Shown: positions 1-64,000 of the stretch, one piece after another
Layout of the letters: each line of letters opens with the position of its first letter
Numbering within the stretch: position 1 is the stretch's first letter
NCBI GenBank assembly: GCA_022071975.1
Contig: JAJVIO010000035.1
Span: 15,162-79,161 of the forward strand
DNA: 64,000 nt
DNA from: Planctomycetota bacterium
Lineage (GTDB): Bacteria; Planctomycetota; UBA8742; UBA2392
Direction of reading: 5' to 3'
Translations under genes and position numbers: made by a program
Notes under the pieces: generated by a model
What the model was told of the DNA's origin: nothing
The model's input: the letters and a program-made list of their open reading frames with translations, nothing else
Databases searched by the model: none

Positions 1-192
1 AACGGCGTAGTCCTCAGGCGTTATCTTCACCGCACCTCGCTCGGTGTAATCTTTCGTGGTGATCATCCCGACCATCACATTTTCGCCAGAAGCGCGCAGA
101 ACCACAACCGGCCTTCGGTCGTAGGTCTCACTATCATCGGGAGGTGTGACCCGCTTGAACTGGATCCAGAAGACGTCGCCTTTAACCGGCAT
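1..192 (-). CDS. PemK/MazF-family toxin (endoribonuclease), runs off window edge
   Basis: Not in the ORF track. Manual translation from ATG at 192 gives MPVKGDVFWIQFKRVTPPDDSETYDRRPVVVLRASGENVMVGMITTK..., matching the GD-x-x-W...RP-VVV...IT pattern of PemK/MazF. GGAG lies upstream. Confidence 0.75.
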   Translation of the reverse strand, partial: MPVKGDVFWIQFKRVTPPDDSETYDRRPVVVLRASGENVMVGMITTKDYTERGAVKITPEDYAV

Positions 193-212
193 CCGACTAT
201 CTCCCGGACAGA

Positions 213-494
213 CTAGTCTTCGAAGAACTGGGGTCGAGTGAGTCGTGCAGGAACGTCTGCTTCATCCTTCTCGCGTTCACTCAGTTCTCTGAATGCCCTG
301 TCATTTCGAGCAATCGCAGCTTCTTCCCGTCGATGGACTGCTTCTGCCTGCTTGGCTCTGAAGGCTTCAATCATGTCAGGAGTGATCTGGCTCTTGCCTG
401 ACGCAGCATCAAGCCTCCACTCCAACAAGTAAACTTCGCCCTCATTTGTGGCGGCTACTGGCCGATCAGGTTTGGTCGTCGCGGTATCCGTCAT
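213..494 (-). CDS. Small hypothetical protein, candidate antitoxin
   Basis: 93 aa with a charged helical C-terminus, directly upstream of the MazF-like gene; its start overlaps the stop of the upstream gene at 494. Confidence 0.5.
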   Translation of the reverse strand: MTDTATTKPDRPVAATNEGEVYLLEWRLDAASGKSQITPDMIEAFRAKQAEAVHRREEAAIARNDRAFRELSEREKDEADVPARLTRPQFFED

Positions 495-934
495 CAGCTG
501 CCTCCCGTCTGCTTCAGCCCAACAGGCAACACCGTTAAGCTCTGCAATTCACCATGATAGATTACTCTCATCTCGTAATCAGCAGGTCGGTCGACCTGAA
601 CAAGCTGACCCTCCCTGGCAACAACCGGAATTGCTACGCCGCCTCGGAAAGCCGTGTTCCCGACGTCCTTGCCTCGCTTCAGGTTGAAACGAGCGTTCCA
701 GACGAGGTCGTTTCTCATGTCCCCATCTTCATCGACGCCAGCATCCACCAACTCGATCCGTACTTCTGCGCCATCCCCGATGATCAAGTCGGTGATCTGG
801 ATGAAAACATAGAACAGGGGCAGAGACCCCGGGAACTTGGGAAGCCACACTTTGTCGAAGACGCCAATCAAATTCCACTTGCCGTTGTTCACAGCACCGT
901 CGCAGAACAACACGGTAAACGTCGGTGTGCTCAT
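494..934 (-). CDS. DUF6941-like beta-sandwich protein
   Basis: N-terminal LFCD...NGKWNLIGVFD motif; ATGA overlap with the NuoF-like gene. Confidence 0.6.
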   Translation of the reverse strand: MSTPTFTVLFCDGAVNNGKWNLIGVFDKVWLPKFPGSLPLFYVFIQITDLIIGDGAEVRIELVDAGVDEDGDMRNDLVWNARFNLKRGKDVGNTAFRGGVAIPVVAREGQLVQVDRPADYEMRVIYHGELQSLTVLPVGLKQTGGS

Positions 935-2445
935 GTGCGTTTCTCGAAGGCCTTGGGGAAGTACTTCATGGCGTCCACCAGGGGCTTGTGGGCTACCATG
1001 CCTAAGCCGCAGATGCTGCCTTCTTCCATTTCCCAGCCTACGTCATTGGCGTGCTTCAGTGCGCCTGGGTCGCCTGTTTCCAGGTACTTGCCTACCTGGT
1101 TGTGCAGGTATCTGGTGCCGATGCGGCAGGGGGCGCACTGGCCGCATGATTCGACTTCGAAAAACTCCAGCTGCCACTGCGCGGCCTTGGCCATGTCCAC
1201 CGTGTCGTTCAGCACCACCACGCCGGCGCTGCCCAGCATGCTGCCTTCCTTGGCCAGGCCTTTGAAATCCAGCGGCAGATTGCGCTTCTCGATCGGCAGG
1301 AAGCCGCTGCTGGCGCCGCCCGGGCTGAAGGCCATCGGGTTTCCCTCGTAGCCGCCCGCCGCCTGCACCAGCTCTTCCAACGTCGCGCCGAGGGGCAGCT
1401 CGTACACACCCGGCTTCTTCACGTGGCCGCTGATGCAGTACAGCTTGCTGCCGGCCTCAGTACGGCCGTGGGCTTTGAACGCCTCGCCGCCGTGGCTGAT
1501 GATGTAGGGTACACAGGCGAAGGTTTCGACGTTGCTGATCAGGGTGGGCTTGCCACGGAAGCCGACCTCGAACGGGAAGGGCGGCTTCAGGCGCGGCATG
1601 CCACGCTTGCCCTCCATGCTTTCCAGCAGCGCTGTTTCCTCGCCGCAGATGTAGGCGCCGTGGCCGCGGTGGAAGTGCCAGTTCCAGTCCTGCACATGGG
1701 GTGCGGCCTGTTTCAGGGCCTGCTGCACCGCCTCGGCTTCGGCGTTGAATTCGCCGCGTATGTAGAAGTAGATGTCCTTCGCGCCCACCACCAGGGCGGC
1801 GATCGCCATGCCCTCGATCAGCTTGTCGGCGCGGCGCAGCATGGTTTCGCGGTCTTTGAAGGTCGCGGGCTCGGCCTCGTCGGCGTTGCAGATCACGTAA
1901 CGCACCGGGTCTTTCTGCCCGGCCACGCCCTTCCATTTGATGTGGGCCGGGAAGCCCGCGCCGCCACGCCCCTGCAGGCCGGAGTCTTCCAGCGCCTTGA
2001 TGATCGCCTCAGGGCCCATGGTGCGCGCCTTCTTGAGCGCGCCGAAGCTGAAATCGTGCTTGCCGCCCAGGTTGATGGGCAGCTTGTCGTCGGCGGGCGT
2101 GATGCTGCGGGTTTGCCGGCTGGCGTCGAACACTTTCAGTGATTCATCCAGGGCCGCGGGGGCGCGGTCGCACTGGCCCAGGCAGCTGACTTCCTCTACT
2201 TCCTTGCCCTTGGCGCGCAGGTCGGCCGCCAGCTGGTCGCTGCCCATGATGCGGCAGGACAGGCCGTTGCACACACGAACGCGGGGCCCGCCCTTGAGCA
2301 GTGTGTAGAAAGTGCCGGCACCCCAGATTTCAGCCTCGGGCACGCCTGCCTGCTGGCTGACGCGGCGGACGTTTTCCTCGGTGACGCCGCCCAGTTCCTC
2401 CAGCAGCGGCAGCACGTGTTCGCGGTCGGCAGTTTTCTTCAACAT
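931..2445 (-). CDS. NuoF/HoxF-like NADH-binding flavoprotein with N-terminal NuoE-like [2Fe-2S] region (diaphorase subunit)
   Basis: GLQGRGGAGFP, CNADEAEP and YICGEETALLES motifs; C-terminal SCGQCAPCRIG...C 4Fe-4S motif; N-terminal CNGLSC...CLGQC. Confidence 0.9.
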   Translation of the reverse strand: MLKKTADREHVLPLLEELGGVTEENVRRVSQQAGVPEAEIWGAGTFYTLLKGGPRVRVCNGLSCRIMGSDQLAADLRAKGKEVEEVSCLGQCDRAPAALDESLKVFDASRQTRSITPADDKLPINLGGKHDFSFGALKKARTMGPEAIIKALEDSGLQGRGGAGFPAHIKWKGVAGQKDPVRYVICNADEAEPATFKDRETMLRRADKLIEGMAIAALVVGAKDIYFYIRGEFNAEAEAVQQALKQAAPHVQDWNWHFHRGHGAYICGEETALLESMEGKRGMPRLKPPFPFEVGFRGKPTLISNVETFACVPYIISHGGEAFKAHGRTEAGSKLYCISGHVKKPGVYELPLGATLEELVQAAGGYEGNPMAFSPGGASSGFLPIEKRNLPLDFKGLAKEGSMLGSAGVVVLNDTVDMAKAAQWQLEFFEVESCGQCAPCRIGTRYLHNQVGKYLETGDPGALKHANDVGWEMEEGSICGLGMVAHKPLVDAMKYFPKAFEKRT

Positions 2446-2716
2446 GAGCTGCCCTTCGAATAGCTGAGGCGAAAGGCCGTATCATAACCACAATTCGTTC
2501 CATGTGGCCATGCCGCATTAAAGATTGTCACGTTAACGCCAAGTTAACAAAGCACTTGCGACATTGCTGACGAGTGTTGGCAACTTGGCTGAGTTTCCGA
2601 CATTTCCACGAGCGGGTGGACCAAGTGTGGAACACCGCCACGCGCATTCCGAGACTTTCCTTGCAGGCTACCCCCACTACACCCACAATCGTGGCCGTGC
2701 GGGCAGGAGGTTTGAT

Positions 2717-3760
2717 ATGCACAAATTGTTGCTGGTGCTGCTGGCGAGCTTCGCCGGCTGTCTGTTCCTGCCGGGACCGGCGCCGGTGAACGCCAAAGAC
2801 GAAAAGAAAGCAGAGAAGGACAACTTTCGTCTGTACCGGATCGCAGGCCGCAAGTGGATGCTGCACCGGATCCCTGCCACGGGCCAGGAAGGCGGGGACA
2901 CCTCGCCGACCTTTCACAGCTACGAAGTTCGCAATGTGTACGAGGATCGGGCCGAAGTCGCGGAGGTCACGCTGGACGAAGGCAAAAAGGCCCCCGAGGG
3001 CGCCAACTTCGTGGTGAAGGTCAACTTTTCCGATGACGCGCCGCAACTGAAGGACCCGATCGGCTACACCAAGAGCAAGCAGGAGAAGCTTAAGACAGAC
3101 GCCGGCACCTTCGACTGCATCCTGTGGGTAAGCCTGGGCCGTGAAGACGGCGACTCGCGCATCTGGCGCAGCATCGACTTCCCGGGCTTGATCGTGAAAC
3201 AGAGCGACCGTTTCGGCACCCGCACCCTGGTGGAGTTCACCTGGGTCGAAGGTGACCCCGGCTACAAGGCGCCGGGCAAGAAGAAAAAGAAGAAGGACGA
3301 CGACCCCGAAGAAATCGACCCCAAGCGCCTCTTCAGCAGCAAGGGCACAACCTGGGTGCACCATATCGACACAGCCCGGGGTGAGCGCGGCACCCGCAGC
3401 ATTGAGGTGCAGCAATACCAGGTCACCAAAGTCAGCGAAGAGGGCTGCGAGGTCGAGATCACCAAGCTGACCCAGCTGCTGGAGAAGATCAAAGGCGAAG
3501 AGCCCCGGAAACTTGAAATCAAGTTCGACGACACCTTCAGCGCCAATCTCGAACCCGCCGAGCGCTCACGCGTCGAGCGCACGGAGCTACGCATCACCGA
3601 TGTGGGCCTGTTCGAATGCACGGTTTACCTCTACAAAGATGAAGAAGGGCGCGAGGCTCGCGCCTGGTACGCCAAGGAGTGGCCGGGCCTGGTGGTGCGC
3701 CGCGTGATCGAAGGCGAGAACTACAGCCAGGTCACCAGGATCATCAAATTTGAAGAATAG
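2717..3760 (+). CDS. Secreted protein with two repeated beta-rich (DUF3108-like) domains
   Basis: AGGAGG RBS, signal peptide, and internal repeat TDAGTFDC...WRSIDFPGLIVK / TDVGLFEC...WYAKEWPGLVV. Confidence 0.7.
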   Translation: MHKLLLVLLASFAGCLFLPGPAPVNAKDEKKAEKDNFRLYRIAGRKWMLHRIPATGQEGGDTSPTFHSYEVRNVYEDRAEVAEVTLDEGKKAPEGANFVVKVNFSDDAPQLKDPIGYTKSKQEKLKTDAGTFDCILWVSLGREDGDSRIWRSIDFPGLIVKQSDRFGTRTLVEFTWVEGDPGYKAPGKKKKKKDDDPEEIDPKRLFSSKGTTWVHHIDTARGERGTRSIEVQQYQVTKVSEEGCEVEITKLTQLLEKIKGEEPRKLEIKFDDTFSANLEPAERSRVERTELRITDVGLFECTVYLYKDEEGREARAWYAKEWPGLVVRRVIEGENYSQVTRIIKFEE

Positions 3761-3817
3761 CGCCGGCTTGGCTCGCCCGTGGGGCGGCGCAGCCGACGCA
3801 GGAAAACGGAGAGAAGT

Positions 3818-5368
3818 ATGAACTGGAAGGTGTGGGCATGCTTTGCGGCGGCCGCCATGTTCGGCGGGGCGCTGCACGCGCAGATGGAAGGCGACGAGAC
3901 GGAAGAAACCGTCAATTACCTGATGGAGATGCTGGACGGCGACGGCGACGGCAAGATCACCAAGGCCGAGCTGAAGACAGCCGCAGAGGCTGACGCCGAG
4001 GGCGGCACGGAGTCCGAGAAGCTGGAAACCTACGGCAGCTACCTGCTCGAGTTCCTGGCCGAGGACGCCAATGACGATGAAGTCGTCACTCGCGACGAGC
4101 TGAAGACCTTCTTGAAGAACTCCGAAGAAGGCAAGAAGGGCAAGATCAGCGCCAAGGACTGGGAGACCTACACCAAGGAGTATCTCGACCCGGGCTTCGC
4201 GGCGGAACTCAAGAACTACGATAAGGACAACGACTCGGCGATCAGCCGCAAAGAAGCCGAGGCCATCGAAGACTTCCCCGAGGAGGCCTTCACCCAGCTC
4301 GATGCCGACAAGGACGGCAAGATCACGGCCGCCGAGTACAAGCAGTTCATCCGCACCGCCATGGCGGAGAGCTACGAGATCGAGGGTGATGCCGCCAAGC
4401 CCGAGCCGGAGAAGCTGGAAGTGCCCGAGAAAGTGAAACAGAACTTCTCGAAGGCGGACGGCGACGGCGACGGCTTCATCAGCAAGGCGGAGATGAAGAA
4501 GGCCATGGCCGAGGGCCAGGCTAACCGCGCCTACTGGTGGGGCGTGTACATCGCGTTCCTGTCGATGGACACCAACGACGACCTGAAGGTGGACATCAAC
4601 GAGTACTACGTCTACGGCAAGGATGAGAACGAGGGCAAGGCCCACGTGTTCTATCCCAAGGACAAGACCGAGGCGATGACCGAAATCTGGGCCGACCTCG
4701 ACGGCGACAAGGACGGCAAAGTCACCCAGGCAGAGTTCAGCAAGCTGTTCCCCAGCGGTGAAGGCTATGACAGCGCCGAAGAGTTCAAAGGCATGGACGC
4801 CGACAACAGCGGCGATGTCTCGAAGGACGAAATGTGGGACGCGCTGAAGCCCCAGTTCGCGAAGGGCTTCAAGTTCCCCGACAAGGACAAAGACGGCAGC
4901 ACCAGCAACGCCGGGGGCGACAACAGCGGCGGAGAAATCAACAAGGAAGCCTTCGCTCTCTACACCAAGGTCGGCCGCAGTTGGACGACCAAGACCACTG
5001 CCAACTACGGCGGGATCGAAATGGTGACCTATACCAAGACCGAGGTGCTCGAGGTCGGCGACGATTTCGCCAAGATCAAGACCACAGTCCTGGACAAAGA
5101 CAAGAAGGAGATGATGCCCGGGACGGAAACCAAGATCAGCTTCCGCGTGGCCTCTGGATCCGGCGGTACCGCGCCCGAGGTGAAGACGGAGGAAGAAACC
5201 ATCAAGGTGGAAGCCGGCGAGTACGAGTGCGTCAAGGTGACCGTGGAAGCCGCGGGCACCAAGACCACCAGCTGGACCGCCAAGAAGTTCCCCGGCCTGC
5301 TGGTGAAGTCCAGCAGTGAAGGCGGCGGCGGCAAGAGCAGCACTGAGCTGGTCGAGTTCAAGGAGTAA
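3818..5368 (+). CDS. Secreted multi-EF-hand calcium-binding protein with C-terminal DUF3108-like domain
   Basis: Signal peptide ending ALHA; about 8 DxDxDGxI-type loops; C-terminal VEAGEYEC...WTAKKFPGLLVK. Confidence 0.85.
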   Translation: MNWKVWACFAAAAMFGGALHAQMEGDETEETVNYLMEMLDGDGDGKITKAELKTAAEADAEGGTESEKLETYGSYLLEFLAEDANDDEVVTRDELKTFLKNSEEGKKGKISAKDWETYTKEYLDPGFAAELKNYDKDNDSAISRKEAEAIEDFPEEAFTQLDADKDGKITAAEYKQFIRTAMAESYEIEGDAAKPEPEKLEVPEKVKQNFSKADGDGDGFISKAEMKKAMAEGQANRAYWWGVYIAFLSMDTNDDLKVDINEYYVYGKDENEGKAHVFYPKDKTEAMTEIWADLDGDKDGKVTQAEFSKLFPSGEGYDSAEEFKGMDADNSGDVSKDEMWDALKPQFAKGFKFPDKDKDGSTSNAGGDNSGGEINKEAFALYTKVGRSWTTKTTANYGGIEMVTYTKTEVLEVGDDFAKIKTTVLDKDKKEMMPGTETKISFRVASGSGGTAPEVKTEEETIKVEAGEYECVKVTVEAAGTKTTSWTAKKFPGLLVKSSSEGGGGKSSTELVEFKE

Positions 5369-5387
5369 CACAGCACGAAATGCACTT

Positions 5388-5420
5388 GGGGCCGGGCCTT
5401 TGTGCCCGGCCCTTTTCTTT
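5388..5420 (+). terminator. Rho-independent terminator
   Basis: GGGCCGGGC-loop-GCCCGGCCC followed by TTTTCTTT. Confidence 0.75.
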
Positions 5421-5580
5421 GCACCGCTACGTCCGGTAACGGCTCTATTTCGCCCCGCGCGGATTTTCTTCAAAGTCGCAAAAGCCTCCCTGCCGAATGC
5501 AGGACTACCGCCCGGAGCCCGTGCTTCGGCGGATGAACCGCCACCCAACGTCGCAAGACGCAGCTGACAAGGAGGACCCC

Positions 5581-6330
5581 ATGACCAAAAGCCGCATTTC
5601 CATGATGGTTGCCGCGGCCGGTCTCGTGCTGGTAGGGCTGCTCGCCGCCGCCCTGTTCACCCCCAGTGACGAGGAACCGGCGACGGAGCAGACGTCAGAA
5701 GACACCGTGACACCCGTTGAGCCCAAGGCCGTCGAGATGAAGAGCCCGCTGGGCTACGAGCTGACGGTGCCGAAGATCGAAGAGAAGCCGGCGCCCGAAG
5801 TGAAACCCGAGCCCAAGCCGGAAGTAAAACCCGAGCCGGTCAAGCCTTCCGAAGAGGGCGGGGTGATCGAGTACAAGATCCAGCCCGGCGACATGATCAG
5901 CAAGCTGGCCGCCAAGCACGGCTGCACCAGCGAAGATATCTACAAGCTGAACGACGGCCTGAACAAGGACACCGCCAGCAAGATTCGGGTGGGCCAGACC
6001 ATCCGCATCCCGGTCGGCAAAAAAGGCGCTGAGGCCGTGGCGAACGCGGGTACGACGCAGCCCCAGCCGAGCGGCGACTACTTCCCCAAGCGCACGGTAG
6101 TGGCTGAGCCCGGCGACACCGCGTTCCAGCTCGCGATCGAGTACTACGGAGCGCGCAACCTGTTCCGCAAGATCATGGATGCCAATCCGACCCTGGATTG
6201 GGGCGACCGCCTGAAGGGCGGCGAACAAGTGGTACTGCCCGAGCACGGCACAGCACCTGCAACGGCAAGCAAGGACAAGCCCGCGGAAACCACAGTTGAA
6301 CGCGACAGCCTGATCCCGCCGCGCAAGTAA
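5581..6330 (+). CDS. Membrane-anchored LysM peptidoglycan-binding protein
   Basis: AGGAGG RBS, N-terminal TM helix, PEVKPE linker, two LysM-like domains (YKIQPGD...IRVGQTIRIP; AEPGDT...GGEQVVLP). Confidence 0.85.
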   Translation: MTKSRISMMVAAAGLVLVGLLAAALFTPSDEEPATEQTSEDTVTPVEPKAVEMKSPLGYELTVPKIEEKPAPEVKPEPKPEVKPEPVKPSEEGGVIEYKIQPGDMISKLAAKHGCTSEDIYKLNDGLNKDTASKIRVGQTIRIPVGKKGAEAVANAGTTQPQPSGDYFPKRTVVAEPGDTAFQLAIEYYGARNLFRKIMDANPTLDWGDRLKGGEQVVLPEHGTAPATASKDKPAETTVERDSLIPPRK

Positions 6331-6348
6331 CGCACCGGCCTTAATCAA

Positions 6349-6376
6349 AACGCCCCCGCCAACCGGCGGGGGCGTT
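6349..6376. terminator. Terminator hairpin between convergent genes
   Basis: AACGCCCCCGCC-AACC-GGCGGGGGCGTT. Confidence 0.7.
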
Positions 6377-6386
6377 CGCGTTGAGG

Positions 6387-6854
6387 CTAGTTCGCGCTGG
6401 GGGGCGGCACTTTCACGAAGTGGGCCCAGAACTGGCCCAGCGCGCTCAGCAGTTCCACGAACTTTTCGTACTCGGCCGGCTTGGTGACGAACGCGCTTGC
6501 GCCGCGCGCGTAGCTGGCGGTGGCATCCGCGTCCGCATTGCTGGTGGTCAGCACCGTCACCGGGATGTGCGCCAGTTTCGCATCCGACTTCAGCCGCGAC
6601 AGGAACTCGTGGCCGTTCATGCGCGGCATGTTCAGGTCAAGCAGCACGATATCCGGCAGCGGATTCGCCGCCCGGTCCGCGTATTCGCCCTCACCGCGCA
6701 GGTACTGCAGCGCGGCCACGCCGTCGTCCACCACGCGCAGATCCGCCTCAAGCGTCGAGTCCTCGAGGGCTCGACGCGTCAAGGCCTGCTGCACGGGGCT
6801 GTCCTCCACCAGCAGGATCGTGAATGGACGCGTCTGTGTTGAAGCCTCGCTCAT
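6387..6854 (-). CDS. Single-domain response regulator (Rcp1-like)
   Basis: ILLVED, LLDLNMPRMNG, LTTS and FVTKP receiver motifs. Confidence 0.92.
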   Translation of the reverse strand: MSEASTQTRPFTILLVEDSPVQQALTRRALEDSTLEADLRVVDDGVAALQYLRGEGEYADRAANPLPDIVLLDLNMPRMNGHEFLSRLKSDAKLAHIPVTVLTTSNADADATASYARGASAFVTKPAEYEKFVELLSALGQFWAHFVKVPPPSAN

Positions 6855-8605
6855 GCCTCTCCTGGTCTCACCGCGGGCAGCGTCAACCGGAAACGGCTGC
6901 CTTGCCCCGGCGTGGAACTGACCTCGATGCTGCCGCCGTGGCGTTCCACTATCTTACGGCATACCGACAGCCCGATGCCAGACCCATCGTACTTGCCAAC
7001 ACCGTGCAGCCGCGTAAAGGGTTTGAATATCCGGTCCAGGTACTGCTCTTCAATACCGATGCCGTTGTCACAAACCTCGACCCGCACCAGCTTACCGTCG
7101 GGCTCGGCGCGGATCGTGACCACCGGCGCTGCCCCCGGCCGTTGAAACTTCAGCCCGTTCGCTACCAGGTTCTGCAGCACCCGCCCGATCTGCATCTCAT
7201 CGCCCAATACCTTCGGCAGCCCGTTGTACTCGATACGGCCGCCGGTTTCCTCCATGCGCGCGCGCAGGTCGCCTGCGACGCGTTTCATCACCTGCTGCAG
7301 GTCCACTTCGTCCAGCTTCAGTTCACGGTGACCGGAGCGGGAGTACTCGAGCAGGTCAGTGATCAACCGCTGCATACGCAGGCTGGCGCTCAGGATCGCC
7401 GCCAGGTCCTCATCGGCGCGCTTGGGCAGGTTGCCGCCGAGGTCGGCCTTCAGCAACCCGCAGTACGTGCTCATGGTTCTCAGCGGCTCCTGCAGGTCGT
7501 GGCTGGCGACGTAGTTGAATTCGTCCAGTTCGGTGACCAGCCGCTCCAGCTCGAGGTTCTGCTTCTGCAGCTGCTCTGCTTGTTGCCTCTCGAGGGCCTG
7601 GGCGCGCACGCGCTCGCTGATGTCGCGCACGAAGAGGCTTACGCGCGGCGAGCCTTCATAGTCATATGCGCTCACCGTGAACGAGAGCGGGAAATCCTTG
7701 CCGTCCTTGTGGCGCCCGTGCCACACGCGGTCAAACGGCCCCGTCGGCTTGCGGCGCGCGTAGCCGGCCAGCACCTGCAGGCGATCGCCGCTGTGGTGCT
7801 GGAACAGCTCGGGCAGCAGCAGGTCCACGTTGCGGCCCACGATCTCGTCGTGCTTCCAGCCGAACAGTTTTTCCATCGCCGGGTTCACGGCCTGCACGAT
7901 GCCGCCCACCGCCACGATGATGATGGCGTCAGCGGCGCCATCCAGGATGGCGCGGGCGCGCCGTTCCTGGTGTCGCAGGTCCTCTTCCAGCTCTTTGGTT
8001 TCGGTGATGTCGCTGGCGTACAGCACGCCGGTCGAGTGGCCGGGCACGCCGCGCATATGGCAGATGTACCAGCGTCTCCCCCACTCCACTTGGCGCGGCT
8101 CGAGCACGCCGGCGCGGATGCACTGGCGCGCGTCGTCCAACGTCATGCCGGGCAGCAGGTCGGTGATCAGCCGCCCCTGCAAGGCTGCACCGCCGATCAG
8201 TTCGCTGGCAGCGCGGTTGCCCCGCACTACCCGGCCCTCAGCATCGAAGCGCAGCACAGGGCCGGGATACAGCTCGGGGAACAGCTCTTCTTCGCGCAGG
8301 CTGGCCTCGGCTTTTTCCCGCCGGGCCACCTGCTCGGCCAGCAGCTGCCCGGTGTTCCGGAGGTCGCTGCGGCTGGCGTCCACGTCGCGCTCGATACGGC
8401 GCAGGCGCCAGGTCACGGCCGCGAACACCAGCACCACCAGGGCGCAGAAGCCGAACACCGTGCCCCACACCAGCAGGTTGCTGCCGGCGCCGGGCACGAA
8501 GGCGGTCACGCCCACCAGCACGGCAAAGGCCAGCGCGGCGCCCAGCGCGAAGGCGTAGTACCAGCTGAGCTTGCGGCGGATTTCCGTAATGCGCTTGTCG
8601 GCCAT
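6851..8605 (-). CDS. Membrane PAS-PAS sensor histidine kinase
   Basis: Two TM helices, two PAS-like domains, H-box ASHDLQEPLR, N-box NLVANGLKF, G boxes DNGIGI and GSGIGL. Confidence 0.92.
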   Translation of the reverse strand: MADKRITEIRRKLSWYYAFALGAALAFAVLVGVTAFVPGAGSNLLVWGTVFGFCALVVLVFAAVTWRLRRIERDVDASRSDLRNTGQLLAEQVARREKAEASLREEELFPELYPGPVLRFDAEGRVVRGNRAASELIGGAALQGRLITDLLPGMTLDDARQCIRAGVLEPRQVEWGRRWYICHMRGVPGHSTGVLYASDITETKELEEDLRHQERRARAILDGAADAIIIVAVGGIVQAVNPAMEKLFGWKHDEIVGRNVDLLLPELFQHHSGDRLQVLAGYARRKPTGPFDRVWHGRHKDGKDFPLSFTVSAYDYEGSPRVSLFVRDISERVRAQALERQQAEQLQKQNLELERLVTELDEFNYVASHDLQEPLRTMSTYCGLLKADLGGNLPKRADEDLAAILSASLRMQRLITDLLEYSRSGHRELKLDEVDLQQVMKRVAGDLRARMEETGGRIEYNGLPKVLGDEMQIGRVLQNLVANGLKFQRPGAAPVVTIRAEPDGKLVRVEVCDNGIGIEEQYLDRIFKPFTRLHGVGKYDGSGIGLSVCRKIVERHGGSIEVSSTPGQGSRFRLTLPAVRPGEA

Positions 8606-8677
8606 GGCCGACAGTTTGACCAAAAGCAGGCGCGCCCGCCACTGGGGCGGGCGCGTCAGATTTCTACGCGGGTTACG

Positions 8678-9724
8678 CTACCATCCTCGCGTTGACCAGG
8701 CGAAGCCCAGGGTGAAGGTGAAGCGGAAATCGTGGTGTTTGAATTTCTCGGGCGGCAGGTTGTCCCAGGCGTGCTCAATCAGCAGGCCGGCGGTGACGAA
8801 ACTGCCCAGCTTGTGCTCGATCAGCAGCGACTGGTTGCCCGTAAGGTTCTTGGACTCGTCGAAGTCGAACATCAGGGCGCCCTTGTAGTTCACGTGCAGC
8901 ATGCCGCTGGGGCTGGACCAGTCGAACTCGGTCATCAGGCGCGCGCCCAGGTATCCGCGGTCCTCGGCGCCGGCGATCTGGTCCTCGTAAGTGTAGGTCA
9001 GGTGCGCGCCGACGTGCCAGGTCAGGCGCTCCTGGCGCAGGATGTAGTAGCCGGGGCCAAGGCCGGTGACGCTGCGGTAGTGGTAGCCCGCGAACTCGTT
9101 GAAGTACAGGTCTTCGGTGAAGTCGATGGTGAGGTTGAAGTCGAAGATGTAACGGTACAGGTAGCCGATATGGTGCTTGCGTTCGCGAACCGGCTCTTCC
9201 TCCAGGTTGCGATCCTGGAAGTAGCTGCCGCGGCCGAACAGCGTCATGAAATTACGCTTGCCGGTGCGCTTGATGTCGAAGCGGTAACCGAGGCTGTAGG
9301 TTCGGGTGTTGCCCTCGGTCCACGAGAATGTCCCCAGCGCGCTGACGTCCCACACGGCGCGGTCGTCGGGCAGGGTTTCGTCGATGCCTTTAAGCCCGGC
9401 CAGCGACTCGACGTCGAGCTCGCCGGCTTCCAGCTTCACGACGAGCTTGCCGTCGCGGGTGCTCAGCTCGGCCTCCTGTTGCGCCTTGATGTCGTCGCCG
9501 GTGCGGATACGCGCCTTGCGCGTGGTATCCAGGCTCAGGCTCGCCACTTTATCAACGGGCACCTTCACGGCGCCGGCCGACTTTGTGGTGAAGTGCACTT
9601 CACCGTTCTCCAGCTTCTCGAAGGTGCCAACCAGCTTGTCGCCGTCGGTGGTGGTCAGTTCGTCCGCCGCCAGGGGCGCGGCCAGCATCAGCAGCATGGC
9701 CAGCAGAATGTACGCGATCCTCAC
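8678..9724 (-). CDS. DUF481/YdiY-like outer-membrane beta-barrel protein
   Basis: GTG start after AAGGAG; signal peptide; DGDKLVG N-domain; TEGNT motif; alternating beta-strands with aromatic C-terminus. Confidence 0.8.
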   Translation of the reverse strand: MRIAYILLAMLLMLAAPLAADELTTTDGDKLVGTFEKLENGEVHFTTKSAGAVKVPVDKVASLSLDTTRKARIRTGDDIKAQQEAELSTRDGKLVVKLEAGELDVESLAGLKGIDETLPDDRAVWDVSALGTFSWTEGNTRTYSLGYRFDIKRTGKRNFMTLFGRGSYFQDRNLEEEPVRERKHHIGYLYRYIFDFNLTIDFTEDLYFNEFAGYHYRSVTGLGPGYYILRQERLTWHVGAHLTYTYEDQIAGAEDRGYLGARLMTEFDWSSPSGMLHVNYKGALMFDFDESKNLTGNQSLLIEHKLGSFVTAGLLIEHAWDNLPPEKFKHHDFRFTFTLGFAWSTRGW

Positions 9725-9954
9725 TACACGCTCCTTTTCCGGATTCTGAGTCGTCTGTTCAAACTCCGTGACAGTCACCGGCCATCCAGGCTTGCGCCAG
9801 TGGGCCGTCTGAACGCATTTGCTGCATAACTTCAATGACCTGCTTCTGTCCAGTGCGTCAGCCCGTATCTCGAATCTCGGGTGCCGCTCAAACGGCGGCA
9901 GCCACCGTGCGCTTCCCGCTAAGTTCAGATTTTTTGATCCGGGTGGCGCGAGCA

Positions 9955-10491
9955 TCAGCCGCCGCATGGGGAGTTGGCGGGGGCGGCGTCGTTGGCGGCC
10001 GGTGTGTCGCCCCCGTTGGCCGGAGGCTTCGGGGTCATCTGCTCAATCAGCTGCTTTGAAAGTGCGCGGCTGTAGCGCCAGGTGCCATCTTCGATCTTCT
10101 TGAACACCACCCAGCTGTTTTCGCGGCCTTGTTCCTTGCCGTCTTTCAGCCCGATGTACTGAACCTTGGCCTGCACCAGCGAATCCGACAGCTGCTGGGC
10201 GTCGCTGAATTCCAGTTTCCACTTGATGCCCTGTTTCTCGCTGGCCTGGAAGTTGGCGCGAAACTGAGCGAGCACAGCTTCGCGCTCCTCGTCAAGCACC
10301 ACCAGCTCGGCCAGCGTGATGCTGCTGGTCTCGATGGCGCGGGCGTAGGTTTCCGTGACACCTTCCGGCGTGCTGACATCCGGAATGAAGGTCGCCTCGC
10401 GGTTGACCTGGTCTGCGGCGTTTTCACCGCCACCGCAGGCAGCGCAGAGCAGGACAAGCAAGGAAATCAGGATCAGGACATGGCTTCGCAT
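9955..10491 (-). CDS. Lipoprotein, NTF2/DUF4878-like
   Basis: Lipobox-like CAAC-GGG; TPEGVTETY...KKIEDGTW pattern. Confidence 0.65.
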   Translation of the reverse strand: MRSHVLILISLLVLLCAACGGGENAADQVNREATFIPDVSTPEGVTETYARAIETSSITLAELVVLDEEREAVLAQFRANFQASEKQGIKWKLEFSDAQQLSDSLVQAKVQYIGLKDGKEQGRENSWVVFKKIEDGTWRYSRALSKQLIEQMTPKPPANGGDTPAANDAAPANSPCGG

Positions 10492-10535
10492 CGGCTCTTC
10501 CTTCGCGGCTGATTGCATACCATACCCAAAATCTA

Positions 10536-10583
10536 CGACCAACTGAACAAGCCCGGCTTTCGCCGGGCTTGTTCAGTTGGTCG
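10536..10583. terminator. Perfect 22-bp inverted repeat that includes the duplicated tRNA CCA end
   Basis: CGACCAACTGAACAAGCCCGGC-TTTC-GCCGGGCTTGTTCAGTTGGTCG. Confidence 0.7.
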
Positions 10584-10800
10584 GGGCGATGAGATTTGAA
10601 CTCACGACCTCAAACGCCGAAGGCGTTTGACAGCGAAGCAGCCCGGCCAAAGCCGGGCGTAAGCGTAGCGGCCCGAAGGCGTTTGACAGCGAAGCAGCCC
10701 GGCGAAGGCCGGGCGTAAGCGAAGCGGCGCGGGCGCAGCCCGCTGAGGTCGTGAGCTGGCACAAATGGAGAACGCCTCCCGGCAAAGAGAGGCGTTCATA
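10578..10800 (-). repeat. tRNA-linked repeat: 34-bp copy of the tRNA-Pro 3' end plus two tandem ~56-bp palindromic units
   Basis: 10578..10611 is identical to 10802..10835; the unit CCGAAGGCGTTTGACAGCGAAGCAGCCCGGC..GCCGGGCGTAAGCG.AGCGGC occurs twice. Confidence 0.85.
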
Positions 10801-10801
10801 A

Positions 10802-10878
<77 letters not shown>

Positions 10879-10936
10879 ATCCGTCTGGAAGCTAACGCAC
10901 CACTGTTGCAGCGTCAAGGACAGGCGAGCCGACTAC

Positions 10937-11929
10937 TTATCGAGCCAGCCAGTCCGCGATCTCGTGCGCCTTCAGGATTCCGTCCTCCGTGATCCAGCCG
11001 CTGATCAGCCCGGCGGGCGTCACGTCAAAGGCCGGGTTGTACACCTTCACGCGATCCGGCGCCGTGCGCACGGTGCCAATGTAACGCAGCTCGCGGGCGT
11101 TGCGCTCTTCGATCGGAATCTGCGCGCCGGCCGCCAGCTCAGGGTCGAAGGTGCTTTTCGGTGCCGCAACGTAAAAAGGAACACCGTGCGCCTTGGCCAG
11201 CGTCGCCACGCCGTAGGTGCCGATGTTGTTGGCCGCGTCGCCATTGCGTGCGATGCGGTCAGCCCCGGTGATCACCAGGTCCACCTTGCCGTCCCGCATC
11301 ACCACGGCCGCCATCGAATCCGTGATCAGGGTGACATCCAGGCCGTTCTCGGCCAGCTCAAAGCTCGTCAGCCGCGCCCCCTGCAGCAGGGGCCGGGTTT
11401 CGTCGGCGAACACCCGGAACTTGCGCCCGTGCTCATGCGCAACGTACATGGGCGCCAGTGCGGTTCCCATGCCCGCCGTGGCCAGCGCGCCGGCATTGCA
11501 GTGGGTCAGCACGCCCATGCCGGCCTGGATCAGCGCCGCCCCGTGCTCGCCGATAGCGCGGCAGGTGCGCACATCTTCAGCGTCGATGGCCTTTGCCTCG
11601 GCCAATGCCCGCTCCGGGTCGCCCTTGGCTGCGCGGCGTACGCGCTCAACCCCCCAGCGCAGGTTCACGGCCGTGGGGCGGGCGGAGGCCAGTTTTTCCA
11701 GGCCTGCGTCGCCCAGGCCCGCGCGCAGGGCGATCACTGCCCCGTAAGCGCCGGCCACGCCCAGCGCCGGGGCCCCCCGCACGGCCAGGCGCTCGATGGC
11801 GTCGATCACGGGCTCCAGCTCGGAAAGCTCCAGCAGCTTGAGTTCGGAGGGCAGCAGGGTCTGTTCAATGATGACCAAACGGCCGGTGGCCGCGTCGCCT
11901 TGCCAATCTACGGTTCTGGGCAATGCCAT
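10937..11929 (-). CDS. mtnA: S-methyl-5-thioribose-1-phosphate isomerase
   Basis: VRGAPALG, ARPTAVNL, LTHCNAG, DETRPLLQGARLT, GADRIA and NPAFDVTP motifs. Confidence 0.95.
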   Translation of the reverse strand: MALPRTVDWQGDAATGRLVIIEQTLLPSELKLLELSELEPVIDAIERLAVRGAPALGVAGAYGAVIALRAGLGDAGLEKLASARPTAVNLRWGVERVRRAAKGDPERALAEAKAIDAEDVRTCRAIGEHGAALIQAGMGVLTHCNAGALATAGMGTALAPMYVAHEHGRKFRVFADETRPLLQGARLTSFELAENGLDVTLITDSMAAVVMRDGKVDLVITGADRIARNGDAANNIGTYGVATLAKAHGVPFYVAAPKSTFDPELAAGAQIPIEERNARELRYIGTVRTAPDRVKVYNPAFDVTPAGLISGWITEDGILKAHEIADWLAR

Positions 11930-12007
11930 GGGCGTATCCTGTGAATCAGTGAACCGGGAATCTATATTGGATTCGTCACGTTACGACCATCGGGGCAGGG
12001 TGCAGGC

Positions 12008-12601
12008 ATGGCCAAATCTGGCGCCAGCAGGGATACGTCGTCCGAACAGGCACGACTCGAACAGGAAGAGCAGCTCGCCGACGAGCAGGTGCTCGAGGAT
12101 CTGCTGGAGGACACCCATGCGATCCTCAAGCAGGCGGTCGACCGTGCGGGGCCCAAGCGGGTGGCCCGCGCGCTGGATGTGAGCCTGAGCCTGGTCTACA
12201 AGTGGACCCAGCCGCCGCGCACCAAGAAGAACCCGGGCGCCAGCGGCGCGCGCAACCCGCTGGACAAGCTTGTCACCATCTTCCACCTGTCCGAGGACAT
12301 CGAGCTGGTGCAGTTCCTGTGCCGCATCGCGCGCGGATACTACACCTCGAACCCGCTGCTTATGGGCCAGGCCGGGCACAGCTTCGTGACGGCTACCGTC
12401 TCAGCGCTCAACGACTTCGCCGACCTGATGCAGATGGCCGAGAAGTCGCTGACCGACGACGGCAGAATCGACGAAGCCGAAGCCAAGAAGCTGCGCAAGA
12501 ACTGGGACCGGCTGAAAGGCCGCCTTGAGCACTTCATCGTCAGCTGTGAAGAAGGCGCATACGACCTGAACGGCAAGCAGGCATCGGGCGAAGAGGAATA
12601 G
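12008..12601 (+). CDS. Phage regulatory CII/YmfL-like HTH protein
   Basis: HTH-like KRVARALDVSLSLVYKW, then NPLDK and C-terminal DGRIDEAE typical of this family. Confidence 0.6.
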   Translation: MAKSGASRDTSSEQARLEQEEQLADEQVLEDLLEDTHAILKQAVDRAGPKRVARALDVSLSLVYKWTQPPRTKKNPGASGARNPLDKLVTIFHLSEDIELVQFLCRIARGYYTSNPLLMGQAGHSFVTATVSALNDFADLMQMAEKSLTDDGRIDEAEAKKLRKNWDRLKGRLEHFIVSCEEGAYDLNGKQASGEEE

Positions 12602-12611
12602 CCGGATCACC

Positions 12612-13067
12612 ATGAGCGACAGGCTGCCCATCCCTGAAATCGACGACGAAGAGCTCAGGCAGCATATCCTGAAGCTCCGCGGCCTCGTTGCGGAAGAAAC
12701 CATCGAGACGCTGAAGATGGTGCGCCTCGACCACATCGTGAACCCGCGCGGCAAGCTGACCGCCGAGTACGACCAGCAAGCCTTCCGCGCGTGGGTGATC
12801 GCCTGGCTGAACGCCCTCGAGACCGTGGTGTGCGCCCACATGGCCATGATGACCAAGCGCCTTTGGGACGAGCAGACGCCCCTTGAGCCGATCGTCGCCC
12901 ACCCCAAGCTGCTGCTCGACCAGGTCGAAGACATCAAACGCGCGCTCGAGATCATCCTGCACGCCGAGCCCGAGATGACGCCCCAGCCCGTCACCGGCCA
13001 GCACCGCAAGCTCTCCGACGAAGAAGAAGCCGCCGCGGTCAAGGATGCGGCCGACAAAGACGCCTAG
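12612..13067 (+). CDS. Hypothetical helical protein
   Basis: Typical GC3-biased codons; starts 10 bp after the previous stop. Confidence 0.65.
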   Translation: MSDRLPIPEIDDEELRQHILKLRGLVAEETIETLKMVRLDHIVNPRGKLTAEYDQQAFRAWVIAWLNALETVVCAHMAMMTKRLWDEQTPLEPIVAHPKLLLDQVEDIKRALEIILHAEPEMTPQPVTGQHRKLSDEEEAAAVKDAADKDA

Positions 13068-13089
13068 GCCCCGATTCAACAGCAAAATT

Positions 13090-13162
13090 CCAATAACCAA
13101 TTACCAATGCCCAATTGGCCCTGGCGGGGTTGCTGCTACTGGTAGTTGGTAACTGGTTATTG
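13090..13162. repeat. Heptamer tandem repeats in inverted arrangement
   Basis: CCAATAA CCAATTA CCAATGC CCAATTG ... TGGTAGT TGGTAAC TGGTTAT TG. Confidence 0.7.
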
Positions 13163-13223
13163 CCTTTTCGCTGTTCCCGCCCACCCATTGCCCTTGCGCC
13201 TGCCGCTGGTAGATACCCCGCAT

Positions 13224-14015
13224 ATGGAATCGCTGCCCAAATCCCGCGCCAAGCAGCTGCGCGCCTTGAAGCTTCGCAAGTCACGCGAAGAACAGGGCCT
13301 GTTCGTGGCTGAGGGCCCGCTGTTGCTTGAGGAAGCCTTCAAGGCCGGCGTGTTCCCGCGTTACGTGGTGGTCTGCCCGGAGCTGATCGAGAGCACGCGC
13401 GAAAAGGTCGAAGCACTGCTGGCGCGCTGCAGGCAGGAAGGCGTCGAGGCCTTCGAGACCGACAGCGGCGAATTCATGGCCGCCAGCGACACCGTCAACA
13501 GCCAGGGCATCCTTGGCGTGTTCGGCATGCCCGCCTGGGACCTGACCGCCCTGCTGTCACGGCCGCAGCTCACTCTGCTGGTGCTCGACAACCTGCGCGA
13601 CCCGGGCAACCTCGGCACCATCCTGCGCCAGGCGGCCGCGTTCGATTGCGGCGGGCTGCTGCTGCTTAAGGGCTGCGTGGACGCCTACAACCACAAGGCC
13701 GTTCGCGCCAGCATGGGCGGCATCTACCACGTGCCGGTGTTCGGCGACCTGACGCCCGAGGACGTGATGTCCAAGCTGACCGAGGCCGGCGTGTGGCCCT
13801 ACGTGACGGGCACGAAAGGGCAGAACGCGTTTACGATCAGCTACCCGCCCAAGACGGCGTTCATCATCGGCGGCGAGAGCGAAGGCGTGCAGCCCTTCTG
13901 GAAAGACCACGAGGTCATCCAGGTAAGCATCCCCCAGACCGACAAGGTCGAAAGTCTCAACGCGGCGGTGGCAGCCAGCATTCTCATCGCTTACCGTTAC
14001 CAGGCCCGGCAGTAG
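13224..14015 (+). CDS. TrmH/SpoU-family RNA methyltransferase
   Basis: FVAEG, DPGNLGTILR, IGGESEG and VESLNAAVA SPOUT motifs. Confidence 0.93.
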   Translation: MESLPKSRAKQLRALKLRKSREEQGLFVAEGPLLLEEAFKAGVFPRYVVVCPELIESTREKVEALLARCRQEGVEAFETDSGEFMAASDTVNSQGILGVFGMPAWDLTALLSRPQLTLLVLDNLRDPGNLGTILRQAAAFDCGGLLLLKGCVDAYNHKAVRASMGGIYHVPVFGDLTPEDVMSKLTEAGVWPYVTGTKGQNAFTISYPPKTAFIIGGESEGVQPFWKDHEVIQVSIPQTDKVESLNAAVAASILIAYRYQARQ

Positions 14016-14112
14016 CATCGGCTTCCAGCCGATGGAGTACCGGCGGGCTTCCAGCCCGCCGCGCATTGGCCGAAGGCCAATGCGCACGACATGGCCTGGA
14101 AGGCCATGCTAC
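14012..14112. repeat. GTAG-family REP doublet (REPIN-like)
   Basis: GTAGCATCGGCTTCCAGCCGATG ... CATGGCCTGGAAGGCCATGCTAC with internal palindromes. Confidence 0.75.
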
Positions 14113-16323
14113 CCCCGCCGGCTGATCAGCATTACCGCGTGGGTGGTTTTCTGCACGATCTGCATGGCGAAGCGGCCGAAGTGTTTCTTTACTTTTACCG
14201 ATGCGCTGTACGCCGATGATCGTGAGGTCGGCCTGCTCGCACTGCTTCGCCACCTGCTCGATGGCGTTGTTACTGCGGATGATGCGCACGCGGCCGAAGC
14301 CGGGGGCCTCGCTCATGGCCACGCGCTCCAGTTCTTCCTCGATCTTCAGCGCGTCCGGGTCGGACACGTCGGTGTCGATCACGCGCAGGTAAATCACCTC
14401 GCGCTGCGCCTCGCGGCTCAGGCTGCCGAGCATGCGGGCGCGCAATTCGTCCTGGACGCCGCCGCCCCCCACCGGCACCAGGATGGTCTTCGCGCTCGCC
14501 ACCTGCCACTCGGGCTGGGCGCGCAGCACCACCACATCGGCGTCCACGCTGCTCATCAGCGTCTCGAGGTGTTCGCCGTGCTCGGTCTCGGTCAGCTTGC
14601 TCATGCCCAGCAGCAGGCTCTGGCAGTCGCGGGTGCGCGCCACGCGCGCGATTTCAGCCCAGGGGTCCGCGGCCACGGTGGTCAGCGCCTCGGGGTACAG
14701 CGCCTGCCCGAGCGCCGCCTCCAGCGTCTGGCCCAGCACCTCCCGTGTGCCGTTTAACGCCTCGGCCGTACCCTCCAGGTCCGGCTTGCGGATCACGAAC
14801 AGCAGCAGCACACGCCCCACCATGGGCGGTGTGAGCGCATGGGCCACGCTGACCAGCGCGTTGGCGCTGGCCGGGTTGGCGATCGGCAGCAGCACCAGCG
14901 GGTTTTCACCGCGGGCCTGGCTGCGCAGCGGGTTGCGCGCAACGTCGGCGGCGTCCAGCGCTTCGGCGCGCCGCGCGAACAGCGTCACGTAGATGCCCAC
15001 CCCGATTGCCATCCAGACCACGGTGATCACGCCGGCCTGCGGCACTACCACGCCCTGGAACACCGCCAGCCCCACACACGCCAGTCCGCCCAGCACAGGC
15101 AGCACATTCAGCCGCAGTCGCCCCTCCACCGTGCCGCGGCGACGCGCCAGGAACTCGGTCCAGTGCACCAGGGCGTAGGTAACCAGAAAGATCAGGCCGG
15201 CCGCGGCGCCCGCGCTGGCAACGTCGCTCATGACCGGCAGGATTGCCAGCAGCAGCACGGCGCTGGCCAACACGCCGCCCGCGGGGATGCCCCGCTCCTG
15301 GTTCAGCTTGGCCAGGCCCCAGGGCAGCATGCGGTCCTGCGCCATTTTCTGCGCGATGCGCGAAGCCACGAACAGGTTGGCCTGCAGGGCGCTCAGCATC
15401 GAAAGCAGAGCAGCAACAGCCACCAGCCAGAAACCGGGCGCGCCCAGGAAGTTGCGCGCTGCCACCACGATCAGGTCGTCGCGGTGCCGCTCACCCATGC
15501 TGACGACGCTTTCGCCCTCGCTGATGCCGGCCAACACCACCACGACCAGCAGCGGGATGTAGATCGCAAGCGCGATCGCCAGCGCCAGGTACATCGCGCG
15601 CGGGACCGTACGCCGCGCGTCGCGGATCTCGCCGGACACCGCCGGTATCAGCCCGAAGCCCTGCACGGCAATGAACGTGAAGCCCATGGCCTCCAGCAAT
15701 CCGGCCGCCCCGCCATGGAAGAACGGCGACGGCTGCGGCCCAGGAGTGTCCGCGGCCAGCGCAGCCCAGATGCCGAAACCGATGATCATCAGGAAGACGA
15801 CAACCTTGCCGACCGATTCAAGCGTGCCGCCGCCGGCCGCGCGGCGCAGCAGCAGCAGCGTGTAGAAGCAGGTTGCACTCGCTGCCAGCGCGAGCACTGT
15901 GGTGTTGAAGGCCAGCCAGGCGGGCGGCTCAGTGCCGGCGAGCAGGAACGCCTCGCGCGCGATGATCAGCGCGTAGACCGCAAAACCCAGCGCGTACAGT
16001 ACGCCGGCGACAATGCCCGCGAACCAGACCATCCAGCCCACGGCGAAGGCCGAACGCACGGACAGGATCATCTTGGCGAACACGTAGGACCCGCCCGATT
16101 GCGGGTAGGCGCGCGTCATCACGGCGAAGCTGCGCGCGGTTGCGAACGCGATCACGCCATTCAGCACGAATGCCAGAATCGCCGCCAGCCCGGCGCTCGC
16201 GAACGCAGTCCCCGCCAGTGCCAGCACGCCGCCGCCGACGATGGCGCCGACGCCGACCAGCGTGGCGCGAAACAGGCCAAGTTTGCGGTTGGATTCCGGC
16301 GCGTCCAACGGCCCCCCGTCCAT
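14109..16323 (-). CDS. APC amino-acid permease fused to two USP domains (probable 1-nt frameshift near 14185-14196)
   Basis: GAIVGGG, GGSY and about 12 TM helices, then LLPIANP and ILVPVGGG USP starts. A USP-like tail KHFGRFAMQIVQKTTHAVMLISRRG* lies in another frame ending at 14109. Confidence 0.85.
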
Positions 16324-16359
16324 GGTTTCGGCAGTTTGGCCGTGCGCGTCCAGCCAAGC

Positions 16360-16857
16360 TCAAGCCTGGCGCAGAATCAACTTCGGAGTGGCAAGCCACA
16401 ACAGACCGCCCTTGCCGGCCGCGGGCTTGCCGCTGAACTCAAGGCAGGCGATGCCGCCCTTCTTCATGCTGCCCAGCGGCGCGGCGCCGGCGCCGACCAA
16501 CAGGTGCGCCAGCAGCTGCGACAAGTTGGGCTCGTGACCGACCAGGGCCAGCGCGTCTTCCTTGCGGCCTGCAAGTGCCTTCACCACTTCGGCCGGCGTG
16601 GCGCCGGGCTCGAGGCTCGGGAATTCTTCGGCCTCGGGCCAGCCCGCCCGCTCGTTCAGGATCTTGGCCGTCTGCCAGGCGCGCGCCAGCGGGCTGCTGA
16701 GGCAGGCGTCCACCTGCAGGCCCAGCTTGCGCAGCACCGCGGCAACCTTGCGGAAGCGGGCGGCGCCCTTTTCGGTCAGCGGGCGCTCGCGGTCGTCTGC
16801 CCACCGTGCAGCGTCGCGGTCGAATGCCACCGCGTGGCGAACAAGAAAGACGATCAT
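16360..16857 (-). CDS. sixA: Phosphohistidine phosphatase SixA-like
   Basis: LVRHA, RPLTEKG, SSPLARAWQTA and LVGHEP motifs. Confidence 0.88.
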   Translation of the reverse strand: MIVFLVRHAVAFDRDAARWADDRERPLTEKGAARFRKVAAVLRKLGLQVDACLSSPLARAWQTAKILNERAGWPEAEEFPSLEPGATPAEVVKALAGRKEDALALVGHEPNLSQLLAHLLVGAGAAPLGSMKKGGIACLEFSGKPAAGKGGLLWLATPKLILRQA

Positions 16858-17762
16858 CTCTTCCTCCGCTTGCGGCCGGTGATGGCTTCCAGCACTTCGG
16901 CCCAGCGCCTGGAATCGAGTTCGTCCAGCAACTCCGGCATCTCGGCCAGGCGCGTGCGGGCGCGCTCGCGGCAGGTCTCGACCAGCTTTGCGCATGCGCG
17001 GCGAGTGGCGGGCTTGAACTCGGGCTCGGCGCTCAGGTGCGAAAGCACATCGGCGGCGTGGGAGGCGTCGAGGTAGTCGCCGAATCCCTCCTGGATCGCC
17101 GCCAGGGCTTTCAATGTCGGCTTGGCGGGTTCGCCGTAATGGCCTGCGAGCGCCATCAGCGCGTAGCGCAGCTTTTTCCCCGCGATGCGCAGTCGGTGAT
17201 ACTCCTCAAGCGTCCGGCGCCGGCGCGCACGCTCCAGGGCCTTTCGAAAGCGGCCGTGCGAAACTTCAAGAAGCTCGGGCGCCACCCGGTCGATTGAGGC
17301 CTTCGCCGATGGCGGCCACTCAGCCCGCTGCTGTACAAGCAATTTATAAACCTTGAACTCCGCCGAAGCGCGCCAGGCGGCCAGTGCGGCGTCGGCGTCA
17401 GGCAGCATGTGTTCTCGGCGCTCGGCCAGGCGCTGCAAAAGCGGCTCCAGCGCCTTTGCATCACGGCTGGTCAGTTCACCGCGCCAGGCCTCGAGATTCG
17501 CGCGCAGCACATCAAGGTCGCGCAGGGCCGAGAACGCGTCGGCCAGCTCGCGCAGACGGTCGCGCACCTGGCGCGCGCCGGGCGGCAGGTAATCACGGAA
17601 CAGGGAAAGCAGCGAGCGCAGGCGCCGCGCCGAGACACGCACCTGGTGGATGCCCTCGACTTCCGGCACGGCCTTGCAGGCGGCGTCTAGGCGCTCGCTC
17701 AACTGCTCCAGGGAGTCACGCAGGAAGGCGCTGGTGGCCAGGCTGGTGGGTTTGAGATTCAT
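16854..17762 (-). CDS. CHAD-domain (polyphosphate-binding) protein
   Basis: IHQVRVSARRLRS, RDLDV, HRLRIAGKKLRY and QEGFGDYLD motifs. Confidence 0.9.
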   Translation of the reverse strand: MNLKPTSLATSAFLRDSLEQLSERLDAACKAVPEVEGIHQVRVSARRLRSLLSLFRDYLPPGARQVRDRLRELADAFSALRDLDVLRANLEAWRGELTSRDAKALEPLLQRLAERREHMLPDADAALAAWRASAEFKVYKLLVQQRAEWPPSAKASIDRVAPELLEVSHGRFRKALERARRRRTLEEYHRLRIAGKKLRYALMALAGHYGEPAKPTLKALAAIQEGFGDYLDASHAADVLSHLSAEPEFKPATRRACAKLVETCRERARTRLAEMPELLDELDSRRWAEVLEAITGRKRRKR

Positions 17763-18145
17763 GAGCTCAGGCGCTTGGCGAGTGCGGCAAGGTCGGGCTT
17801 GTTCTTCATCTGGAACTCAGCGGGGTTGGCAAACTCGGTGATACGGTTGGTGGGCAACAGATGGATGTGCACGTGCGGGACTTCGTAGCCGATCACCATG
17901 GTGCAGACGCGCTTGCAGCCCAGCTTTGCTTTCAGCAGCGCGGCGACCTGCTTGGCGGCCAGGTGCAGCTGCGCATAGGCGTCGTCGTCCATGTCGAACA
18001 GGTAGTCGTGCTCTCGCTTCGGGATCACCAGCGTGTGCCCCTCGACCCAGGGGTTGATGTCAAGGAACGCCAGGTGGTGATCGTCTTCCCAAACCTTGTG
18101 GCAGGGAATCTCACCGGCAACGATTCTGCTGAAGATGGAAGCCAT
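17759..18145 (-). CDS. HIT-family nucleotide hydrolase
   Basis: SIFSRIVAGEIP, GHTLVIPK and HVHIH triad. Confidence 0.93.
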   Translation of the reverse strand: MASIFSRIVAGEIPCHKVWEDDHHLAFLDINPWVEGHTLVIPKREHDYLFDMDDDAYAQLHLAAKQVAALLKAKLGCKRVCTMVIGYEVPHVHIHLLPTNRITEFANPAEFQMKNKPDLAALAKRLSS

Positions 18146-18440
18146 GCACGTCTCCTTGCGCGATGTTTAACCACGAAGCGCCGCGTAGCACTACGAATAA
18201 CCGGCAGATCAAGGCCGTGTGAACGGCCGCCGATTTGGAACGAGCGACGCCGGCAACTACGCGCTGAGGGGCAAAGGCCCAGAAAACCGCCCAGGTCCGA
18301 AGAAATGCCGGCTGCAATTCCGTAAGCGATTCATACTCAATGGTTTACGCATTGCCGCAGGCGCGGGAATCGCCCTGCGCCCGATTGACAGCCCGCCTTG
18401 CCCCGCTACCATTCCGCATTCGTTTGTGAAGGAAGTAGCC

Positions 18441-19547
18441 TTGAAACACGCTTTTCGCATCGGAATTCCGGCCCTGCTGATCGCCGCGGGCGTGGCTGCC
18501 TTCGTGCTGGCGCAGCCCGAAGCGGACGACCTCAACAAGCCCTACGAGTTCAAGCTTGGCCCTGACATCACCGCCCAGGCCGCCGACGTCGTGATTGAGC
18601 CGCGCTTCCGCGCCATCGCCGACGACCGCTTCGCCTACGAATGCTACTCAAACGCCGTGCGCAGCGGCACCGTGACCGACGCCGACAAGCCGGTGGAAAG
18701 CTTCCGCATCAGCGAAAACTGGATCAACCATTTCACCATGGTGGCCAGTGAAGACCCGCTTGACGGTCGCAAAGACCTGCAACTGCGTTTCCAGTTCGAC
18801 GTCATGCAGTTCACGATCGACAACGGCGAGGCGCGCTACACCGGCTTTGTGGGCCCGACATCCGAGCTGCACAAGCCCGGCTTCCAGGAAGTGCTGCCCG
18901 GCGGCGAGCGCAGCGACGTCACCAACATCCCCGGCTGGGTCGGCATCAACGCCAACAGCCTAGAGCAGAACCGCGGCACACAGGCCCGCGACTTCAGCGC
19001 CAGCGCCTGGTTCAGCGCGTCTGAGACCGGCCGCCTGTACCGCGAAACTTACTACGCCGAGTACGGCTTCGCCGACCAGGCCAACTACCCCGGCCGCCTG
19101 CAGGACCCGCTGCACATCGCGCTCAGCGTGCAGCCGGAGTTCAGCGCCGGCGCGAAGCTGAAGCTGGGAGAAACCCTTACGCTGCGCCGCCGCTTCCCGG
19201 TCGGCGCCAGCTTCGGCGGCACCATCGAGTACGACTTCACCTACAAGCTGGAAAAACTGTACGGCACAGTCGCCGAGCCCACGGCCGCGCGCCTGAGTTT
19301 TGACGCCGTGCCTGTGAAGCGCGAGCATGAGTTGACCGTAAATGGCCTCAAGACCCGTTTCAGCGCCCCGGACATCAAGGGCGGCAAGCTGCTGCTGGAC
19401 CTGGTGAAGGGCGTGGCCGCCCACGTGCAGTGGGAGTACAGGCTGGGCGGGACGATCAGCCAGGCGGGCACGGAGCTGGTGACCGTGTTCGACGTGAAGT
19501 TCGAATTCTCCGCTTCGCTGCGCGCGAGCGCCCCGAAGCAGGAATAG
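18441..19547 (+). CDS. Exported beta-rich hypothetical protein
   Basis: TTG start after AAGGA, hydrophobic signal or anchor, strong codon bias. Confidence 0.7.
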   Translation: MKHAFRIGIPALLIAAGVAAFVLAQPEADDLNKPYEFKLGPDITAQAADVVIEPRFRAIADDRFAYECYSNAVRSGTVTDADKPVESFRISENWINHFTMVASEDPLDGRKDLQLRFQFDVMQFTIDNGEARYTGFVGPTSELHKPGFQEVLPGGERSDVTNIPGWVGINANSLEQNRGTQARDFSASAWFSASETGRLYRETYYAEYGFADQANYPGRLQDPLHIALSVQPEFSAGAKLKLGETLTLRRRFPVGASFGGTIEYDFTYKLEKLYGTVAEPTAARLSFDAVPVKREHELTVNGLKTRFSAPDIKGGKLLLDLVKGVAAHVQWEYRLGGTISQAGTELVTVFDVKFEFSASLRASAPKQE

Positions 19548-19698
19548 TTCGCGGGCGGGGCGTGTGCCCCGCCGCATTGGAAAATTACCGGAAGAACTCC
19601 GGAGCTAAGGGCGGGAGTACCGCCCCCGTAAGGCCCGGGATGGGCCGGAGGATCACAAGTTCGACGGAAGGCCCAAGGGCCGGCCAACGAATGGGACG

Positions 19699-20370
19699 AT
19701 GACCGTCAGCCGGTATCGCATGCGCTTTGAAAAGCGCGAGGCGCTGAGGTTCATCTCGCACCACGACCTGATGCGAGTGTTTGAACTGGCGCTGAGAAGG
19801 TCCGGCCTGAGGGTCGCGCATACGCAGGGTTTCAACCCGCACCCCAAAGTCTCGTTCGCGCTGGCAATACCCCTGGGCGTTGAAAGCCTCGACGAGATCG
19901 TCGATATCGACATCGTGCACGAGGCTGAAGCACCCGCACCCGAAGCCATTGTGGCGCAGCTGGGGGCGGTGATGCCCCCGGGTCTCAGGCTGTTGTGGGC
20001 CGAGATCGCGAAGGGCCGGCCGCGGGTAGTCGCGGTCGAATACGAGTGCGAGCTTCCGCCGGACTTTGCAGAACTGACTGAGCTTCAGGCCAGGCTGGAT
20101 CGGTTCAACGAATCGGACAGCCATCCCTTCACCCGCAGTCGCGGCAAGGGAAAGACGCCACGAAGCTTTGACGCGCGCGCTTTCACGCAAAGCGCAAGGC
20201 TGGAGGGCAGGACGCTCAAGATGCGCCTGGCCATCGGCCAGGAGGGCGGCATGAAGCCCTCCGACCTGCTGCAGATTCTGCAACTCGATCCCAACCGGCA
20301 CCTGGTCACCAAGACCAGGACCATCCTTGCCGAGCTTCCGGAAATACAGGACGACCCGTCGTCCGAGTGA
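19699..20370 (+). CDS. TIGR03936/DUF2344 radical SAM-linked protein
   Basis: RFISHHDLMR, TQGFNPHPKVSFALAIPLGVES; usual position upstream of rne/rng. Confidence 0.9.
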   Translation: MTVSRYRMRFEKREALRFISHHDLMRVFELALRRSGLRVAHTQGFNPHPKVSFALAIPLGVESLDEIVDIDIVHEAEAPAPEAIVAQLGAVMPPGLRLLWAEIAKGRPRVVAVEYECELPPDFAELTELQARLDRFNESDSHPFTRSRGKGKTPRSFDARAFTQSARLEGRTLKMRLAIGQEGGMKPSDLLQILQLDPNRHLVTKTRTILAELPEIQDDPSSE

Positions 20371-20380
20371 ATGGAAGAAC

Positions 20381-23300
20381 ATGGCACGCAAGATTTACAT
20401 GAACGTCGCCGAGGGCGACGAATGCCGCATCGCAGTGCTTGAAGACGGCCGGCTGTACGAGTTTTTCATCGACCGCCCCAGCCAGCTCAAGCACGTCGGC
20501 AACATCTACAAGGGAATCGTCAATAACGTCGAGCCCGGGATCCAGGCGGCCTTTGTAGACATCGGCCTGGAGCGCAACGGCTTTCTGCACGTGAGCGACG
20601 TGAGCTACAGCTACCAGGGCAACAACGACATCCGCGAACTGTTCCCGCGCACCCTGCGCATCAAGGAGCCGCTGCCCGAGGAAACCCTGCTCAGCACCGA
20701 GGACGAACGCGACGTCGAGCAGGTTGAAGAGTACGTTGGTGACGGCACCACCGCTCACGAAGCACGCAGCGGCGCGGTCGAGGCCGAGTTCCTGGAAAAG
20801 CTGGAAGAAGAGCACCCGGGGCACCAGGTCACCGATTCACCGCTCACCATCGAGCCGCCCGAGAGAGAAGCACCCCAGGCCCTGACCCCGCCCGCGCCGG
20901 GCGAAGCAACCGCGGCGGCCCCGGCGATTGAGCCCGCCCCAGCCGCACCCGCGCCGACGACATCTGCCCCCGCCGCACCTGCAGCCTCTCCGGCTCAACC
21001 GGGCGCGCAGCCGCCGACCGGCGACAAGAAGCGCCGCCGCCGGCGCCGCAAAAAGAAGAACGGCGGCAACGCCCAACTGGGTACGCCGTCAACGCCAGGC
21101 GCGCAGCCTGCGACACCGGCAGAGCCGCAGCCTGCCCCGACCCAACCCGCGACGCCGACATCGGCCGAGGTCGCATCGCAGCCGGCCGAGCCCGCTGCTT
21201 CCGTCGCAACGGAAAGGCCGACTGAGGCTGGTACAGCCACACCGGAAGCGCCTGCGGCAATGGCGGAAAGCAAACCAACCGAAGCTGCACGCAAGCGGCG
21301 CCGCCGCACGCCCAAGCGCCGCGGAGGCAGACTGCCCAAACGCGTTGCGGATGAGCTGGGCGGCAACTCAAGCCCGTCCGAAGCCCCCGCTCCGTCGCCT
21401 GAAAAGCCGAAAGACATCGACGGCCAGGGCTCCGGCGGCGAAGGCCCACTGCCCGGTCCCATGTACCGCTACCACCGCCCCCCGCTGCCCAAGCTGCAGA
21501 ACCTGCTTCGCCGCAACCAGGAAGTAGTCGTGCAGGTCACCAAGGCCAGCCAGGGCGGCAAGGGCCCGGGTCTGAGCACATTCGTCAGCCTGCCCGGCCG
21601 CTACATGGTGCTGACACCCAACAGCAACCGCGGCGGCGTGAGCCGCAAGATCGAAGACGGCGGCGCGCGCAGCGACCTGCGCAAGATGCTGGACCGCCTG
21701 CCGGTGCCCGAGGGAATGGGCGTGATCGTGCGCACGGCCGCCATCAACCGCAGCTTCGAGGACCTGAACCGCGACCTCAACTACCTGCTGCGCGTCTGGA
21801 ACGTGATCAGTGAGCGCATCCACGACGCCGAGGCGCCGGCGCTGCTGTACACCGACAGCGACCCCGCCATCCGCGCGGTGCGCGACTACTTCACGGCCGA
21901 CACAAGCGAGATCGTGATCGACGACAAGACGGTGTTCGATCGCGTGGTGGCTTTCTTCGACCAGCTGATGCCCAGCTTCCGCGACCGCGTGAAGCTGTAT
22001 GAATCCGACGTGCCGCTGTTCTTCAGCATCGGCCTGGAAAGCCAGCTCGACCACATCTTCGACAAGAAGGTGAATCTCAAGTCGGGCGGCTACCTGTACG
22101 TCGAGCAGACCGAGGCGCTGATCAGCATCGACGTGAACTCCGGCAAGTTCACCTCGGCCGGCGACGCCGAGAAGACCGCGTACCAGACCAACATGGAGGC
22201 GATCCCCGAGATCTGCCGCCAGCTGCGCCTGCGCGACCTGGGCGGCATCGTGTGCTGCGACCTGATCGACATGGCCAGCGCCAAGCACCGCAGCGACGTC
22301 GAGCACGCCCTGCGCCGCGAACTGCGCAAGGACCGCGCCCGCACCAAGGTGGCGAAGATGAGCCCCTTCGGCGTCATCGAAATGACGCGCCAACGGGTGC
22401 GCCCCAGTATCAAGAACTACACCTACGTCGGCTGCCCCACCTGCGGCGGCTTCGGCATGGTGCGCAGCGCCGAGACCATGTGCCTGTCACTGCTGCGCCG
22501 CATGAAGCTGGCCCTGCTTGAGGAACGGGTGGTCGAGCTGGCCGTGCAGGTTCACCCCCACGTGCTGTCGCACCTGCACAGCGAGTTCCGCGACGACATC
22601 AACGAGCTCGAGGACACGTTTGAGAAGCGCATCGTGTTCGAGTACGCGAAAGACCTGATCCTGGGCCAATCCCGCTTCTTCTACGTGAACGACCGCGGCG
22701 TGCGCGTGCTGTACGACATGGATCAGCGCATCAACAGCTTCGCCCAGGGCGGCCCCAAGGCCAAGACCAACGTGCCATTGCCGCCCACGCCCTCCGGCGC
22801 CGCAAGCCCGGCCACGACACAGGCACAGGGCGAAAGCAGAGGCCGCCGTCGCCGTCGCGGCGGTCGCCGCCAGCGCGAACGTGAGCTGGAGCGCCAGGCG
22901 CGCGATCAGCGCATCAAGCAGGACGCCGGCAAGGCTGTCAGCTTCGGCGACCAGTTGCCCGAAGTGAAGATGGAGGTCGTGAAGGAAGCGCCCAGGGCCC
23001 CTGCGCCCGCCAAGCCGGGCGAGCCGGCCCAGGCAGGCGAAGGCAAGCGTCGTCGCGGTCGTCGCGGCGGACGCAAAGCCCGCGAGCGCGAAGCGGCTCG
23101 TACCGGACGGCCCGAGGCCGAAGCAGGCCGGAAGTCCGAGCCGAATGTGGTCGAGAAGCCGCAGCCCGCACAGGCAACAGCGCCTGCAGCCGCCGAGACT
23201 CCCAAGCCGACAGAGCCCGCAAAGGCCAAGCCCCGCAGGGCCCCGGCACGCAAGCCGGCAAAGGCAGCCACAAAGGAATCGGCAGCAAAACCGGCCAGGA

Positions 23301-23503
23301 GCACCGGGCGTAGACGCACCGAGGCCTCGGCCAAGGCGGGGGAGTCACCCAGGTCCACCACGAAAACGAACGTGGCGAAAAGCCCGGCAAAGAAGGCGGC
23401 TACCAAAAAAGCGGCAGCTCCGAAGAAGACGCCTGCAAAGAAGACGGCCTCTGCAAAAGCCACAACCAGGAAAACTCCGGCGAAGAAGAAACCCGCCAAG
23501 TGA
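20381..23503 (+). CDS. rne: Rne/Rng-family ribonuclease with large disordered insertion and basic tail
   Basis: GNIYKG, AAFVDIG, LPGRYMV, IDVNSG, RLRDLGG, EMTRQR and CPTCGG Zn-link. Confidence 0.93.
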   Translation: MARKIYMNVAEGDECRIAVLEDGRLYEFFIDRPSQLKHVGNIYKGIVNNVEPGIQAAFVDIGLERNGFLHVSDVSYSYQGNNDIRELFPRTLRIKEPLPEETLLSTEDERDVEQVEEYVGDGTTAHEARSGAVEAEFLEKLEEEHPGHQVTDSPLTIEPPEREAPQALTPPAPGEATAAAPAIEPAPAAPAPTTSAPAAPAASPAQPGAQPPTGDKKRRRRRRKKKNGGNAQLGTPSTPGAQPATPAEPQPAPTQPATPTSAEVASQPAEPAASVATERPTEAGTATPEAPAAMAESKPTEAARKRRRRTPKRRGGRLPKRVADELGGNSSPSEAPAPSPEKPKDIDGQGSGGEGPLPGPMYRYHRPPLPKLQNLLRRNQEVVVQVTKASQGGKGPGLSTFVSLPGRYMVLTPNSNRGGVSRKIEDGGARSDLRKMLDRLPVPEGMGVIVRTAAINRSFEDLNRDLNYLLRVWNVISERIHDAEAPALLYTDSDPAIRAVRDYFTADTSEIVIDDKTVFDRVVAFFDQLMPSFRDRVKLYESDVPLFFSIGLESQLDHIFDKKVNLKSGGYLYVEQTEALISIDVNSGKFTSAGDAEKTAYQTNMEAIPEICRQLRLRDLGGIVCCDLIDMASAKHRSDVEHALRRELRKDRARTKVAKMSPFGVIEMTRQRVRPSIKNYTYVGCPTCGGFGMVRSAETMCLSLLRRMKLALLEERVVELAVQVHPHVLSHLHSEFRDDINELEDTFEKRIVFEYAKDLILGQSRFFYVNDRGVRVLYDMDQRINSFAQGGPKAKTNVPLPPTPSGAASPATTQAQGESRGRRRRRGGRRQRERELERQARDQRIKQDAGKAVSFGDQLPEVKMEVVKEAPRAPAPAKPGEPAQAGEGKRRRGRRGGRKAREREAARTGRPEAEAGRKSEPNVVEKPQPAQATAPAAAETPKPTEPAKAKPRRAPARKPAKAATKESAAKPARSTGRRRTEASAKAGESPRSTTKTNVAKSPAKKAATKKAAAPKKTPAKKTASAKATTRKTPAKKKPAK

Positions 23504-23564
23504 CATCAAAATCCCGTCAAGGTTCATCGAGCGTCTCGCCCGGTGAACCTTGACGGCCGTGTCA

Positions 23565-25052
23565 CTATGTCCAGGCCCGCACCAGGCGGTGGGCGGCTTC
23601 TTTCACTTTCTCGATCGGCAGGGCCGTGAAGCCTATAGTGAGCCGGTTGGGCGCCTGCTCCTGCTCGAAGTAGCAGGCGCTCTGGTCGTAGACCCTGACG
23701 CCCGCCTCCATCGCCTTCTGGTACGCATCTTGACGTGTCAAGTGCGACGGCACGTTCAGCATCATTTTCATGCCGCCCGCGGGCACCGGCTGCGGTAGCG
23801 CCGCCGGCAGGTTCTGCTGCAGGATGTCGTTGAAAGCAGCGCGCTTCTCAGCGTACAGGGTGCGCATGCGGCGCAGGTGTCGCTCGAAGTGCCCCTCCTC
23901 GATGAACTGGGCCAGCGCCGCGCTTTCCAGCATGGGCGGCATGAAGTCGATGTGCCAGCGCAGGCCCACCATCGCCTCGATCAGCCACTCCGGCGCCACC
24001 ACGTAACCCACCCGCAGGCTCGGGTACATCACCTTGCTGAAGCTGCCCACGTAGATCACCGAGTCCGCCCCGTCGATCCCCGCCAGCGCGCGCACCGGCC
24101 GACCCTCGTAACGGAACTCGGAGTCGTAGTCATCCTCCACGATCATGAAGCCGTGCTCGGCCGCGAGCTCCAGCATCTCCATGCGGCGCGCGGCGGAAAG
24201 CGTTACGCCGGTCGGGTACTGGTGGCTTGGGGTCAGGTGCAGCAGCTTGGGCTGCAGTCCCTCGGCCAGATTGCGCGCGACAACGGCGGCGTCAGCCCCC
24301 GCGTCGTCCACCGGGATCGGCAGCTGCCGCGCGCCCAGCGCGCTGAAGATGCTGCGCGCGCCCAGGTAGCCCGGGTCCTCCACCATCACGGCGTCGCCCT
24401 CGCCCACCAGCAGCGACGCGGCCAGCCACAGGCCCTGCTGGCTGCCGCTGGTGACCAGCACATTGCGATAGCCGCAGTCAATGCCGCGCGCGCGCCCCAG
24501 GTAGGCGGCAATCTGTTCGCGCAGTTCCTGCAGGCCGTAGGCGCTGCCGTAGTTCATGCGGTCGCGGCGGGCTACCAGCAGTTGATTGCCCACGATGCGC
24601 CGCCACTGGCGAAGCGGGAACGCGCTGATGTCAGGCGCACCCAGCCGCATGTCGATGTCCACGCCCGGCACGGGTGCCGGGTTCTCGGCCTGCAGCACGC
24701 GGTGGTAGAAGGCCGGCGGCACCGGCGAGTTGGCCAGGGCCACGCGCCGGAGCTTCTGCTGTGTACGCAGGCCCGACTTCACGTTGAAGTTGGCCTGGGG
24801 CAGCTCGCGCGCGACATAGGTGCCGCTGCCGTGTTTGCCTTCCAGGAAGCCCTCGGCCACCAGTTGCTCGTAGGCCTGGGCCACGGTGTTGCGGTTGACG
24901 TCCAGCTCTTTGGCCAGCGTGCGCGTTGAGGGCACGCGTTCGCCCCGGCGCAGGCGCCCCGCAAGTACGTCGGCGCGGATCGAATCCGCAATTCGCTGGT
25001 ACAACGGCGCTTCGTTCTGCGGTGTTTCGAGATCAACCAGCAGGTCCGGCAT
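23565..25052 (-). CDS. MocR/GabR-type GntR regulator with PLP aminotransferase domain
   Basis: PLYQRI...PSTRTLA...RNTV wHTH; TPSHQYPTG, EDDYDSEF and GSFSK motifs. Confidence 0.93.
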   Translation of the reverse strand: MPDLLVDLETPQNEAPLYQRIADSIRADVLAGRLRRGERVPSTRTLAKELDVNRNTVAQAYEQLVAEGFLEGKHGSGTYVARELPQANFNVKSGLRTQQKLRRVALANSPVPPAFYHRVLQAENPAPVPGVDIDMRLGAPDISAFPLRQWRRIVGNQLLVARRDRMNYGSAYGLQELREQIAAYLGRARGIDCGYRNVLVTSGSQQGLWLAASLLVGEGDAVMVEDPGYLGARSIFSALGARQLPIPVDDAGADAAVVARNLAEGLQPKLLHLTPSHQYPTGVTLSAARRMEMLELAAEHGFMIVEDDYDSEFRYEGRPVRALAGIDGADSVIYVGSFSKVMYPSLRVGYVVAPEWLIEAMVGLRWHIDFMPPMLESAALAQFIEEGHFERHLRRMRTLYAEKRAAFNDILQQNLPAALPQPVPAGGMKMMLNVPSHLTRQDAYQKAMEAGVRVYDQSACYFEQEQAPNRLTIGFTALPIEKVKEAAHRLVRAWT

Positions 25053-25282
25053 GGGCAGGTCCCAGGTACAAAGTGCCGAGTCCGGCCGTCAAAAACACGG
25101 CGGCCGGGCTGTTCGACGTTCCAAGAAAGTGTCTGCTGTCAATTTGAACGGACAGGCAGGCCAAAAGGCCCAGTCAATCGTGCCCGTTTTGCACACACTG
25201 CCATGCCACTTGGGGATCAAGCCTTGGGCTGGCCCTCCGAAAGCGGTATCCTGCTGAATTCAGGAACAACTAAGGAGAAGCC

Positions 25283-25912
25283 ATGGGCGACCCGAAGAAG
25301 GGCAAGAAAGGCAGCAAAGTCGGTGGACTTGTGCTGGTGCTGCTGTTGGCGGTGATCGGCGTCGGCGCGGTCGGCTGGTTTTTCCCCGACACCCCGGTGA
25401 TCGGCGACCTGGTGCACGGATTCTTCAGCGCGGGCGCCAAGGGCGTGGACAAGAGCGGCGTGTACACCGTCAAGATCACCAGCGTCAGCGTGGACAAAGA
25501 CGAGTTCGATGAAGGCGAAAAGGTGGACCTGCAGGTGCTGATCAAACGGGTCAACAAAGACGGCAAAGAAGAGACCCTGTGGGACAGCCGCGAATACGGC
25601 GAGCGCCTGGCCACCGTAGGCAAAGATCCGCTCACGGCCTCGTGGTCGGACCGTCCCTTCGAAGTCACCTGGCAACAGGGCGAGCAGGTCGTGCTGGAGG
25701 TGTGGGACCGCCGGGGCATGAGCGACACGCGCATCGCCTGGCTGAAGTCCGCGCCGGACGGCAAAGAGTTCCCGCTCACGGGCACGCAGTCGCTTACGCT
25801 GCTCAAGAACGGCGACACCCCGATCGCGGAACGCCGGGGCGCCACCAACCAGATCGTGTTCGAAACCGCGCGTAAGGGCGACATCCCGCCCGCGGACGGC
25901 GCCTCAAAGTAG
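25283..25912 (+). CDS. Membrane-anchored protein with C2-domain-like region
   Basis: TAAGGAG RBS, single TM helix, ASWSDRPFEV...LEVWDRRGMSD pattern reminiscent of C2 domains. Confidence 0.6.
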   Translation: MGDPKKGKKGSKVGGLVLVLLLAVIGVGAVGWFFPDTPVIGDLVHGFFSAGAKGVDKSGVYTVKITSVSVDKDEFDEGEKVDLQVLIKRVNKDGKEETLWDSREYGERLATVGKDPLTASWSDRPFEVTWQQGEQVVLEVWDRRGMSDTRIAWLKSAPDGKEFPLTGTQSLTLLKNGDTPIAERRGATNQIVFETARKGDIPPADGASK

Positions 25913-25991
25913 CCCGGAACCCTGAAGGTGGCGGGCGCTGGCGCGCTCGCCGCCTTTTGCTTTGATGGCCGCGGCTAACCGGAGCAACCCC

Positions 25992-26801
25992 ATGAAGCTC
26001 GGCAAGTTCAACCTGGACGGCAAGAAGCTCTTCCTGATCGCCGGCCCCTGCGTGCTCGAAAACGAGGACACGCCGCGGCGCATCGCGGCCGCCATGAAAA
26101 AGGCCTGCGCCGAGCTGGGCCTGCCATACATCTTCAAGGCCAGCTTTGACAAGGCCAACCGCACCAGCGGCAAATCGTTCCGCGGCCCCGGCATCGAGGC
26201 GGGGCTGAAGCAACTCGAGGCCATCAAGAAGGAGTTCGACGTTCCGGTACTGACCGACGTGCATTTGCCCGAGCATTGCGCACCCACAGCCGAAGTCTGC
26301 GACATCCTGCAGATCCCGGCGTTCCTGTGCCGCCAGACCGACCTGCTTGAGGCAGCAGCCCGCACCAGCGCGGTGATCAACATCAAGAAGGGCCAGTTCC
26401 TGGCGCCCTGGGATATGGCCCAGGTAGTGCAGAAAATGAACGCCTTCGGCAGCGAGGGCAAAGTGATGCTGACCGAGCGCGGCGCCAGCTTCGGCTACAA
26501 CAACCTGGTCAGTGACATGCGCAGCATCCCGATCATGAAGCGCACCGGCTGCCCGGTTGTCTTCGACGCCACCCACAGCGTGCAGCTGCCCGGCGGCTCG
26601 GGCGACAAGTCCGGCGGCCAGCGCGAGTTTGCCCCGGTGCTAGCGCGCTCGGCCGTGGCGGCCGGCGCCGACGGCATCTTCGCCGAGACGCACCCGGAGC
26701 CTGACAAGGCCCTCAGCGACGGCCCCAACATGATCCCGCTGAATGAAATGCCGGCCGTGCTGCGCACCCTGGACGCCATCCACCAGCTGGTGAATCAGTA
26801 G
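25992..26801 (+). CDS. kdsA: 3-deoxy-D-manno-octulosonate 8-phosphate synthase
   Basis: [43 protein letters not shown] and ALSDG motifs. Confidence 0.97.
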
Positions 26802-26858
26802 CCGGGTAACGTTCGCCCCGGCGGCGGTCACGTGGTATGCTTTCCGGCGGAGGCAGCC

Positions 26859-27581
26859 ATGCGGATGTCGCGGATTTACCTGGTGCTTTCCATTGTCTCG
26901 ATGGTCGCGGCCGTGTTCGTCGGCGCCGCCCACAAGCAATACAAGAAGAAGAAGCGCGAAGCCCGCGAATGCCGGGTTGAGCGCCAGTACCAGTCCGCCG
27001 ACGCCAACATCCATGATCTGCAGCGCGACGCCTTCCGCATGGTGCAGACGCGCGACTACAAGGCCATGCAGGCCCGCGCCGAGCGGCTGCTGCAGCTGGA
27101 TGCAGACGATCCCCTGAACCACGAAATCAGCGCCTACGCCCTGCGCGGCCAGAAGCTGCACCGGCTGTCGGCCGAAGCTTACGAAGCGGCCATCCAGCGC
27201 GCGCTGGCGGAAGGTTCAGAGGACGGGCTGGTGCTGTGCGACTGCTACATCGGTTTGGCGGCTTGCCAGTTCGCGGCGGGCGACAGGGCCGAGGCATTGC
27301 AGAACATTGAGTTGGCGCTGGCGCTGACGGAGCAGCGCCGCCGCGCCGAGCAATCGGAAGACGCCTACTACCAGCTGGCCTGCGCCTACGCCGTGCGTTC
27401 CACCATGGTGGATGAAACCGAGCGCGCCAAGGAGCGCGGCCGAGCCATCGCCAACCTGAAGTTCGCCATCGCGGCCGGATACGACGGCTGGGACCACATG
27501 CGCAACGACCTCGACCTCGCGCCGTTGCACGGCTACGCCAGCTTCGAGGAACTGTTCCCCACCAGCCCGCTGGACGATTAA
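26859..27581 (+). CDS. Membrane-anchored TPR protein
   Basis: N-terminal TM, TPR-like helices, YYQLACAYA...AIAAGY...DLDL end motif. Confidence 0.75.
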   Translation: MRMSRIYLVLSIVSMVAAVFVGAAHKQYKKKKREARECRVERQYQSADANIHDLQRDAFRMVQTRDYKAMQARAERLLQLDADDPLNHEISAYALRGQKLHRLSAEAYEAAIQRALAEGSEDGLVLCDCYIGLAACQFAAGDRAEALQNIELALALTEQRRRAEQSEDAYYQLACAYAVRSTMVDETERAKERGRAIANLKFAIAAGYDGWDHMRNDLDLAPLHGYASFEELFPTSPLDD

Positions 27582-27585
27582 GTCT

Positions 27586-28329
27586 TCAACGAATCAGGTG
27601 CTGGGCGGGGCCTTCGTCGAACAGCTTGATCGGGTCATTGACCAGCGGCGCTACCTCGACGCGATAAGCCTCAGCGTGCAGGCAGCCGCACTTCAGGCCG
27701 AACATGGCGGTGATGCTCATGAACTGGTCGATGAAGCCGTCCTTGCTCATGCGCGTCAGCGGCTTGCCGTCTTCGACCATCACGGTCTGGAACTGGCTCT
27801 TGTAGGCCAGAATCGCCTGTTTCTTCTGTTCGATCACCCCGCTGATATCGATGTAAAAACTCGGCTCGAAGTGCTGGCTGTAACGCGCCGTCACAAGGCG
27901 CTGGATGCGGTGCGCCGGCAGCCCGGCCTCGTAGCCCTTCAGCGACGCGAAGTGCACGGCCTTGCGCGCCATGCGCGCGGCCGCCTCGTGGTCGGGGTGG
28001 TGGCACACGACATGCGGGGCGATCACCACCTTGGGCTGCAGCCTGCGGATGATGCCGACCACCGTGCGCACGCTGTCGGCGTCGTCGTCCAGGAAGCCGT
28101 CGCGCATGCCCGCGAACTCGATGGCCGCGCAGCCCATAATCTTCGCGGCTTCGCGGGCTTCCTGCTCGCGCTGCTCGGGCGTGCCGTGGGTACCCATTTC
28201 GCCGCGGGTCAGCAGCAGCAGGCCGGTGCGGTAGCCCTGTTTGGCGGCCAGACACAGCCAGCCGCCGGAGGTCATCTCGGCGTCGTCGGGGTGGGCGCCA
28301 ATGGCAAGCAGGTCAAGTGGTTCCGTCAT
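27586..28329 (-). CDS. bshB1: PIG-L family deacetylase, BshB1-like
   Basis: AHPDDAE, LTRGEMGTHG, HPDH and AYKSQF motifs. Confidence 0.8.
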   Translation of the reverse strand: MTEPLDLLAIGAHPDDAEMTSGGWLCLAAKQGYRTGLLLLTRGEMGTHGTPEQREQEAREAAKIMGCAAIEFAGMRDGFLDDDADSVRTVVGIIRRLQPKVVIAPHVVCHHPDHEAAARMARKAVHFASLKGYEAGLPAHRIQRLVTARYSQHFEPSFYIDISGVIEQKKQAILAYKSQFQTVMVEDGKPLTRMSKDGFIDQFMSITAMFGLKCGCLHAEAYRVEVAPLVNDPIKLFDEGPAQHLIR

Positions 28330-28390
28330 GGCTGCATTTCCGTCAGTTCGTTCCATGTATAACGATCGGCGCGCCGCTTGTCATTCTCGC

Positions 28391-29239
28391 TTACCAGGCC
28401 AGCACTGGCGCAAGCCGCCGCAGCGCCCCCGGTATGCGCGAGCCGAACCAGCACAGGTCCTGCCCGTCGCAAAGGCGCAGGCGGTTTTCCTTCACGGCCG
28501 GAAGCTGCTCGAAGTTCTCGCGCCAGAACTGCAGGTCGGCTTCGGTGAAATGGTAGGGCTCATCGGGGAACAGCAGGATGTCCGGCTTGAGGGCCGCGAT
28601 ATCAACGGGGTCCATGGCAAAGTAGCGCTCGGTGGCCTGCTCCAGCACGTGGTCGCCTCCCAGGCTTCTGATCATGTCGCCGATGTAGGTGTCGAGGCCC
28701 GCCACCATCCAGGGGTCGTGCCAGACGAACGCGACCACGCGCGGGTGCACGTGGTCACGGGGCTTGACGCGTAAAGAGTTATGCTCTTCCAGCTGGCGCA
28801 GGCGCTCCTGTGCGGCCACGATCTCGCGAGCGCCTTCCCGCACAATTGCATCGGCAAGCTCTTCGGCCTGGAACAGCCGCCCGCAGGTGGAGACATAGGC
28901 CAGGCCTTCCTCGACGGTGGTTGGGTGCCCCACGTGCACCGCCAGGCCCGCCGCGCGCAGGGCCTCGATGTCGGCGCGCCGGTTCTCCTCTTTGTTGGCG
29001 AGCACGAGTTGAGGCTGCAGCGCGATGATCTTCTCGACATCCGGGTCTTTGGTGCCGCCGACTTTCTCGATGGCGCGCACTTCGGGGTCCGGGCTGACGC
29101 AGTAGCGCGTGCGCCCCACCAGCGTGCCGCCCCTGCCCAGGGCGAACAAAGTTTCCGTCACGCTGGGCACCAGGCTGACCACGCGGTTCAGCGGCTGCGG
29201 CACGTCAATCTCGGTGAAGGTCAGGTCGGTGATCTTCAT
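28391..29239 (-). CDS. Helical-backbone metal receptor (BtuF-like)
   Basis: RVVSLVPSVTETL, VGGTKDP, NKEEN, LLFPDEPY and WFGSR motifs. Confidence 0.88.
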   Translation of the reverse strand: MKITDLTFTEIDVPQPLNRVVSLVPSVTETLFALGRGGTLVGRTRYCVSPDPEVRAIEKVGGTKDPDVEKIIALQPQLVLANKEENRRADIEALRAAGLAVHVGHPTTVEEGLAYVSTCGRLFQAEELADAIVREGAREIVAAQERLRQLEEHNSLRVKPRDHVHPRVVAFVWHDPWMVAGLDTYIGDMIRSLGGDHVLEQATERYFAMDPVDIAALKPDILLFPDEPYHFTEADLQFWRENFEQLPAVKENRLRLCDGQDLCWFGSRIPGALRRLAPVLAW

Positions 29240-29269
29240 GCCTCAAGCCTGCCCGCTTGTTCGCGCCGG

Positions 29270-29557
29270 TCAAGGGGCGTCGCTTGCGTTCTCGAGCAGG
29301 TACTGTTCGACATAGGGCCGGTCCTCGCGTTTCAGCCCCGCGCGCGGGGCATAGCGCTTGAGCGCACGGGAAAGCGCGCGCTGGCTGAACTCGCGCGGGT
29401 TGTACAGCTCATGGCAGGTTGCGCACTTGCGCTCGTACATCACCTGGCCGTAACCGACCGGGTCCACGGCAGGGTCGGGGGCCGCGGGCAGGCTTTCGCA
29501 AGCGGCCAGGAAGCTGAGCAGTGCGACAAGACCGAGGATTGCAGTCAGGGTGCGCAT
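29270..29557 (-). CDS. Small monoheme cytochrome c lipoprotein
   Basis: Lipobox LAAC; heme-binding CATCH. Confidence 0.8.
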   Translation of the reverse strand: MRTLTAILGLVALLSFLAACESLPAAPDPAVDPVGYGQVMYERKCATCHELYNPREFSQRALSRALKRYAPRAGLKREDRPYVEQYLLENASDAP

Positions 29558-29633
29558 GTTTGAACCTCAGTGCCGTGGGGCGGGAGAGCGCCGCCCCACG
29601 GCTTTGGGTTGCCACGGAGAGAGCAGTCCGCGG

Positions 29634-30860
29634 CTAGAAGCCGATGCTCAAGCTGAACACCAGGCGGGTTTCGTCGCCATCGTCGCGGCGCTTGCTCTGC
29701 TGGTGTTTGAACTCGGCGCGCAGGACCAGCTTGCTGATCGGGCGGAAGCTGATTCCCACGGTCATGCCGATGCGGTCGTCGCGAGCCGCGGCGCCGACGT
29801 GGTCGTCGTTCAGGTCGTTCTGCTCAAGGCGGAAGATCAGGCCGATGTACGGGTTGTTGCCGAACGACTTGCCGCGCCAGCTTGCGGGGAACGGGTCGAA
29901 CTTGAACAGCACGTCGACGAAGTAACCCCACAGGCCGTTGGGCGTGGTGATGCTGCTGTCGCGGTTGATCCAGAAGCGCGACCATTCGCCGGTGATGTCG
30001 ATGCCGAAGCGCTCCATGATCTTGATCTTGACCGCGCCATCGACGCCGGCGCCGCGCAGGGACTGGGTGTTGTCGGGTCCGATCTCCTGGTAGGTGTAGC
30101 TGAAGCCGAAGTCGGCCGTGACGACGTCGGTGCCCATTTCGTCGATGCGTGGCGTAATGCCGAGCCTGGCCCAGATCGCCTTGTTGCCGTTGTTGTCTTC
30201 ACGGAAGCTCTGGCGCGCGTCGCGGCTGCCGCCGTTGTTGCTGAACTGGTCGTCGAAGCCCTGGGTAATGCTGATGTCGTAGCTGAAGCTGACGAAGGGC
30301 AGCTGGTTGAAACTGCCGTAGACGCCTACGCCGGGCTGGTCGAAAGCGCTGGGCACCACGCGACGAGCGGCGTAGGGGCGGTCGGCCAGGTCCCAGTTGA
30401 TGTCGTCGTGCTCGACGTTGTAGCGTCCGAAGGCAATCAGCAGGATGCCGGTCTTGAAGTTGAGTTCGTCGAGTGGGGTGATGCGGACTTCGGCGTACTC
30501 GATCAGTATCTCGTTCTCGGTCAGGAACCCGGCGTCTGCGCCGCCGCCTTCAAACTCGACTTCCATGCCGAAGCCGAGCCAGTCCATGATCTGCCATTCG
30601 AACTGGGGCACGATGCGGATGGCGTCGAAGAAGTTCACGCTCTGCCCGCCGTTGTAGCGGTCGAGCGTCTTGTGCATGAAAGTCGCATAGCCGCCGATGT
30701 GGAACTCTCCAAGGGGCGTGTCGAACTCACCGAGTTGGCCGTCGTCCCACTTTTCGATGGGCGTTTCGTCGGTCTCGGGCTCCTGGTTGAGTGCGAGGTC
30801 GGCCTGGGCTTGCACGGAAGCGGCAAAGCAGAGGAACAGCAGCGGAATCAGCAGTCTCAC
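29634..30860 (-). CDS. Outer-membrane porin (OprO/P-like beta-barrel)
   Basis: AAGGAG RBS, signal peptide, IGGY, EVEFE, IEYA and DNNGNK motifs, C-terminal Phe. Confidence 0.8.
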   Translation of the reverse strand: MRLLIPLLFLCFAASVQAQADLALNQEPETDETPIEKWDDGQLGEFDTPLGEFHIGGYATFMHKTLDRYNGGQSVNFFDAIRIVPQFEWQIMDWLGFGMEVEFEGGGADAGFLTENEILIEYAEVRITPLDELNFKTGILLIAFGRYNVEHDDINWDLADRPYAARRVVPSAFDQPGVGVYGSFNQLPFVSFSYDISITQGFDDQFSNNGGSRDARQSFREDNNGNKAIWARLGITPRIDEMGTDVVTADFGFSYTYQEIGPDNTQSLRGAGVDGAVKIKIMERFGIDITGEWSRFWINRDSSITTPNGLWGYFVDVLFKFDPFPASWRGKSFGNNPYIGLIFRLEQNDLNDDHVGAAARDDRIGMTVGISFRPISKLVLRAEFKHQQSKRRDDGDETRLVFSLSIGF

Positions 30861-30892
30861 GATGGTCTCCTTTCAAGGGGCCCATCTCTTAC

Positions 30893-30938
30893 TGCGACTC
30901 ATTCGCATTTGCAACAGTAAATGAGAACGTTTCTCAGT
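30893..30938. promoter_or_regulatory. Two Fur-box-like palindromes upstream of the porin
   Basis: TGCGACTCATTCGCA (30893-30907) and TGAGAACGTTTCTCA (30922-30936) resemble the 7-1-7 Fur motif TGATAATnATTATCA. Confidence 0.6.
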
Positions 30939-30955
30939 TTTCCTCCCCAAAAGAA

Positions 30956-30981
30956 AACCGGCCCGCCGAAGCGGGCCGGTT
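30956..30981 (-). terminator. Rho-independent terminator
   Basis: AACCGGCCCGC-CGAA-GCGGGCCGGTT with an adjacent A-tract (U-tract on the minus strand). Confidence 0.75.
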
Positions 30982-30998
30982 CTGTGACTTGATTCCAA

Positions 30999-32096
30999 CT
31001 ACGACACGCCGTCCAGGCGCAGCGTCAGGTTCGCGCCGCCAGGCACGATCACGCCGCCTGTCGAGTCCGCCTGGTCCGTGGTCAGCTCCGAGGTGTTGTT
31101 GTCCTTCAGCGTGTCCACCAGGTACAGCGTCCAGGTACCGGCCGACGGCTCGCCGTTCAGGTTCATCAGCGGGCCCGCCGGAGTGCTGCCCACGGAGAAC
31201 GTGAAGGTTTTCAGCGCCAGCTCGTCGTTGATGGTGATCTCATCCGTCGGCGTGTCCGGGAAGCCCAGCGCGATCCAGTTGCCGGTGGGCGACACCAGCA
31301 CCCAGTTCGTGCGGGTGTCAAACTCCGTTCCCGAGCGCACGTACACCGAAAGTGTCAGCGTGAAGCTGCGCACAAAGAACGAGGCGCCCGTGAACGTGAA
31401 CTGGTTGGCCAGCATACGGCCGGTGCCGAACCAGCCGATATCCAGCGGCTGCCTGACACCCTGGGCTTCCGGGATGATGCTGTAGTTGCCGCTGGCGGCG
31501 TCGAGGCTCTGCGTTTCGTTCGGTGTGCCGCCCAGGCCGGCCTGTTCACCACGGTTGATGTGCAGGCTGGCGTTGCGGAACAGGCAGCGCCCGTCGTCGT
31601 CTTCCAGGTAATCCTTCAGCTGGATGCGCCAGGTGCCGTCGCTGCTCAGGCCGTCAAACTCGAAGAGGAAGGTCACTTCAACCTGCGGGTCCCACACCGA
31701 GCTCTGCTGGATGTCCAGCGGCTTCCAACTCGAGGCGGTGCCGTTGGGCGCGACGCAGCGGCACAGCAGCTCCACCTCGTCGAACTCTTTGCCCTTGGGC
31801 GGCATCAGGTACAGGTGCGTACGAACTTCTTCAACGGTCGCGCTGCCGCCCATGTCGAATTGGACGGTAAGGTGATCATCGTCGAAATCATCACCCTCAG
31901 GGATCTTCAGCTCGCGCATCTCTTCAGGAAAGGTGCGCGTGTCGTAGTAGGCGCGCAGCAGTGGTGAAGAAGCCAATGCCCGGGTCGGAAGCGGACGCTC
32001 TTCGTCGTCATCCTCATCCCACGGAGCCTGGCAGTCCGCGCCCAGCAGGGCGAAGACGCTCAGCAGCAGCAACAACGCCAGCTTGTCCTTGTGCAT
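30999..32096 (-). CDS. Lipoprotein with two proprotein-convertase P-domain-like modules
   Basis: Signal ending LGADC; FDGLSSDGTWRIQLKD and LNGEPSAGTWTLYLVD. Confidence 0.75.
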   Translation of the reverse strand: MHKDKLALLLLLSVFALLGADCQAPWDEDDDEERPLPTRALASSPLLRAYYDTRTFPEEMRELKIPEGDDFDDDHLTVQFDMGGSATVEEVRTHLYLMPPKGKEFDEVELLCRCVAPNGTASSWKPLDIQQSSVWDPQVEVTFLFEFDGLSSDGTWRIQLKDYLEDDDGRCLFRNASLHINRGEQAGLGGTPNETQSLDAASGNYSIIPEAQGVRQPLDIGWFGTGRMLANQFTFTGASFFVRSFTLTLSVYVRSGTEFDTRTNWVLVSPTGNWIALGFPDTPTDEITINDELALKTFTFSVGSTPAGPLMNLNGEPSAGTWTLYLVDTLKDNNTSELTTDQADSTGGVIVPGGANLTLRLDGVS

Positions 32097-32196
32097 GGTT
32101 TCCCCCGACACACGTACCGCTAACATTTGAAGGCAATAAGATTTACAAACTTAACCCCGGCCGCCGTCGCGGTCAACCGTGTCAGGCCGCTGCAAA

Positions 32197-32340
32197 TGGC
32201 GGGTGCCCCATTCCAGCTGCCGGTGGCCGGGGCAGACGGAACACACTGGTCGCTCACATACAGTGTGCTTTTGTCCAACCTCGGTCCCGACAACTGGAAT
32301 GAGGCACTCGCTGAAACTCGGGGAGGGGGGCCACCCCGAG
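32197..32340. ncRNA. Candidate structured RNA (long rod plus hairpin)
   Basis: Arm 32197-~32245 pairs with ~32258-32313 using many G-U pairs; second hairpin CTCGGGG...CCCCGAG at 32317-32340; intergenic. Confidence 0.4.
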
Positions 32341-32517
32341 CTGCTATCATTCCTGCCGCTCGGTACAGCAGAACAATACCACACGTAATGCTAGTGGCAA
32401 ACAGGATCGCTCGTTTTGATAAGATTTTTATCGTGTAAGAAAGTAGATTCGCACATACTGTGCGATTATCTTACATTTCAGCTAACAAGATGTCATGCTA
32501 GGCGCCGAGGCTGAATC

Positions 32518-33390
32518 TCAGCGACGCACCTTCAAAGACACGTCCAGAGCCGGTGCGGAGTGGGTCAGCGCACCCACACTGATGCGCTCCACGCCCGTCT
32601 GCGCGTAATCTCGAACCGTGGCCAGTGTCACGCCGCCCGACACCTCAAGCTGCGTTTTCTTTACATCCGCGTCGCTGCTGCCCCGGTATGTCACGGCCGC
32701 CCGGATGTCATCGAGCGAAAAGTCATCCAGCAGAACGATGTCGGCCCCGGCATCAATGGCGGCTTTCGCCTCGGACAGGTTCTCGGCCTCTGCGGTCAGG
32801 CGCCTGCCGGGGTTGGCTTCGCGCAGCATGGCGATCGCCTCGGGGAGCTTGAGACCACTGAGGTACAGGTGATTCTCCTTGATCATCATCTCGTCGTAGA
32901 GGCCCATGCGGTGGTTGGCGCCGCCGCCGCAGCGCACGGCGTACTTTTCGAAGGCGCGCAAGCCGGGCGTAGTCTTGCGGGTGTCGAACACCATGCAGCG
33001 CGTGCCCTCGATGGCGTCCATAAAGCGCCCGGTCAGCGTGGCAATGCCGCTCAAGCGCTGGATCAGGTTCAGGGCCGTGCGTTCGCCGGCCACCAGTTGC
33101 GGCAGCCTTGAGCTCACGCTGGCCGCAACCGTGCCGGCGCGCAGCCGGTCGCCGTCCACGGCCTGGAACTCGACTTTCGCCTCCGGGTCCAGCCTGTGGA
33201 ACACGACCTCGAGCCATTGCAGGCCGGAAATCACGCCGTCCTGCTTGATCTTGAGGTCGGCGATGCCTTCGCGTTCGGGGTCAAGCAGCGTGCCGCCGGT
33301 CAGGTCGCCGGGGCCCAGGTCTTCCTGCAATGCCACGGCCGCCAGCGTCTCGGCCAGCATCAGCAGGGTTTCATCCATGTAGTGGCGCAT
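32518..33390 (-). CDS. nadC: Nicotinate-nucleotide pyrophosphorylase
   Basis: EDLGPGDLT, ERTALN, DTRKTTPG, HRMGL, IKENH and ISVGALTHS motifs. Confidence 0.96.
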   Translation of the reverse strand: MRHYMDETLLMLAETLAAVALQEDLGPGDLTGGTLLDPEREGIADLKIKQDGVISGLQWLEVVFHRLDPEAKVEFQAVDGDRLRAGTVAASVSSRLPQLVAGERTALNLIQRLSGIATLTGRFMDAIEGTRCMVFDTRKTTPGLRAFEKYAVRCGGGANHRMGLYDEMMIKENHLYLSGLKLPEAIAMLREANPGRRLTAEAENLSEAKAAIDAGADIVLLDDFSLDDIRAAVTYRGSSDADVKKTQLEVSGGVTLATVRDYAQTGVERISVGALTHSAPALDVSLKVRR

Positions 33391-33393
33391 AGA

Positions 33394-33470
33394 GTGATTT
33401 CGGACTTTGGATTCTGGATTGCACAGCCCCAGCCTGCATCGGCAACCCAGAATCGAAAATCCAAAATCAC
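33394..33470. repeat. Inverted heptamer repeat array
   Basis: GTGATTTCGGACTTTGGATTCTGGATTGC ... GCAACCCAGAATCGAAAATCCAAAATCAC. Confidence 0.7.
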
Positions 33471-34024
33471 CCGCGGGAGGCTTTTTCGATCAGCGCGTCG
33501 TACTTGGCTTGCAGCTCGCGGGGCAGGGGCTGTGTGCCCATGCGGTTGGCGAGCAGGTTGACGCAGTCCTCGTTGCGCCCGAGCTGGTGGTACTCAAGCG
33601 CCATCTCGTAGCGCAGCCAGGGCGCCAGCTCGTCGGTCGAATCCACGTGCATGAAAGCGCGTTCAAACCAGTTGAAGGCTTCCTGGTGCAGGCCGGCCTT
33701 CGACAGCGCGGCACCATAGCGTCGCGCGCCGACCGCAGACTTGGTGCGCGTGCCCCACAGGCTGGCCATGAAGCGGTGGTCGCGTTCGTCGCCGGCGGCC
33801 GCTTTCTCGGCGGCGGCGACGCCGATCGACTCGTTTTCTGCACCCATGCGGTCGTAAAAGCGCGTCAACTCGGCCTGGCGGTTCGCCGCGGGCGGCACCA
33901 TGTCGTCGGCGGGCTCCTCAATGCTGGCGCAAGCGCCCAGCAGCATGAAGGCGACGACCAACAGTGCGGCCCACTTCTGCCGCCTGCCGCCTGCCGCCTG
34001 CCGCCTCAAAACGGTTTCTCTCAT
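33467..34024 (-). CDS. TPR-like lipoprotein
   Basis: GAGGA RBS, lipobox LGAC, helical repeats. Confidence 0.65.
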   Translation of the reverse strand: MRETVLRRQAAGGRRQKWAALLVVAFMLLGACASIEEPADDMVPPAANRQAELTRFYDRMGAENESIGVAAAEKAAAGDERDHRFMASLWGTRTKSAVGARRYGAALSKAGLHQEAFNWFERAFMHVDSTDELAPWLRYEMALEYHQLGRNEDCVNLLANRMGTQPLPRELQAKYDALIEKASRG

Positions 34025-34049
34025 CCATTCCTCGCAGGCAATGTAACGC

Positions 34050-35003
34050 TCAGCTGCCCAGTCCGTTTGCCGATTCCTTGCGCTCAGCCTCCGACCCGCC
34101 GGCCCGGCGCTTCAGCCGCCAGAAATACACCCAGCGGCAGTAGGAATCAAACTGCGCCAGGTCTTCAAACAGGTAATCGCCCGAATCCGCACCATCAGCC
34201 AGCGCCAGCGTGGCGCCCGGCTGCGTGGCAGCGCCCGCGCAGGCCGCGATCTCTTTTACCGCCAGGTGCAGGTTGCGCGCGCGGCTGGCCGAATGCTCCA
34301 GCCCCGTGATGCGTGAGTTGCCCGTGATGCGCAGGCGCTCAAACGGCCGCGTAAACACCAGGTCAAGCACCGTGCCGACCTTGCCGAAGCCTTCCACCTC
34401 CGTCTGCACGCCGGGTGACTTTCCGGCCAGGGCGGCCTCAAGCGCTTCCCCCACCGCCTGGCCGCCGCGCGCGATTTCGTTGGCCAGCGGGAACACGCGG
34501 CTGCGCGCTTTCTCAAGCTGCCGGGCCGCCATGCTTTGGCGGTCCGTGGCGTCGCTGAAGCCGGCCTCTTCGATCTTGTCAATCAGCCCGGCGGTCTGCA
34601 CGGCCGGGTCCATCAGGATGCCGCCGGCCAGCATGGCCAGGTCGTCCCACTTCCAGAGTTTCGGCAGCCCCGCGCCGGCAATCGACGGCGTCGCAAAGCC
34701 CTCGGGCGTGACCTGCGACAGCGAAACCTGCACGGCCTTGGGCAGCAGCGGCAGCTCGGCGTCGGGCACGCACAGCGCTTCCACACCGAAGTCGCCCAGC
34801 ACCTTCACGGCCGCCTCGGCAGCGGTTTGCTCGGCCCCTTCAAACAGGATACCGCGCTGCAGGCGGCAGGCGCGCACGGTGTCGGAGCGCGGCAGTTTCA
34901 AAGCACGCGAAAGCTCCGGCGCCACCAAGGCCGGATCCAGCCACGCCGCAGCCTGCAACAGAACGCAGAAACGCCCCGGTCCACGAGAAAGTCGCACAGC
35001 CAT
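34050..35003 (-). CDS. Hypothetical protein
   Basis: 317-aa ORF co-oriented with its neighbours; no motif recognised. Confidence 0.6.
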   Translation of the reverse strand: MAVRLSRGPGRFCVLLQAAAWLDPALVAPELSRALKLPRSDTVRACRLQRGILFEGAEQTAAEAAVKVLGDFGVEALCVPDAELPLLPKAVQVSLSQVTPEGFATPSIAGAGLPKLWKWDDLAMLAGGILMDPAVQTAGLIDKIEEAGFSDATDRQSMAARQLEKARSRVFPLANEIARGGQAVGEALEAALAGKSPGVQTEVEGFGKVGTVLDLVFTRPFERLRITGNSRITGLEHSASRARNLHLAVKEIAACAGAATQPGATLALADGADSGDYLFEDLAQFDSYCRWVYFWRLKRRAGGSEAERKESANGLGS

Positions 35004-35138
35004 GCAAGCATTAGAGAGAGGTCAGAGGCCGGAGGCCAGAGGCCACCCGCGCTGCGTCCGTCCGCGCTACATCTCGGGAGGCTGTGCCCCTTGCCCGCGC
35101 ATGATGCGCCGAACGCGTGCGGTCAATAACATGCTCCT

Positions 35139-36542
35139 ATGCACGCCGAGGAAGCCTACCTGTTCCGCCACGCTCTGTTGCGTGAGGCTGCCTATGAGCT
35201 GCAGCCGCCAAGCCTGCGTGCCCGGTTGCACGCAACGGTGGTCGAAATCATCGAGCAGGAGTTGAGCAGCCCTCCCGATTTGTCCGCCATTGTGGCCGAC
35301 GAAACACAGCCCATTGATCACTGGGCCGAAGAACTGCTCCTTCACTGCCGCGTGGCGGAACAGAACGGCCTGACAGCATTGGCAGAGCGCAGGATGTTCT
35401 ACGCTGGCCGAGCTGCGCGCCAGTGCCTGAAGGAACATCGGCTCGCGCAAGCGGAAGCCTACGCGCTCGATGTTGCCCAGGGTCACGGCGAGCCGGCGAT
35501 TCGCTGCACTGCTCTGCTGCTCGCCTCGGATGCGGCGGGTTTCCTGGGCGACTGGAACCGGGCCACCCGTTACGCCGAAGACGGTACCGCCATTGCGCGG
35601 TCGCCGGAGGTGCAGTTCCTCAGCTCGAAGGCCCTGCTGCAACTCGCGTGGTGTCGCCTGGCGATCGGCGAAGTTTCAATCGCCGAGCAGCTCTTCCAGC
35701 GCGGCTTGGCTGCGGCTCGCGCCGCGAAACAGGCACGGGAGGTGATGGCCGCACTGAACGGCCTGGCATCGCTGTTCCGTCAGACCTCTCGGGCCGCTGA
35801 AGCGGAAGCCGCTGCCACCGAGGCGCTCAAACTTGCGCGTGCGCGCGGTGAGGCGGTTGACGAGGCTGGTGTCCTGGTGGGTCTGGCGTCGATCCACCAG
35901 GACTTCGGGTCTCCGTCGGAAGCCCTCCCCCTGTGCGAGGCGGCGCTGGCGGTCTTCAGGCAACGGAACATGGCGCGTGAACTTTCCTTGACACTTTCCA
36001 ACCTGGCGAACATCAAGAAGCAGCTCGGACACCGGACTGAGGCCGAGAACCACCTGCGCGAGTCAATCAGCATCGCGCGCGCGATTGGCGACCGGCGCTC
36101 GGAAGCCGTATCCTTGTCGAACCTGGCGAACCTGCTGCGGGATGTCGGTCAACTGGACAAGGCGATGGAGGCCTTCTCCCGCGCAATCGCCATGCACACG
36201 GAACTCAACAACCCGCACTCCTGCGCGATCGCCACCTTCAACCTGGCCCTGGCCCACGAGCAAGCCGGCGACCCGAACCACGCGGCCGCGTTGATGCAGA
36301 AGGCCGGCGAGACATTTGCCGCGCTGGGCAACCCCCGCCTTGCGCGCATCGCGGACGGCCAGCTGGGTTTGATCCGGCTGGCGGCGGAAAGCGCTCCGGC
36401 TGCAGCCAGGGTGCGCCAGGCCGCCCAAGCCCTGCGGGATACTGGCGCCGAGAAAGATTCCGCGGATCTGCTGGAAGAACTGGGACGCAGGCTCAATGCG
36501 TCGCAGCCCGTGAACCAAGCAGACGGTCAGCACCTGAGCTAA
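35139..36542 (+). CDS. TPR-repeat protein beginning with a STAND winged-helix motif
   Basis: YLFRHALLREAAYE at residues 7-20, then TPR repeats (LSNLAN...AIGDRRSEAVSLSNLA). Confidence 0.8.
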   Translation: MHAEEAYLFRHALLREAAYELQPPSLRARLHATVVEIIEQELSSPPDLSAIVADETQPIDHWAEELLLHCRVAEQNGLTALAERRMFYAGRAARQCLKEHRLAQAEAYALDVAQGHGEPAIRCTALLLASDAAGFLGDWNRATRYAEDGTAIARSPEVQFLSSKALLQLAWCRLAIGEVSIAEQLFQRGLAAARAAKQAREVMAALNGLASLFRQTSRAAEAEAAATEALKLARARGEAVDEAGVLVGLASIHQDFGSPSEALPLCEAALAVFRQRNMARELSLTLSNLANIKKQLGHRTEAENHLRESISIARAIGDRRSEAVSLSNLANLLRDVGQLDKAMEAFSRAIAMHTELNNPHSCAIATFNLALAHEQAGDPNHAAALMQKAGETFAALGNPRLARIADGQLGLIRLAAESAPAAARVRQAAQALRDTGAEKDSADLLEELGRRLNASQPVNQADGQHLS

Positions 36543-36607
36543 TCAGCATTGACGCCCGGCTCCGCGGAAAAGTCGACCTGCCATACATGCACCGGATAAA
36601 GGGCAAC

Positions 36608-36713
36608 GTGGCACGCGCTTCCAGCGCGTGTGTCGTTCCACGCGCATCCTGCGCGTGTCCGGCCATGTGCTGGAAGCACATGGCACGACTCACGGCCTTG
36701 AAGGCCGTGCTAC
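36608..36713. repeat. GTAG/GTGG-family REP cluster (REPIN-like)
   Basis: GTGGCACGCGCTTCCAGCGCGTG ... CATGTGCTGGAAGCACATG ... CACGGCCTTGAAGGCCGTGCTAC; same family as 14012..14112. Confidence 0.75.
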
Positions 36714-37894
36714 TCGCGGGTGATGCTCAGAGCCACGCCGAGGCCTCCGCTTACGCACAGGGTTGCCAGGCCGCGCTTGGCGTTGCGGTGTTTCAGGGCG
36801 TAGGCGAGGGTGGTTACGATTCTTGCGCCGGTGTTGCCGATCGGGTGGCCCAGCGCGATCGCGCCGCCGTTCACGTTCAGGCGCTCGCGCGGGATCTTCA
36901 GCTCGCGGTCACAGGCCAGCACCTGGGCGGCGAAGGCCTCGTTCAGCTCCACCAGGTCGTAATCCTCGATCTTCAGCCCCAGCGCCTCATTCAGCTTGCG
37001 CGTGGCCGGCACCGGGCCGATCCCCATCACCTTCGGGTCCACGCCGGCGAAGGCGAAACCCTCCAGGTGCGCGAGCACGGGCAAGCCCAACTCTTTGGCC
37101 TTCGTGCCGCTCATTAACAGCACCGCGCTGGCGCCGTCCGTGATGCCGCTGGCGTTGCCCGGATGCACCGTGCCGCCATCCATGAACACCGGCTTCAGCT
37201 TGGCCATGCTGGCGGCCGTGGCGCCCTCGCGCACGGGCTCATCAGCTTCAATCAGCGTGTCGCCCTTCTTGCCCTTGATCACGATGGGGCTGATCTCGGC
37301 CTTGAAGGCGCCGGCCTTGATGGCCGCTTCCGCCTTGTTGTGGCTGGCGGCCGCGAACTCATCCTGCTCTTCGCGAGGGATGCTGTATTGCTCGCGCAGG
37401 GTTTCGGCCGTGCGGCCCATGAGCTGGTCGGCGAGCGGGCAGTGGAAGCCGTCGCGGTACATCAGGTCGATCACCTCGCCGTGGCCGAGGCGATAGCCGT
37501 CGCGCATGCCGGCCAGCATGTGCGGCACGTTGGACATACTCTCCATGCCGCCGGCGACCACGACCTGCGCGACGCCAAGCTGGATCTGCTGGGCGCCCAG
37601 CACGATGGCCTTGATGCCGCTGGCGCAGGCCTGGTTCACCGTGGTCGCGACCGCGGTCTCGGGTATGCCGGCGCGGATCGTCACCTGGCGCGCGGGGTTG
37701 GGGCCGCAGCCGGCCTGGCGCGCGTGGCCCATGTAGACTTCGTCGATCAGCTTGGGATCGATGTCGGATTCGGTCAGCACGGCCTGCACGGCGTGGACGC
37801 CCATATCCACGGCGCCCAAAGATGCCAGGCCGCCGGCGAATTTTCCGATCGGCGTGCGCTTGGCGTGCGTGATGACGATGTCGTTGAATTTCAT
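36710..37894 (-). CDS. Acetyl-CoA C-acetyltransferase (thiolase)
   Basis: [34 protein letters not shown] and LCVSGG motifs. Confidence 0.95.
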
Positions 37895-38072
37895 GGCTCG
37901 GCTCCTTGGGTCCGTGTTTAACAAACAGGTGGGCGGGTTACAGTCCCTGTGGGTGCTGCAACCAGCGGGCGTTCCTGTGCTTGACGGGCATAGGTGCGTT
38001 GGTACGCTCGCGCCCCGCTTTACGACTTCCGCTCTTGAAGGGCCTGCCCTGAGCGAGCGTAGCGAGTCGAAG

Positions 38073-38148
38073 GGTCAGGTAGCTCAGTTGGTAGAGCAGC
38101 GCATTGAAAATGCGCGGGTCGCCGGTTCAAGTCCGGCCCTGACCACCA
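38073..38148 (+). tRNA. tRNA-Phe(GAA)
   Basis: 76-nt cloverleaf GGTCAGG...CCTGACCACCA; anticodon arm GCGCA-TTGAAAA-TGCGC. Confidence 0.96.
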
Positions 38149-38414
38149 TCAAACACGGCCTCCTGCGGGAGGCCGTGTTTGATAACCGCCGATGCCTTGG
38201 CGGTGGCGGAACACCGTCCCCATTGACGCACCCCTTGAACCGATCGGTTGCCTGCGGCAACCGGCCGCTACGCTTACGCTCGGCCTATGGGCCGAGCTGC
38301 TTCGCTTTCAAACGCAGTGCGTTTGAGGTTCAAGTCCGGCCCTGACCACCATCAAACACGGCCTCCTGCGGGAGGCCGTGTTTGATAGCCGCCGATGCCT
38401 TGGCGGTGGCGGAA
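38124..38414 (+). repeat. tRNA-linked 88-bp direct repeat (203-bp period)
   Basis: 38124..38211 and 38327..38414 match with 1 mismatch; each contains the tRNA 3' 25 nt, a long hairpin and a CCGCC..GCCTTGGCG..GGCGGA palindrome. Confidence 0.9.
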
Positions 38415-38421
38415 TGCGATG

Positions 38422-39315
38422 TCACTGGATGTTGGCTTCTTCCGATTCGCTGGCCTTGAGGCGCTGGCTGGCGCTGCGCAGGAAGCGATGTTCTTCGGGG
38501 TCCAGCGCGTTCAGGCCCTGGGCGCCGATCTTGTCCAGCAGCCGGTCCATGCGCGCCTCGATTTCTTCGCGCGTCAGCAGGTCGATCTCTTCTACAAAGT
38601 ACAGGTTGCCGACCTTGCCCTCGCCCTTCAGGCGCACTTCGCGCATCTGCAGCTTCCAGTTCACGACGAAGCCCACCACCGCGAACACCGGGCCCACCCC
38701 CACCGCCGCCAGCAGGCCATCGTAGGACGCATGCGGCAGGAAACCGGCCGTCATCGCCGCCAGCACGACCGAGGCCATCAGCAACAGCATGCGCAGGTCG
38801 TTCTCGGCTTCCACGCGGGACTCCCGACGCTCGAGCTGCACCAGCAGCGAGGTCACGATCAAGAAGGTCGCGAAAGCCAGGGTGCTGAAGGCGAACTTGC
38901 CGGGCAGCGCGGACGCCACGGCGCCGTGCCCCAGCGTGCAGAGCGCAAACGCGAGGAATGTGCGGCGCGTGCCGTAATGGCCTTCCACCACGGGGCCGCA
39001 GGTCATCAAACTGAGCGCGCACACAAAGAACAGCGTCAGGCTGGCCAGGAAATCCAGGCCCTGGAAGCCAGCACCGGTGGTCAGGTTGCCGGCAATCGGC
39101 GCATAGTGCGTCAGCGGAAACAGCAGCCCGCCAACCTGGAAATCATGCAGGTTCAAGGCCAGCCAGCTACCGAACGGGACGCCCGAAATCTCCCCCACCA
39201 TCACCATGACCTGCGCGAACACGATCACGGCGCCCAGCGACAGCGACAACGGATGCGCTGTCAGGCGCTCAACGATCTGCTCGCGTTTCAGGACGGATGA
39301 CACCAGGCGGGACAT
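38422..39315 (-). CDS. Rhomboid-like membrane protein with DUF6576-like C-terminus (probably inactive)
   Basis: About 6 TM helices, GPVVEGHYGTRR (rhomboid G..LE..G..R pattern), tail MDRLLDKIGAQGLNALDPEE. Confidence 0.7.
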   Translation of the reverse strand: MSRLVSSVLKREQIVERLTAHPLSLSLGAVIVFAQVMVMVGEISGVPFGSWLALNLHDFQVGGLLFPLTHYAPIAGNLTTGAGFQGLDFLASLTLFFVCALSLMTCGPVVEGHYGTRRTFLAFALCTLGHGAVASALPGKFAFSTLAFATFLIVTSLLVQLERRESRVEAENDLRMLLLMASVVLAAMTAGFLPHASYDGLLAAVGVGPVFAVVGFVVNWKLQMREVRLKGEGKVGNLYFVEEIDLLTREEIEARMDRLLDKIGAQGLNALDPEEHRFLRSASQRLKASESEEANIQ

Positions 39316-39445
39316 GCAAACACCCTCAGCTCCGATTCGGCCTCGCCCCTGATTGTATCCGGCCGAGAAGCCTTCAACAACGTCACATCATTGGCAGAGG
39401 CGGAAATGACGGGTACATTACGCGGGCCAGTGTCAGGAAAGACGT

Positions 39446-39522
39446 CGGGGCGTAGCTCAGCCTGGTAGAGCGCCACGTTTGGGACGTGGAAGCCGCTGGT
39501 TCAAATCCAGTCGCCCCGACCA
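39446..39522 (+). tRNA. tRNA-Pro(UGG)
   Basis: 77-nt cloverleaf CGGGGCG...CGCCCCGACCA; anticodon arm CCACG-TTTGGGA-CGTGG. Confidence 0.96.
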
Positions 39523-39559
39523 TGCAAATGGGACCCGCAAGGGTCCCATTTGCATGGTC
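39518..39559. terminator. Perfect 19-bp inverted repeat overlapping the tRNA CCA end
   Basis: GACCATGCAAATGGGACCC-GCAA-GGGTCCCATTTGCATGGTC, between convergent genes. Confidence 0.75.
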
Positions 39560-40485
39560 TAGAACAGTGTGATCACGCCCACCCGCACCAGCGCGCCAAG
39601 CATGATGGCCGCGCCGGCTACGGCCACCAGCAGCGTACCCAGCATCCGGCGGCCGTCCTTGCCGGGCAAAAACGCGCGCCTTGCCGCGCTGCCGATCCCG
39701 AACAGCAGCATGCACAACCCGGCCGTGAAGGTCAGCCATGCAGGCAGCTCAGCAATGCCTTCGGGCGTGTTGCCTTCATCAAGCGGAACGTAACCGGGTG
39801 CCGGCGCGACTTTGGGCGGCGTGCTGGCGGGCTGGGGCTCCGGTCTGGGCGGGTTTACGTTCCACTCGAAACTCAGTTTGGGGAAGGGCAGGCCGTCCTG
39901 GTGGTAGCTGACTTCCGTCAAGCGCCGGCGCGGCTGTTCGCGGGTGTCGAAGGCGATCATCTGCTGCTCCGGCGTGTGCACTACGCTCTGCTGGCCGCTG
40001 AAGATGTACTCCAGGCGATGCGGCCCCGGCGCCAACGGTTGTTTGGGTTCCCACCAGAACACAAATCGATAGTGAATGCGCACGGTGTCGATGGCCACGC
40101 CGTTGGCTAAATCTAACGGCGCGTCGGGCTTATCCAGGTCAGCGAACAGGAAACGTTGAAAGTCGGGCTCAAAGCTGACGTCCTGCCCATCCACCTTGAA
40201 GGTGACGGCAAAGATCAGCCGGTCAATCAACAGGTTATAGCGCTGTTTCAACTCGGCGCTGGTGACCATGCCGTCGCCGTTGTTGTCGAGCCCCTGGCCG
40301 GTGATGCCGCCGCTGATCTCGGTGTAGCTGGCCAGCACGCTGACGTAGCGAAAATCCAGCACGTACTCCAGACGCTGGTCGGAAACGATCACTACCTCGC
40401 TGGCCAGCTGCGCGTTGTCATCCAAAGGATGCGCGGCCGCAAGCGGGGCCAAAAGAAGCGCAAGGATGAGTGCAATCAGCCGCAT
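39559..40485 (-). CDS. Exported/membrane protein with N-terminal His and an EF-hand-like loop
   Basis: Signal AAA-HPLD, DNNGDGMVT, two C-terminal TM helices; resembles metal-uptake accessory proteins (weak). Confidence 0.6.
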   Translation of the reverse strand: MRLIALILALLLAPLAAAHPLDDNAQLASEVVIVSDQRLEYVLDFRYVSVLASYTEISGGITGQGLDNNGDGMVTSAELKQRYNLLIDRLIFAVTFKVDGQDVSFEPDFQRFLFADLDKPDAPLDLANGVAIDTVRIHYRFVFWWEPKQPLAPGPHRLEYIFSGQQSVVHTPEQQMIAFDTREQPRRRLTEVSYHQDGLPFPKLSFEWNVNPPRPEPQPASTPPKVAPAPGYVPLDEGNTPEGIAELPAWLTFTAGLCMLLFGIGSAARRAFLPGKDGRRMLGTLLVAVAGAAIMLGALVRVGVITLF

Positions 40486-40570
40486 GGAGGCAGCATACAG
40501 GCGCCAGTCGGCAGGCGGCAGGCCGTATGACCCCTACAACCTACAACCTGAAACCTATAACCTGTGCTCC

Positions 40571-41548
40571 ATGAGTGACCTCGACCTTCCCATCCGGCCG
40601 CGCCGCAACCGCCGCAGTGAGGCGATCCGCGGCCTGGTGCGCGAAACGCGCCTTTCGCCCCAGCAGCTGATCTACCCGCTGTTCCTGCATGAGGACAAGG
40701 GCGACACCCCGCTGGAATCGCTGCCCGGCCAGACGCGCTGGGGGCTCGACGGCCTGGTGCGCGAGGTCGAGCGCGCCCACAAGCTGGGCATCAACGCCGT
40801 GGTGCTGTTCCCCAAGGTGCCCGAAACGAAGAAAAACCCCAGCGGCGACGAAAGCTGGAACGACAAGGGCCTGATTCCCCGCGCCATCCGCGCCATCAAG
40901 GAAAGCGTGCCCGGCGTGGCCGTGATCACCGACGTGGCCCTCGACCCCTACAACAGCGACGGCCACGACGGCATCGTGCGCGGTGGCGTGATCGTCAACG
41001 ACGAAACCGTCGACGTGCTGTGCAAACAGGCCCTCTGCCAGGCCCGCGCCGGCGCCGACATCGTGGCGCCTTCCGACATGATGGACGGCCGCGTGGGAGC
41101 CATCCGCGCGGCGCTTGATGCCGAGGGTTTCAGCGACGTCGCGATCCTTGCCTACACGGCCAAGTATGCCAGCGCCTACTACGGGCCGTTCCGCGGCGCG
41201 CTGGATTCCGCGCCCAAGGCCGGCGACAAGAAAACCTACCAGATGGACCCGGCCAACGCCCGCGAGGCCCTGCGCGAGGCCGCGCTGGATGAAGACGAAG
41301 GCGCGGACATGCTGATGGTGAAGCCGGCCGGGCCGTATCTGGATGTGATCGCAGCCCTGCGCGATTTCAGCCCCCTGCCGATCGCGGCCTACCAGGTCAG
41401 CGGCGAATACCTGATGATCAAGGCCGCGGCGCAGAGCGGCTGGCTGAACGAGCGAGCGGTGGTGCTGGAGAGCCTGACCGGCATCGCACGCGCGGGCGCG
41501 GACATGATCCTGACCTATTTCGCGGCCCAGGCGGCCGAGTGGCTGTGA
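40571..41548 (+). CDS. hemB: Porphobilinogen synthase (Asp-rich, Zn-independent type)
   Basis: [37 protein letters not shown] and AYQVSGEY motifs. Confidence 0.97.
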
Positions 41549-41925
41549 TGGACTTCAAGCTTGACGAGTCAAGATCACCGCTGCAGCGAGCCTGGGAGGC
41601 GCGCAAGCTGCCGCTGCTGGCGCCGATCTGGTTCTACAAGCGGGCAATCAGCCCGTTGCTGCCGCCGGCCTGCCGCCACTACCCCACCTGCAGCGAATAC
41701 GCCTTCACGGCGATCCGCCAGAAAGGCGTGCTGAAGGGCAGCGTGATGGCCACCTGGCGCGTGCTGCGCTGCAACCCCTGGGGCACGTCAGGTTACGACC
41801 CGGTGGAGGCCTTCCGCTGGCCGTGGCAATCAGAGGTCAGAGACCAGAGTTCAGAGGGCAGGGAAACGCCCGAACACACCGAAGAGGCGCCCCTGGCTTC
41901 GACGACATCACCCAACGGAAGCTGA
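41548..41925 (+). CDS. yidD: Membrane protein insertion efficiency factor
   Basis: [17 protein letters not shown] and [12 protein letters not shown] motifs. Confidence 0.93.
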
Positions 41926-41931
41926 TCAGGT

Positions 41932-44900
41932 TCAGTCATCCGCAGCCAGCCGGTCGCGCAGGGCGTGCATGCGATCCAGCAGCGCGCGGTCTTCAACGTC
42001 TTCTTCGGGCTTTGATGCCGCCAGGCGGTCCAGCACCTCGCGCGCTTCGCTGCGTTCACCCAACGCGGCGAGACATTCCGCCATGGCCAGGCGAGCGCCT
42101 CGCGCGCGGCCGGCGCCCATCTGGTCCAGTACCTCGATCGCGCCTCGCAGGCGCGTGACCGCCTCATGCATCAGCCCGCTGTCGCCGCTCCTGATCGCGC
42201 GCTCGGCCTGGGCCGCGCCCAGGTCGCCGGAGCGCTCGGCCACCATGTAGCGATCCCCCACCTGCTCGGCCAGTGCGATCACCTTTTTCAGGCCTTCCTC
42301 GAATTCCTGCTGCTGTCCCATCTCGCGCTTGACCAGCATCAGCTGCGTCAAGTGCGTCGCCTGCCCGCGCAGGTTGCCGGTCTCGGCGTCGATCTCCAGC
42401 GCCTGCTGCGCCAGTTCCTGCGCCTTCTCGAAATCCTTGCGTTTGCCGGCCACTTCGGCCAGCGCGCCGAGCGCGCCGGCCGTCACCTCGCGCAGGCCGT
42501 TCTCGCGCCCGATGTTCAGCGCGCGGGTCAGCTTGCGCTCGGCCTCGTCGTATTCGCCGCGCAGCTCATGGATGCCGCCGATGTTCACCAGCCAGTAGGC
42601 TTCGGCAAGCTGGTGCTCCTGGGCCTGCATCAGCTCAAGCGCGCGGTTGAAGTAGCCCAGCGCGGTCTCGGGCTCGCCCTTCATGTTGTAGACCACGCCG
42701 ATGTTGCCGGTGACCTGCCCGGCGAGCACCGGGTCGCCCAGGTCTTCCGCCACCCGCAGGGCTTCCAGGTAGTACTCGAGGCCGCGGTTCATGTCGCCGG
42801 TCATCAGCGAGGCGTTGCCCAGGCCCGCGCAGATGCGCCCGCGCTGCAGGGGCGCCAGGTCGCCGCGTTTCTGCAGCTCGAGCAGCAGCTCTTTCCTCAC
42901 TTTGCCGTTGCCGCGGTTCTGGTAGGTCTGCCCCAGCGCGAGGATCGCCTCGATGTACAGCGATGACTCCTTCGGCACATTGGCGAGGATCCTCTCCGCG
43001 CCCGCGGGGTCCGTGTGCACCAGCGCCATGGCGTGGGCGATGTGCAGGCGCTGCTTGAGCTCACCTTCGGGGCAGTGGTCGGCGGCGTTCTTCAACAGCT
43101 CGCGCGCGGCCTTGGGCGAGCCCATGCGCTGCAGCATCGGCCCGGCGATCAGCGCCGCGTGGCAGGCGTGCTCGTCGCGGCCGCGGGCGATTTCGGCCAG
43201 GGCTTCCAGCTCGAGCTGCAGGCGCAGACGGGACTCGTCGGTGCCGGTTCGCTTGTGCCAGTCGCGGGCGTAGTCGGTCAGCGCCTTGCGCCAGCGCGCC
43301 TCAGTTGCTTCCGCGCGCCCCCGCTCGTGCAGTTGCTCAAGGGCGAAGGCGCGCACGGACTCGAACATGTTGAAGCGCCGCTCGCCGCCCAGGCGGGCCA
43401 GCTCGGTGCTGTCCAGCAGGCTCTTGTCGTGCAGGCTTTCCACCACGTCCATCACCATCGGCGCGTCGGGCAACGCTGCCAGGTCCACCACCTGCTCGGC
43501 CAGCTCGAGGAAAAACCCGCCCCGGCACACTGCCAGCTGCGCGAGGGTTTCGCGCTCGGGCTCATCCAGCAGTTCCCAGCTCCATTCCAGGGCGCCGCGC
43601 AGGGTGGACTGGCGGGCGTTGGTGCCGCGCTGGTCGCGCAGCAGGGCGAAGCGCTGGTTCAGGCGCTCGACCATCTTCTGGGGCGAGAGCACCTTGGCGC
43701 GCGCGGCCGCCAGCTCGATCGCGAGCGGAATCCCGTCCAGCCGCACGCACAGCTGGCCGACGGCGTCGGCGTTTTCCTTCGTGAGTTCAAAACGCGGGTC
43801 GCGCTCGCGGGCGCGCGCCACGAACAGCTCTACGCTGGGCATCTTGGCCAGGGCGCGCAGGGTGGGCTCGTCCACCGGCTCGATGCGCGCGGTCTTTTTG
43901 CGCACGGGCACACGCAAGGGTCGCAGGGCGACGGCCCGCTCGCCGGGCAGCCCCAGCGCCCCGCGGCTGGTGGCCAGCACCACCACCCCCGGCGCCAGCG
44001 CGCGCCACTGCGCGACCAGCTCGTTCACGGCCAGCCGGCACTGGTCGGCGTTGTCCAGGATCAGCAGCAGGCGCCCGCCGCGCGTGCGGGTGCGGCCCTG
44101 CAGCGCCAGCCCCACGCGCTCAGCGCCGTCGGCACTTGACAGGTCAACGCCCAACGCGGCGCCCACCTGCTTGCAGACGCCCTCGGCGTCTTCCACTTCG
44201 CCCAGGTCCGCCAGCCAGGCGCCGGCCGGGTAGGCGCCCAGGGCCAGGCTGGCGGCGCCCAACGCCACGCGCGTCTTGCCGATGCCGGCCATGCCGGTCA
44301 CCGTCACCACCCCGGTGTCGGCATCGGTCAGCAGCTCCAGCAACTCAGAGACTTCCTGCTCACGCCCGACCAGGCTGGTGGCGTGTGCGGGCAGGTTGGT
44401 TTCCGGCGCGCCGTGCGCCGACTGCAGCGGCGCGCGCTCGCCCTCAAACGCAACCGGGCGAAACACCACCAGCGCCTCGTCGTCGTTCTGGGCGGCGCCC
44501 TCGCGGAACGCGTCCACGCTGGTCAGCAGCCGCTGCAGCACCGCGTCGGCGGCGGTGTCCTGCAGGCCCGCCAGCGCCTCGTGCATGCGGGCGTTGGTCC
44601 ACATCTCGCGGCGCGGGTTCTCGGCCTCGGTCAGTCCGTCGGTGTAAATCACCACCACGTCGCCGCTGCCCAGCGTCAGGTTGTGCTCGTCCAGCCGCTC
44701 TGCCAGCGCGGTTGAGGGCATCACGCCCAGCACCGTGCCGGCCGGGGCGTGCAGCTCGGGCTTCGGCGCGCCCGCGCGCACGACCAGCAGCGGGTTGTGT
44801 CCGGCGCGCGCGAAGGTGAACGCGTTGTCGCGGATGTCCAGCACGCCATAGAACACGCTGACGAACATGCCGCGCGGGATTTCGCGCGCCAGGCTCTCGT

Positions 44901-45192
44901 TGGCCGCCAGCAGCGCCTCGCGCGGGCTCAGGCAGCCGCGCCCGCACAGCTGCAGGGTCTTCTTGGCGGCCGCCATCACCAGCGCCGCCGCAGTCCCGTG
45001 GCCGGAAACGTCGGCCATCACGAAGCCCAGCCGCCACTGGTCCACGGTGACGAAATCGTAGAAATCGCCGCCCACGTGCTCGCAGGCGCGGTAGCTCGCG
45101 GCGATCTCCAGCCCCGGCACGCTGGGTGCGGGCGGAAGCATTGCGGCCTGCACGCTGCGGGCGCGTTCGAGTTCTTTGCCGTGGTTGGCCAA
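41932..45192 (-). CDS. PP2C/SpoIIE phosphatase - STAND (NB-ARC-like) ATPase - TPR fusion
   Basis: VGGDFYD, ADVSGHG, YTDGLTE and DD (PP2C); NLP...LVGRE, GMAGIGKT, LILDN and LDGIPLAIELAA (STAND); C-terminal TPRs. Start codon uncertain. Confidence 0.9.
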   Translation of the reverse strand: MANHGKELERARSVQAAMLPPAPSVPGLEIAASYRACEHVGGDFYDFVTVDQWRLGFVMADVSGHGTAAALVMAAAKKTLQLCGRGCLSPREALLAANESLAREIPRGMFVSVFYGVLDIRDNAFTFARAGHNPLLVVRAGAPKPELHAPAGTVLGVMPSTALAERLDEHNLTLGSGDVVVIYTDGLTEAENPRREMWTNARMHEALAGLQDTAADAVLQRLLTSVDAFREGAAQNDDEALVVFRPVAFEGERAPLQSAHGAPETNLPAHATSLVGREQEVSELLELLTDADTGVVTVTGMAGIGKTRVALGAASLALGAYPAGAWLADLGEVEDAEGVCKQVGAALGVDLSSADGAERVGLALQGRTRTRGGRLLLILDNADQCRLAVNELVAQWRALAPGVVVLATSRGALGLPGERAVALRPLRVPVRKKTARIEPVDEPTLRALAKMPSVELFVARARERDPRFELTKENADAVGQLCVRLDGIPLAIELAAARAKVLSPQKMVERLNQRFALLRDQRGTNARQSTLRGALEWSWELLDEPERETLAQLAVCRGGFFLELAEQVVDLAALPDAPMVMDVVESLHDKSLLDSTELARLGGERRFNMFESVRAFALEQLHERGRAEATEARWRKALTDYARDWHKRTGTDESRLRLQLELEALAEIARGRDEHACHAALIAGPMLQRMGSPKAARELLKNAADHCPEGELKQRLHIAHAMALVHTDPAGAERILANVPKESSLYIEAILALGQTYQNRGNGKVRKELLLELQKRGDLAPLQRGRICAGLGNASLMTGDMNRGLEYYLEALRVAEDLGDPVLAGQVTGNIGVVYNMKGEPETALGYFNRALELMQAQEHQLAEAYWLVNIGGIHELRGEYDEAERKLTRALNIGRENGLREVTAGALGALAEVAGKRKDFEKAQELAQQALEIDAETGNLRGQATHLTQLMLVKREMGQQQEFEEGLKKVIALAEQVGDRYMVAERSGDLGAAQAERAIRSGDSGLMHEAVTRLRGAIEVLDQMGAGRARGARLAMAECLAALGERSEAREVLDRLAASKPEEDVEDRALLDRMHALRDRLAADD

Positions 45193-45353
45193 GCGGGTCT
45201 CCGGGTGCAGCTTAGCAGCCTGTGACTACATGCAAACTCCCGCGAGCGTATTCCGCCGGCCGTGCACAGAAGAAACCCTGACCGAAACTTTTCCCGGCAT
45301 GCGGGGTTGGATGTTTCGAAGGGGCGGCATTCCAATTCGAGTGAGGAAACATC

Positions 45354-45740
45354 ATGAGATACGCATGGATACTGGGCCTGGTGCTGGCCGTGGTGGTGGG
45401 CGCCACAAGCCTTTCGGCCAAGGCGCCGCAGCGCGAACCCCAGCGTAAACAGGGCGAGAAGCAGGCCGGCAAGAAACACCACAAGCAAGCACGAAAGGGC
45501 AAGGCCGACCAGCGCGGTGAACAGAAGGCCCGCAAGGGCAAGCACAAGGGCAAAGCCGATAAGGGCAAAGCTCGCGCCCGCAACGGCAAGCACAAAGGCA
45601 AGGCCGGCAAAGACAAGGGCCGCGCAGGTAAGGGCAAAGGCCGCGCAGGTAAGGGCAAGCCGCAGGGCAGGGCCGGCAAACACAAGGGCAAGCGCGGCAA
45701 GGGCCATGGCAAGAATCACGGCCGTAAGGGCCGCCGCTAG
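45354..45740 (+). CDS. Small secreted Lys/Gly/His/Arg-rich low-complexity protein
   Basis: GAGGA RBS, clean signal peptide, GK-x-K repeats, 21-bp tandem unit near 45616-45657. Confidence 0.7.
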   Translation: MRYAWILGLVLAVVVGATSLSAKAPQREPQRKQGEKQAGKKHHKQARKGKADQRGEQKARKGKHKGKADKGKARARNGKHKGKAGKDKGRAGKGKGRAGKGKPQGRAGKHKGKRGKGHGKNHGRKGRR

Positions 45741-45799
45741 ATCGCTACCGCACGCAGCATGGGTAGCGCCTTTCGCACCGCGGCCTTGCGAACAGCAGG

Positions 45800-45872
45800 A
45801 ACCACGGGTGAACACAGGTAAACACGGAGTATCTGCGAATCTGTCCGTGTGCACTCGTGTTGACCCGTGGTT
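45800..45872. repeat. Inverted ACAC-periodic repeat
   Basis: AACCACGGGTGAACACAGGTAAACACGGA ... TCCGTGTGCACTCGTGTTGACCCGTGGTT. Confidence 0.65.
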
Positions 45873-45947
45873 TCATCTCCCCGGCCGTGCGAGGTGCTCT
45901 CAGTCAGGCTGCGTTTCAAACGATTCTGAAGACACCGTCCTCCGACG

Positions 45948-45981
45948 TGACAACGGGCGATCCTTGGATCGCCTGTTGTCA
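45948..45981. terminator. Hairpin at the 3' end of the radical SAM gene
   Basis: TGACAACGGGCGATCC-TT-GGATCGCCTGTTGTCA. Confidence 0.55.
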
Positions 45982-45982
45982 T

Positions 45983-46855
45983 TTACAGGCCGCGGGCCCA
46001 CTCCGGGCGCAGGGGGATTTCGCCGCTGAGGGCCGCGTCCAGCACCTGCACGATGCGTTCGCGGTCGCGGGGCAGGCGTCCGGCCAGCGGCAGGTAGTTG
46101 CTGGCGTGGTTGCTGCGGAAGATGGCGTCTGTCGGGCGGGCGAGGTCCACAAACGTGCGCAGCTCGCGCAGCAGGCCCATGATGTCGGGCAGCTCGAAGC
46201 GCCCAGTCTCCTCCAGCTTCGCGATCGGCGTGCCGGGCACCACGGTCAGCGTCAGGCACGACACAAAACGCGGGTCCATGGCGCTCGCCAGCCTGGCCGA
46301 TGCCTCCGTGTGCTCGGCACTGCGCTCAGTACCGCCGGCGCCCAGCAGGAAAATGGCCGACAGCTTGATGTCGGCCGCGTGGGCCTTCTGCGCAGCCGTT
46401 ACGTGCTCGGCGAAGTTCGCGCCCTTGGCGATGCGCTTGAGGGTGACGTCGTCACCGGATTCGGGCCCTATATATAGAAGAGACAGGCCCCACTCGCGCA
46501 GTTGCCTGAGCTCGGCCTCGCTCTTTTCGTTCAGGTTGCGGGCAGTGGCATAGGCGCTGACGCGGCGCAGGCGCGGGAACTGTTCGCGGCAGGCGCGCAA
46601 AATCGGCTCCCATTCATCCAGCGTCATCACCAGCGCGTCGCCGTCGGCCACGAACACCTTGTCGATCCGCTCGCCGTATGCGCTTGCCGCCATGGCGATG
46701 TCTTCCAGCGTCTCGGCCTGCGCGCGCACGCGGAACTTCTTGTCGCGGTACATGTCGCAGTAGGTGCAATGGTTCCAGCTGCAGCCGACGGTGGCCTGCA
46801 GGATGTAGCTGTTTGCCTCGCTGGGCGGGCGGTAGATGCTGCCTTCGTAGCGCAT
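45983..46855 (-). CDS. Radical SAM protein
   Basis: YRPPSEA, CSWNHCTYC (CxxxCxxC), YIGPESG and FRSNHASNY motifs. Confidence 0.92.
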   Translation of the reverse strand: MRYEGSIYRPPSEANSYILQATVGCSWNHCTYCDMYRDKKFRVRAQAETLEDIAMAASAYGERIDKVFVADGDALVMTLDEWEPILRACREQFPRLRRVSAYATARNLNEKSEAELRQLREWGLSLLYIGPESGDDVTLKRIAKGANFAEHVTAAQKAHAADIKLSAIFLLGAGGTERSAEHTEASARLASAMDPRFVSCLTLTVVPGTPIAKLEETGRFELPDIMGLLRELRTFVDLARPTDAIFRSNHASNYLPLAGRLPRDRERIVQVLDAALSGEIPLRPEWARGL

Positions 46856-46910
46856 GGCCGCATCATCCACTATGATGCGCGCCCCATGCAACCCTGAGAC
46901 GTTACGCGCC

Positions 46911-49900
46911 GTGACCGAACGCCGCCTGCAACTTCACACGCTGATCCAGGCGTTCGAGAACGACAGCGTGCTCGCAGAGGCGCTGCATTACCCCGAAATC
47001 TCGCGGTTTGAGGCCACGCCGGCCAAGGCGCGCCGCGCCGTGCTGACCAACGCGCGCGGCCTGGCCGAGCGCAGCCCGCTGCTGGAGCTGTTCCGGCGCT
47101 GCTCGCCCTCAACGCCCGTGGCCCGCGAGTTCCGCGTTACCCTGCCGCCCCCGCGCGAGTTGCCGCTCTGGAGTGAGCCCCTTGAGCTCAGCTTCCACGC
47201 GGCCGTCTTCGAGTTCCCCGGCGAGGCCTGGGCCGCGTATTTCCCGGCGCTGCAGGTCGAAGTGATTGCGCCCGACGAGGCCGAGCTGAACCGCCGCGTG
47301 CCCGACGAGCTCAGGCTCGCGCTGCACCGCACACGCGCCGACGCCACGCTCTGGAACCTGGCGGCTCTGCAGCGCAGCCAGTCGCTCAGCATCGAAAGCG
47401 CAAAATTCACGGCCGACATCCCCACGCCCAAGGACCTGGCGATGCGCGAGGCGCGCGCGCCCAAGGAGCCCTCGGTGCTGGAGAACGTGGCCGTGGACCT
47501 CACCCAGCAGAAGCTGCAACAGGCCCACGAGTACGAGGCACACGCGCGCCGCCTGGCTGAAGCGCTGTCTGAGCCCGGCCCGCAGAGCGTGCTGCTGGTG
47601 GGCCCCAGCGGTGTGGGCAAGACGGCCGTGTTCCATGAGCTGGTGCGCATGCGCCAGCATTACAGGTTCGGGCGCACGCCCTTCTGGGCGACCAGCGGCT
47701 CAAGGCTGGTGGCGGGCATGTCGGGCTTTGGCATGTGGCAGGAGCGCTGCGATAAGTTGCGCAAGGAAGCTTCTCGCACACGCGCCATCCTGCACCTCGG
47801 CAACCTGGTCGAGCTCATGGAAGTGGGCAAGGGCGTGATGATCCAGCAGGGTATCGCCGGCTTCCTGCGCCCCTTCATCGCGCGCGGCGAGCTGCTGTGC
47901 GTGGTGGAGTGCACGCCCGAGCAACTGCCCATCATTGAACGCCAGGACCCCCACCTGCTGGGTGTCTTCCACAAGCTGGAAATCACCGAGCCTGAGCCCG
48001 ACACCGCGGCCGCCATCCTGCTTTCCGTGGCGCACGAAATCTCGCAGGCCAAGGGGCGCGAGCTGATCGAGCTGCACACGCTCGAGACCATCGACCGCCT
48101 GCACCGCCGCTACGCCACCTACTCGGCCTACCCCGGCCGGCCGTTGCGTTTTCTGCGCAACCTGCTGGCCGACCGCGAGCAGCCCGCCACGGACGCCGAC
48201 GTCTACGCCGCCTTTTCGCGCGAGACCGGCCTGCCGCGCCTGATGCTGGACAGCGCCTTGCCCATGCAACCGGGGCCCGTGCAGCAGTTCTTCACTGAGC
48301 GCATCATCGGCCAGCCGGGCGCCATCGGGCTGGTCACCGACCTGCTCGCCACGGTCAAGGCCGGCCTGTCGCGCCCGCGCAAGCCCCTGGCCAGCCTGCT
48401 GTTCGTCGGCCCCACCGGCGTGGGCAAAACCGAGACCAGCAAGGCGCTGGCCGAGTTTCTGTTCAATGACCGGCGCCGCATCACCCGCTTCGACATGAGC
48501 GAGTACGCCAGCCCGGCCGCCGTGCAGCGGCTGATCGGCGGCGCATTCGGCGAAGAAGGCCTGCTGACCGCGCGCGTGCGCGAACAGCCGTTCGCCGTGC
48601 TGCTGTTCGACGAGTTCGAGAAGGCCCACCCGCTGTTCTTCGACCTGCTGCTGCAGGTGCTGGGCGAGGCGCGCCTTACGGACGCCGCCGGGCGCCTGGC
48701 CGACTTCAGCAACGCCGTGGTGATCATGACCAGCAACCTCGGCGCAGAGGGCTTCATGCAGGGCGCCATCGGCTTCGGCAAAAACGCGGCCGACGCCGCC
48801 GGCCACTTCACCCGCGCTCTGCGCGATTTCGTGAGGCCGGAGTTGCTGAACCGCATCGACCGCGTCGTGCCGTTCCTGCCGCTGGATGAAACCTCGGTGC
48901 TGCGGATCGTGCGGCGCGAAGTCGAGCTGCTGAAGCAGCGCCCCGGCCTGCGCGACACCGGCACGCGCCTCGAGGTCGGCGACGACGCCCTGCAACTGGT
49001 GGCGCGCAAGGCCTATCAGCCCGCGCTGGGGGCGCGGCCGCTGAAGCGCGAGATCGAAAGCGGCCTGCTGGTGCCGCTGGCGGAGGCGCTCAACACCCAG
49101 CCCACCGAGTACGCGCTGAGCGCCGTGGTGGCGGCCGGCGACAAGAAGCTGGAGCTGGCAACCGCGCCGCTGACCGGCGCGGATTCACGCCCGCAGGCGC
49201 GCTCGTTCGCGGAGGCCTGGCTGGCGGGCCTGCGCCAGGACGTCACGCAGCTGCGCCGCAAGCTGCAAACCGCGCTGGTTTCGCCGGCCGCGCTGCGCCT
49301 GCGCAACGAGATCTACCGGCTCAACCGCACGCTCGAAATGGAGAAGCGCCGCCGCCGAAAGAAGCCGGACCAGCCCATACCCGCCAAGGTGTTCGAGACC
49401 GAGCAGCGGCTGGCCAAGGTGCGCGAGGTGCTGCACGCTTTTGAGGCGTGCATGGAAGCCGCCGTCGCCGCCGAGGATCGGCTGGCGCTGGCGTCATTGG
49501 GCGGCGCGCGCACGCAGGAACAGCCCGCCCGCGCGGAAGTCGAGAGCTGCAAGGTCGCGTGGTCGAGCGCCCTGCGGGCGCTGATGCGCCTCGACGGCGG
49601 GGGCGCGAACCTGGCCAGCCTGTGGGTCTACTCGCACCACAACGAGCTGATGTTCGAGCTGGCATCGGCATACCACGCCTGGGCGGTCGCGAGCGGCATG
49701 CAGGTCGAAGTGCTGTGGGCCACCCGCGAGTTCAGCCAAGCCGAGCAGCGCGAGCTGCAACGGCGCGCTGACTTTGACGGCCGCGCGTCTGAAGCTCCGC
49801 GCCACGCGGTGACGCTGCAGGCCCACGGCACTGAAGAGCAGCGCCCGCTGCTGTTCCCGCCCGCGGACATCGAGAACTTCCTTGCCAATCCTCGTGAGGA

Positions 49901-50240
49901 GACCGGCGCGATCGTGCTGGAGCTGCGGGGCGACGATGCCGCGCTGATGCTGCGGCTTGAGGCCGGGACGCACCGCTTCCGGTTCGACAGCGAATCGGAG
50001 CCGATCAACGTGGAAGTCGGCTGCCACGCGCAATCCGCCTGGCGCGCGAAGTTCCCGCTGCCGCGCGGCATGGCGAGCGCCGAGCCCGTACGCCGCCGCT
50101 ACGACATGGCGCAGCACCAGGCCAAGGACGAGCGCCTGGAAGAAATCCTCGCCTGGACCGGCAGCCGCATCGACGCCGTGCTGGCGCGCTGCATCAAGGC
50201 GGGCTTCGAGCTCGAGCTGGAAAAGCAGGTGGGCCTGTGA
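46911..50240 (+). CDS. ClpA/B-like double AAA+ ATPase, paralog 1
   Basis: Walker A GPSGVGKT and GPTGVGKT, RFDMSEY, FDEFEKAH, IMTSNLG, RPELLNRID, GARPLKR; long C-terminal extension. Start codon uncertain. Confidence 0.9.
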   Translation: MTERRLQLHTLIQAFENDSVLAEALHYPEISRFEATPAKARRAVLTNARGLAERSPLLELFRRCSPSTPVAREFRVTLPPPRELPLWSEPLELSFHAAVFEFPGEAWAAYFPALQVEVIAPDEAELNRRVPDELRLALHRTRADATLWNLAALQRSQSLSIESAKFTADIPTPKDLAMREARAPKEPSVLENVAVDLTQQKLQQAHEYEAHARRLAEALSEPGPQSVLLVGPSGVGKTAVFHELVRMRQHYRFGRTPFWATSGSRLVAGMSGFGMWQERCDKLRKEASRTRAILHLGNLVELMEVGKGVMIQQGIAGFLRPFIARGELLCVVECTPEQLPIIERQDPHLLGVFHKLEITEPEPDTAAAILLSVAHEISQAKGRELIELHTLETIDRLHRRYATYSAYPGRPLRFLRNLLADREQPATDADVYAAFSRETGLPRLMLDSALPMQPGPVQQFFTERIIGQPGAIGLVTDLLATVKAGLSRPRKPLASLLFVGPTGVGKTETSKALAEFLFNDRRRITRFDMSEYASPAAVQRLIGGAFGEEGLLTARVREQPFAVLLFDEFEKAHPLFFDLLLQVLGEARLTDAAGRLADFSNAVVIMTSNLGAEGFMQGAIGFGKNAADAAGHFTRALRDFVRPELLNRIDRVVPFLPLDETSVLRIVRREVELLKQRPGLRDTGTRLEVGDDALQLVARKAYQPALGARPLKREIESGLLVPLAEALNTQPTEYALSAVVAAGDKKLELATAPLTGADSRPQARSFAEAWLAGLRQDVTQLRRKLQTALVSPAALRLRNEIYRLNRTLEMEKRRRRKKPDQPIPAKVFETEQRLAKVREVLHAFEACMEAAVAAEDRLALASLGGARTQEQPARAEVESCKVAWSSALRALMRLDGGGANLASLWVYSHHNELMFELASAYHAWAVASGMQVEVLWATREFSQAEQRELQRRADFDGRASEAPRHAVTLQAHGTEEQRPLLFPPADIENFLANPREETGAIVLELRGDDAALMLRLEAGTHRFRFDSESEPINVEVGCHAQSAWRAKFPLPRGMASAEPVRRRYDMAQHQAKDERLEEILAWTGSRIDAVLARCIKAGFELELEKQVGL

Positions 50241-53200
50241 AGCTGACCATCCCGCTCTACCAGGAGAAGTTCAGCCACGAAGGCCGCGACGTCTTCTTCG
50301 TGCGCCCGCTGTTCTACTGCGACGTGGAAGCCCTGCGCCCCGAGCTGCGCCGCGCCACCGACTCCGTGCGCACCGCCCTGCGCAAGCTGCTGCAGAAGCT
50401 GTCTGAAGAAGCGCGCCACGACGCGCTGGCCTGGCACGCCCAGTGCCCCGAGGTCAGCGAGCAGCACGTCAGCCTGCGCCTGCAGCTCAAGCGCCGCAGC
50501 GTGGAGACGCGCTTCCTGTTCGCCGTTTACCAGCAGGGTGAGCAGCGCATAGCCTTCACGCCGCGCCTGCCGGCGCTGGCCTTCACGCTGGCCCGCGGCG
50601 AAAGCCTGGAAACCCGCGCCGAGCAGGTGCTCACCGCCCACTACCGCAAGCTCGAGCGCGAGCACGGCGAGGTGGACCCCGCCCTCGACGCCATGCGCGG
50701 CACGGCCTGGATCTCGCACCTCGACATCGATCTCGCCATCGAGGCCACCCACGTGCCGCCGCGCAAGAAAGACCGCGCCGAGATCGGCAGCTTCGAGCAG
50801 ATGCGCGGCGCCGATGAACTGCAGCGCGTGGGCCGCCAGCTCAACGCCCTCTACCCCGACGACCTCGAGCGCGCCGTGCGCCGCGAAGAGCCCGTGGCCG
50901 AGCTGCTGCGCCTGCTCGAGCACCCAGACAAGCGCCCGCTGCTGCTGCTCGGCCGTTCCGGCGCAGGCAAGACCGCCCTGGTGCATGAGGCCGTGCGCCG
51001 CCGCATCGAGGCCAGGGGCGAAGACGGCCAGGGCGCGCGCGGCCAGGTGTGGCTGCTTTCGCCGCAGCGGCTGATCTCGGGCATGAGCTTCGTGGGCCAG
51101 TGGGAGAACCGCGTGCACGCGATTCTCGCCGAGTGCAAGCGCCGCGGCCACGTGCTGTATTTTGACGATTTCATCGGCCTGTTCCGGGCCGGCATTTCCG
51201 CCAGCAGCAAGGTCAGCGCCGCGCAGGTGCTGAAGCCGCACATCGAAAAGCACGAAGTGCGCCTGCTGGTGGAAATGACGCCCGACCAGTTCCGCGTGCT
51301 GAACGAGCTGGATCGCGGCTTCGCCGACCTGTTCCACGTGCTGCGCCTCGACGAGCCCGCCGAAGAAGAAAACCTGCGCATCCTGCTGCACGTGCAGCGC
51401 GAGCTGGAGGCCCGCCACCCGTGCCGCTTCAGCCACGACGTGCTGCCCACGGCGCTGGACCTGATGCAGCGCTACCAGCGCGAGGTCGCCATGCCGGGCA
51501 AGGTCGCCGGCTTCCTGCAGCAGCTGGCGGTCAAGCACCGCAACGGGGCGATCCACCGCTTCCAGGCGCTCAGTGAGTTCGAAGCCCGCAGCGGCCTGCG
51601 CGTGATGTTCCTGGATGCCAACTCGCGCCTGTCGCGCGACATGGTCACCTACGGCCTGCGCGAGCGCGTAATCGGCCAGGACGCCGCTGTGGAAGCCCTG
51701 GCCGACGTGGTGGCCGTGGCCAAGGCGCGGCTGAACGATCCCGAGCGGCCGTTGGGTTCGCTGCTGTTTCTCGGCCCTACGGGCGTGGGCAAAACCGAAA
51801 CCGCCAAGGCGCTGGCCCACTGGCTGTACGGCGACGCCTCGCGCCTGCTGCGTTTCGACATGAACGAGTTCGTGGACGGCGCCTCGGTCGCGCGCCTGGT
51901 CGGCACGCTCAGCGAGCCCGAGGGCCTGCTCACCAGCGCCGTGCGCCGCCAGCCCTTCGCCACGATCTTGCTCGACGAAATCGAGAAGGCCCACCCGGCC
52001 GCCTTTGACGTGCTGCTGCAGGTGCTGGGCGAAGGCCGCCTCACCGACGCGCTGGGTCGCACGGCCGACTTCACCAACTGCGTGATCATCATGACCAGCA
52101 ACCTCGGCGTGCGTGAAGCCCAGGGCGGCCTCGGGCTCGGCGGCCACGAGCAGCGCGGCGACGAGGCCTACGTGCAGGCGGCGCGGCGCTTCTTCCGGCC
52201 GGAGTTCTTCAACCGCATCGACCGCATCGTGCCCTTCCAGCGCCTGCAGCGCCCGCAGATCGAGCGCATCGCGCAGCTGCTGCTGCGCGAGGTGTTCACG
52301 CGCGAGGGGCTTGCGCGGCGGCGCTGCGTGCTGCAGGTGGACGCGCTGGCCATGGAGCGCGTGGTGGACAAGGGCTTCCACCCGGCCCTGGGCGCGCGCG
52401 CCATCAAGCGCGAGATCGAGCGGCAGCTCACGCGCCCGCTGTCGGCGCGGCTCAGCGAGTTGAACCCGGAGGTGCCCACCATCGTGCACCTGATGGCGCG
52501 CGGTGACGATATCGACGTCGGGCTGATCCCGATGCAACCCGCGCAACCGGCGCAAACCGTCAACCTGGACGACCCGGACGCCGTGGTGGCTCGCATCGAC
52601 GACGTGCTGAACCGCGCCGAAGACCAGCTGCACGCCCTGCAGCCGCAGGGCGCGATCCCGGTCGAGGCCGTCACGCCCGAGCTGCGCCGCTACTTCGCCC
52701 TGCGCGAGCAGCTGCAGTACCTGGACGACGCCGTCGAGCGCTTCCTTGATTGGCGCGAGCGCGAGGCTCTGCGCCCGGCCCCCGTTGAGGCCAGCGCCAG
52801 CGCGCTCAGCGAAGAGCGTCCGCGCCGCTCGCAGCTTTCCGAGGCCCTGCCGGTCGGGCCCACGGCGTGGCTGGAGCTGCGCACACCCAACGAGCTGGCG
52901 GCCTGGCTGGCCCAGCGCGCCGAAGAGCAGGGCGAAAGCGAACTTCACGGCCGTCTGCGCCGCCTGCTGGCGTCGGCCTGCCTGCTCAACCTGATGGTCG
53001 AGCGCCCGCCCGTTGAGGACGAACGCGCCCTGCTGATCGTGCGCACTGTGGACGGCAGCATGGCCAGCATCCCCGAGATGCTGGCGGAGACCTTCGGCGC
53101 CCTGATGCGCCACCGCTTCGACCTCGGCGCCAGCGAGCTGAAGCTGAAGCAGCCGGGCGCCGCGGGCTGCGTGGTCTCGGGCTACCTGGCCCATGCGCTG

Positions 53201-53533
53201 TGCGGCGCGCTCGCCGGCCTGCACCTGTGGTGCTGGGACGGCGGCCTGCTGCCCCTGCAGGTGATCGCACTGCCGCTACAGCAAGGCGCCGACCCGGCCG
53301 AAGTCGCGGCCGGCGTTGACGCGCAGCGCCGCGCCTGGGCCGAGGCCGTGGCGAAGGGCGAAGCGGGCGCCGACGACGACCCGCTGCCCCACGGTCCGGT
53401 AGTGCAGCAGCACTACACCAACGGCAGCACGCTCGACCTGCGCGCCGGCCAGGTCTCCCGCGAGCGTCCGTCGCTGAGCCTGCTGGCGAGTTGGCTGCTG
53501 GGCGGCTTCAAGCTGCCGGAGGTGCAGCCATGA
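50237..53533 (+). CDS. ClpA/B-like double AAA+ ATPase, paralog 2
   Basis: GRSGAGKT, GPTGVGKT, LDEIEKAH, RPEFFNRID, GARAIKR; GTGA overlap with paralog 1. Confidence 0.9.
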   Translation: MKLTIPLYQEKFSHEGRDVFFVRPLFYCDVEALRPELRRATDSVRTALRKLLQKLSEEARHDALAWHAQCPEVSEQHVSLRLQLKRRSVETRFLFAVYQQGEQRIAFTPRLPALAFTLARGESLETRAEQVLTAHYRKLEREHGEVDPALDAMRGTAWISHLDIDLAIEATHVPPRKKDRAEIGSFEQMRGADELQRVGRQLNALYPDDLERAVRREEPVAELLRLLEHPDKRPLLLLGRSGAGKTALVHEAVRRRIEARGEDGQGARGQVWLLSPQRLISGMSFVGQWENRVHAILAECKRRGHVLYFDDFIGLFRAGISASSKVSAAQVLKPHIEKHEVRLLVEMTPDQFRVLNELDRGFADLFHVLRLDEPAEEENLRILLHVQRELEARHPCRFSHDVLPTALDLMQRYQREVAMPGKVAGFLQQLAVKHRNGAIHRFQALSEFEARSGLRVMFLDANSRLSRDMVTYGLRERVIGQDAAVEALADVVAVAKARLNDPERPLGSLLFLGPTGVGKTETAKALAHWLYGDASRLLRFDMNEFVDGASVARLVGTLSEPEGLLTSAVRRQPFATILLDEIEKAHPAAFDVLLQVLGEGRLTDALGRTADFTNCVIIMTSNLGVREAQGGLGLGGHEQRGDEAYVQAARRFFRPEFFNRIDRIVPFQRLQRPQIERIAQLLLREVFTREGLARRRCVLQVDALAMERVVDKGFHPALGARAIKREIERQLTRPLSARLSELNPEVPTIVHLMARGDDIDVGLIPMQPAQPAQTVNLDDPDAVVARIDDVLNRAEDQLHALQPQGAIPVEAVTPELRRYFALREQLQYLDDAVERFLDWREREALRPAPVEASASALSEERPRRSQLSEALPVGPTAWLELRTPNELAAWLAQRAEEQGESELHGRLRRLLASACLLNLMVERPPVEDERALLIVRTVDGSMASIPEMLAETFGALMRHRFDLGASELKLKQPGAAGCVVSGYLAHALCGALAGLHLWCWDGGLLPLQVIALPLQQGADPAEVAAGVDAQRRAWAEAVAKGEAGADDDPLPHGPVVQQHYTNGSTLDLRAGQVSRERPSLSLLASWLLGGFKLPEVQP

Positions 53534-55764
53534 GCGTTACCCGCCTGCCGGTATTAGTCTGGCGCGACCACGAAGGCCACTTCACGGCCGCGCTCGTGGA
53601 CCAGCCCGAGTATGCCGCCTTCGGCACTTCGGCCCAGGACTGCCTGCAGCAGTTGCGCCATCACCTGACCTGGCTGCAGCGCAACGAGCCGTGGTATTTC
53701 CCGGAATCCAGCGGCGACGAGTGCAAACTGATTCGCGTGGCCGTGGACGTGCGCCCCGAGTACGTGGTCGGCCGCCAGCGCCACCCCAGCGAGCCGATCC
53801 GCGTGACCGTGCCCTGCGTGCACAGCGAGCTGACGGGCGGCCTGCACGCCTGCGCGATCCCGCCGTTGCAGTTGTGGTTCTCGTTCCATGAGGCCGACAA
53901 GCTGCGCGAGCTTGCCGCCCACTACGTGCGCGAGGCGCTGCAGGGCAAGTCGCCGGCGCAGGTGGCGCGGCTGCTGAACGCGGCCGAGTACGAGCTCGCG
54001 GATGTGCTGGTCACCGCGCCTGAAGAGCGCAAGACGCGGGCCGAGCGGCGCTACGAGTCGCTGGAAACCGTGGCCGAGGCGCTGGGCGAGCGCGCCCTGC
54101 GCCGCCAGTTCAGTCGCGCCTGGGAGCGCGAGCGCGAAATCCACGAGCTCTCGCGCCGGGTGAAAAACGACCGCGCCAACGTGCTGCTGGTGGGCCCGCC
54201 CGGCGTGGGCAAGACCTCGGTGCTGGCCAGCGCCGCCCGCGAGCTCGAGCGCCAGCTTGAGGGCGACGTCGAGCGCCGACGCTTCTGGCTGACGAACGGC
54301 TCAAGGCTGATCGCCGGCACGCCCTACCTGGGCCAGTGGGAAGAGCGCCTGGAGGCCGTGATCGCCGAGCTGCAGGGCTTCCAGGGCGTGCTGTGCATCG
54401 AGAACCTGCTTGAGCTGGTGCGCCTCGGCGGCCACGACGCCAGCGACAGCGTGGGCGCATTCCTGATTCCGTACATGAACCACCGCGAGCTGCAGGTGGT
54501 GGCCGAGGCCACGCCCGAAGAGCTGGACGCCTGCCGCCGCCTGCTGCCCGGCCTGGCGGACGCCTTCCAGGTGCTGCGCGTGGAGCCCTTTGACGCGTCA
54601 AGTGCCCTGCGCGTGCTGGACCGCATCGCGCAGGCGGGTGCTCGCAACCTGCGCGTGGAGACCGGCAACGACGTGGTGCACACGGTGTTCCGCCTGTTCC
54701 GGCGTTTCCGGCCCTACGACGCCTTCCCCGGCAAGGCGGCCGCGTTCACTTCCGGCCTGATCCAGCAGGCCGCGAGCGCCGAGCAGCGCAAGCTGGAGCA
54801 GCAGGCCGTGACCGACCGCTTCGTGGATGAAACCGGCCTGCCCGAACTGCTGCTGCGCGACGACCTGCCGCTCGCCGAGCCCGACGTGCTGGCCGCCCTG
54901 TCCGCCCGGGTGATCGGCCAGGAAGCCGCCTGCCGCGCGGCCGCCGGTGTGATCACCACCTTCAAGGCCGGGCTGAACGATCCCGGCCGGCCCCTGGGCG
55001 TGCTGCTGTTCAGCGGCCCCACGGGCGTCGGCAAGACCGAGCTGGCCCGCGCCATGGCCGACTACCTGTTCGGCCACGGCGAAACACACGAGCGCCTGGT
55101 GCGCCTGGATATGAGCGAGTACACCGGCCACGGCGCGAGCGAGCGCCTGGTGTCGGACGCAAGCGGCGGCCCCAGCGACTTCATCAAGCGCGTGCGCAGC
55201 CAGCCCTTCTGCGTGGTGCTGCTGGATGAAATCGAGAAAGCCTCGCCGGACGTGTTCGACATGCTGCTTGCGGTGTTCGATGAAGGCCGGCTCACGGACC
55301 GCTTCGGCCGCGTCACCAGCTTCCAGTCCAGCGTGCTGATCATGACCAGCAACCTCGGGGCCGGGCGCGAAGGCGGCCTGGGCTTCGGCAAGGCGCGCGG
55401 CCCGGACTACGACGCCGAAGTGATGCGCTTTTTCCGGCCGGAGTTCTACAACCGGCTGGACGCGGTGGTGGCGTTCGCGCCACTGCACGAGCAGACCATC
55501 CGCGCGATCGCCGAGAAGGAGCTGCGTGAGCTGGCCGCGCGCGAAGGCATGGCAGGGCTGAGCCTGAGTTGGGATGAAGCAGTGGCCGCACTGGTGGCAT
55601 CGGCCGGCTTCGACCAGCGCTACGGCGCGCGCCCCCTCCAGCGCGCGCTCGAAGAGCTGGTGGTAACGCCCATCGCCCGCGAGCTGGCATCCAACCCGGA
55701 TCGCCGCCAGGCCAGGCTGCATCTGTCAGTCCAGCAAGGCCGAGTAGTCCTGCAGTGGGCGTAG
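53530..55764 (+). CDS. ClpA/B-like double AAA+ ATPase, paralog 3
   Basis: GPPGVGKT, GPTGVGKT, LDEIEKAS, RPEFYNRLD, YGARPLQR; ATGA overlap with paralog 2. Confidence 0.9.
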   Translation: MSVTRLPVLVWRDHEGHFTAALVDQPEYAAFGTSAQDCLQQLRHHLTWLQRNEPWYFPESSGDECKLIRVAVDVRPEYVVGRQRHPSEPIRVTVPCVHSELTGGLHACAIPPLQLWFSFHEADKLRELAAHYVREALQGKSPAQVARLLNAAEYELADVLVTAPEERKTRAERRYESLETVAEALGERALRRQFSRAWEREREIHELSRRVKNDRANVLLVGPPGVGKTSVLASAARELERQLEGDVERRRFWLTNGSRLIAGTPYLGQWEERLEAVIAELQGFQGVLCIENLLELVRLGGHDASDSVGAFLIPYMNHRELQVVAEATPEELDACRRLLPGLADAFQVLRVEPFDASSALRVLDRIAQAGARNLRVETGNDVVHTVFRLFRRFRPYDAFPGKAAAFTSGLIQQAASAEQRKLEQQAVTDRFVDETGLPELLLRDDLPLAEPDVLAALSARVIGQEAACRAAAGVITTFKAGLNDPGRPLGVLLFSGPTGVGKTELARAMADYLFGHGETHERLVRLDMSEYTGHGASERLVSDASGGPSDFIKRVRSQPFCVVLLDEIEKASPDVFDMLLAVFDEGRLTDRFGRVTSFQSSVLIMTSNLGAGREGGLGFGKARGPDYDAEVMRFFRPEFYNRLDAVVAFAPLHEQTIRAIAEKELRELAAREGMAGLSLSWDEAVAALVASAGFDQRYGARPLQRALEELVVTPIARELASNPDRRQARLHLSVQQGRVVLQWA

Positions 55765-55828
55765 TACGGAGCGCGGACGTCACGTCCGCAAATCAAAGCC
55801 CAGCCCGCAAGGGCTGGGGTGTGCAGTT

Positions 55829-56582
55829 CAGCCGGCGCGGCCGGCGTCTCCCTCGGTCAGCCCCCGGCGCAGCGACCCGCCCGCCAAAGCCTTGGCGACG
55901 GCGGGAGCGGAGCCTGGGGACACGGACGGATCCAATTCCCGAGCCGCGCAGCGGCGGCTCTTGTGAGGGCGCACAACTATCAGCCCGGTATCATGCCGCC
56001 ATGAGCCATGCCTACACGCGCCAGCTGCTGCACATTGTGTTCAGCACCAAGGAACGCAGGTCGTTCCTGCACGTGGAGCTCCGGCCTCGCATGCTGGGCT
56101 ACCTGCGCACCTTGGCCAACGACTTGAACACCACCGCGCTGGCGCTTAACGGCGTGGACGATCACGTTCACATTCTGGTGGATATGCCGGCCGCGCTTAG
56201 CACGGCGGAGTTTCTGACCAAGCTGAAGGCGAACTCCTCGCGTTGGTTTCGCAGCCTGTTCCCGAAAGTCGATTTCCGCTGGCAACGCGGTTACGGCGCG
56301 TTCAGCGTCAGCCCATCGAAACTCGAGGAAGTGCGGGGCTACATCGACCGCCAGGAAGCGCATCACCAGAAACATTCATTCGAGGGCGAGATACGAAAGC
56401 TGGCGAAGAACCACGGCCTGGAGTTTGACGAGCGCTTCTTCCTGGGATGAGAGCCGCCGCTTCGCGGCTCTCTGACTTTGCCACAACCCAACCCCCGGCT
56501 CCGCTCCCGCCGTCGCCAAGGCTTTGGCGGGCGGGTCGCTGCGCCGGGGGCTTACCAAGGGAGACGCCGGCTTCGCCGGCTG
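55829..56582. mobile_element. Y1 transposase locus bracketed by two nested pairs of inverted repeats (RAYT-like or IS200-like)
   Basis: 55829..55919 vs 56492..56582 (91 bp, about 5 mismatches) and 55941..55961 vs 56450..56470 (21 bp, 1 mismatch). Confidence 0.8.
56001..56450 (+). CDS. tnpA: IS200/IS605-family TnpA (Y1 HUH transposase)
   Basis: HIVFSTK, DHVHIL (HUH), WQRGYGAFSVS, catalytic YIDRQ; no tnpB. Confidence 0.93.
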   Translation: MSHAYTRQLLHIVFSTKERRSFLHVELRPRMLGYLRTLANDLNTTALALNGVDDHVHILVDMPAALSTAEFLTKLKANSSRWFRSLFPKVDFRWQRGYGAFSVSPSKLEEVRGYIDRQEAHHQKHSFEGEIRKLAKNHGLEFDERFFLG

Positions 56583-56661
56583 CACTGCGGGTCTACCAGG
56601 CGATACTGCGCCCAGACTCGGGCACCGAGAATGGACCATCTCAATCTGTCTGCCCCACGGG

Positions 56662-57498
56662 CTACTGACCCAGTTGCAACAGGTTGACGTGGTAGGCGCG
56701 CTTTAGCGGCGGGTAGACGGCGCCGAGCAGCGGCCCCAGGTACCGGTAATAGGCCGGCAGGCGGCGCGGGTGGGCGTAGAGCATGTGGTAGAAACTGCGG
56801 CTGTCCACCATACGAAAGCGCGGATCCCAACCCTCCACCTCGCGCGCGTCCCCCACCGCCCAGGTGAACTGCGCCTCGAAATGCCGCATCGCGTCGTGCC
56901 GGCGCTGGTGGCGCAGCACCAGCGGGCTCATGGAATCATAGGCCAGGCGCGCGGCGGGAAACGCGTCGGCGGCGCGCTCGAACAGTTCACGCACCTGCCC
57001 GGGCTCGAAATACACCAGCACACCCTCACTGGCGATGAACCATGGTCCCTGGCTATGGGCGCGCACGTGCTCAATCCAGTCTTCGCCCAGCGCCGAGGCG
57101 CTGAGCATGGTGCGCCGCGGCGTGTCTTCAAAGAACTCGCGACGCAGCTCGATGGCATCCGGCAGATCCAGCTCGAACCAGCGGGCACGGCCGTTGTCCA
57201 CGCGCTCAAATCGGCTGTTGAGGCCGACGCCGAGCTCGATCACCGTGCCCTCCGGGTGCTCGGCCAAAAACGCGCGCACCCAGCGGTCCACCTGCGCGCC
57301 GCGCACGCAGCAGCCGAGCTGGCTGGCGCGGGCGGCATCCAGCGGCGAGAAGTCATAATCCAGCGCGTGAAGGATCTCGCGCGACTTCGGGTCATGCAGC
57401 ACCGGCCGTGGCTCGTCACATTCCCGCGCCCGTGCCCACAAGGGGACCAGCAGGGTTTCCTGCACGGTGCCGAGCTTGACCGGAATTTTGGCCGTCAT
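56662..57498 (-). CDS. Class I SAM-dependent methyltransferase (TcmP/LCM-like)
   Basis: VQETLLVPLWARA, ELGVGLNSR, ELDLPD and SEGVLVY motifs. Confidence 0.9.
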   Translation of the reverse strand: MTAKIPVKLGTVQETLLVPLWARARECDEPRPVLHDPKSREILHALDYDFSPLDAARASQLGCCVRGAQVDRWVRAFLAEHPEGTVIELGVGLNSRFERVDNGRARWFELDLPDAIELRREFFEDTPRRTMLSASALGEDWIEHVRAHSQGPWFIASEGVLVYFEPGQVRELFERAADAFPAARLAYDSMSPLVLRHQRRHDAMRHFEAQFTWAVGDAREVEGWDPRFRMVDSRSFYHMLYAHPRRLPAYYRYLGPLLGAVYPPLKRAYHVNLLQLGQ

Positions 57499-57759
57499 CG
57501 CAAGTCCTGAGGCAAAGGCCGGATACTACGGAAATCAACTCCGCCGCCAATGCCCGTGATGAATGCTAAGGCGGGCAAATCTGAGAATTTCGAAACCGCG
57601 CCCCGGCATGCCCCGTTTCAAGGGCGTTGGAGATTCGCGTCCGAAGTACCGAGGCCCGCGTTTTACGAAGCGGTTACAGGGATTGAGCACCAGGGCGAAT
57701 TCCAGCGCGTACTATTCATGTGTGGCCGCGGGGGCCACGAACAACCAAGGAGCGCTGTT

Positions 57760-58293
57760 ATGAAAAACCTGTTGAGCATGCTGGGAATCGCCGCCTTCAC
57801 CATGGTCGCCTCACTGGCCGTGCTGGGCCCCACGTCCGCCGATGCCGCCGACGGCGAAGAGGCCAAGACGGCTGAAACACTGAAAAAGGTCAACGCCGTC
57901 ATCTCCATGCCGAAGCTTGAGGAAGACAACTGCGTCGTCACCCTCAAGGCCGACAAGGAGTCCTACGCCGCGGGCGAGAAGCCGGTACTGACTGTCGAGG
58001 TCAAGAACGACGGCAAGGAAGCAGTCGAGAAGAAGATCACCGTCTCGATGTCCACCCGCGACCTGGAAAGCCGCGGCCGCATGCCGGCCATGACCCGCGT
58101 GGTCTGGACCAAGACCACCACGGTGTCGCTGGCCGCCGGCGAATCCAAGAGCGTGACGCTCGAGACCGAAACCGAGATCGACGCCAGCAAGGCCACCTCG
58201 TTCAGCATGTCGGGCGACGAGAGCGAAGAGGTCGTGAAGGAAGCGCGCCTGCGCAAGGCCGTTGAAGAGGTAGTGCGCCGCAACGCGAACTAA
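57760..58293 (+). CDS. Secreted Ig-like beta-sandwich protein
   Basis: AAGGAG RBS, signal peptide, DKESYAAGE...VKNDG...LAAGESKSVTL pattern. Confidence 0.7.
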   Translation: MKNLLSMLGIAAFTMVASLAVLGPTSADAADGEEAKTAETLKKVNAVISMPKLEEDNCVVTLKADKESYAAGEKPVLTVEVKNDGKEAVEKKITVSMSTRDLESRGRMPAMTRVVWTKTTTVSLAAGESKSVTLETETEIDASKATSFSMSGDESEEVVKEARLRKAVEEVVRRNAN

Positions 58294-58314
58294 CGCAGGG
58301 GAACGGGCGGGAGA

Positions 58315-59460
58315 ATGGCCATGAGCGCAACCGGCAAGCCGTTTCGCCTGCACTGGCCCCTCGGGGTGATCTTGGGACTTATTGCCGCGCTGCTTGCGAT
58401 GCCTCTGCTCAAGAGCACGCCGCGCGCGGAGACCACGGTCGGCCCGGTGCTCAGTGACTGCGACGGCGAGATCCGGGAGCTGGTGATCCAGTACACCAGC
58501 GACTCGGCCGAGATTGTCGCCAATCCCTTCCGCGATTTCCTTACCCAGTTGCCGAAAGCGGTCACGGTGCACGTGGTGTGCCGTGACCGCGCGGCATTTG
58601 ACGACCTGAAAAGCCGCGTGGGCGAAACCGCCTGCACGCTCAACCCGATCTTCGTGGACCACCCCATCACTTCATGGTCGCGCGACCGCTGGATCTGCCT
58701 GCGGCCGGCGGGCAGCGCGGTCGCCTACACCGTGCTGTCGCCCCAGGGCGAAATGGGCGCCGACGCCTGGCCCGAACGCAAGGGCGACGAGCAGATCGGC
58801 GACGACCTGGCGGCCGCCCTGGCGCCTCACGTCACGGCCGTGCGCAGCCCTCTGTGGTTTGATGGCGGCGACTTCGTGTGCGACGAGGAGACGGCGTTCG
58901 TCACGCCCAACGTGCGCAAGCGCAACATGCAGAACACCGTCAAGTCCGAAGAGGAGCTGCTGGCGCGGCTGCGGGAAATCACAGGGCGAAAGGTCGTGCT
59001 GCTGAAGAACGCGCCGGACCACCACGCGGGCATGTACATGATGGCCGTGGGCAACCGCACCGTGCTGGTCGGCGACCCGCGCCTTACCCGCGAGTTGCTG
59101 GGCGATGAGGCCGAGAAGCTTCCCCTGCCCCCCGGCCTCGACAACAGCGACGAGTGCCAGGCTCGCTTCGACGCCGTGGCCGAACAATGCCGCGAGGCCG
59201 GCTACAACGTGGTGCGCATCCCCATCGCGCCGGGCAAAGACGGCCGCATGTTCATCACCTACCTGAACGTGATCCTGGACCAGCGCGACGGCAAGCGCGT
59301 GGTGTTCATGCCCTGGATCGATCATGCCCAGCGCTTGAACGAGGCCGCTGAGCAGGTATGGGAAAAGGCCGGCTACGAAGTGAAACGCGTGAATTGCACG
59401 GACTGCTACAAGTTCTTCGGCAGCCTGCGCTGCCTGGTAAACGTGCTGAAACGCGGCTAA
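58315..59460 (+). CDS. Exported amidinotransferase/agmatine- or peptidylarginine-deiminase-like (pentein) enzyme
   Basis: N-terminal hydrophobic segment; WSRD, DGGD, HHAGMY, TYLN and C-terminal GSLRC, the usual pentein D/H/C layout. Confidence 0.75.
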   Translation: MAMSATGKPFRLHWPLGVILGLIAALLAMPLLKSTPRAETTVGPVLSDCDGEIRELVIQYTSDSAEIVANPFRDFLTQLPKAVTVHVVCRDRAAFDDLKSRVGETACTLNPIFVDHPITSWSRDRWICLRPAGSAVAYTVLSPQGEMGADAWPERKGDEQIGDDLAAALAPHVTAVRSPLWFDGGDFVCDEETAFVTPNVRKRNMQNTVKSEEELLARLREITGRKVVLLKNAPDHHAGMYMMAVGNRTVLVGDPRLTRELLGDEAEKLPLPPGLDNSDECQARFDAVAEQCREAGYNVVRIPIAPGKDGRMFITYLNVILDQRDGKRVVFMPWIDHAQRLNEAAEQVWEKAGYEVKRVNCTDCYKFFGSLRCLVNVLKRG

Positions 59461-59550
59461 CCAAAGCCCGGGGTGCGAACCCCGGGCGTGTTACGATTGA
59501 TCCGCGGCAACACCCTGATTCGCCCGGGATTGGCATCCCGGGCTTTGGTT
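59459..59550. repeat. REP doublet (30-bp inverted arms)
   Basis: AACCAAAGCCCGGGGTGCGAACCCCGGGCG (59459-59488) vs CGCCCGGGATTGGCATCCCGGGCTTTGGTT (59521-59550); each arm is itself a hairpin. Confidence 0.75.
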
Positions 59551-59671
59551 TTTGTGCACCTAACCCGTTTGACCGCCGCGACTTTCGTTCATCGTGATCT
59601 TTTCTGCTTTTCCGGAACCTCGCCACCGCACCTGCGTCCAAAACGAACTGGTTCTGTTCAAGGGGAACGTT

Positions 59672-62600
59672 ATGGGCTCTTCCTTTAATCTACGGCGCTG
59701 GCGCGGGCCTTTGCTGGGCGGCGCGTTCGCCCTGGCCGTGATGGCCGGCCTTTCGCCATTTAACGGCCAGGACAAAACGCCTGACCTGGGCGGCAACGAC
59801 CGCTACCTCGCCCACATCTCAACCGACAAGCCGATCTACCGGCCGGGCGAAACCCTCTACCTGCGCTCGGTGCTGCTGCACGCCTTCAAGCACACGCCAT
59901 TGAAAGGCGCCCAGTACGCGCAAGCCAAGGTCACCAATTCGCGCGGCTCGGTGGTGATGGAGTCCAACTTCCGCATCGATGACTCCGCGGGCGGCGCAAG
60001 CTGGGAAATTCCCAAAAACATTGCCGGCGGCGAATACACCGTGAAGGTCACCTTCCCCAACAGCGGCTACGCGCCCGCCGAGCGCAAGTTCGACATCCGC
60101 GCCTACCGCGCCCCGCGCATCAAGAGCCAGCTCGAGTTCGTGCGTAAGGCCTACGGCCCCGGCGACACCGTAAGCGCCGTGCTGAACGCCACCCGCGCCG
60201 AGGGCGGCGCGCCCAGCGGCGCCAAGGTCACGGCCGTGGCGCGCATCGACGGCGCCGAGGTGTGGCGCGGCGAAACCAGGGTTGACGCCAAGGGCAACTG
60301 CTCGGTCTCGTTTGACCTGCCGGAGAAGATCGAAACCGGCGTGGGCTCGCTCTCGCTGGTGATTGAAGATGGCGGTGTGGTCGAGACGGCATCCAAGACC
60401 CTGCCGATCCTGCTGCAGCAGATTCCCATCGCCTTCAGCCCCGAGGGCGGCGACCTGGTCGCCGGCCTGGAGTGCGGCCTGTACTTCGAGGCGCTGACGC
60501 CCTGGGGCGACCCGGCGGACGTCAGCGGCGAAATCCGCGACGCCAAGGGCAACCGCGTGGCCGACTTCGCAACCACGCACGAAGGGCGCGGCAGCCTGAA
60601 GTTCACGCCCGCCGCGGACACCGAGTACTTCGCCCACATCACCAGCCCCAAGGGCATCACCGTGGCGGCGCCGCTGCCCAAAGTATTGAAGGAAGGCGCC
60701 AGCCTGCGCGCCGCGCAGCCGGTGTACGGCGCGGGCGAGGCGCTGGGCTTCAACGTCGCCAGCAGCAAGGGCGGCGCCTGCAAGCTGGTGCTGTCCCAGC
60801 GCGAGACCGAAGTGGCCGCGCAGAAACTTGACCTGAAGGCCGGGGAAAGCGCGCTGGTCAGCCTGACGCCGGCCACCGACATCGACGGCGTGCTGCGCGC
60901 CACCCTGTTTGACGCCAACGACAAGCCACTGGCCGAGCGCCTGGTGTTCCGCAGGCCGCAGCGCGAGCTGAACATAGAGATCGTCGCCAGCCCCGAGCAC
61001 GCGGTGCCCGGCGACAAGGTGGAGCTCACGATCCGCACGACCACGTCTAAGGGCGAGCCGGTCGCGGCCACCGTGGGCCTGACCGTCACCGACGACGCGG
61101 TGCTGCAGATGATCGAGACCCGCAAGCAGGCCCCGCGCCTGCCGGTGATGGCGCTGCTCGAGAACGAGGTCGATCACCTCGAGGACGCACACGTTTACCT
61201 CAGCGCCGACCCCAAGGCCGCGGCGGGCATCGACCTGCTGCTCGGCACCCAGGGCTGGCGCCGCTTCAGCTACCTGAACGCCGAGGAGTTCATGCGCAAG
61301 CACGGCGACAAGGCCAAGCGCGCCCTGGCCTTCCGCAACCCGCCCCCGCCCGCGATGCCGCGCGGCGGTGGTTGCTGGGGAGGCGGCGGCGTCGCAGGCA
61401 GGCCGCGTCCGGCCGCAGGTCCGCAACCGGAAGACGCCCGCGATGAAGTCAACGAAGACGGCGCCGTCGAGGGCCAGGGTGAAGCCCCGCCGGAGCCGAA
61501 CAACGCGGCGCCCGCCGAGGAGCCGGCCGAGGAAAAGGCTGCCAGCAAGGTCCACCGCGACGCGGAAGAAGCTGAGATGGCCGACGACAAGATCGCGGGC
61601 GAACGCCTGCGCCGCAAGGCCCAGGCCATGGTCGCAATTCGCGAGTACGCCCACCAGTTGCGCGCAGGCCGTCAGGCCGGCGACCGCAAGGATTTCACCG
61701 AGACGCTGTACTGGAACGCCGGCGTGAAAACCAACGAGCGCGGCGAGGCCAAGGTCAGCTTCTTCCTCAGTGACTCGGTCACCAGCTTCCGCGTGATGGC
61801 CGACGGCTTCAACGACGCCGGCGCGCTCGGCCAGGCCGACGCGCTGGTCACCTCGCGCAAGCCCTTCTACCTCGAGCCCAAGCTGCCGCTTGAAGTCACC
61901 GCGGGCGACGTGGTGATGCTGCCCGTCTCCCTGGTGAACTCCACCAGCGGCGGCATGAAGGTTGTGCTGGAAGCCAGCGGCGGCGAGGCCATCTCCCTGC
62001 CGGAAAACTTCAACGGCGAGCTGGAGCTCAAGTCCGACTCGCGCGGCCGTCTGCTGCTGCCGGTCCGTGTCGGCCGCGCCAACGGCATGCTGACCCTGAC
62101 GCTGGACGGCAAGGCCGGCGCCTTCAGCGACCGCGTGACGCGCGAGTTCGCGGTCAAGCCGCTCGGCTTCCCCATGAGCTTCACGGCCGGCGGCATGATG
62201 GACAAGCCGCAGGCGATCACCGTGACGATCCCCGAGGACGTGCACCGCAGCACGATCACCACCTCGGCCAAGGTGTACCCCACGCCGGCGGCCAACCTGA
62301 TGGCGGCCATGGAGCGGCTGATCACCGAGCCCTATGGCTGATTCGAGCAGTGTAGCTCGGTGAGCTACCCGCTTGTGATGGCCCAGCAGTACATGACCAC
62401 CCACACCGGCGTTGACCCCAAGCTGGTGGTGCGCGCCAACGAGATGCTGGAGAAGAGCTACAAGATCCTCACCAGCTTCGAGTGCGACAAGGGCGGCTTC
62501 GAGTGGTTCGGCCAGGGCGCCGGCCACGAGAGCCTCACGGCCTACGGCGTGTTGCAGTTCCAGGACATGGCCAAGGTCTACCCGGTAGATGAAGCGATGC

Positions 62601-63748
62601 TGAAGCGCACCAAGGAATGGCTGCTGAGCCGCAAGAACGACAAGGGCGGCTTCGACGTCAACCCGCGCTTCCTGCACGACTGGGGCTGCCCGCAGTACAT
62701 CGCGGACGCCTACATCGTGTGGTCGCTGACCGAGGGCGGCGACCGCAACCTCGACCAGCAGATCGACGTGCTGGTGCGCGACGCGGCCGAACGGGATGAC
62801 CCGTACTACAACGGCCTGGTCGCTCTCAGCCTGTTCAACGTCGATCGCCCCGAGGACGCCCGCAAGCTGCTGGCCCGCGTGGCCAAGCACCTGAAGGAAG
62901 ACGGCAGCGTGGTTGACAGCAAGACCACCGTGGTGAACTCGAGCGGCGACGCGCTGCTGATCGAGACCACGGCCGTGGCGGCGCTGGCCTTCCTGCGCGA
63001 CCGCGAATACGCGGGCCACGTCGAGCAGGCCATGCAGTGGCTGACCACGCGCTGCAAGGACGGCCGTTTCGGCTCGACCCAGTCCACGGTGCTGGCGCTG
63101 AAGGCGATCGTCGCCTATGACGCCGCGCGCGCCGTGCCCAAGGCCGACGGCACCCTGCTGCTGATCGTGGACGGCAGCGAGTGGGCCAAAGTGCCCTTCA
63201 CCAAGGAGACCACCGGCACCATCGAGCTGCCGAACTTCGCCGAGGCGCTGTCGCCCGGCAAGCACCGCATCGAGCTGCGCATGAAAGATGGCTCGCCGAT
63301 GCCGTACTCGTTCGACGTCAGCTTCTACTCGACCAAGCCGGTGAACGACCCGGAGTGCGAACTGGACCTGACTGTCACGCTGGCCAGCAGCGAAATCAGC
63401 GAGGGTGAGTCCACCGAGGTCAACGTCACCCTGCTCAACACCGACAAGCTGGAAGGCCAGAACATGGCCATGGCCATCGTCGGCCTGCCGGGCGGGCTCG
63501 AGCCCCGCCACGAGAAACTGAAGGAGCTGGTCAAGGCCGGTACCATCAACGCCTACGAGGTCCGCGGCCGTGACGTGATCTTCTACTTCACGACCATGCA
63601 GCCGGGCCAGGAAGCGAAGTTCAGCTTCGACGTGATCGCGGCGATCCCCGGCGAGTACAAGGGCCAGGCCAGCCGCGCCTACTGCTACTACGCGGACGAA
63701 TACCGCAAGTGGGTGGACGGCCTGAGCGTCAAGATCAACGCCCGCTAA
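59672..63748 (+). CDS. Alpha-2-macroglobulin / thioester-containing protein, 1358 aa, predicted selenoprotein (Sec890 at the thioester Cys position)
   Basis: MG domains (TDKPIYRPGE, FSPEGG), bait region, DFTETLYW, thioester-domain motifs (GGFEWFG, ETTA, GSTQSTVLAL) and C-terminal domain. The two ORF-track ORFs share one frame and are separated only by TGA 62339-62341 in EPYG*FEQCSS. Confidence 0.85.
62342..62375 (+). promoter_or_regulatory. Bacterial SECIS-like hairpin directly 3' of the in-frame UGA
   Basis: Upper stem GTAGCTC (62352-58) / GAGCTAC (62362-68), apical loop GGT beginning after a 17-nt spacer from UGA, lower stem CGAGC (62344-48) / GCTTG (62371-75). Confidence 0.75.
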
Positions 63749-63761
63749 GGGCGGCAATCGC

Positions 63762-63799
63762 AAGCGGCCCGGGGAGCGTTCCCCGGGCCGCTTCGTTTT
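63762..63799 (+). terminator. Rho-independent terminator
   Basis: AAGCGGCCCGGGGA-GCGT-TCCCCGGGCCGCTT then CGTTTT. Confidence 0.8.
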
Positions 63800-63816
63800 A
63801 TCATTGACACGTCAAG

Positions 63817-64000
63817 TCAGCGCGCCAGCCGCGCAAGCACACGCGCGCTGATCTCGCGCGTGCCGACAACCCCGGTTCCCGGCAGGTCCGCCGTGTGGGC
63901 GCCTTCGGCCAGCGTATTGAGCACCGCCGCCTCGATCGCATTGGCCTCGCGCTCCAGGCCCAGACCGTGGCGGCACAGCATGGCAGCAGAGAGCATCGCG
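63817..64000 (-). CDS. leuB: 3-isopropylmalate dehydrogenase, 3' end only
   Basis: Manual translation ...AMLSAAMLCRHGLGLEREANAIEAAVLNTLAEGAHTADL...GTREISARV matches the LeuB/IDH-family C-terminus. Confidence 0.75.
   Translation of the reverse strand, partial: AMLSAAMLCRHGLGLEREANAIEAAVLNTLAEGAHTADLPGTGVVGTREISARVLARLAR

Follow-up and report, generated by a model that had tools for sequence, protein, structure and literature searches.

A gene of a Planctomycetota bacterium carries a UGA codon exactly where members of the alpha-2-macroglobulin / thioester-containing-protein (A2M/TEP) family, to which protease-trapping proteins belong, have their thioester cysteine. We read it as a selenocysteine (Sec) codon, with which, by analogy with the family, the protein probably forms a more reactive selenium bond. 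The gene lies in a stretch of 64,000 nucleotides that was analysed as a whole (the window). Overall, we consider it likely that the product is a secreted A2M/TEP-family Sec protein with a Sec-Gln selenoester that acts as a protease trap. Selenocysteine has been explained almost wholly by its redox advantages, and we know of no protein selenoesters so far other than synthetic ones.

Results

Two + strand open reading frames (ORFs), 59594..62341 and 62360..63748, are one frame in which the sole non-standard codon is TGA at 62339-62341 (U916, numbered in the frame opening at 59594). An earlier note on this DNA had proposed just this, and the letters, the ORFs and the translation bear it out. The codon stands in GAG CCC TAT GGC TGA TTC GAG CAG TGT AGC TCG GTG AGC TAC CCG CTT. 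From the ATG at 59672 the whole gene (59672..63748, +; ORFs, translation and Pfam) has 1358 codons, with one in-frame TGA and a TAA at 63746-63748, which by arithmetic gives a read-through product of 1358 aa and a truncated product of 889 aa. By eye, a Shine-Dalgarno-like AAGGGGA (59660..59666, +) lies 5 nt 5' of the ATG, and the translation opens with a probable signal peptide, MGSSFNLRRWRGPLLGGAFALAVMAGLSPF (59672..59761, +), that has no lipobox Cys. Upstream of the gene lie AAA+ ATPases, an IS200-like transposase, a methyltransferase and a PAD-like enzyme, and no functional link was found among the upstream genes examined.

Both halves of the frame look intact, as the earlier note had held. 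On the + strand, Pfam places MG2 (59810..60091; PF01835, 2.8e-18), the A2M bait-region domain A2M_BRD (60713..61111; PF07703, 1.5e-07) and A2M (61703..61969; PF00207, 7.3e-16) 5' of the TGA, the thioester domain (TED; TED_complement, 62303..63118; PF07678, 7.5e-25) across it, and an A-macroglobulin receptor-binding-type domain (MG8/RBD, 63458..63694; PF07677 (A2M_recep) 5.2e-07, bMG10 1.6e-06) 3' of it. All six domains exceed the Pfam cut-offs, and together they form the A2M/TEP chain of MG, bait-region, A2M, TED and C-terminal receptor-binding-type domains. An Ala/Pro/Glu/Gly-rich low-complexity stretch of 97 residues (61334..61624, +; from composition) is a candidate protease bait because it is placed between A2M_BRD and A2M.

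The best solved-structure matches are CD109 (1.1e-20), A2M (2e-20) and TEP1 (2.8e-16), and the TED aligns with those of CD109 and TEP1. The stop was said to sit exactly on the thioester Cys, and it does align with the Cys of PYGCGEQ in CD109 and of PTGCGEQ in TEP1, both solved thioester proteins. At the start of the TED the PxGCxEQ motif reads P-Y-G-[UGA]-F-E-Q, in which every position matches apart from Cys, here a UGA predicted as Sec (62339..62341, +; from the sequence, homologues and alignment to solved proteins). CAG at 62348..62350 (+) is the Gln of U-F-E-Q, the presumed acyl partner of Sec, and does not vary in alignment A3.

That the TGA is a misassembled or miscalled TGC or TGT, an idea for which we found no supporting point, is hardly credible. 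The identical TGA occurs in two further assemblies (G003 and G019), which include a congener and another genus, and in two metagenome contigs. It is also kept in public contigs of three further studies (DNA contigs of two, an RNA-library contig of the third). Contigs from four runs in four studies, including a variant ~4% diverged, show TGA and hairpin without any change, and contigs of other studies' runs hold no alternative letter at 62339-62341. A metagenome scan for close relatives returned just two contigs, which at 97% identity are too close to add covariation. RNA-library contigs are no proof of transcription. The contigs of RNA run X15 are interrupted between 62333 and 62340, leaving the UGA unbridged, a break from which no conclusion follows because contigs cannot show RNA ends.

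If the UGA terminates, the locus is a pseudogene or split gene that yields an 889-aa fragment without most of the TED, and standard gene callers would indeed annotate two ORFs. However, the homologues and the coding constraint make this highly improbable. At a threshold of E <= 1e-20, a sample of 401 Planctomycetota genomes gave 144 homologue matches in 102 genomes. Exactly one internal stop is present in 43 of the 144, always TGA at the thioester-Cys codon, and none in the other 101; TAA or TAG was found inside a homologue in 0/144. One further TGA form brings the TGA-bearing loci to 44, and in each of the 44 the TGA directly separates G from [FMC]-E-Q. The in-frame UGA is aligned to the Cys of homologues (34 GCFEQ homologues and the Cys orthologue P0002, which is 84% identical and has Thr at +4), and the ORF is conserved beyond it. 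Between the window genome (G000) and the G019 orthologue, the 449 codons after the UGA differ at 82/70/171 sites by codon position, a third-position excess, and amino-acid identity is 76.4% after the UGA versus 76.8% before; coding constraint is equal in the two halves. The longest unchanged codon run in the collinear block of this pair, 13 codons, covers codons -3 to +10 about the UGA. The Pfam domains run on to the C-terminus, and a terminator-like GC-rich inverted repeat, GCGGCCCGGGGA / TCCCCGGGCCGC then TTCGTTTT (63764..63799, +; by eye), follows 16 nt past the TAA and not the TGA.

The TGA form is found well beyond close relatives. A DNA pattern scan that took a single genome from each species found 80 loci. 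In 61 of them the TGA lies in frame within an A2M ORF, and the other 19 are chance matches; the 61 fall in Planctomycetota, Chloroflexota, Myxococcota/'Deltaproteobacteria', Bacillota and unclassified MAGs. In the phylum of the Chloroflexota-like carrier G408 (301 genomes) the TGA form is rare, given that it occurs in G408 alone and Cys forms occur in 18 others. The tree requires at least 3-4 Sec/Cys switches.

The window genome has the selA, selB, selC and selD genes that mark a genome able to make bacterial selenoproteins: a tRNA-Sec (selC, anticodon tca, 73.1 bits), selB (334 bits), selA (548 bits) and selD (391 bits), the last with an in-frame TGA of its own. Among the sampled genomes bearing a Sec form, 24/26 have selA; the remaining two genomes (67% and 59% complete) both have selB and a TGA-bearing selD. 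Three non-planctomycete Sec-form carriers also have selA. A UGA read without selenium, by an ordinary tRNA (near-cognate Trp, Cys or Arg) or under a changed genetic code, is improbable. Plain read-through would likewise hold the downstream frame under coding constraint, but the Sec machinery is complete, the hairpin described below is specific to TGA forms, and there is a single TGA in 1358 codons, always at the Cys codon; with a reassigned code, TGAs would be expected all along the gene.

Directly at the UGA lies a SECIS-type hairpin (62341..62379, +; from folding, model fit and pairing), as the earlier note had described it: a 7-bp upper stem (62352-62358/62362-62368), a GGU triloop (62359-62361) 17 nt from the UGA and a 5-bp lower stem. 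The 42 nt at 62339-62380 fold with a minimum free energy (MFE) of -16.1 kcal/mol (z -3.06), equalled by 0/200 dinucleotide shuffles, and the upper hairpin by itself reaches -8.1 kcal/mol. Wider stretches are not significant (71 nt: z -1.09, 25/200 shuffles as good; 66 nt versus synonymous recodings: z -0.51, p 0.29). Of 2000 synonymous recodings, just 0.1% match the 42-nt fold in strength and 0.8% yield an equally good model-type hairpin. Two codons there, TGT and CTT, are atypical, as had been claimed: within this gene they make up 1/10 Cys and 4/120 Leu codons. A search of 62250-62500 against Rfam gave no match at E <= 10, which means merely that no curated family fits.

The bSECIS model, as set out in the available text of PMC13188914, has an apical loop of 3-9 nt with G within the first two positions, an upper stem of 4-16 bp, a distance of 16-37 nt from the UGA and an MFE <= -7.5 kcal/mol, and the window-gene hairpin agrees with it on all four counts. 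The strict model passes 13/44 Sec forms, 0/34 Cys GCFEQ forms and 4/16 YfhM-like Cys forms, and planctomycete Sec forms mostly have longer hairpins in which the loop is not G-first. The strict model serves for the window gene but cannot classify the family as a whole.

The hairpin is specific to Sec forms. The same stem and triloop design in 30 distinct Sec-form sequences pairs in 96.7% of cells, a structure derived from the very sequences used to score it, whereas the same columns in 34 Cys homologues pair in 41.6% (shuffled mean 40.8%). Three pairs are altered on both sides among the 30 sequences, although this type-1 stem compensation rests on few events (2 distinct window-clade rows versus 28 others). 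In Chloroflexota Sec forms a hairpin shaped like this one recurs, and its pairs change in a compensatory way. Across the family, folding relative to synonymous recodings has a mean z of -1.83 in Sec forms (p <= 0.05 in 24/44) versus -0.89 in Cys forms (6/34), and some Cys forms fold well too (L031, -19.8 kcal/mol). As far as sequence can tell, the reading of UGA as Sec is supported: the checks named in the earlier note (authenticity of the TGA, the Sec machinery, independent homologues with TGA aligned to Cys, absence of the hairpin from Cys forms and, with regard to a truncated 889-aa product, coding conservation beyond the TGA) were run or approximated, and all turned out in its favour.

Sec could still be inserted and form no selenoester with Gln, serving instead in redox sensing, in metal or metalloid binding, or in a selenenylsulfide with the Cys at +4 (U-F-E-Q-C). 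Catalogued prokaryotic selenoproteins are, in the available text of PMC13188914, mostly redox proteins, and a Cys at +4 is found in the window clade and in one G348 copy (L071) and in no Cys homologue examined. Yet the motif E and Q are retained in 44/44 Sec forms (protein search), as would be expected were Gln still constrained as the acyl partner. Most Sec forms have no Cys at +4, the window-clade Cys uses the rare TGT that builds the hairpin stem, and the 84%-identical Cys orthologue has Thr there. We therefore regard such another role as unlikely, though not negligible, and prefer the selenoester.

Discussion

Under the preferred selenoester reading, SelB and Sec-tRNA(Sec) would decode the UGA at 62339-62341 as selenocysteine, directed by the stem-loop that starts 2 nt into the UGA codon and presents its GGU triloop 17 nt downstream. 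The result would be one secreted mature A2M/TEP-family protein of ~1330 residues, with Sec in place of the Cys of PxGCxEQ to give P-Y-G-U-F-E-Q. By analogy with the family, the selenol would attack the side-chain amide of the Gln three residues on, with loss of ammonia, to leave a buried gamma-glutamyl selenoester. A protease that cuts the exposed bait stretch would cause the protein to rearrange, and the selenoester would then acylate a nucleophile of the protease and tether it. Since selenolate is both the better nucleophile and the better leaving group, both formation and discharge should be quicker for the selenium warhead than for its sulphur counterpart. A selenoester is also more hydrolysis-prone than a thioester, which counts against this reading.

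The window protein resembles eukaryote-type TEPs (CD109, human alpha-2-macroglobulin, A2ML1, mosquito TEP1 and complement C3), with which it has MG2, A2M_BRD, A2M, TED_complement and A2M_recep in common, and its thioester motif aligns residue for residue with that of CD109 and TEP1. It differs in the predicted Sec for the thioester Cys, in Phe and not Gly as the fifth motif residue, and in its bacterial host, represented by a Planctomycetota MAG of sludge or bioreactor origin. The YfhM/ECAM type of E. coli and Salmonella presumably traps proteases and has a lipoprotein signal with a lipobox Cys, ~1650 aa and a gene adjoining pbpC. The window protein is like it in being bacterial, multi-MG-domain and probably exported, and this type has a CxEQ thioester. 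However, matches to this type are weaker (4.7e-11 and 1.5e-09), all 16 YfhM-like loci examined have Cys and not TGA, and the window protein is ~300-800 residues shorter. Membership was rejected given the 1358-aa length, the lack of a Cys within the signal peptide or directly behind it (by eye) and no pbpC-like gene among the upstream neighbours examined. A YfhM-like gene of ~2140 aa (G000:C47) is present in the window genome as well.

With bacterial selenoproteins that have Cys orthologues (such as SelD, FdhA and peroxiredoxin, from Table 1 of PMC13188914), the likeness lies in an in-frame UGA aligned to Cys, a SECIS hairpin just downstream within the coding sequence, and a patchy distribution with repeated Sec/Cys switching; unlike them, the window protein would have Sec at an acyl-transfer (thioester) site, whereas theirs serves in redox chemistry or as a metal ligand. 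Selenoproteins A and B of glycine reductase, a complex described in PMC13188914, also use selenium in covalent non-peroxide chemistry at a carbon centre. However, theirs is a catalytic Se-C intermediate in a redox cycle and not a stored intramolecular Se-acyl bond, and their folds are unrelated to the window protein.

The earlier note was not aware of a described Sec-containing thioester protein, and our search agrees: literature outside subscription journals yielded no report of a macroglobulin or thioester protein that contains Sec, and the 119 prokaryotic selenoprotein families tabulated in a 2026 catalogue (PMC13188914) do not include this one. The words macroglobulin, thioester and A2M occur 0 times in the available text of PMC13188914, PMC12013277, bioRxiv 10.1101/2022.07.06.499078 and PMC2398784, although supplements of selenoproteome surveys (deep-Sep, the GOS analysis) could hold the family. 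The window protein matched 0 NCBIfam families, three clade-B Sec proteins gave just faint squalene-cyclase matches far under cut-off, and none of the 120 database relatives listed is named as a selenoprotein. Given that standard annotation splits or truncates the genes, that there is no NCBIfam model and that no listed relative is named a selenoprotein, a widespread family is mis-annotated.

We lean towards a broader interpretation, in which this would be the first natural selenoester-storing protein, a protease-trapping macroglobulin with a Sec-Gln Se-acyl warhead, gained or lost at least 3-4 times from thioester ancestors in at least four bacterial phyla, with Sec selected for acyl-transfer reactivity and not for redox alone. 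If true, it is a natural protein example of the selenium form of the thioester bond that has not previously been described. Thioester chemistry underlies complement and A2M, and the natural matched Sec/Cys pairs, including the 84%-identical orthologues, allow a direct comparison of warhead reactivity. Sec fixed at the thioester site would serve as nature's own test of an advantage other than redox, that of a good nucleophile and leaving group in acyl transfer.

Results

The alpha-2-macroglobulin/thioester-containing protein (A2M/TEP)-type gene at 59672–63748 of the window (+ strand) carries one in-frame TGA at 62339–62341, in the context GAG CCC TAT GGC TGA TTC GAG CAG TGT AGC TCG GTG AGC TAC CCG CTT. 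The open reading frames (ORFs) at 59594..62341 and 62360..63748 share one frame, and translation through the TGA yields one continuous chain in which this codon alone is non-standard. Counted from the ATG at 59672 (+), which by eye is preceded by an AAGGGGA box, the product has 1358 residues with read-through and 889 if the TGA terminates; downstream of the TAA stop (63746–63748, +) a GC-rich inverted repeat and then a T-run can be seen, again by eye. Pfam places MG2, A2M_BRD, A2M, TED_complement, A2M_recep and bMG10 above cut-off, with the thioester domain (TED) starting 12 codons upstream of the TGA. The nearest solved structures are CD109, human A2M, TEP1, A2ML1 and C3, with bacterial YfhM ranking behind, and the TGA aligns to the Cys of PYGCGEQ (CD109) and PTGCGEQ (TEP1). 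The earlier note had described a single frame interrupted exactly at the thioester Cys and, because sequence, frame, Pfam domains and structure alignment agree, this description is right in every checked detail. Upstream of the gene lie a tandem pair of ClpB-like AAA+ ATPase genes with overlapping ORF calls (50237–55764; AAA_2 and ClpB_D2-small), then an IS200-like Y1 transposase gene (55755–56450), as well as genes for a methyltransferase and a PAD-like enzyme; no functional clue was found among the neighbouring genes.

The TGA and the 42 nt following it are identical in a congener (95% protein identity), in a family member from another genus (77%) and in two metagenome contigs (97%). As an independent check, contigs from four public runs of four studies (sludge and wastewater) were compared over 61900–62800. 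The earlier note had proposed confirming the TGA in reads; assembled contigs served as an approximation, and TGA is present in every contig that bridges the codon, from two DNA runs and one RNA-library run. Across these public-run contigs there is no alternative letter at 62339–62341 and no difference across 62318–62382; one variant has diverged at 28 of 707 positions, all outside that interval. RNA-library run X15 does not bridge the codon, one contig ending at 62333 and the next starting at 62340, at the UGA, and contigs cannot show RNA ends. The second RNA-library run spans the UGA, contigs from RNA libraries being no proof of transcription.

Coding constraint was compared between the window gene and the 77% orthologue. 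Split by codon position, the differences number 44/28/83 in the 220 codons upstream of the UGA and 82/70/171 in the 449 codons downstream, with protein identities of 76.8% and 76.4%, respectively. This similar identity and third-position excess on either side support the earlier impression that both halves are intact. The longest unchanged run of the collinear block (13 codons) extends from codon −3 to codon +10 relative to the UGA, against a background of 64% unchanged codons among 492 identical residues capable of synonymous change.

The machinery for selenocysteine (Sec) that had been suggested as a check is complete in the window's genome (91 contigs, 88.7% complete), which encodes selA (548 bits), selB (334 bits), selD (391 bits) and, just downstream of selA, a tRNA-Sec (selC; anticodon tca, 73.1 bits). 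The same tRNA-Sec occurs twice in this genome (G000), at a contig end just after selA (C28:59618–59706) and at a contig start (C48:28–116), probably as an assembly overlap between two contig ends. The selD gene, beyond the window (G000:C12:10590–11510), has one in-frame TGA of its own, as do those of three other carriers (G019:C58, G214:C72 and G348:C251), indicating that a Sec-containing selenophosphate synthetase is made there. Sec use is common in Planctomycetota, given that selA is found in 290 of the 401 genomes sampled from the phylum. Among the sampled planctomycete genomes with TGA at the thioester Cys codon of a homologue (Sec forms), 24 of 26 have selA; the remaining two, with completeness of 67% and 59%, each encode a selB above cut-off and a selD containing an in-frame TGA. 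All three non-planctomycete carriers tested also have selA.

A 400-residue query around the site, searched in six frames against the 401 Planctomycetota genomes (E ≤ 1e-20), gave 144 matches in 102 genomes. No internal stop is present in 101 matches, and the other 43 have a single one, TGA every time; no match (0/144) contains TAA, TAG or two stops. With one further locus, 44 TGA-bearing loci were examined; every one of the 44 has the TGA flanked by Gly and by [F/M/C]-E-Q. Many independent homologues thus carry TGA at exactly the codon singled out by the earlier note. Within the sample, Sec forms occur in 26 of 401 genomes. In several planctomycete genomes (G043, G150, G233, G118 and others) the distinct Sec-type A2M paralogues number three or four, at times alongside Cys-type ones; in G150 two Sec-type paralogues share one contig (C7:42684–43856 and C7:52360–53571).

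A wider scan with degenerate DNA for G-UGA-F-E-Q..S..[YF]-P, using one genome per species from about 185,000 species, matched at least 119 stretches at no fewer than 80 loci. Among the 80 loci listed, 61 have the TGA in frame within an A2M-type ORF, and 19 are chance matches lacking an ORF or similarity. The true matches listed include Planctomycetota (among them Gemmataceae, a Candidatus Kuenenia stuttgartiensis metagenome-assembled genome (MAG) and a Candidatus Uabimicrobium chromosome), Chloroflexota (Anaerolineae, Caldilineaceae, Thermoflexales and Chloroflexia), two 'Deltaproteobacteria' MAGs, one Myxococcales MAG, one Bacillota MAG and unclassified MAGs. Beyond Planctomycetota the Sec form is far less common: among 301 genomes from the phylum of one non-planctomycete carrier, that carrier alone has it. 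One Chloroflexota-type Sec form from an uncultured bacterium (L126:1–4842) has a long hydrophobic, transmembrane-like run between the bait-region and A2M domains, replacing the soluble bait.

Folding of the 42 nt from the UGA in the window gene (−16.1 kcal/mol) reproduces the hairpin that had been drawn from the sequence, in which a 7-bp upper stem (GUAGCUC/GAGCUAC), capped by a GGU loop, stands on a lower stem of 5 bp. The hairpin agrees with the bacterial SECIS (bSECIS) model of PMC13188914, which calls for an apical loop of 3–9 nt with G at one of its first two positions, an upper stem of 4–16 bp, a distance of 16–37 nt from the UGA and a folding energy of −7.5 kcal/mol or lower; the window gene's spacing is 17 nt, and its upper hairpin by itself folds at −8.1 kcal/mol. 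The fold has a z-score of −3.06 and is equalled by 0 of 200 dinucleotide shuffles; when the protein is held fixed and recoded with the gene's own codon usage, 0.1% of 2,000 synonymous recodings fold equally well (z −2.74) and 0.8% of 2,000 have a model-type hairpin as good. Longer stretches lose the signal in noise (71 nt, z −1.09; 66 nt against synonymous recodings, z −0.51). The stem codons noted as atypical are indeed rare in this gene, TGT accounting for 1 of 10 Cys codons and CTT for 4 of 120 Leu codons. The TGT, which opens the stem, encodes Cys at +4 (U-F-E-Q-C; 62351–62353), a residue found among the homologues compared only in the window clade and one copy (L071) of the Sec pair in G348; Thr, Ser or Val takes this place in all 34 homologues with Cys at the thioester site (GCFEQ; Cys forms) and in the remaining Sec forms.

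Sec forms of Chloroflexota and Bacillota, only about 27–30% identical in protein, have a hairpin of this design at the corresponding position (10 nt, then a GUACGUC/GACGUAC stem of 7 bp and a GGC, GGU, GUC or GUU triloop). The stem columns pair in 96.7% of cells across 30 distinct Sec sequences with this design, compared with 16–61% in slid controls, and the same columns in the 34 Cys homologues pair in 41.6% of cells, the shuffled expectation. Three of seven stem pairs have changed on both sides, among them G-C to C-G and C-G to G-C between the window clade and the rest. The prediction of a covarying hairpin that Cys homologues lack therefore holds, with the proviso that compensatory events are few and the structure was taken from the very sequences scored. 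The design common to the window clade and the distant Sec forms may be convergent instead of inherited.

In most planctomycete Sec forms the hairpin is longer, has its centre at the Y-P-N codons and occurs in three or more registers. Its loop departs from the G-first rule, and the strict bSECIS model accepts just 13 of the 44 Sec forms. These hairpins are far more stable than synonymous recodings (mean z −1.83 and 24 of 44 at p ≤ 0.05 for Sec forms, against −0.89 and 6 of 34 for Cys forms; one-sided Mann–Whitney p = 9e-4, with related sequences not independent). One Cys form inside a mostly-Sec clade (L031, G025:C300) has a strong hairpin after its Cys codon (−19.8 kcal/mol), which may be a relic SECIS from a recent Sec-to-Cys change.

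A FastTree phylogeny of 135 rows (121 different) includes 34 Cys and 101 Sec forms, proportions that are biased because 57 of the Sec forms were contributed by the pattern scan, which detects Sec forms alone. The tree has two clades. In the first, 30 Cys forms surround two distinct Sec groups with full support, namely the window clade and the G348 pair; in the second, Sec forms predominate and Cys forms are few. At least four Sec/Cys changes are needed, at least three of them forced by well-supported branches. A database Cys orthologue (P0002), which shares 83.6% identity with the other-genus Sec orthologue and 76% with the window protein, has PYGCFEQTSSTSY where the Sec forms have PYGUFEQCSSVSY. 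With a Cys orthologue this close, Sec and Cys have been exchanged within the window's own clade. Besides Sec/Cys, the differing residues, +4 and +7, are those whose codons build the hairpin.

Discussion

A candidate signal peptide without a lipobox (by eye), a 97-residue Ala/Pro/Glu/Gly-rich stretch between the bait-region and A2M domains (by composition), a complete TED and a receptor-binding-type domain would be consistent with an A2M/TEP-type protease trap, either secreted or periplasmic. The motif E and Q are retained in 44 of 44 Sec forms from the protein search, as expected if the Gln is still acylated. This retention and the trap-like architecture lead us to read Sec as the putative nucleophile, whose attack would give a Sec-Gln selenoester. 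Among chemical readings the selenoester is the best supported, and the putative bond, its target and its kinetics are inferred from family knowledge and general selenium chemistry.

A May 2026 review lists 119 prokaryotic selenoprotein families or subfamilies (PMC13188914); no macroglobulin, MG2 or thioester family appears in its Table 1, nor do these terms occur in its text. They are likewise absent from the main texts of other selenoproteome papers (PMC12013277, bioRxiv 10.1101/2022.07.06.499078 and PMC2398784). A full-text search of the main texts of openly available papers for a Sec-containing macroglobulin or thioester protein returned nothing relevant, and NCBIfam models match neither clade. 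The 120 database relatives listed are named 'A-macroglobulin complement component', 'MG2 domain-containing protein', 'YfaS' or 'hypothetical'.

The UGA of the window gene is very likely decoded as Sec. The Sec-containing branch of the A2M/TEP family is real, conserved and widespread, and the window gene is one independently derived example of it.
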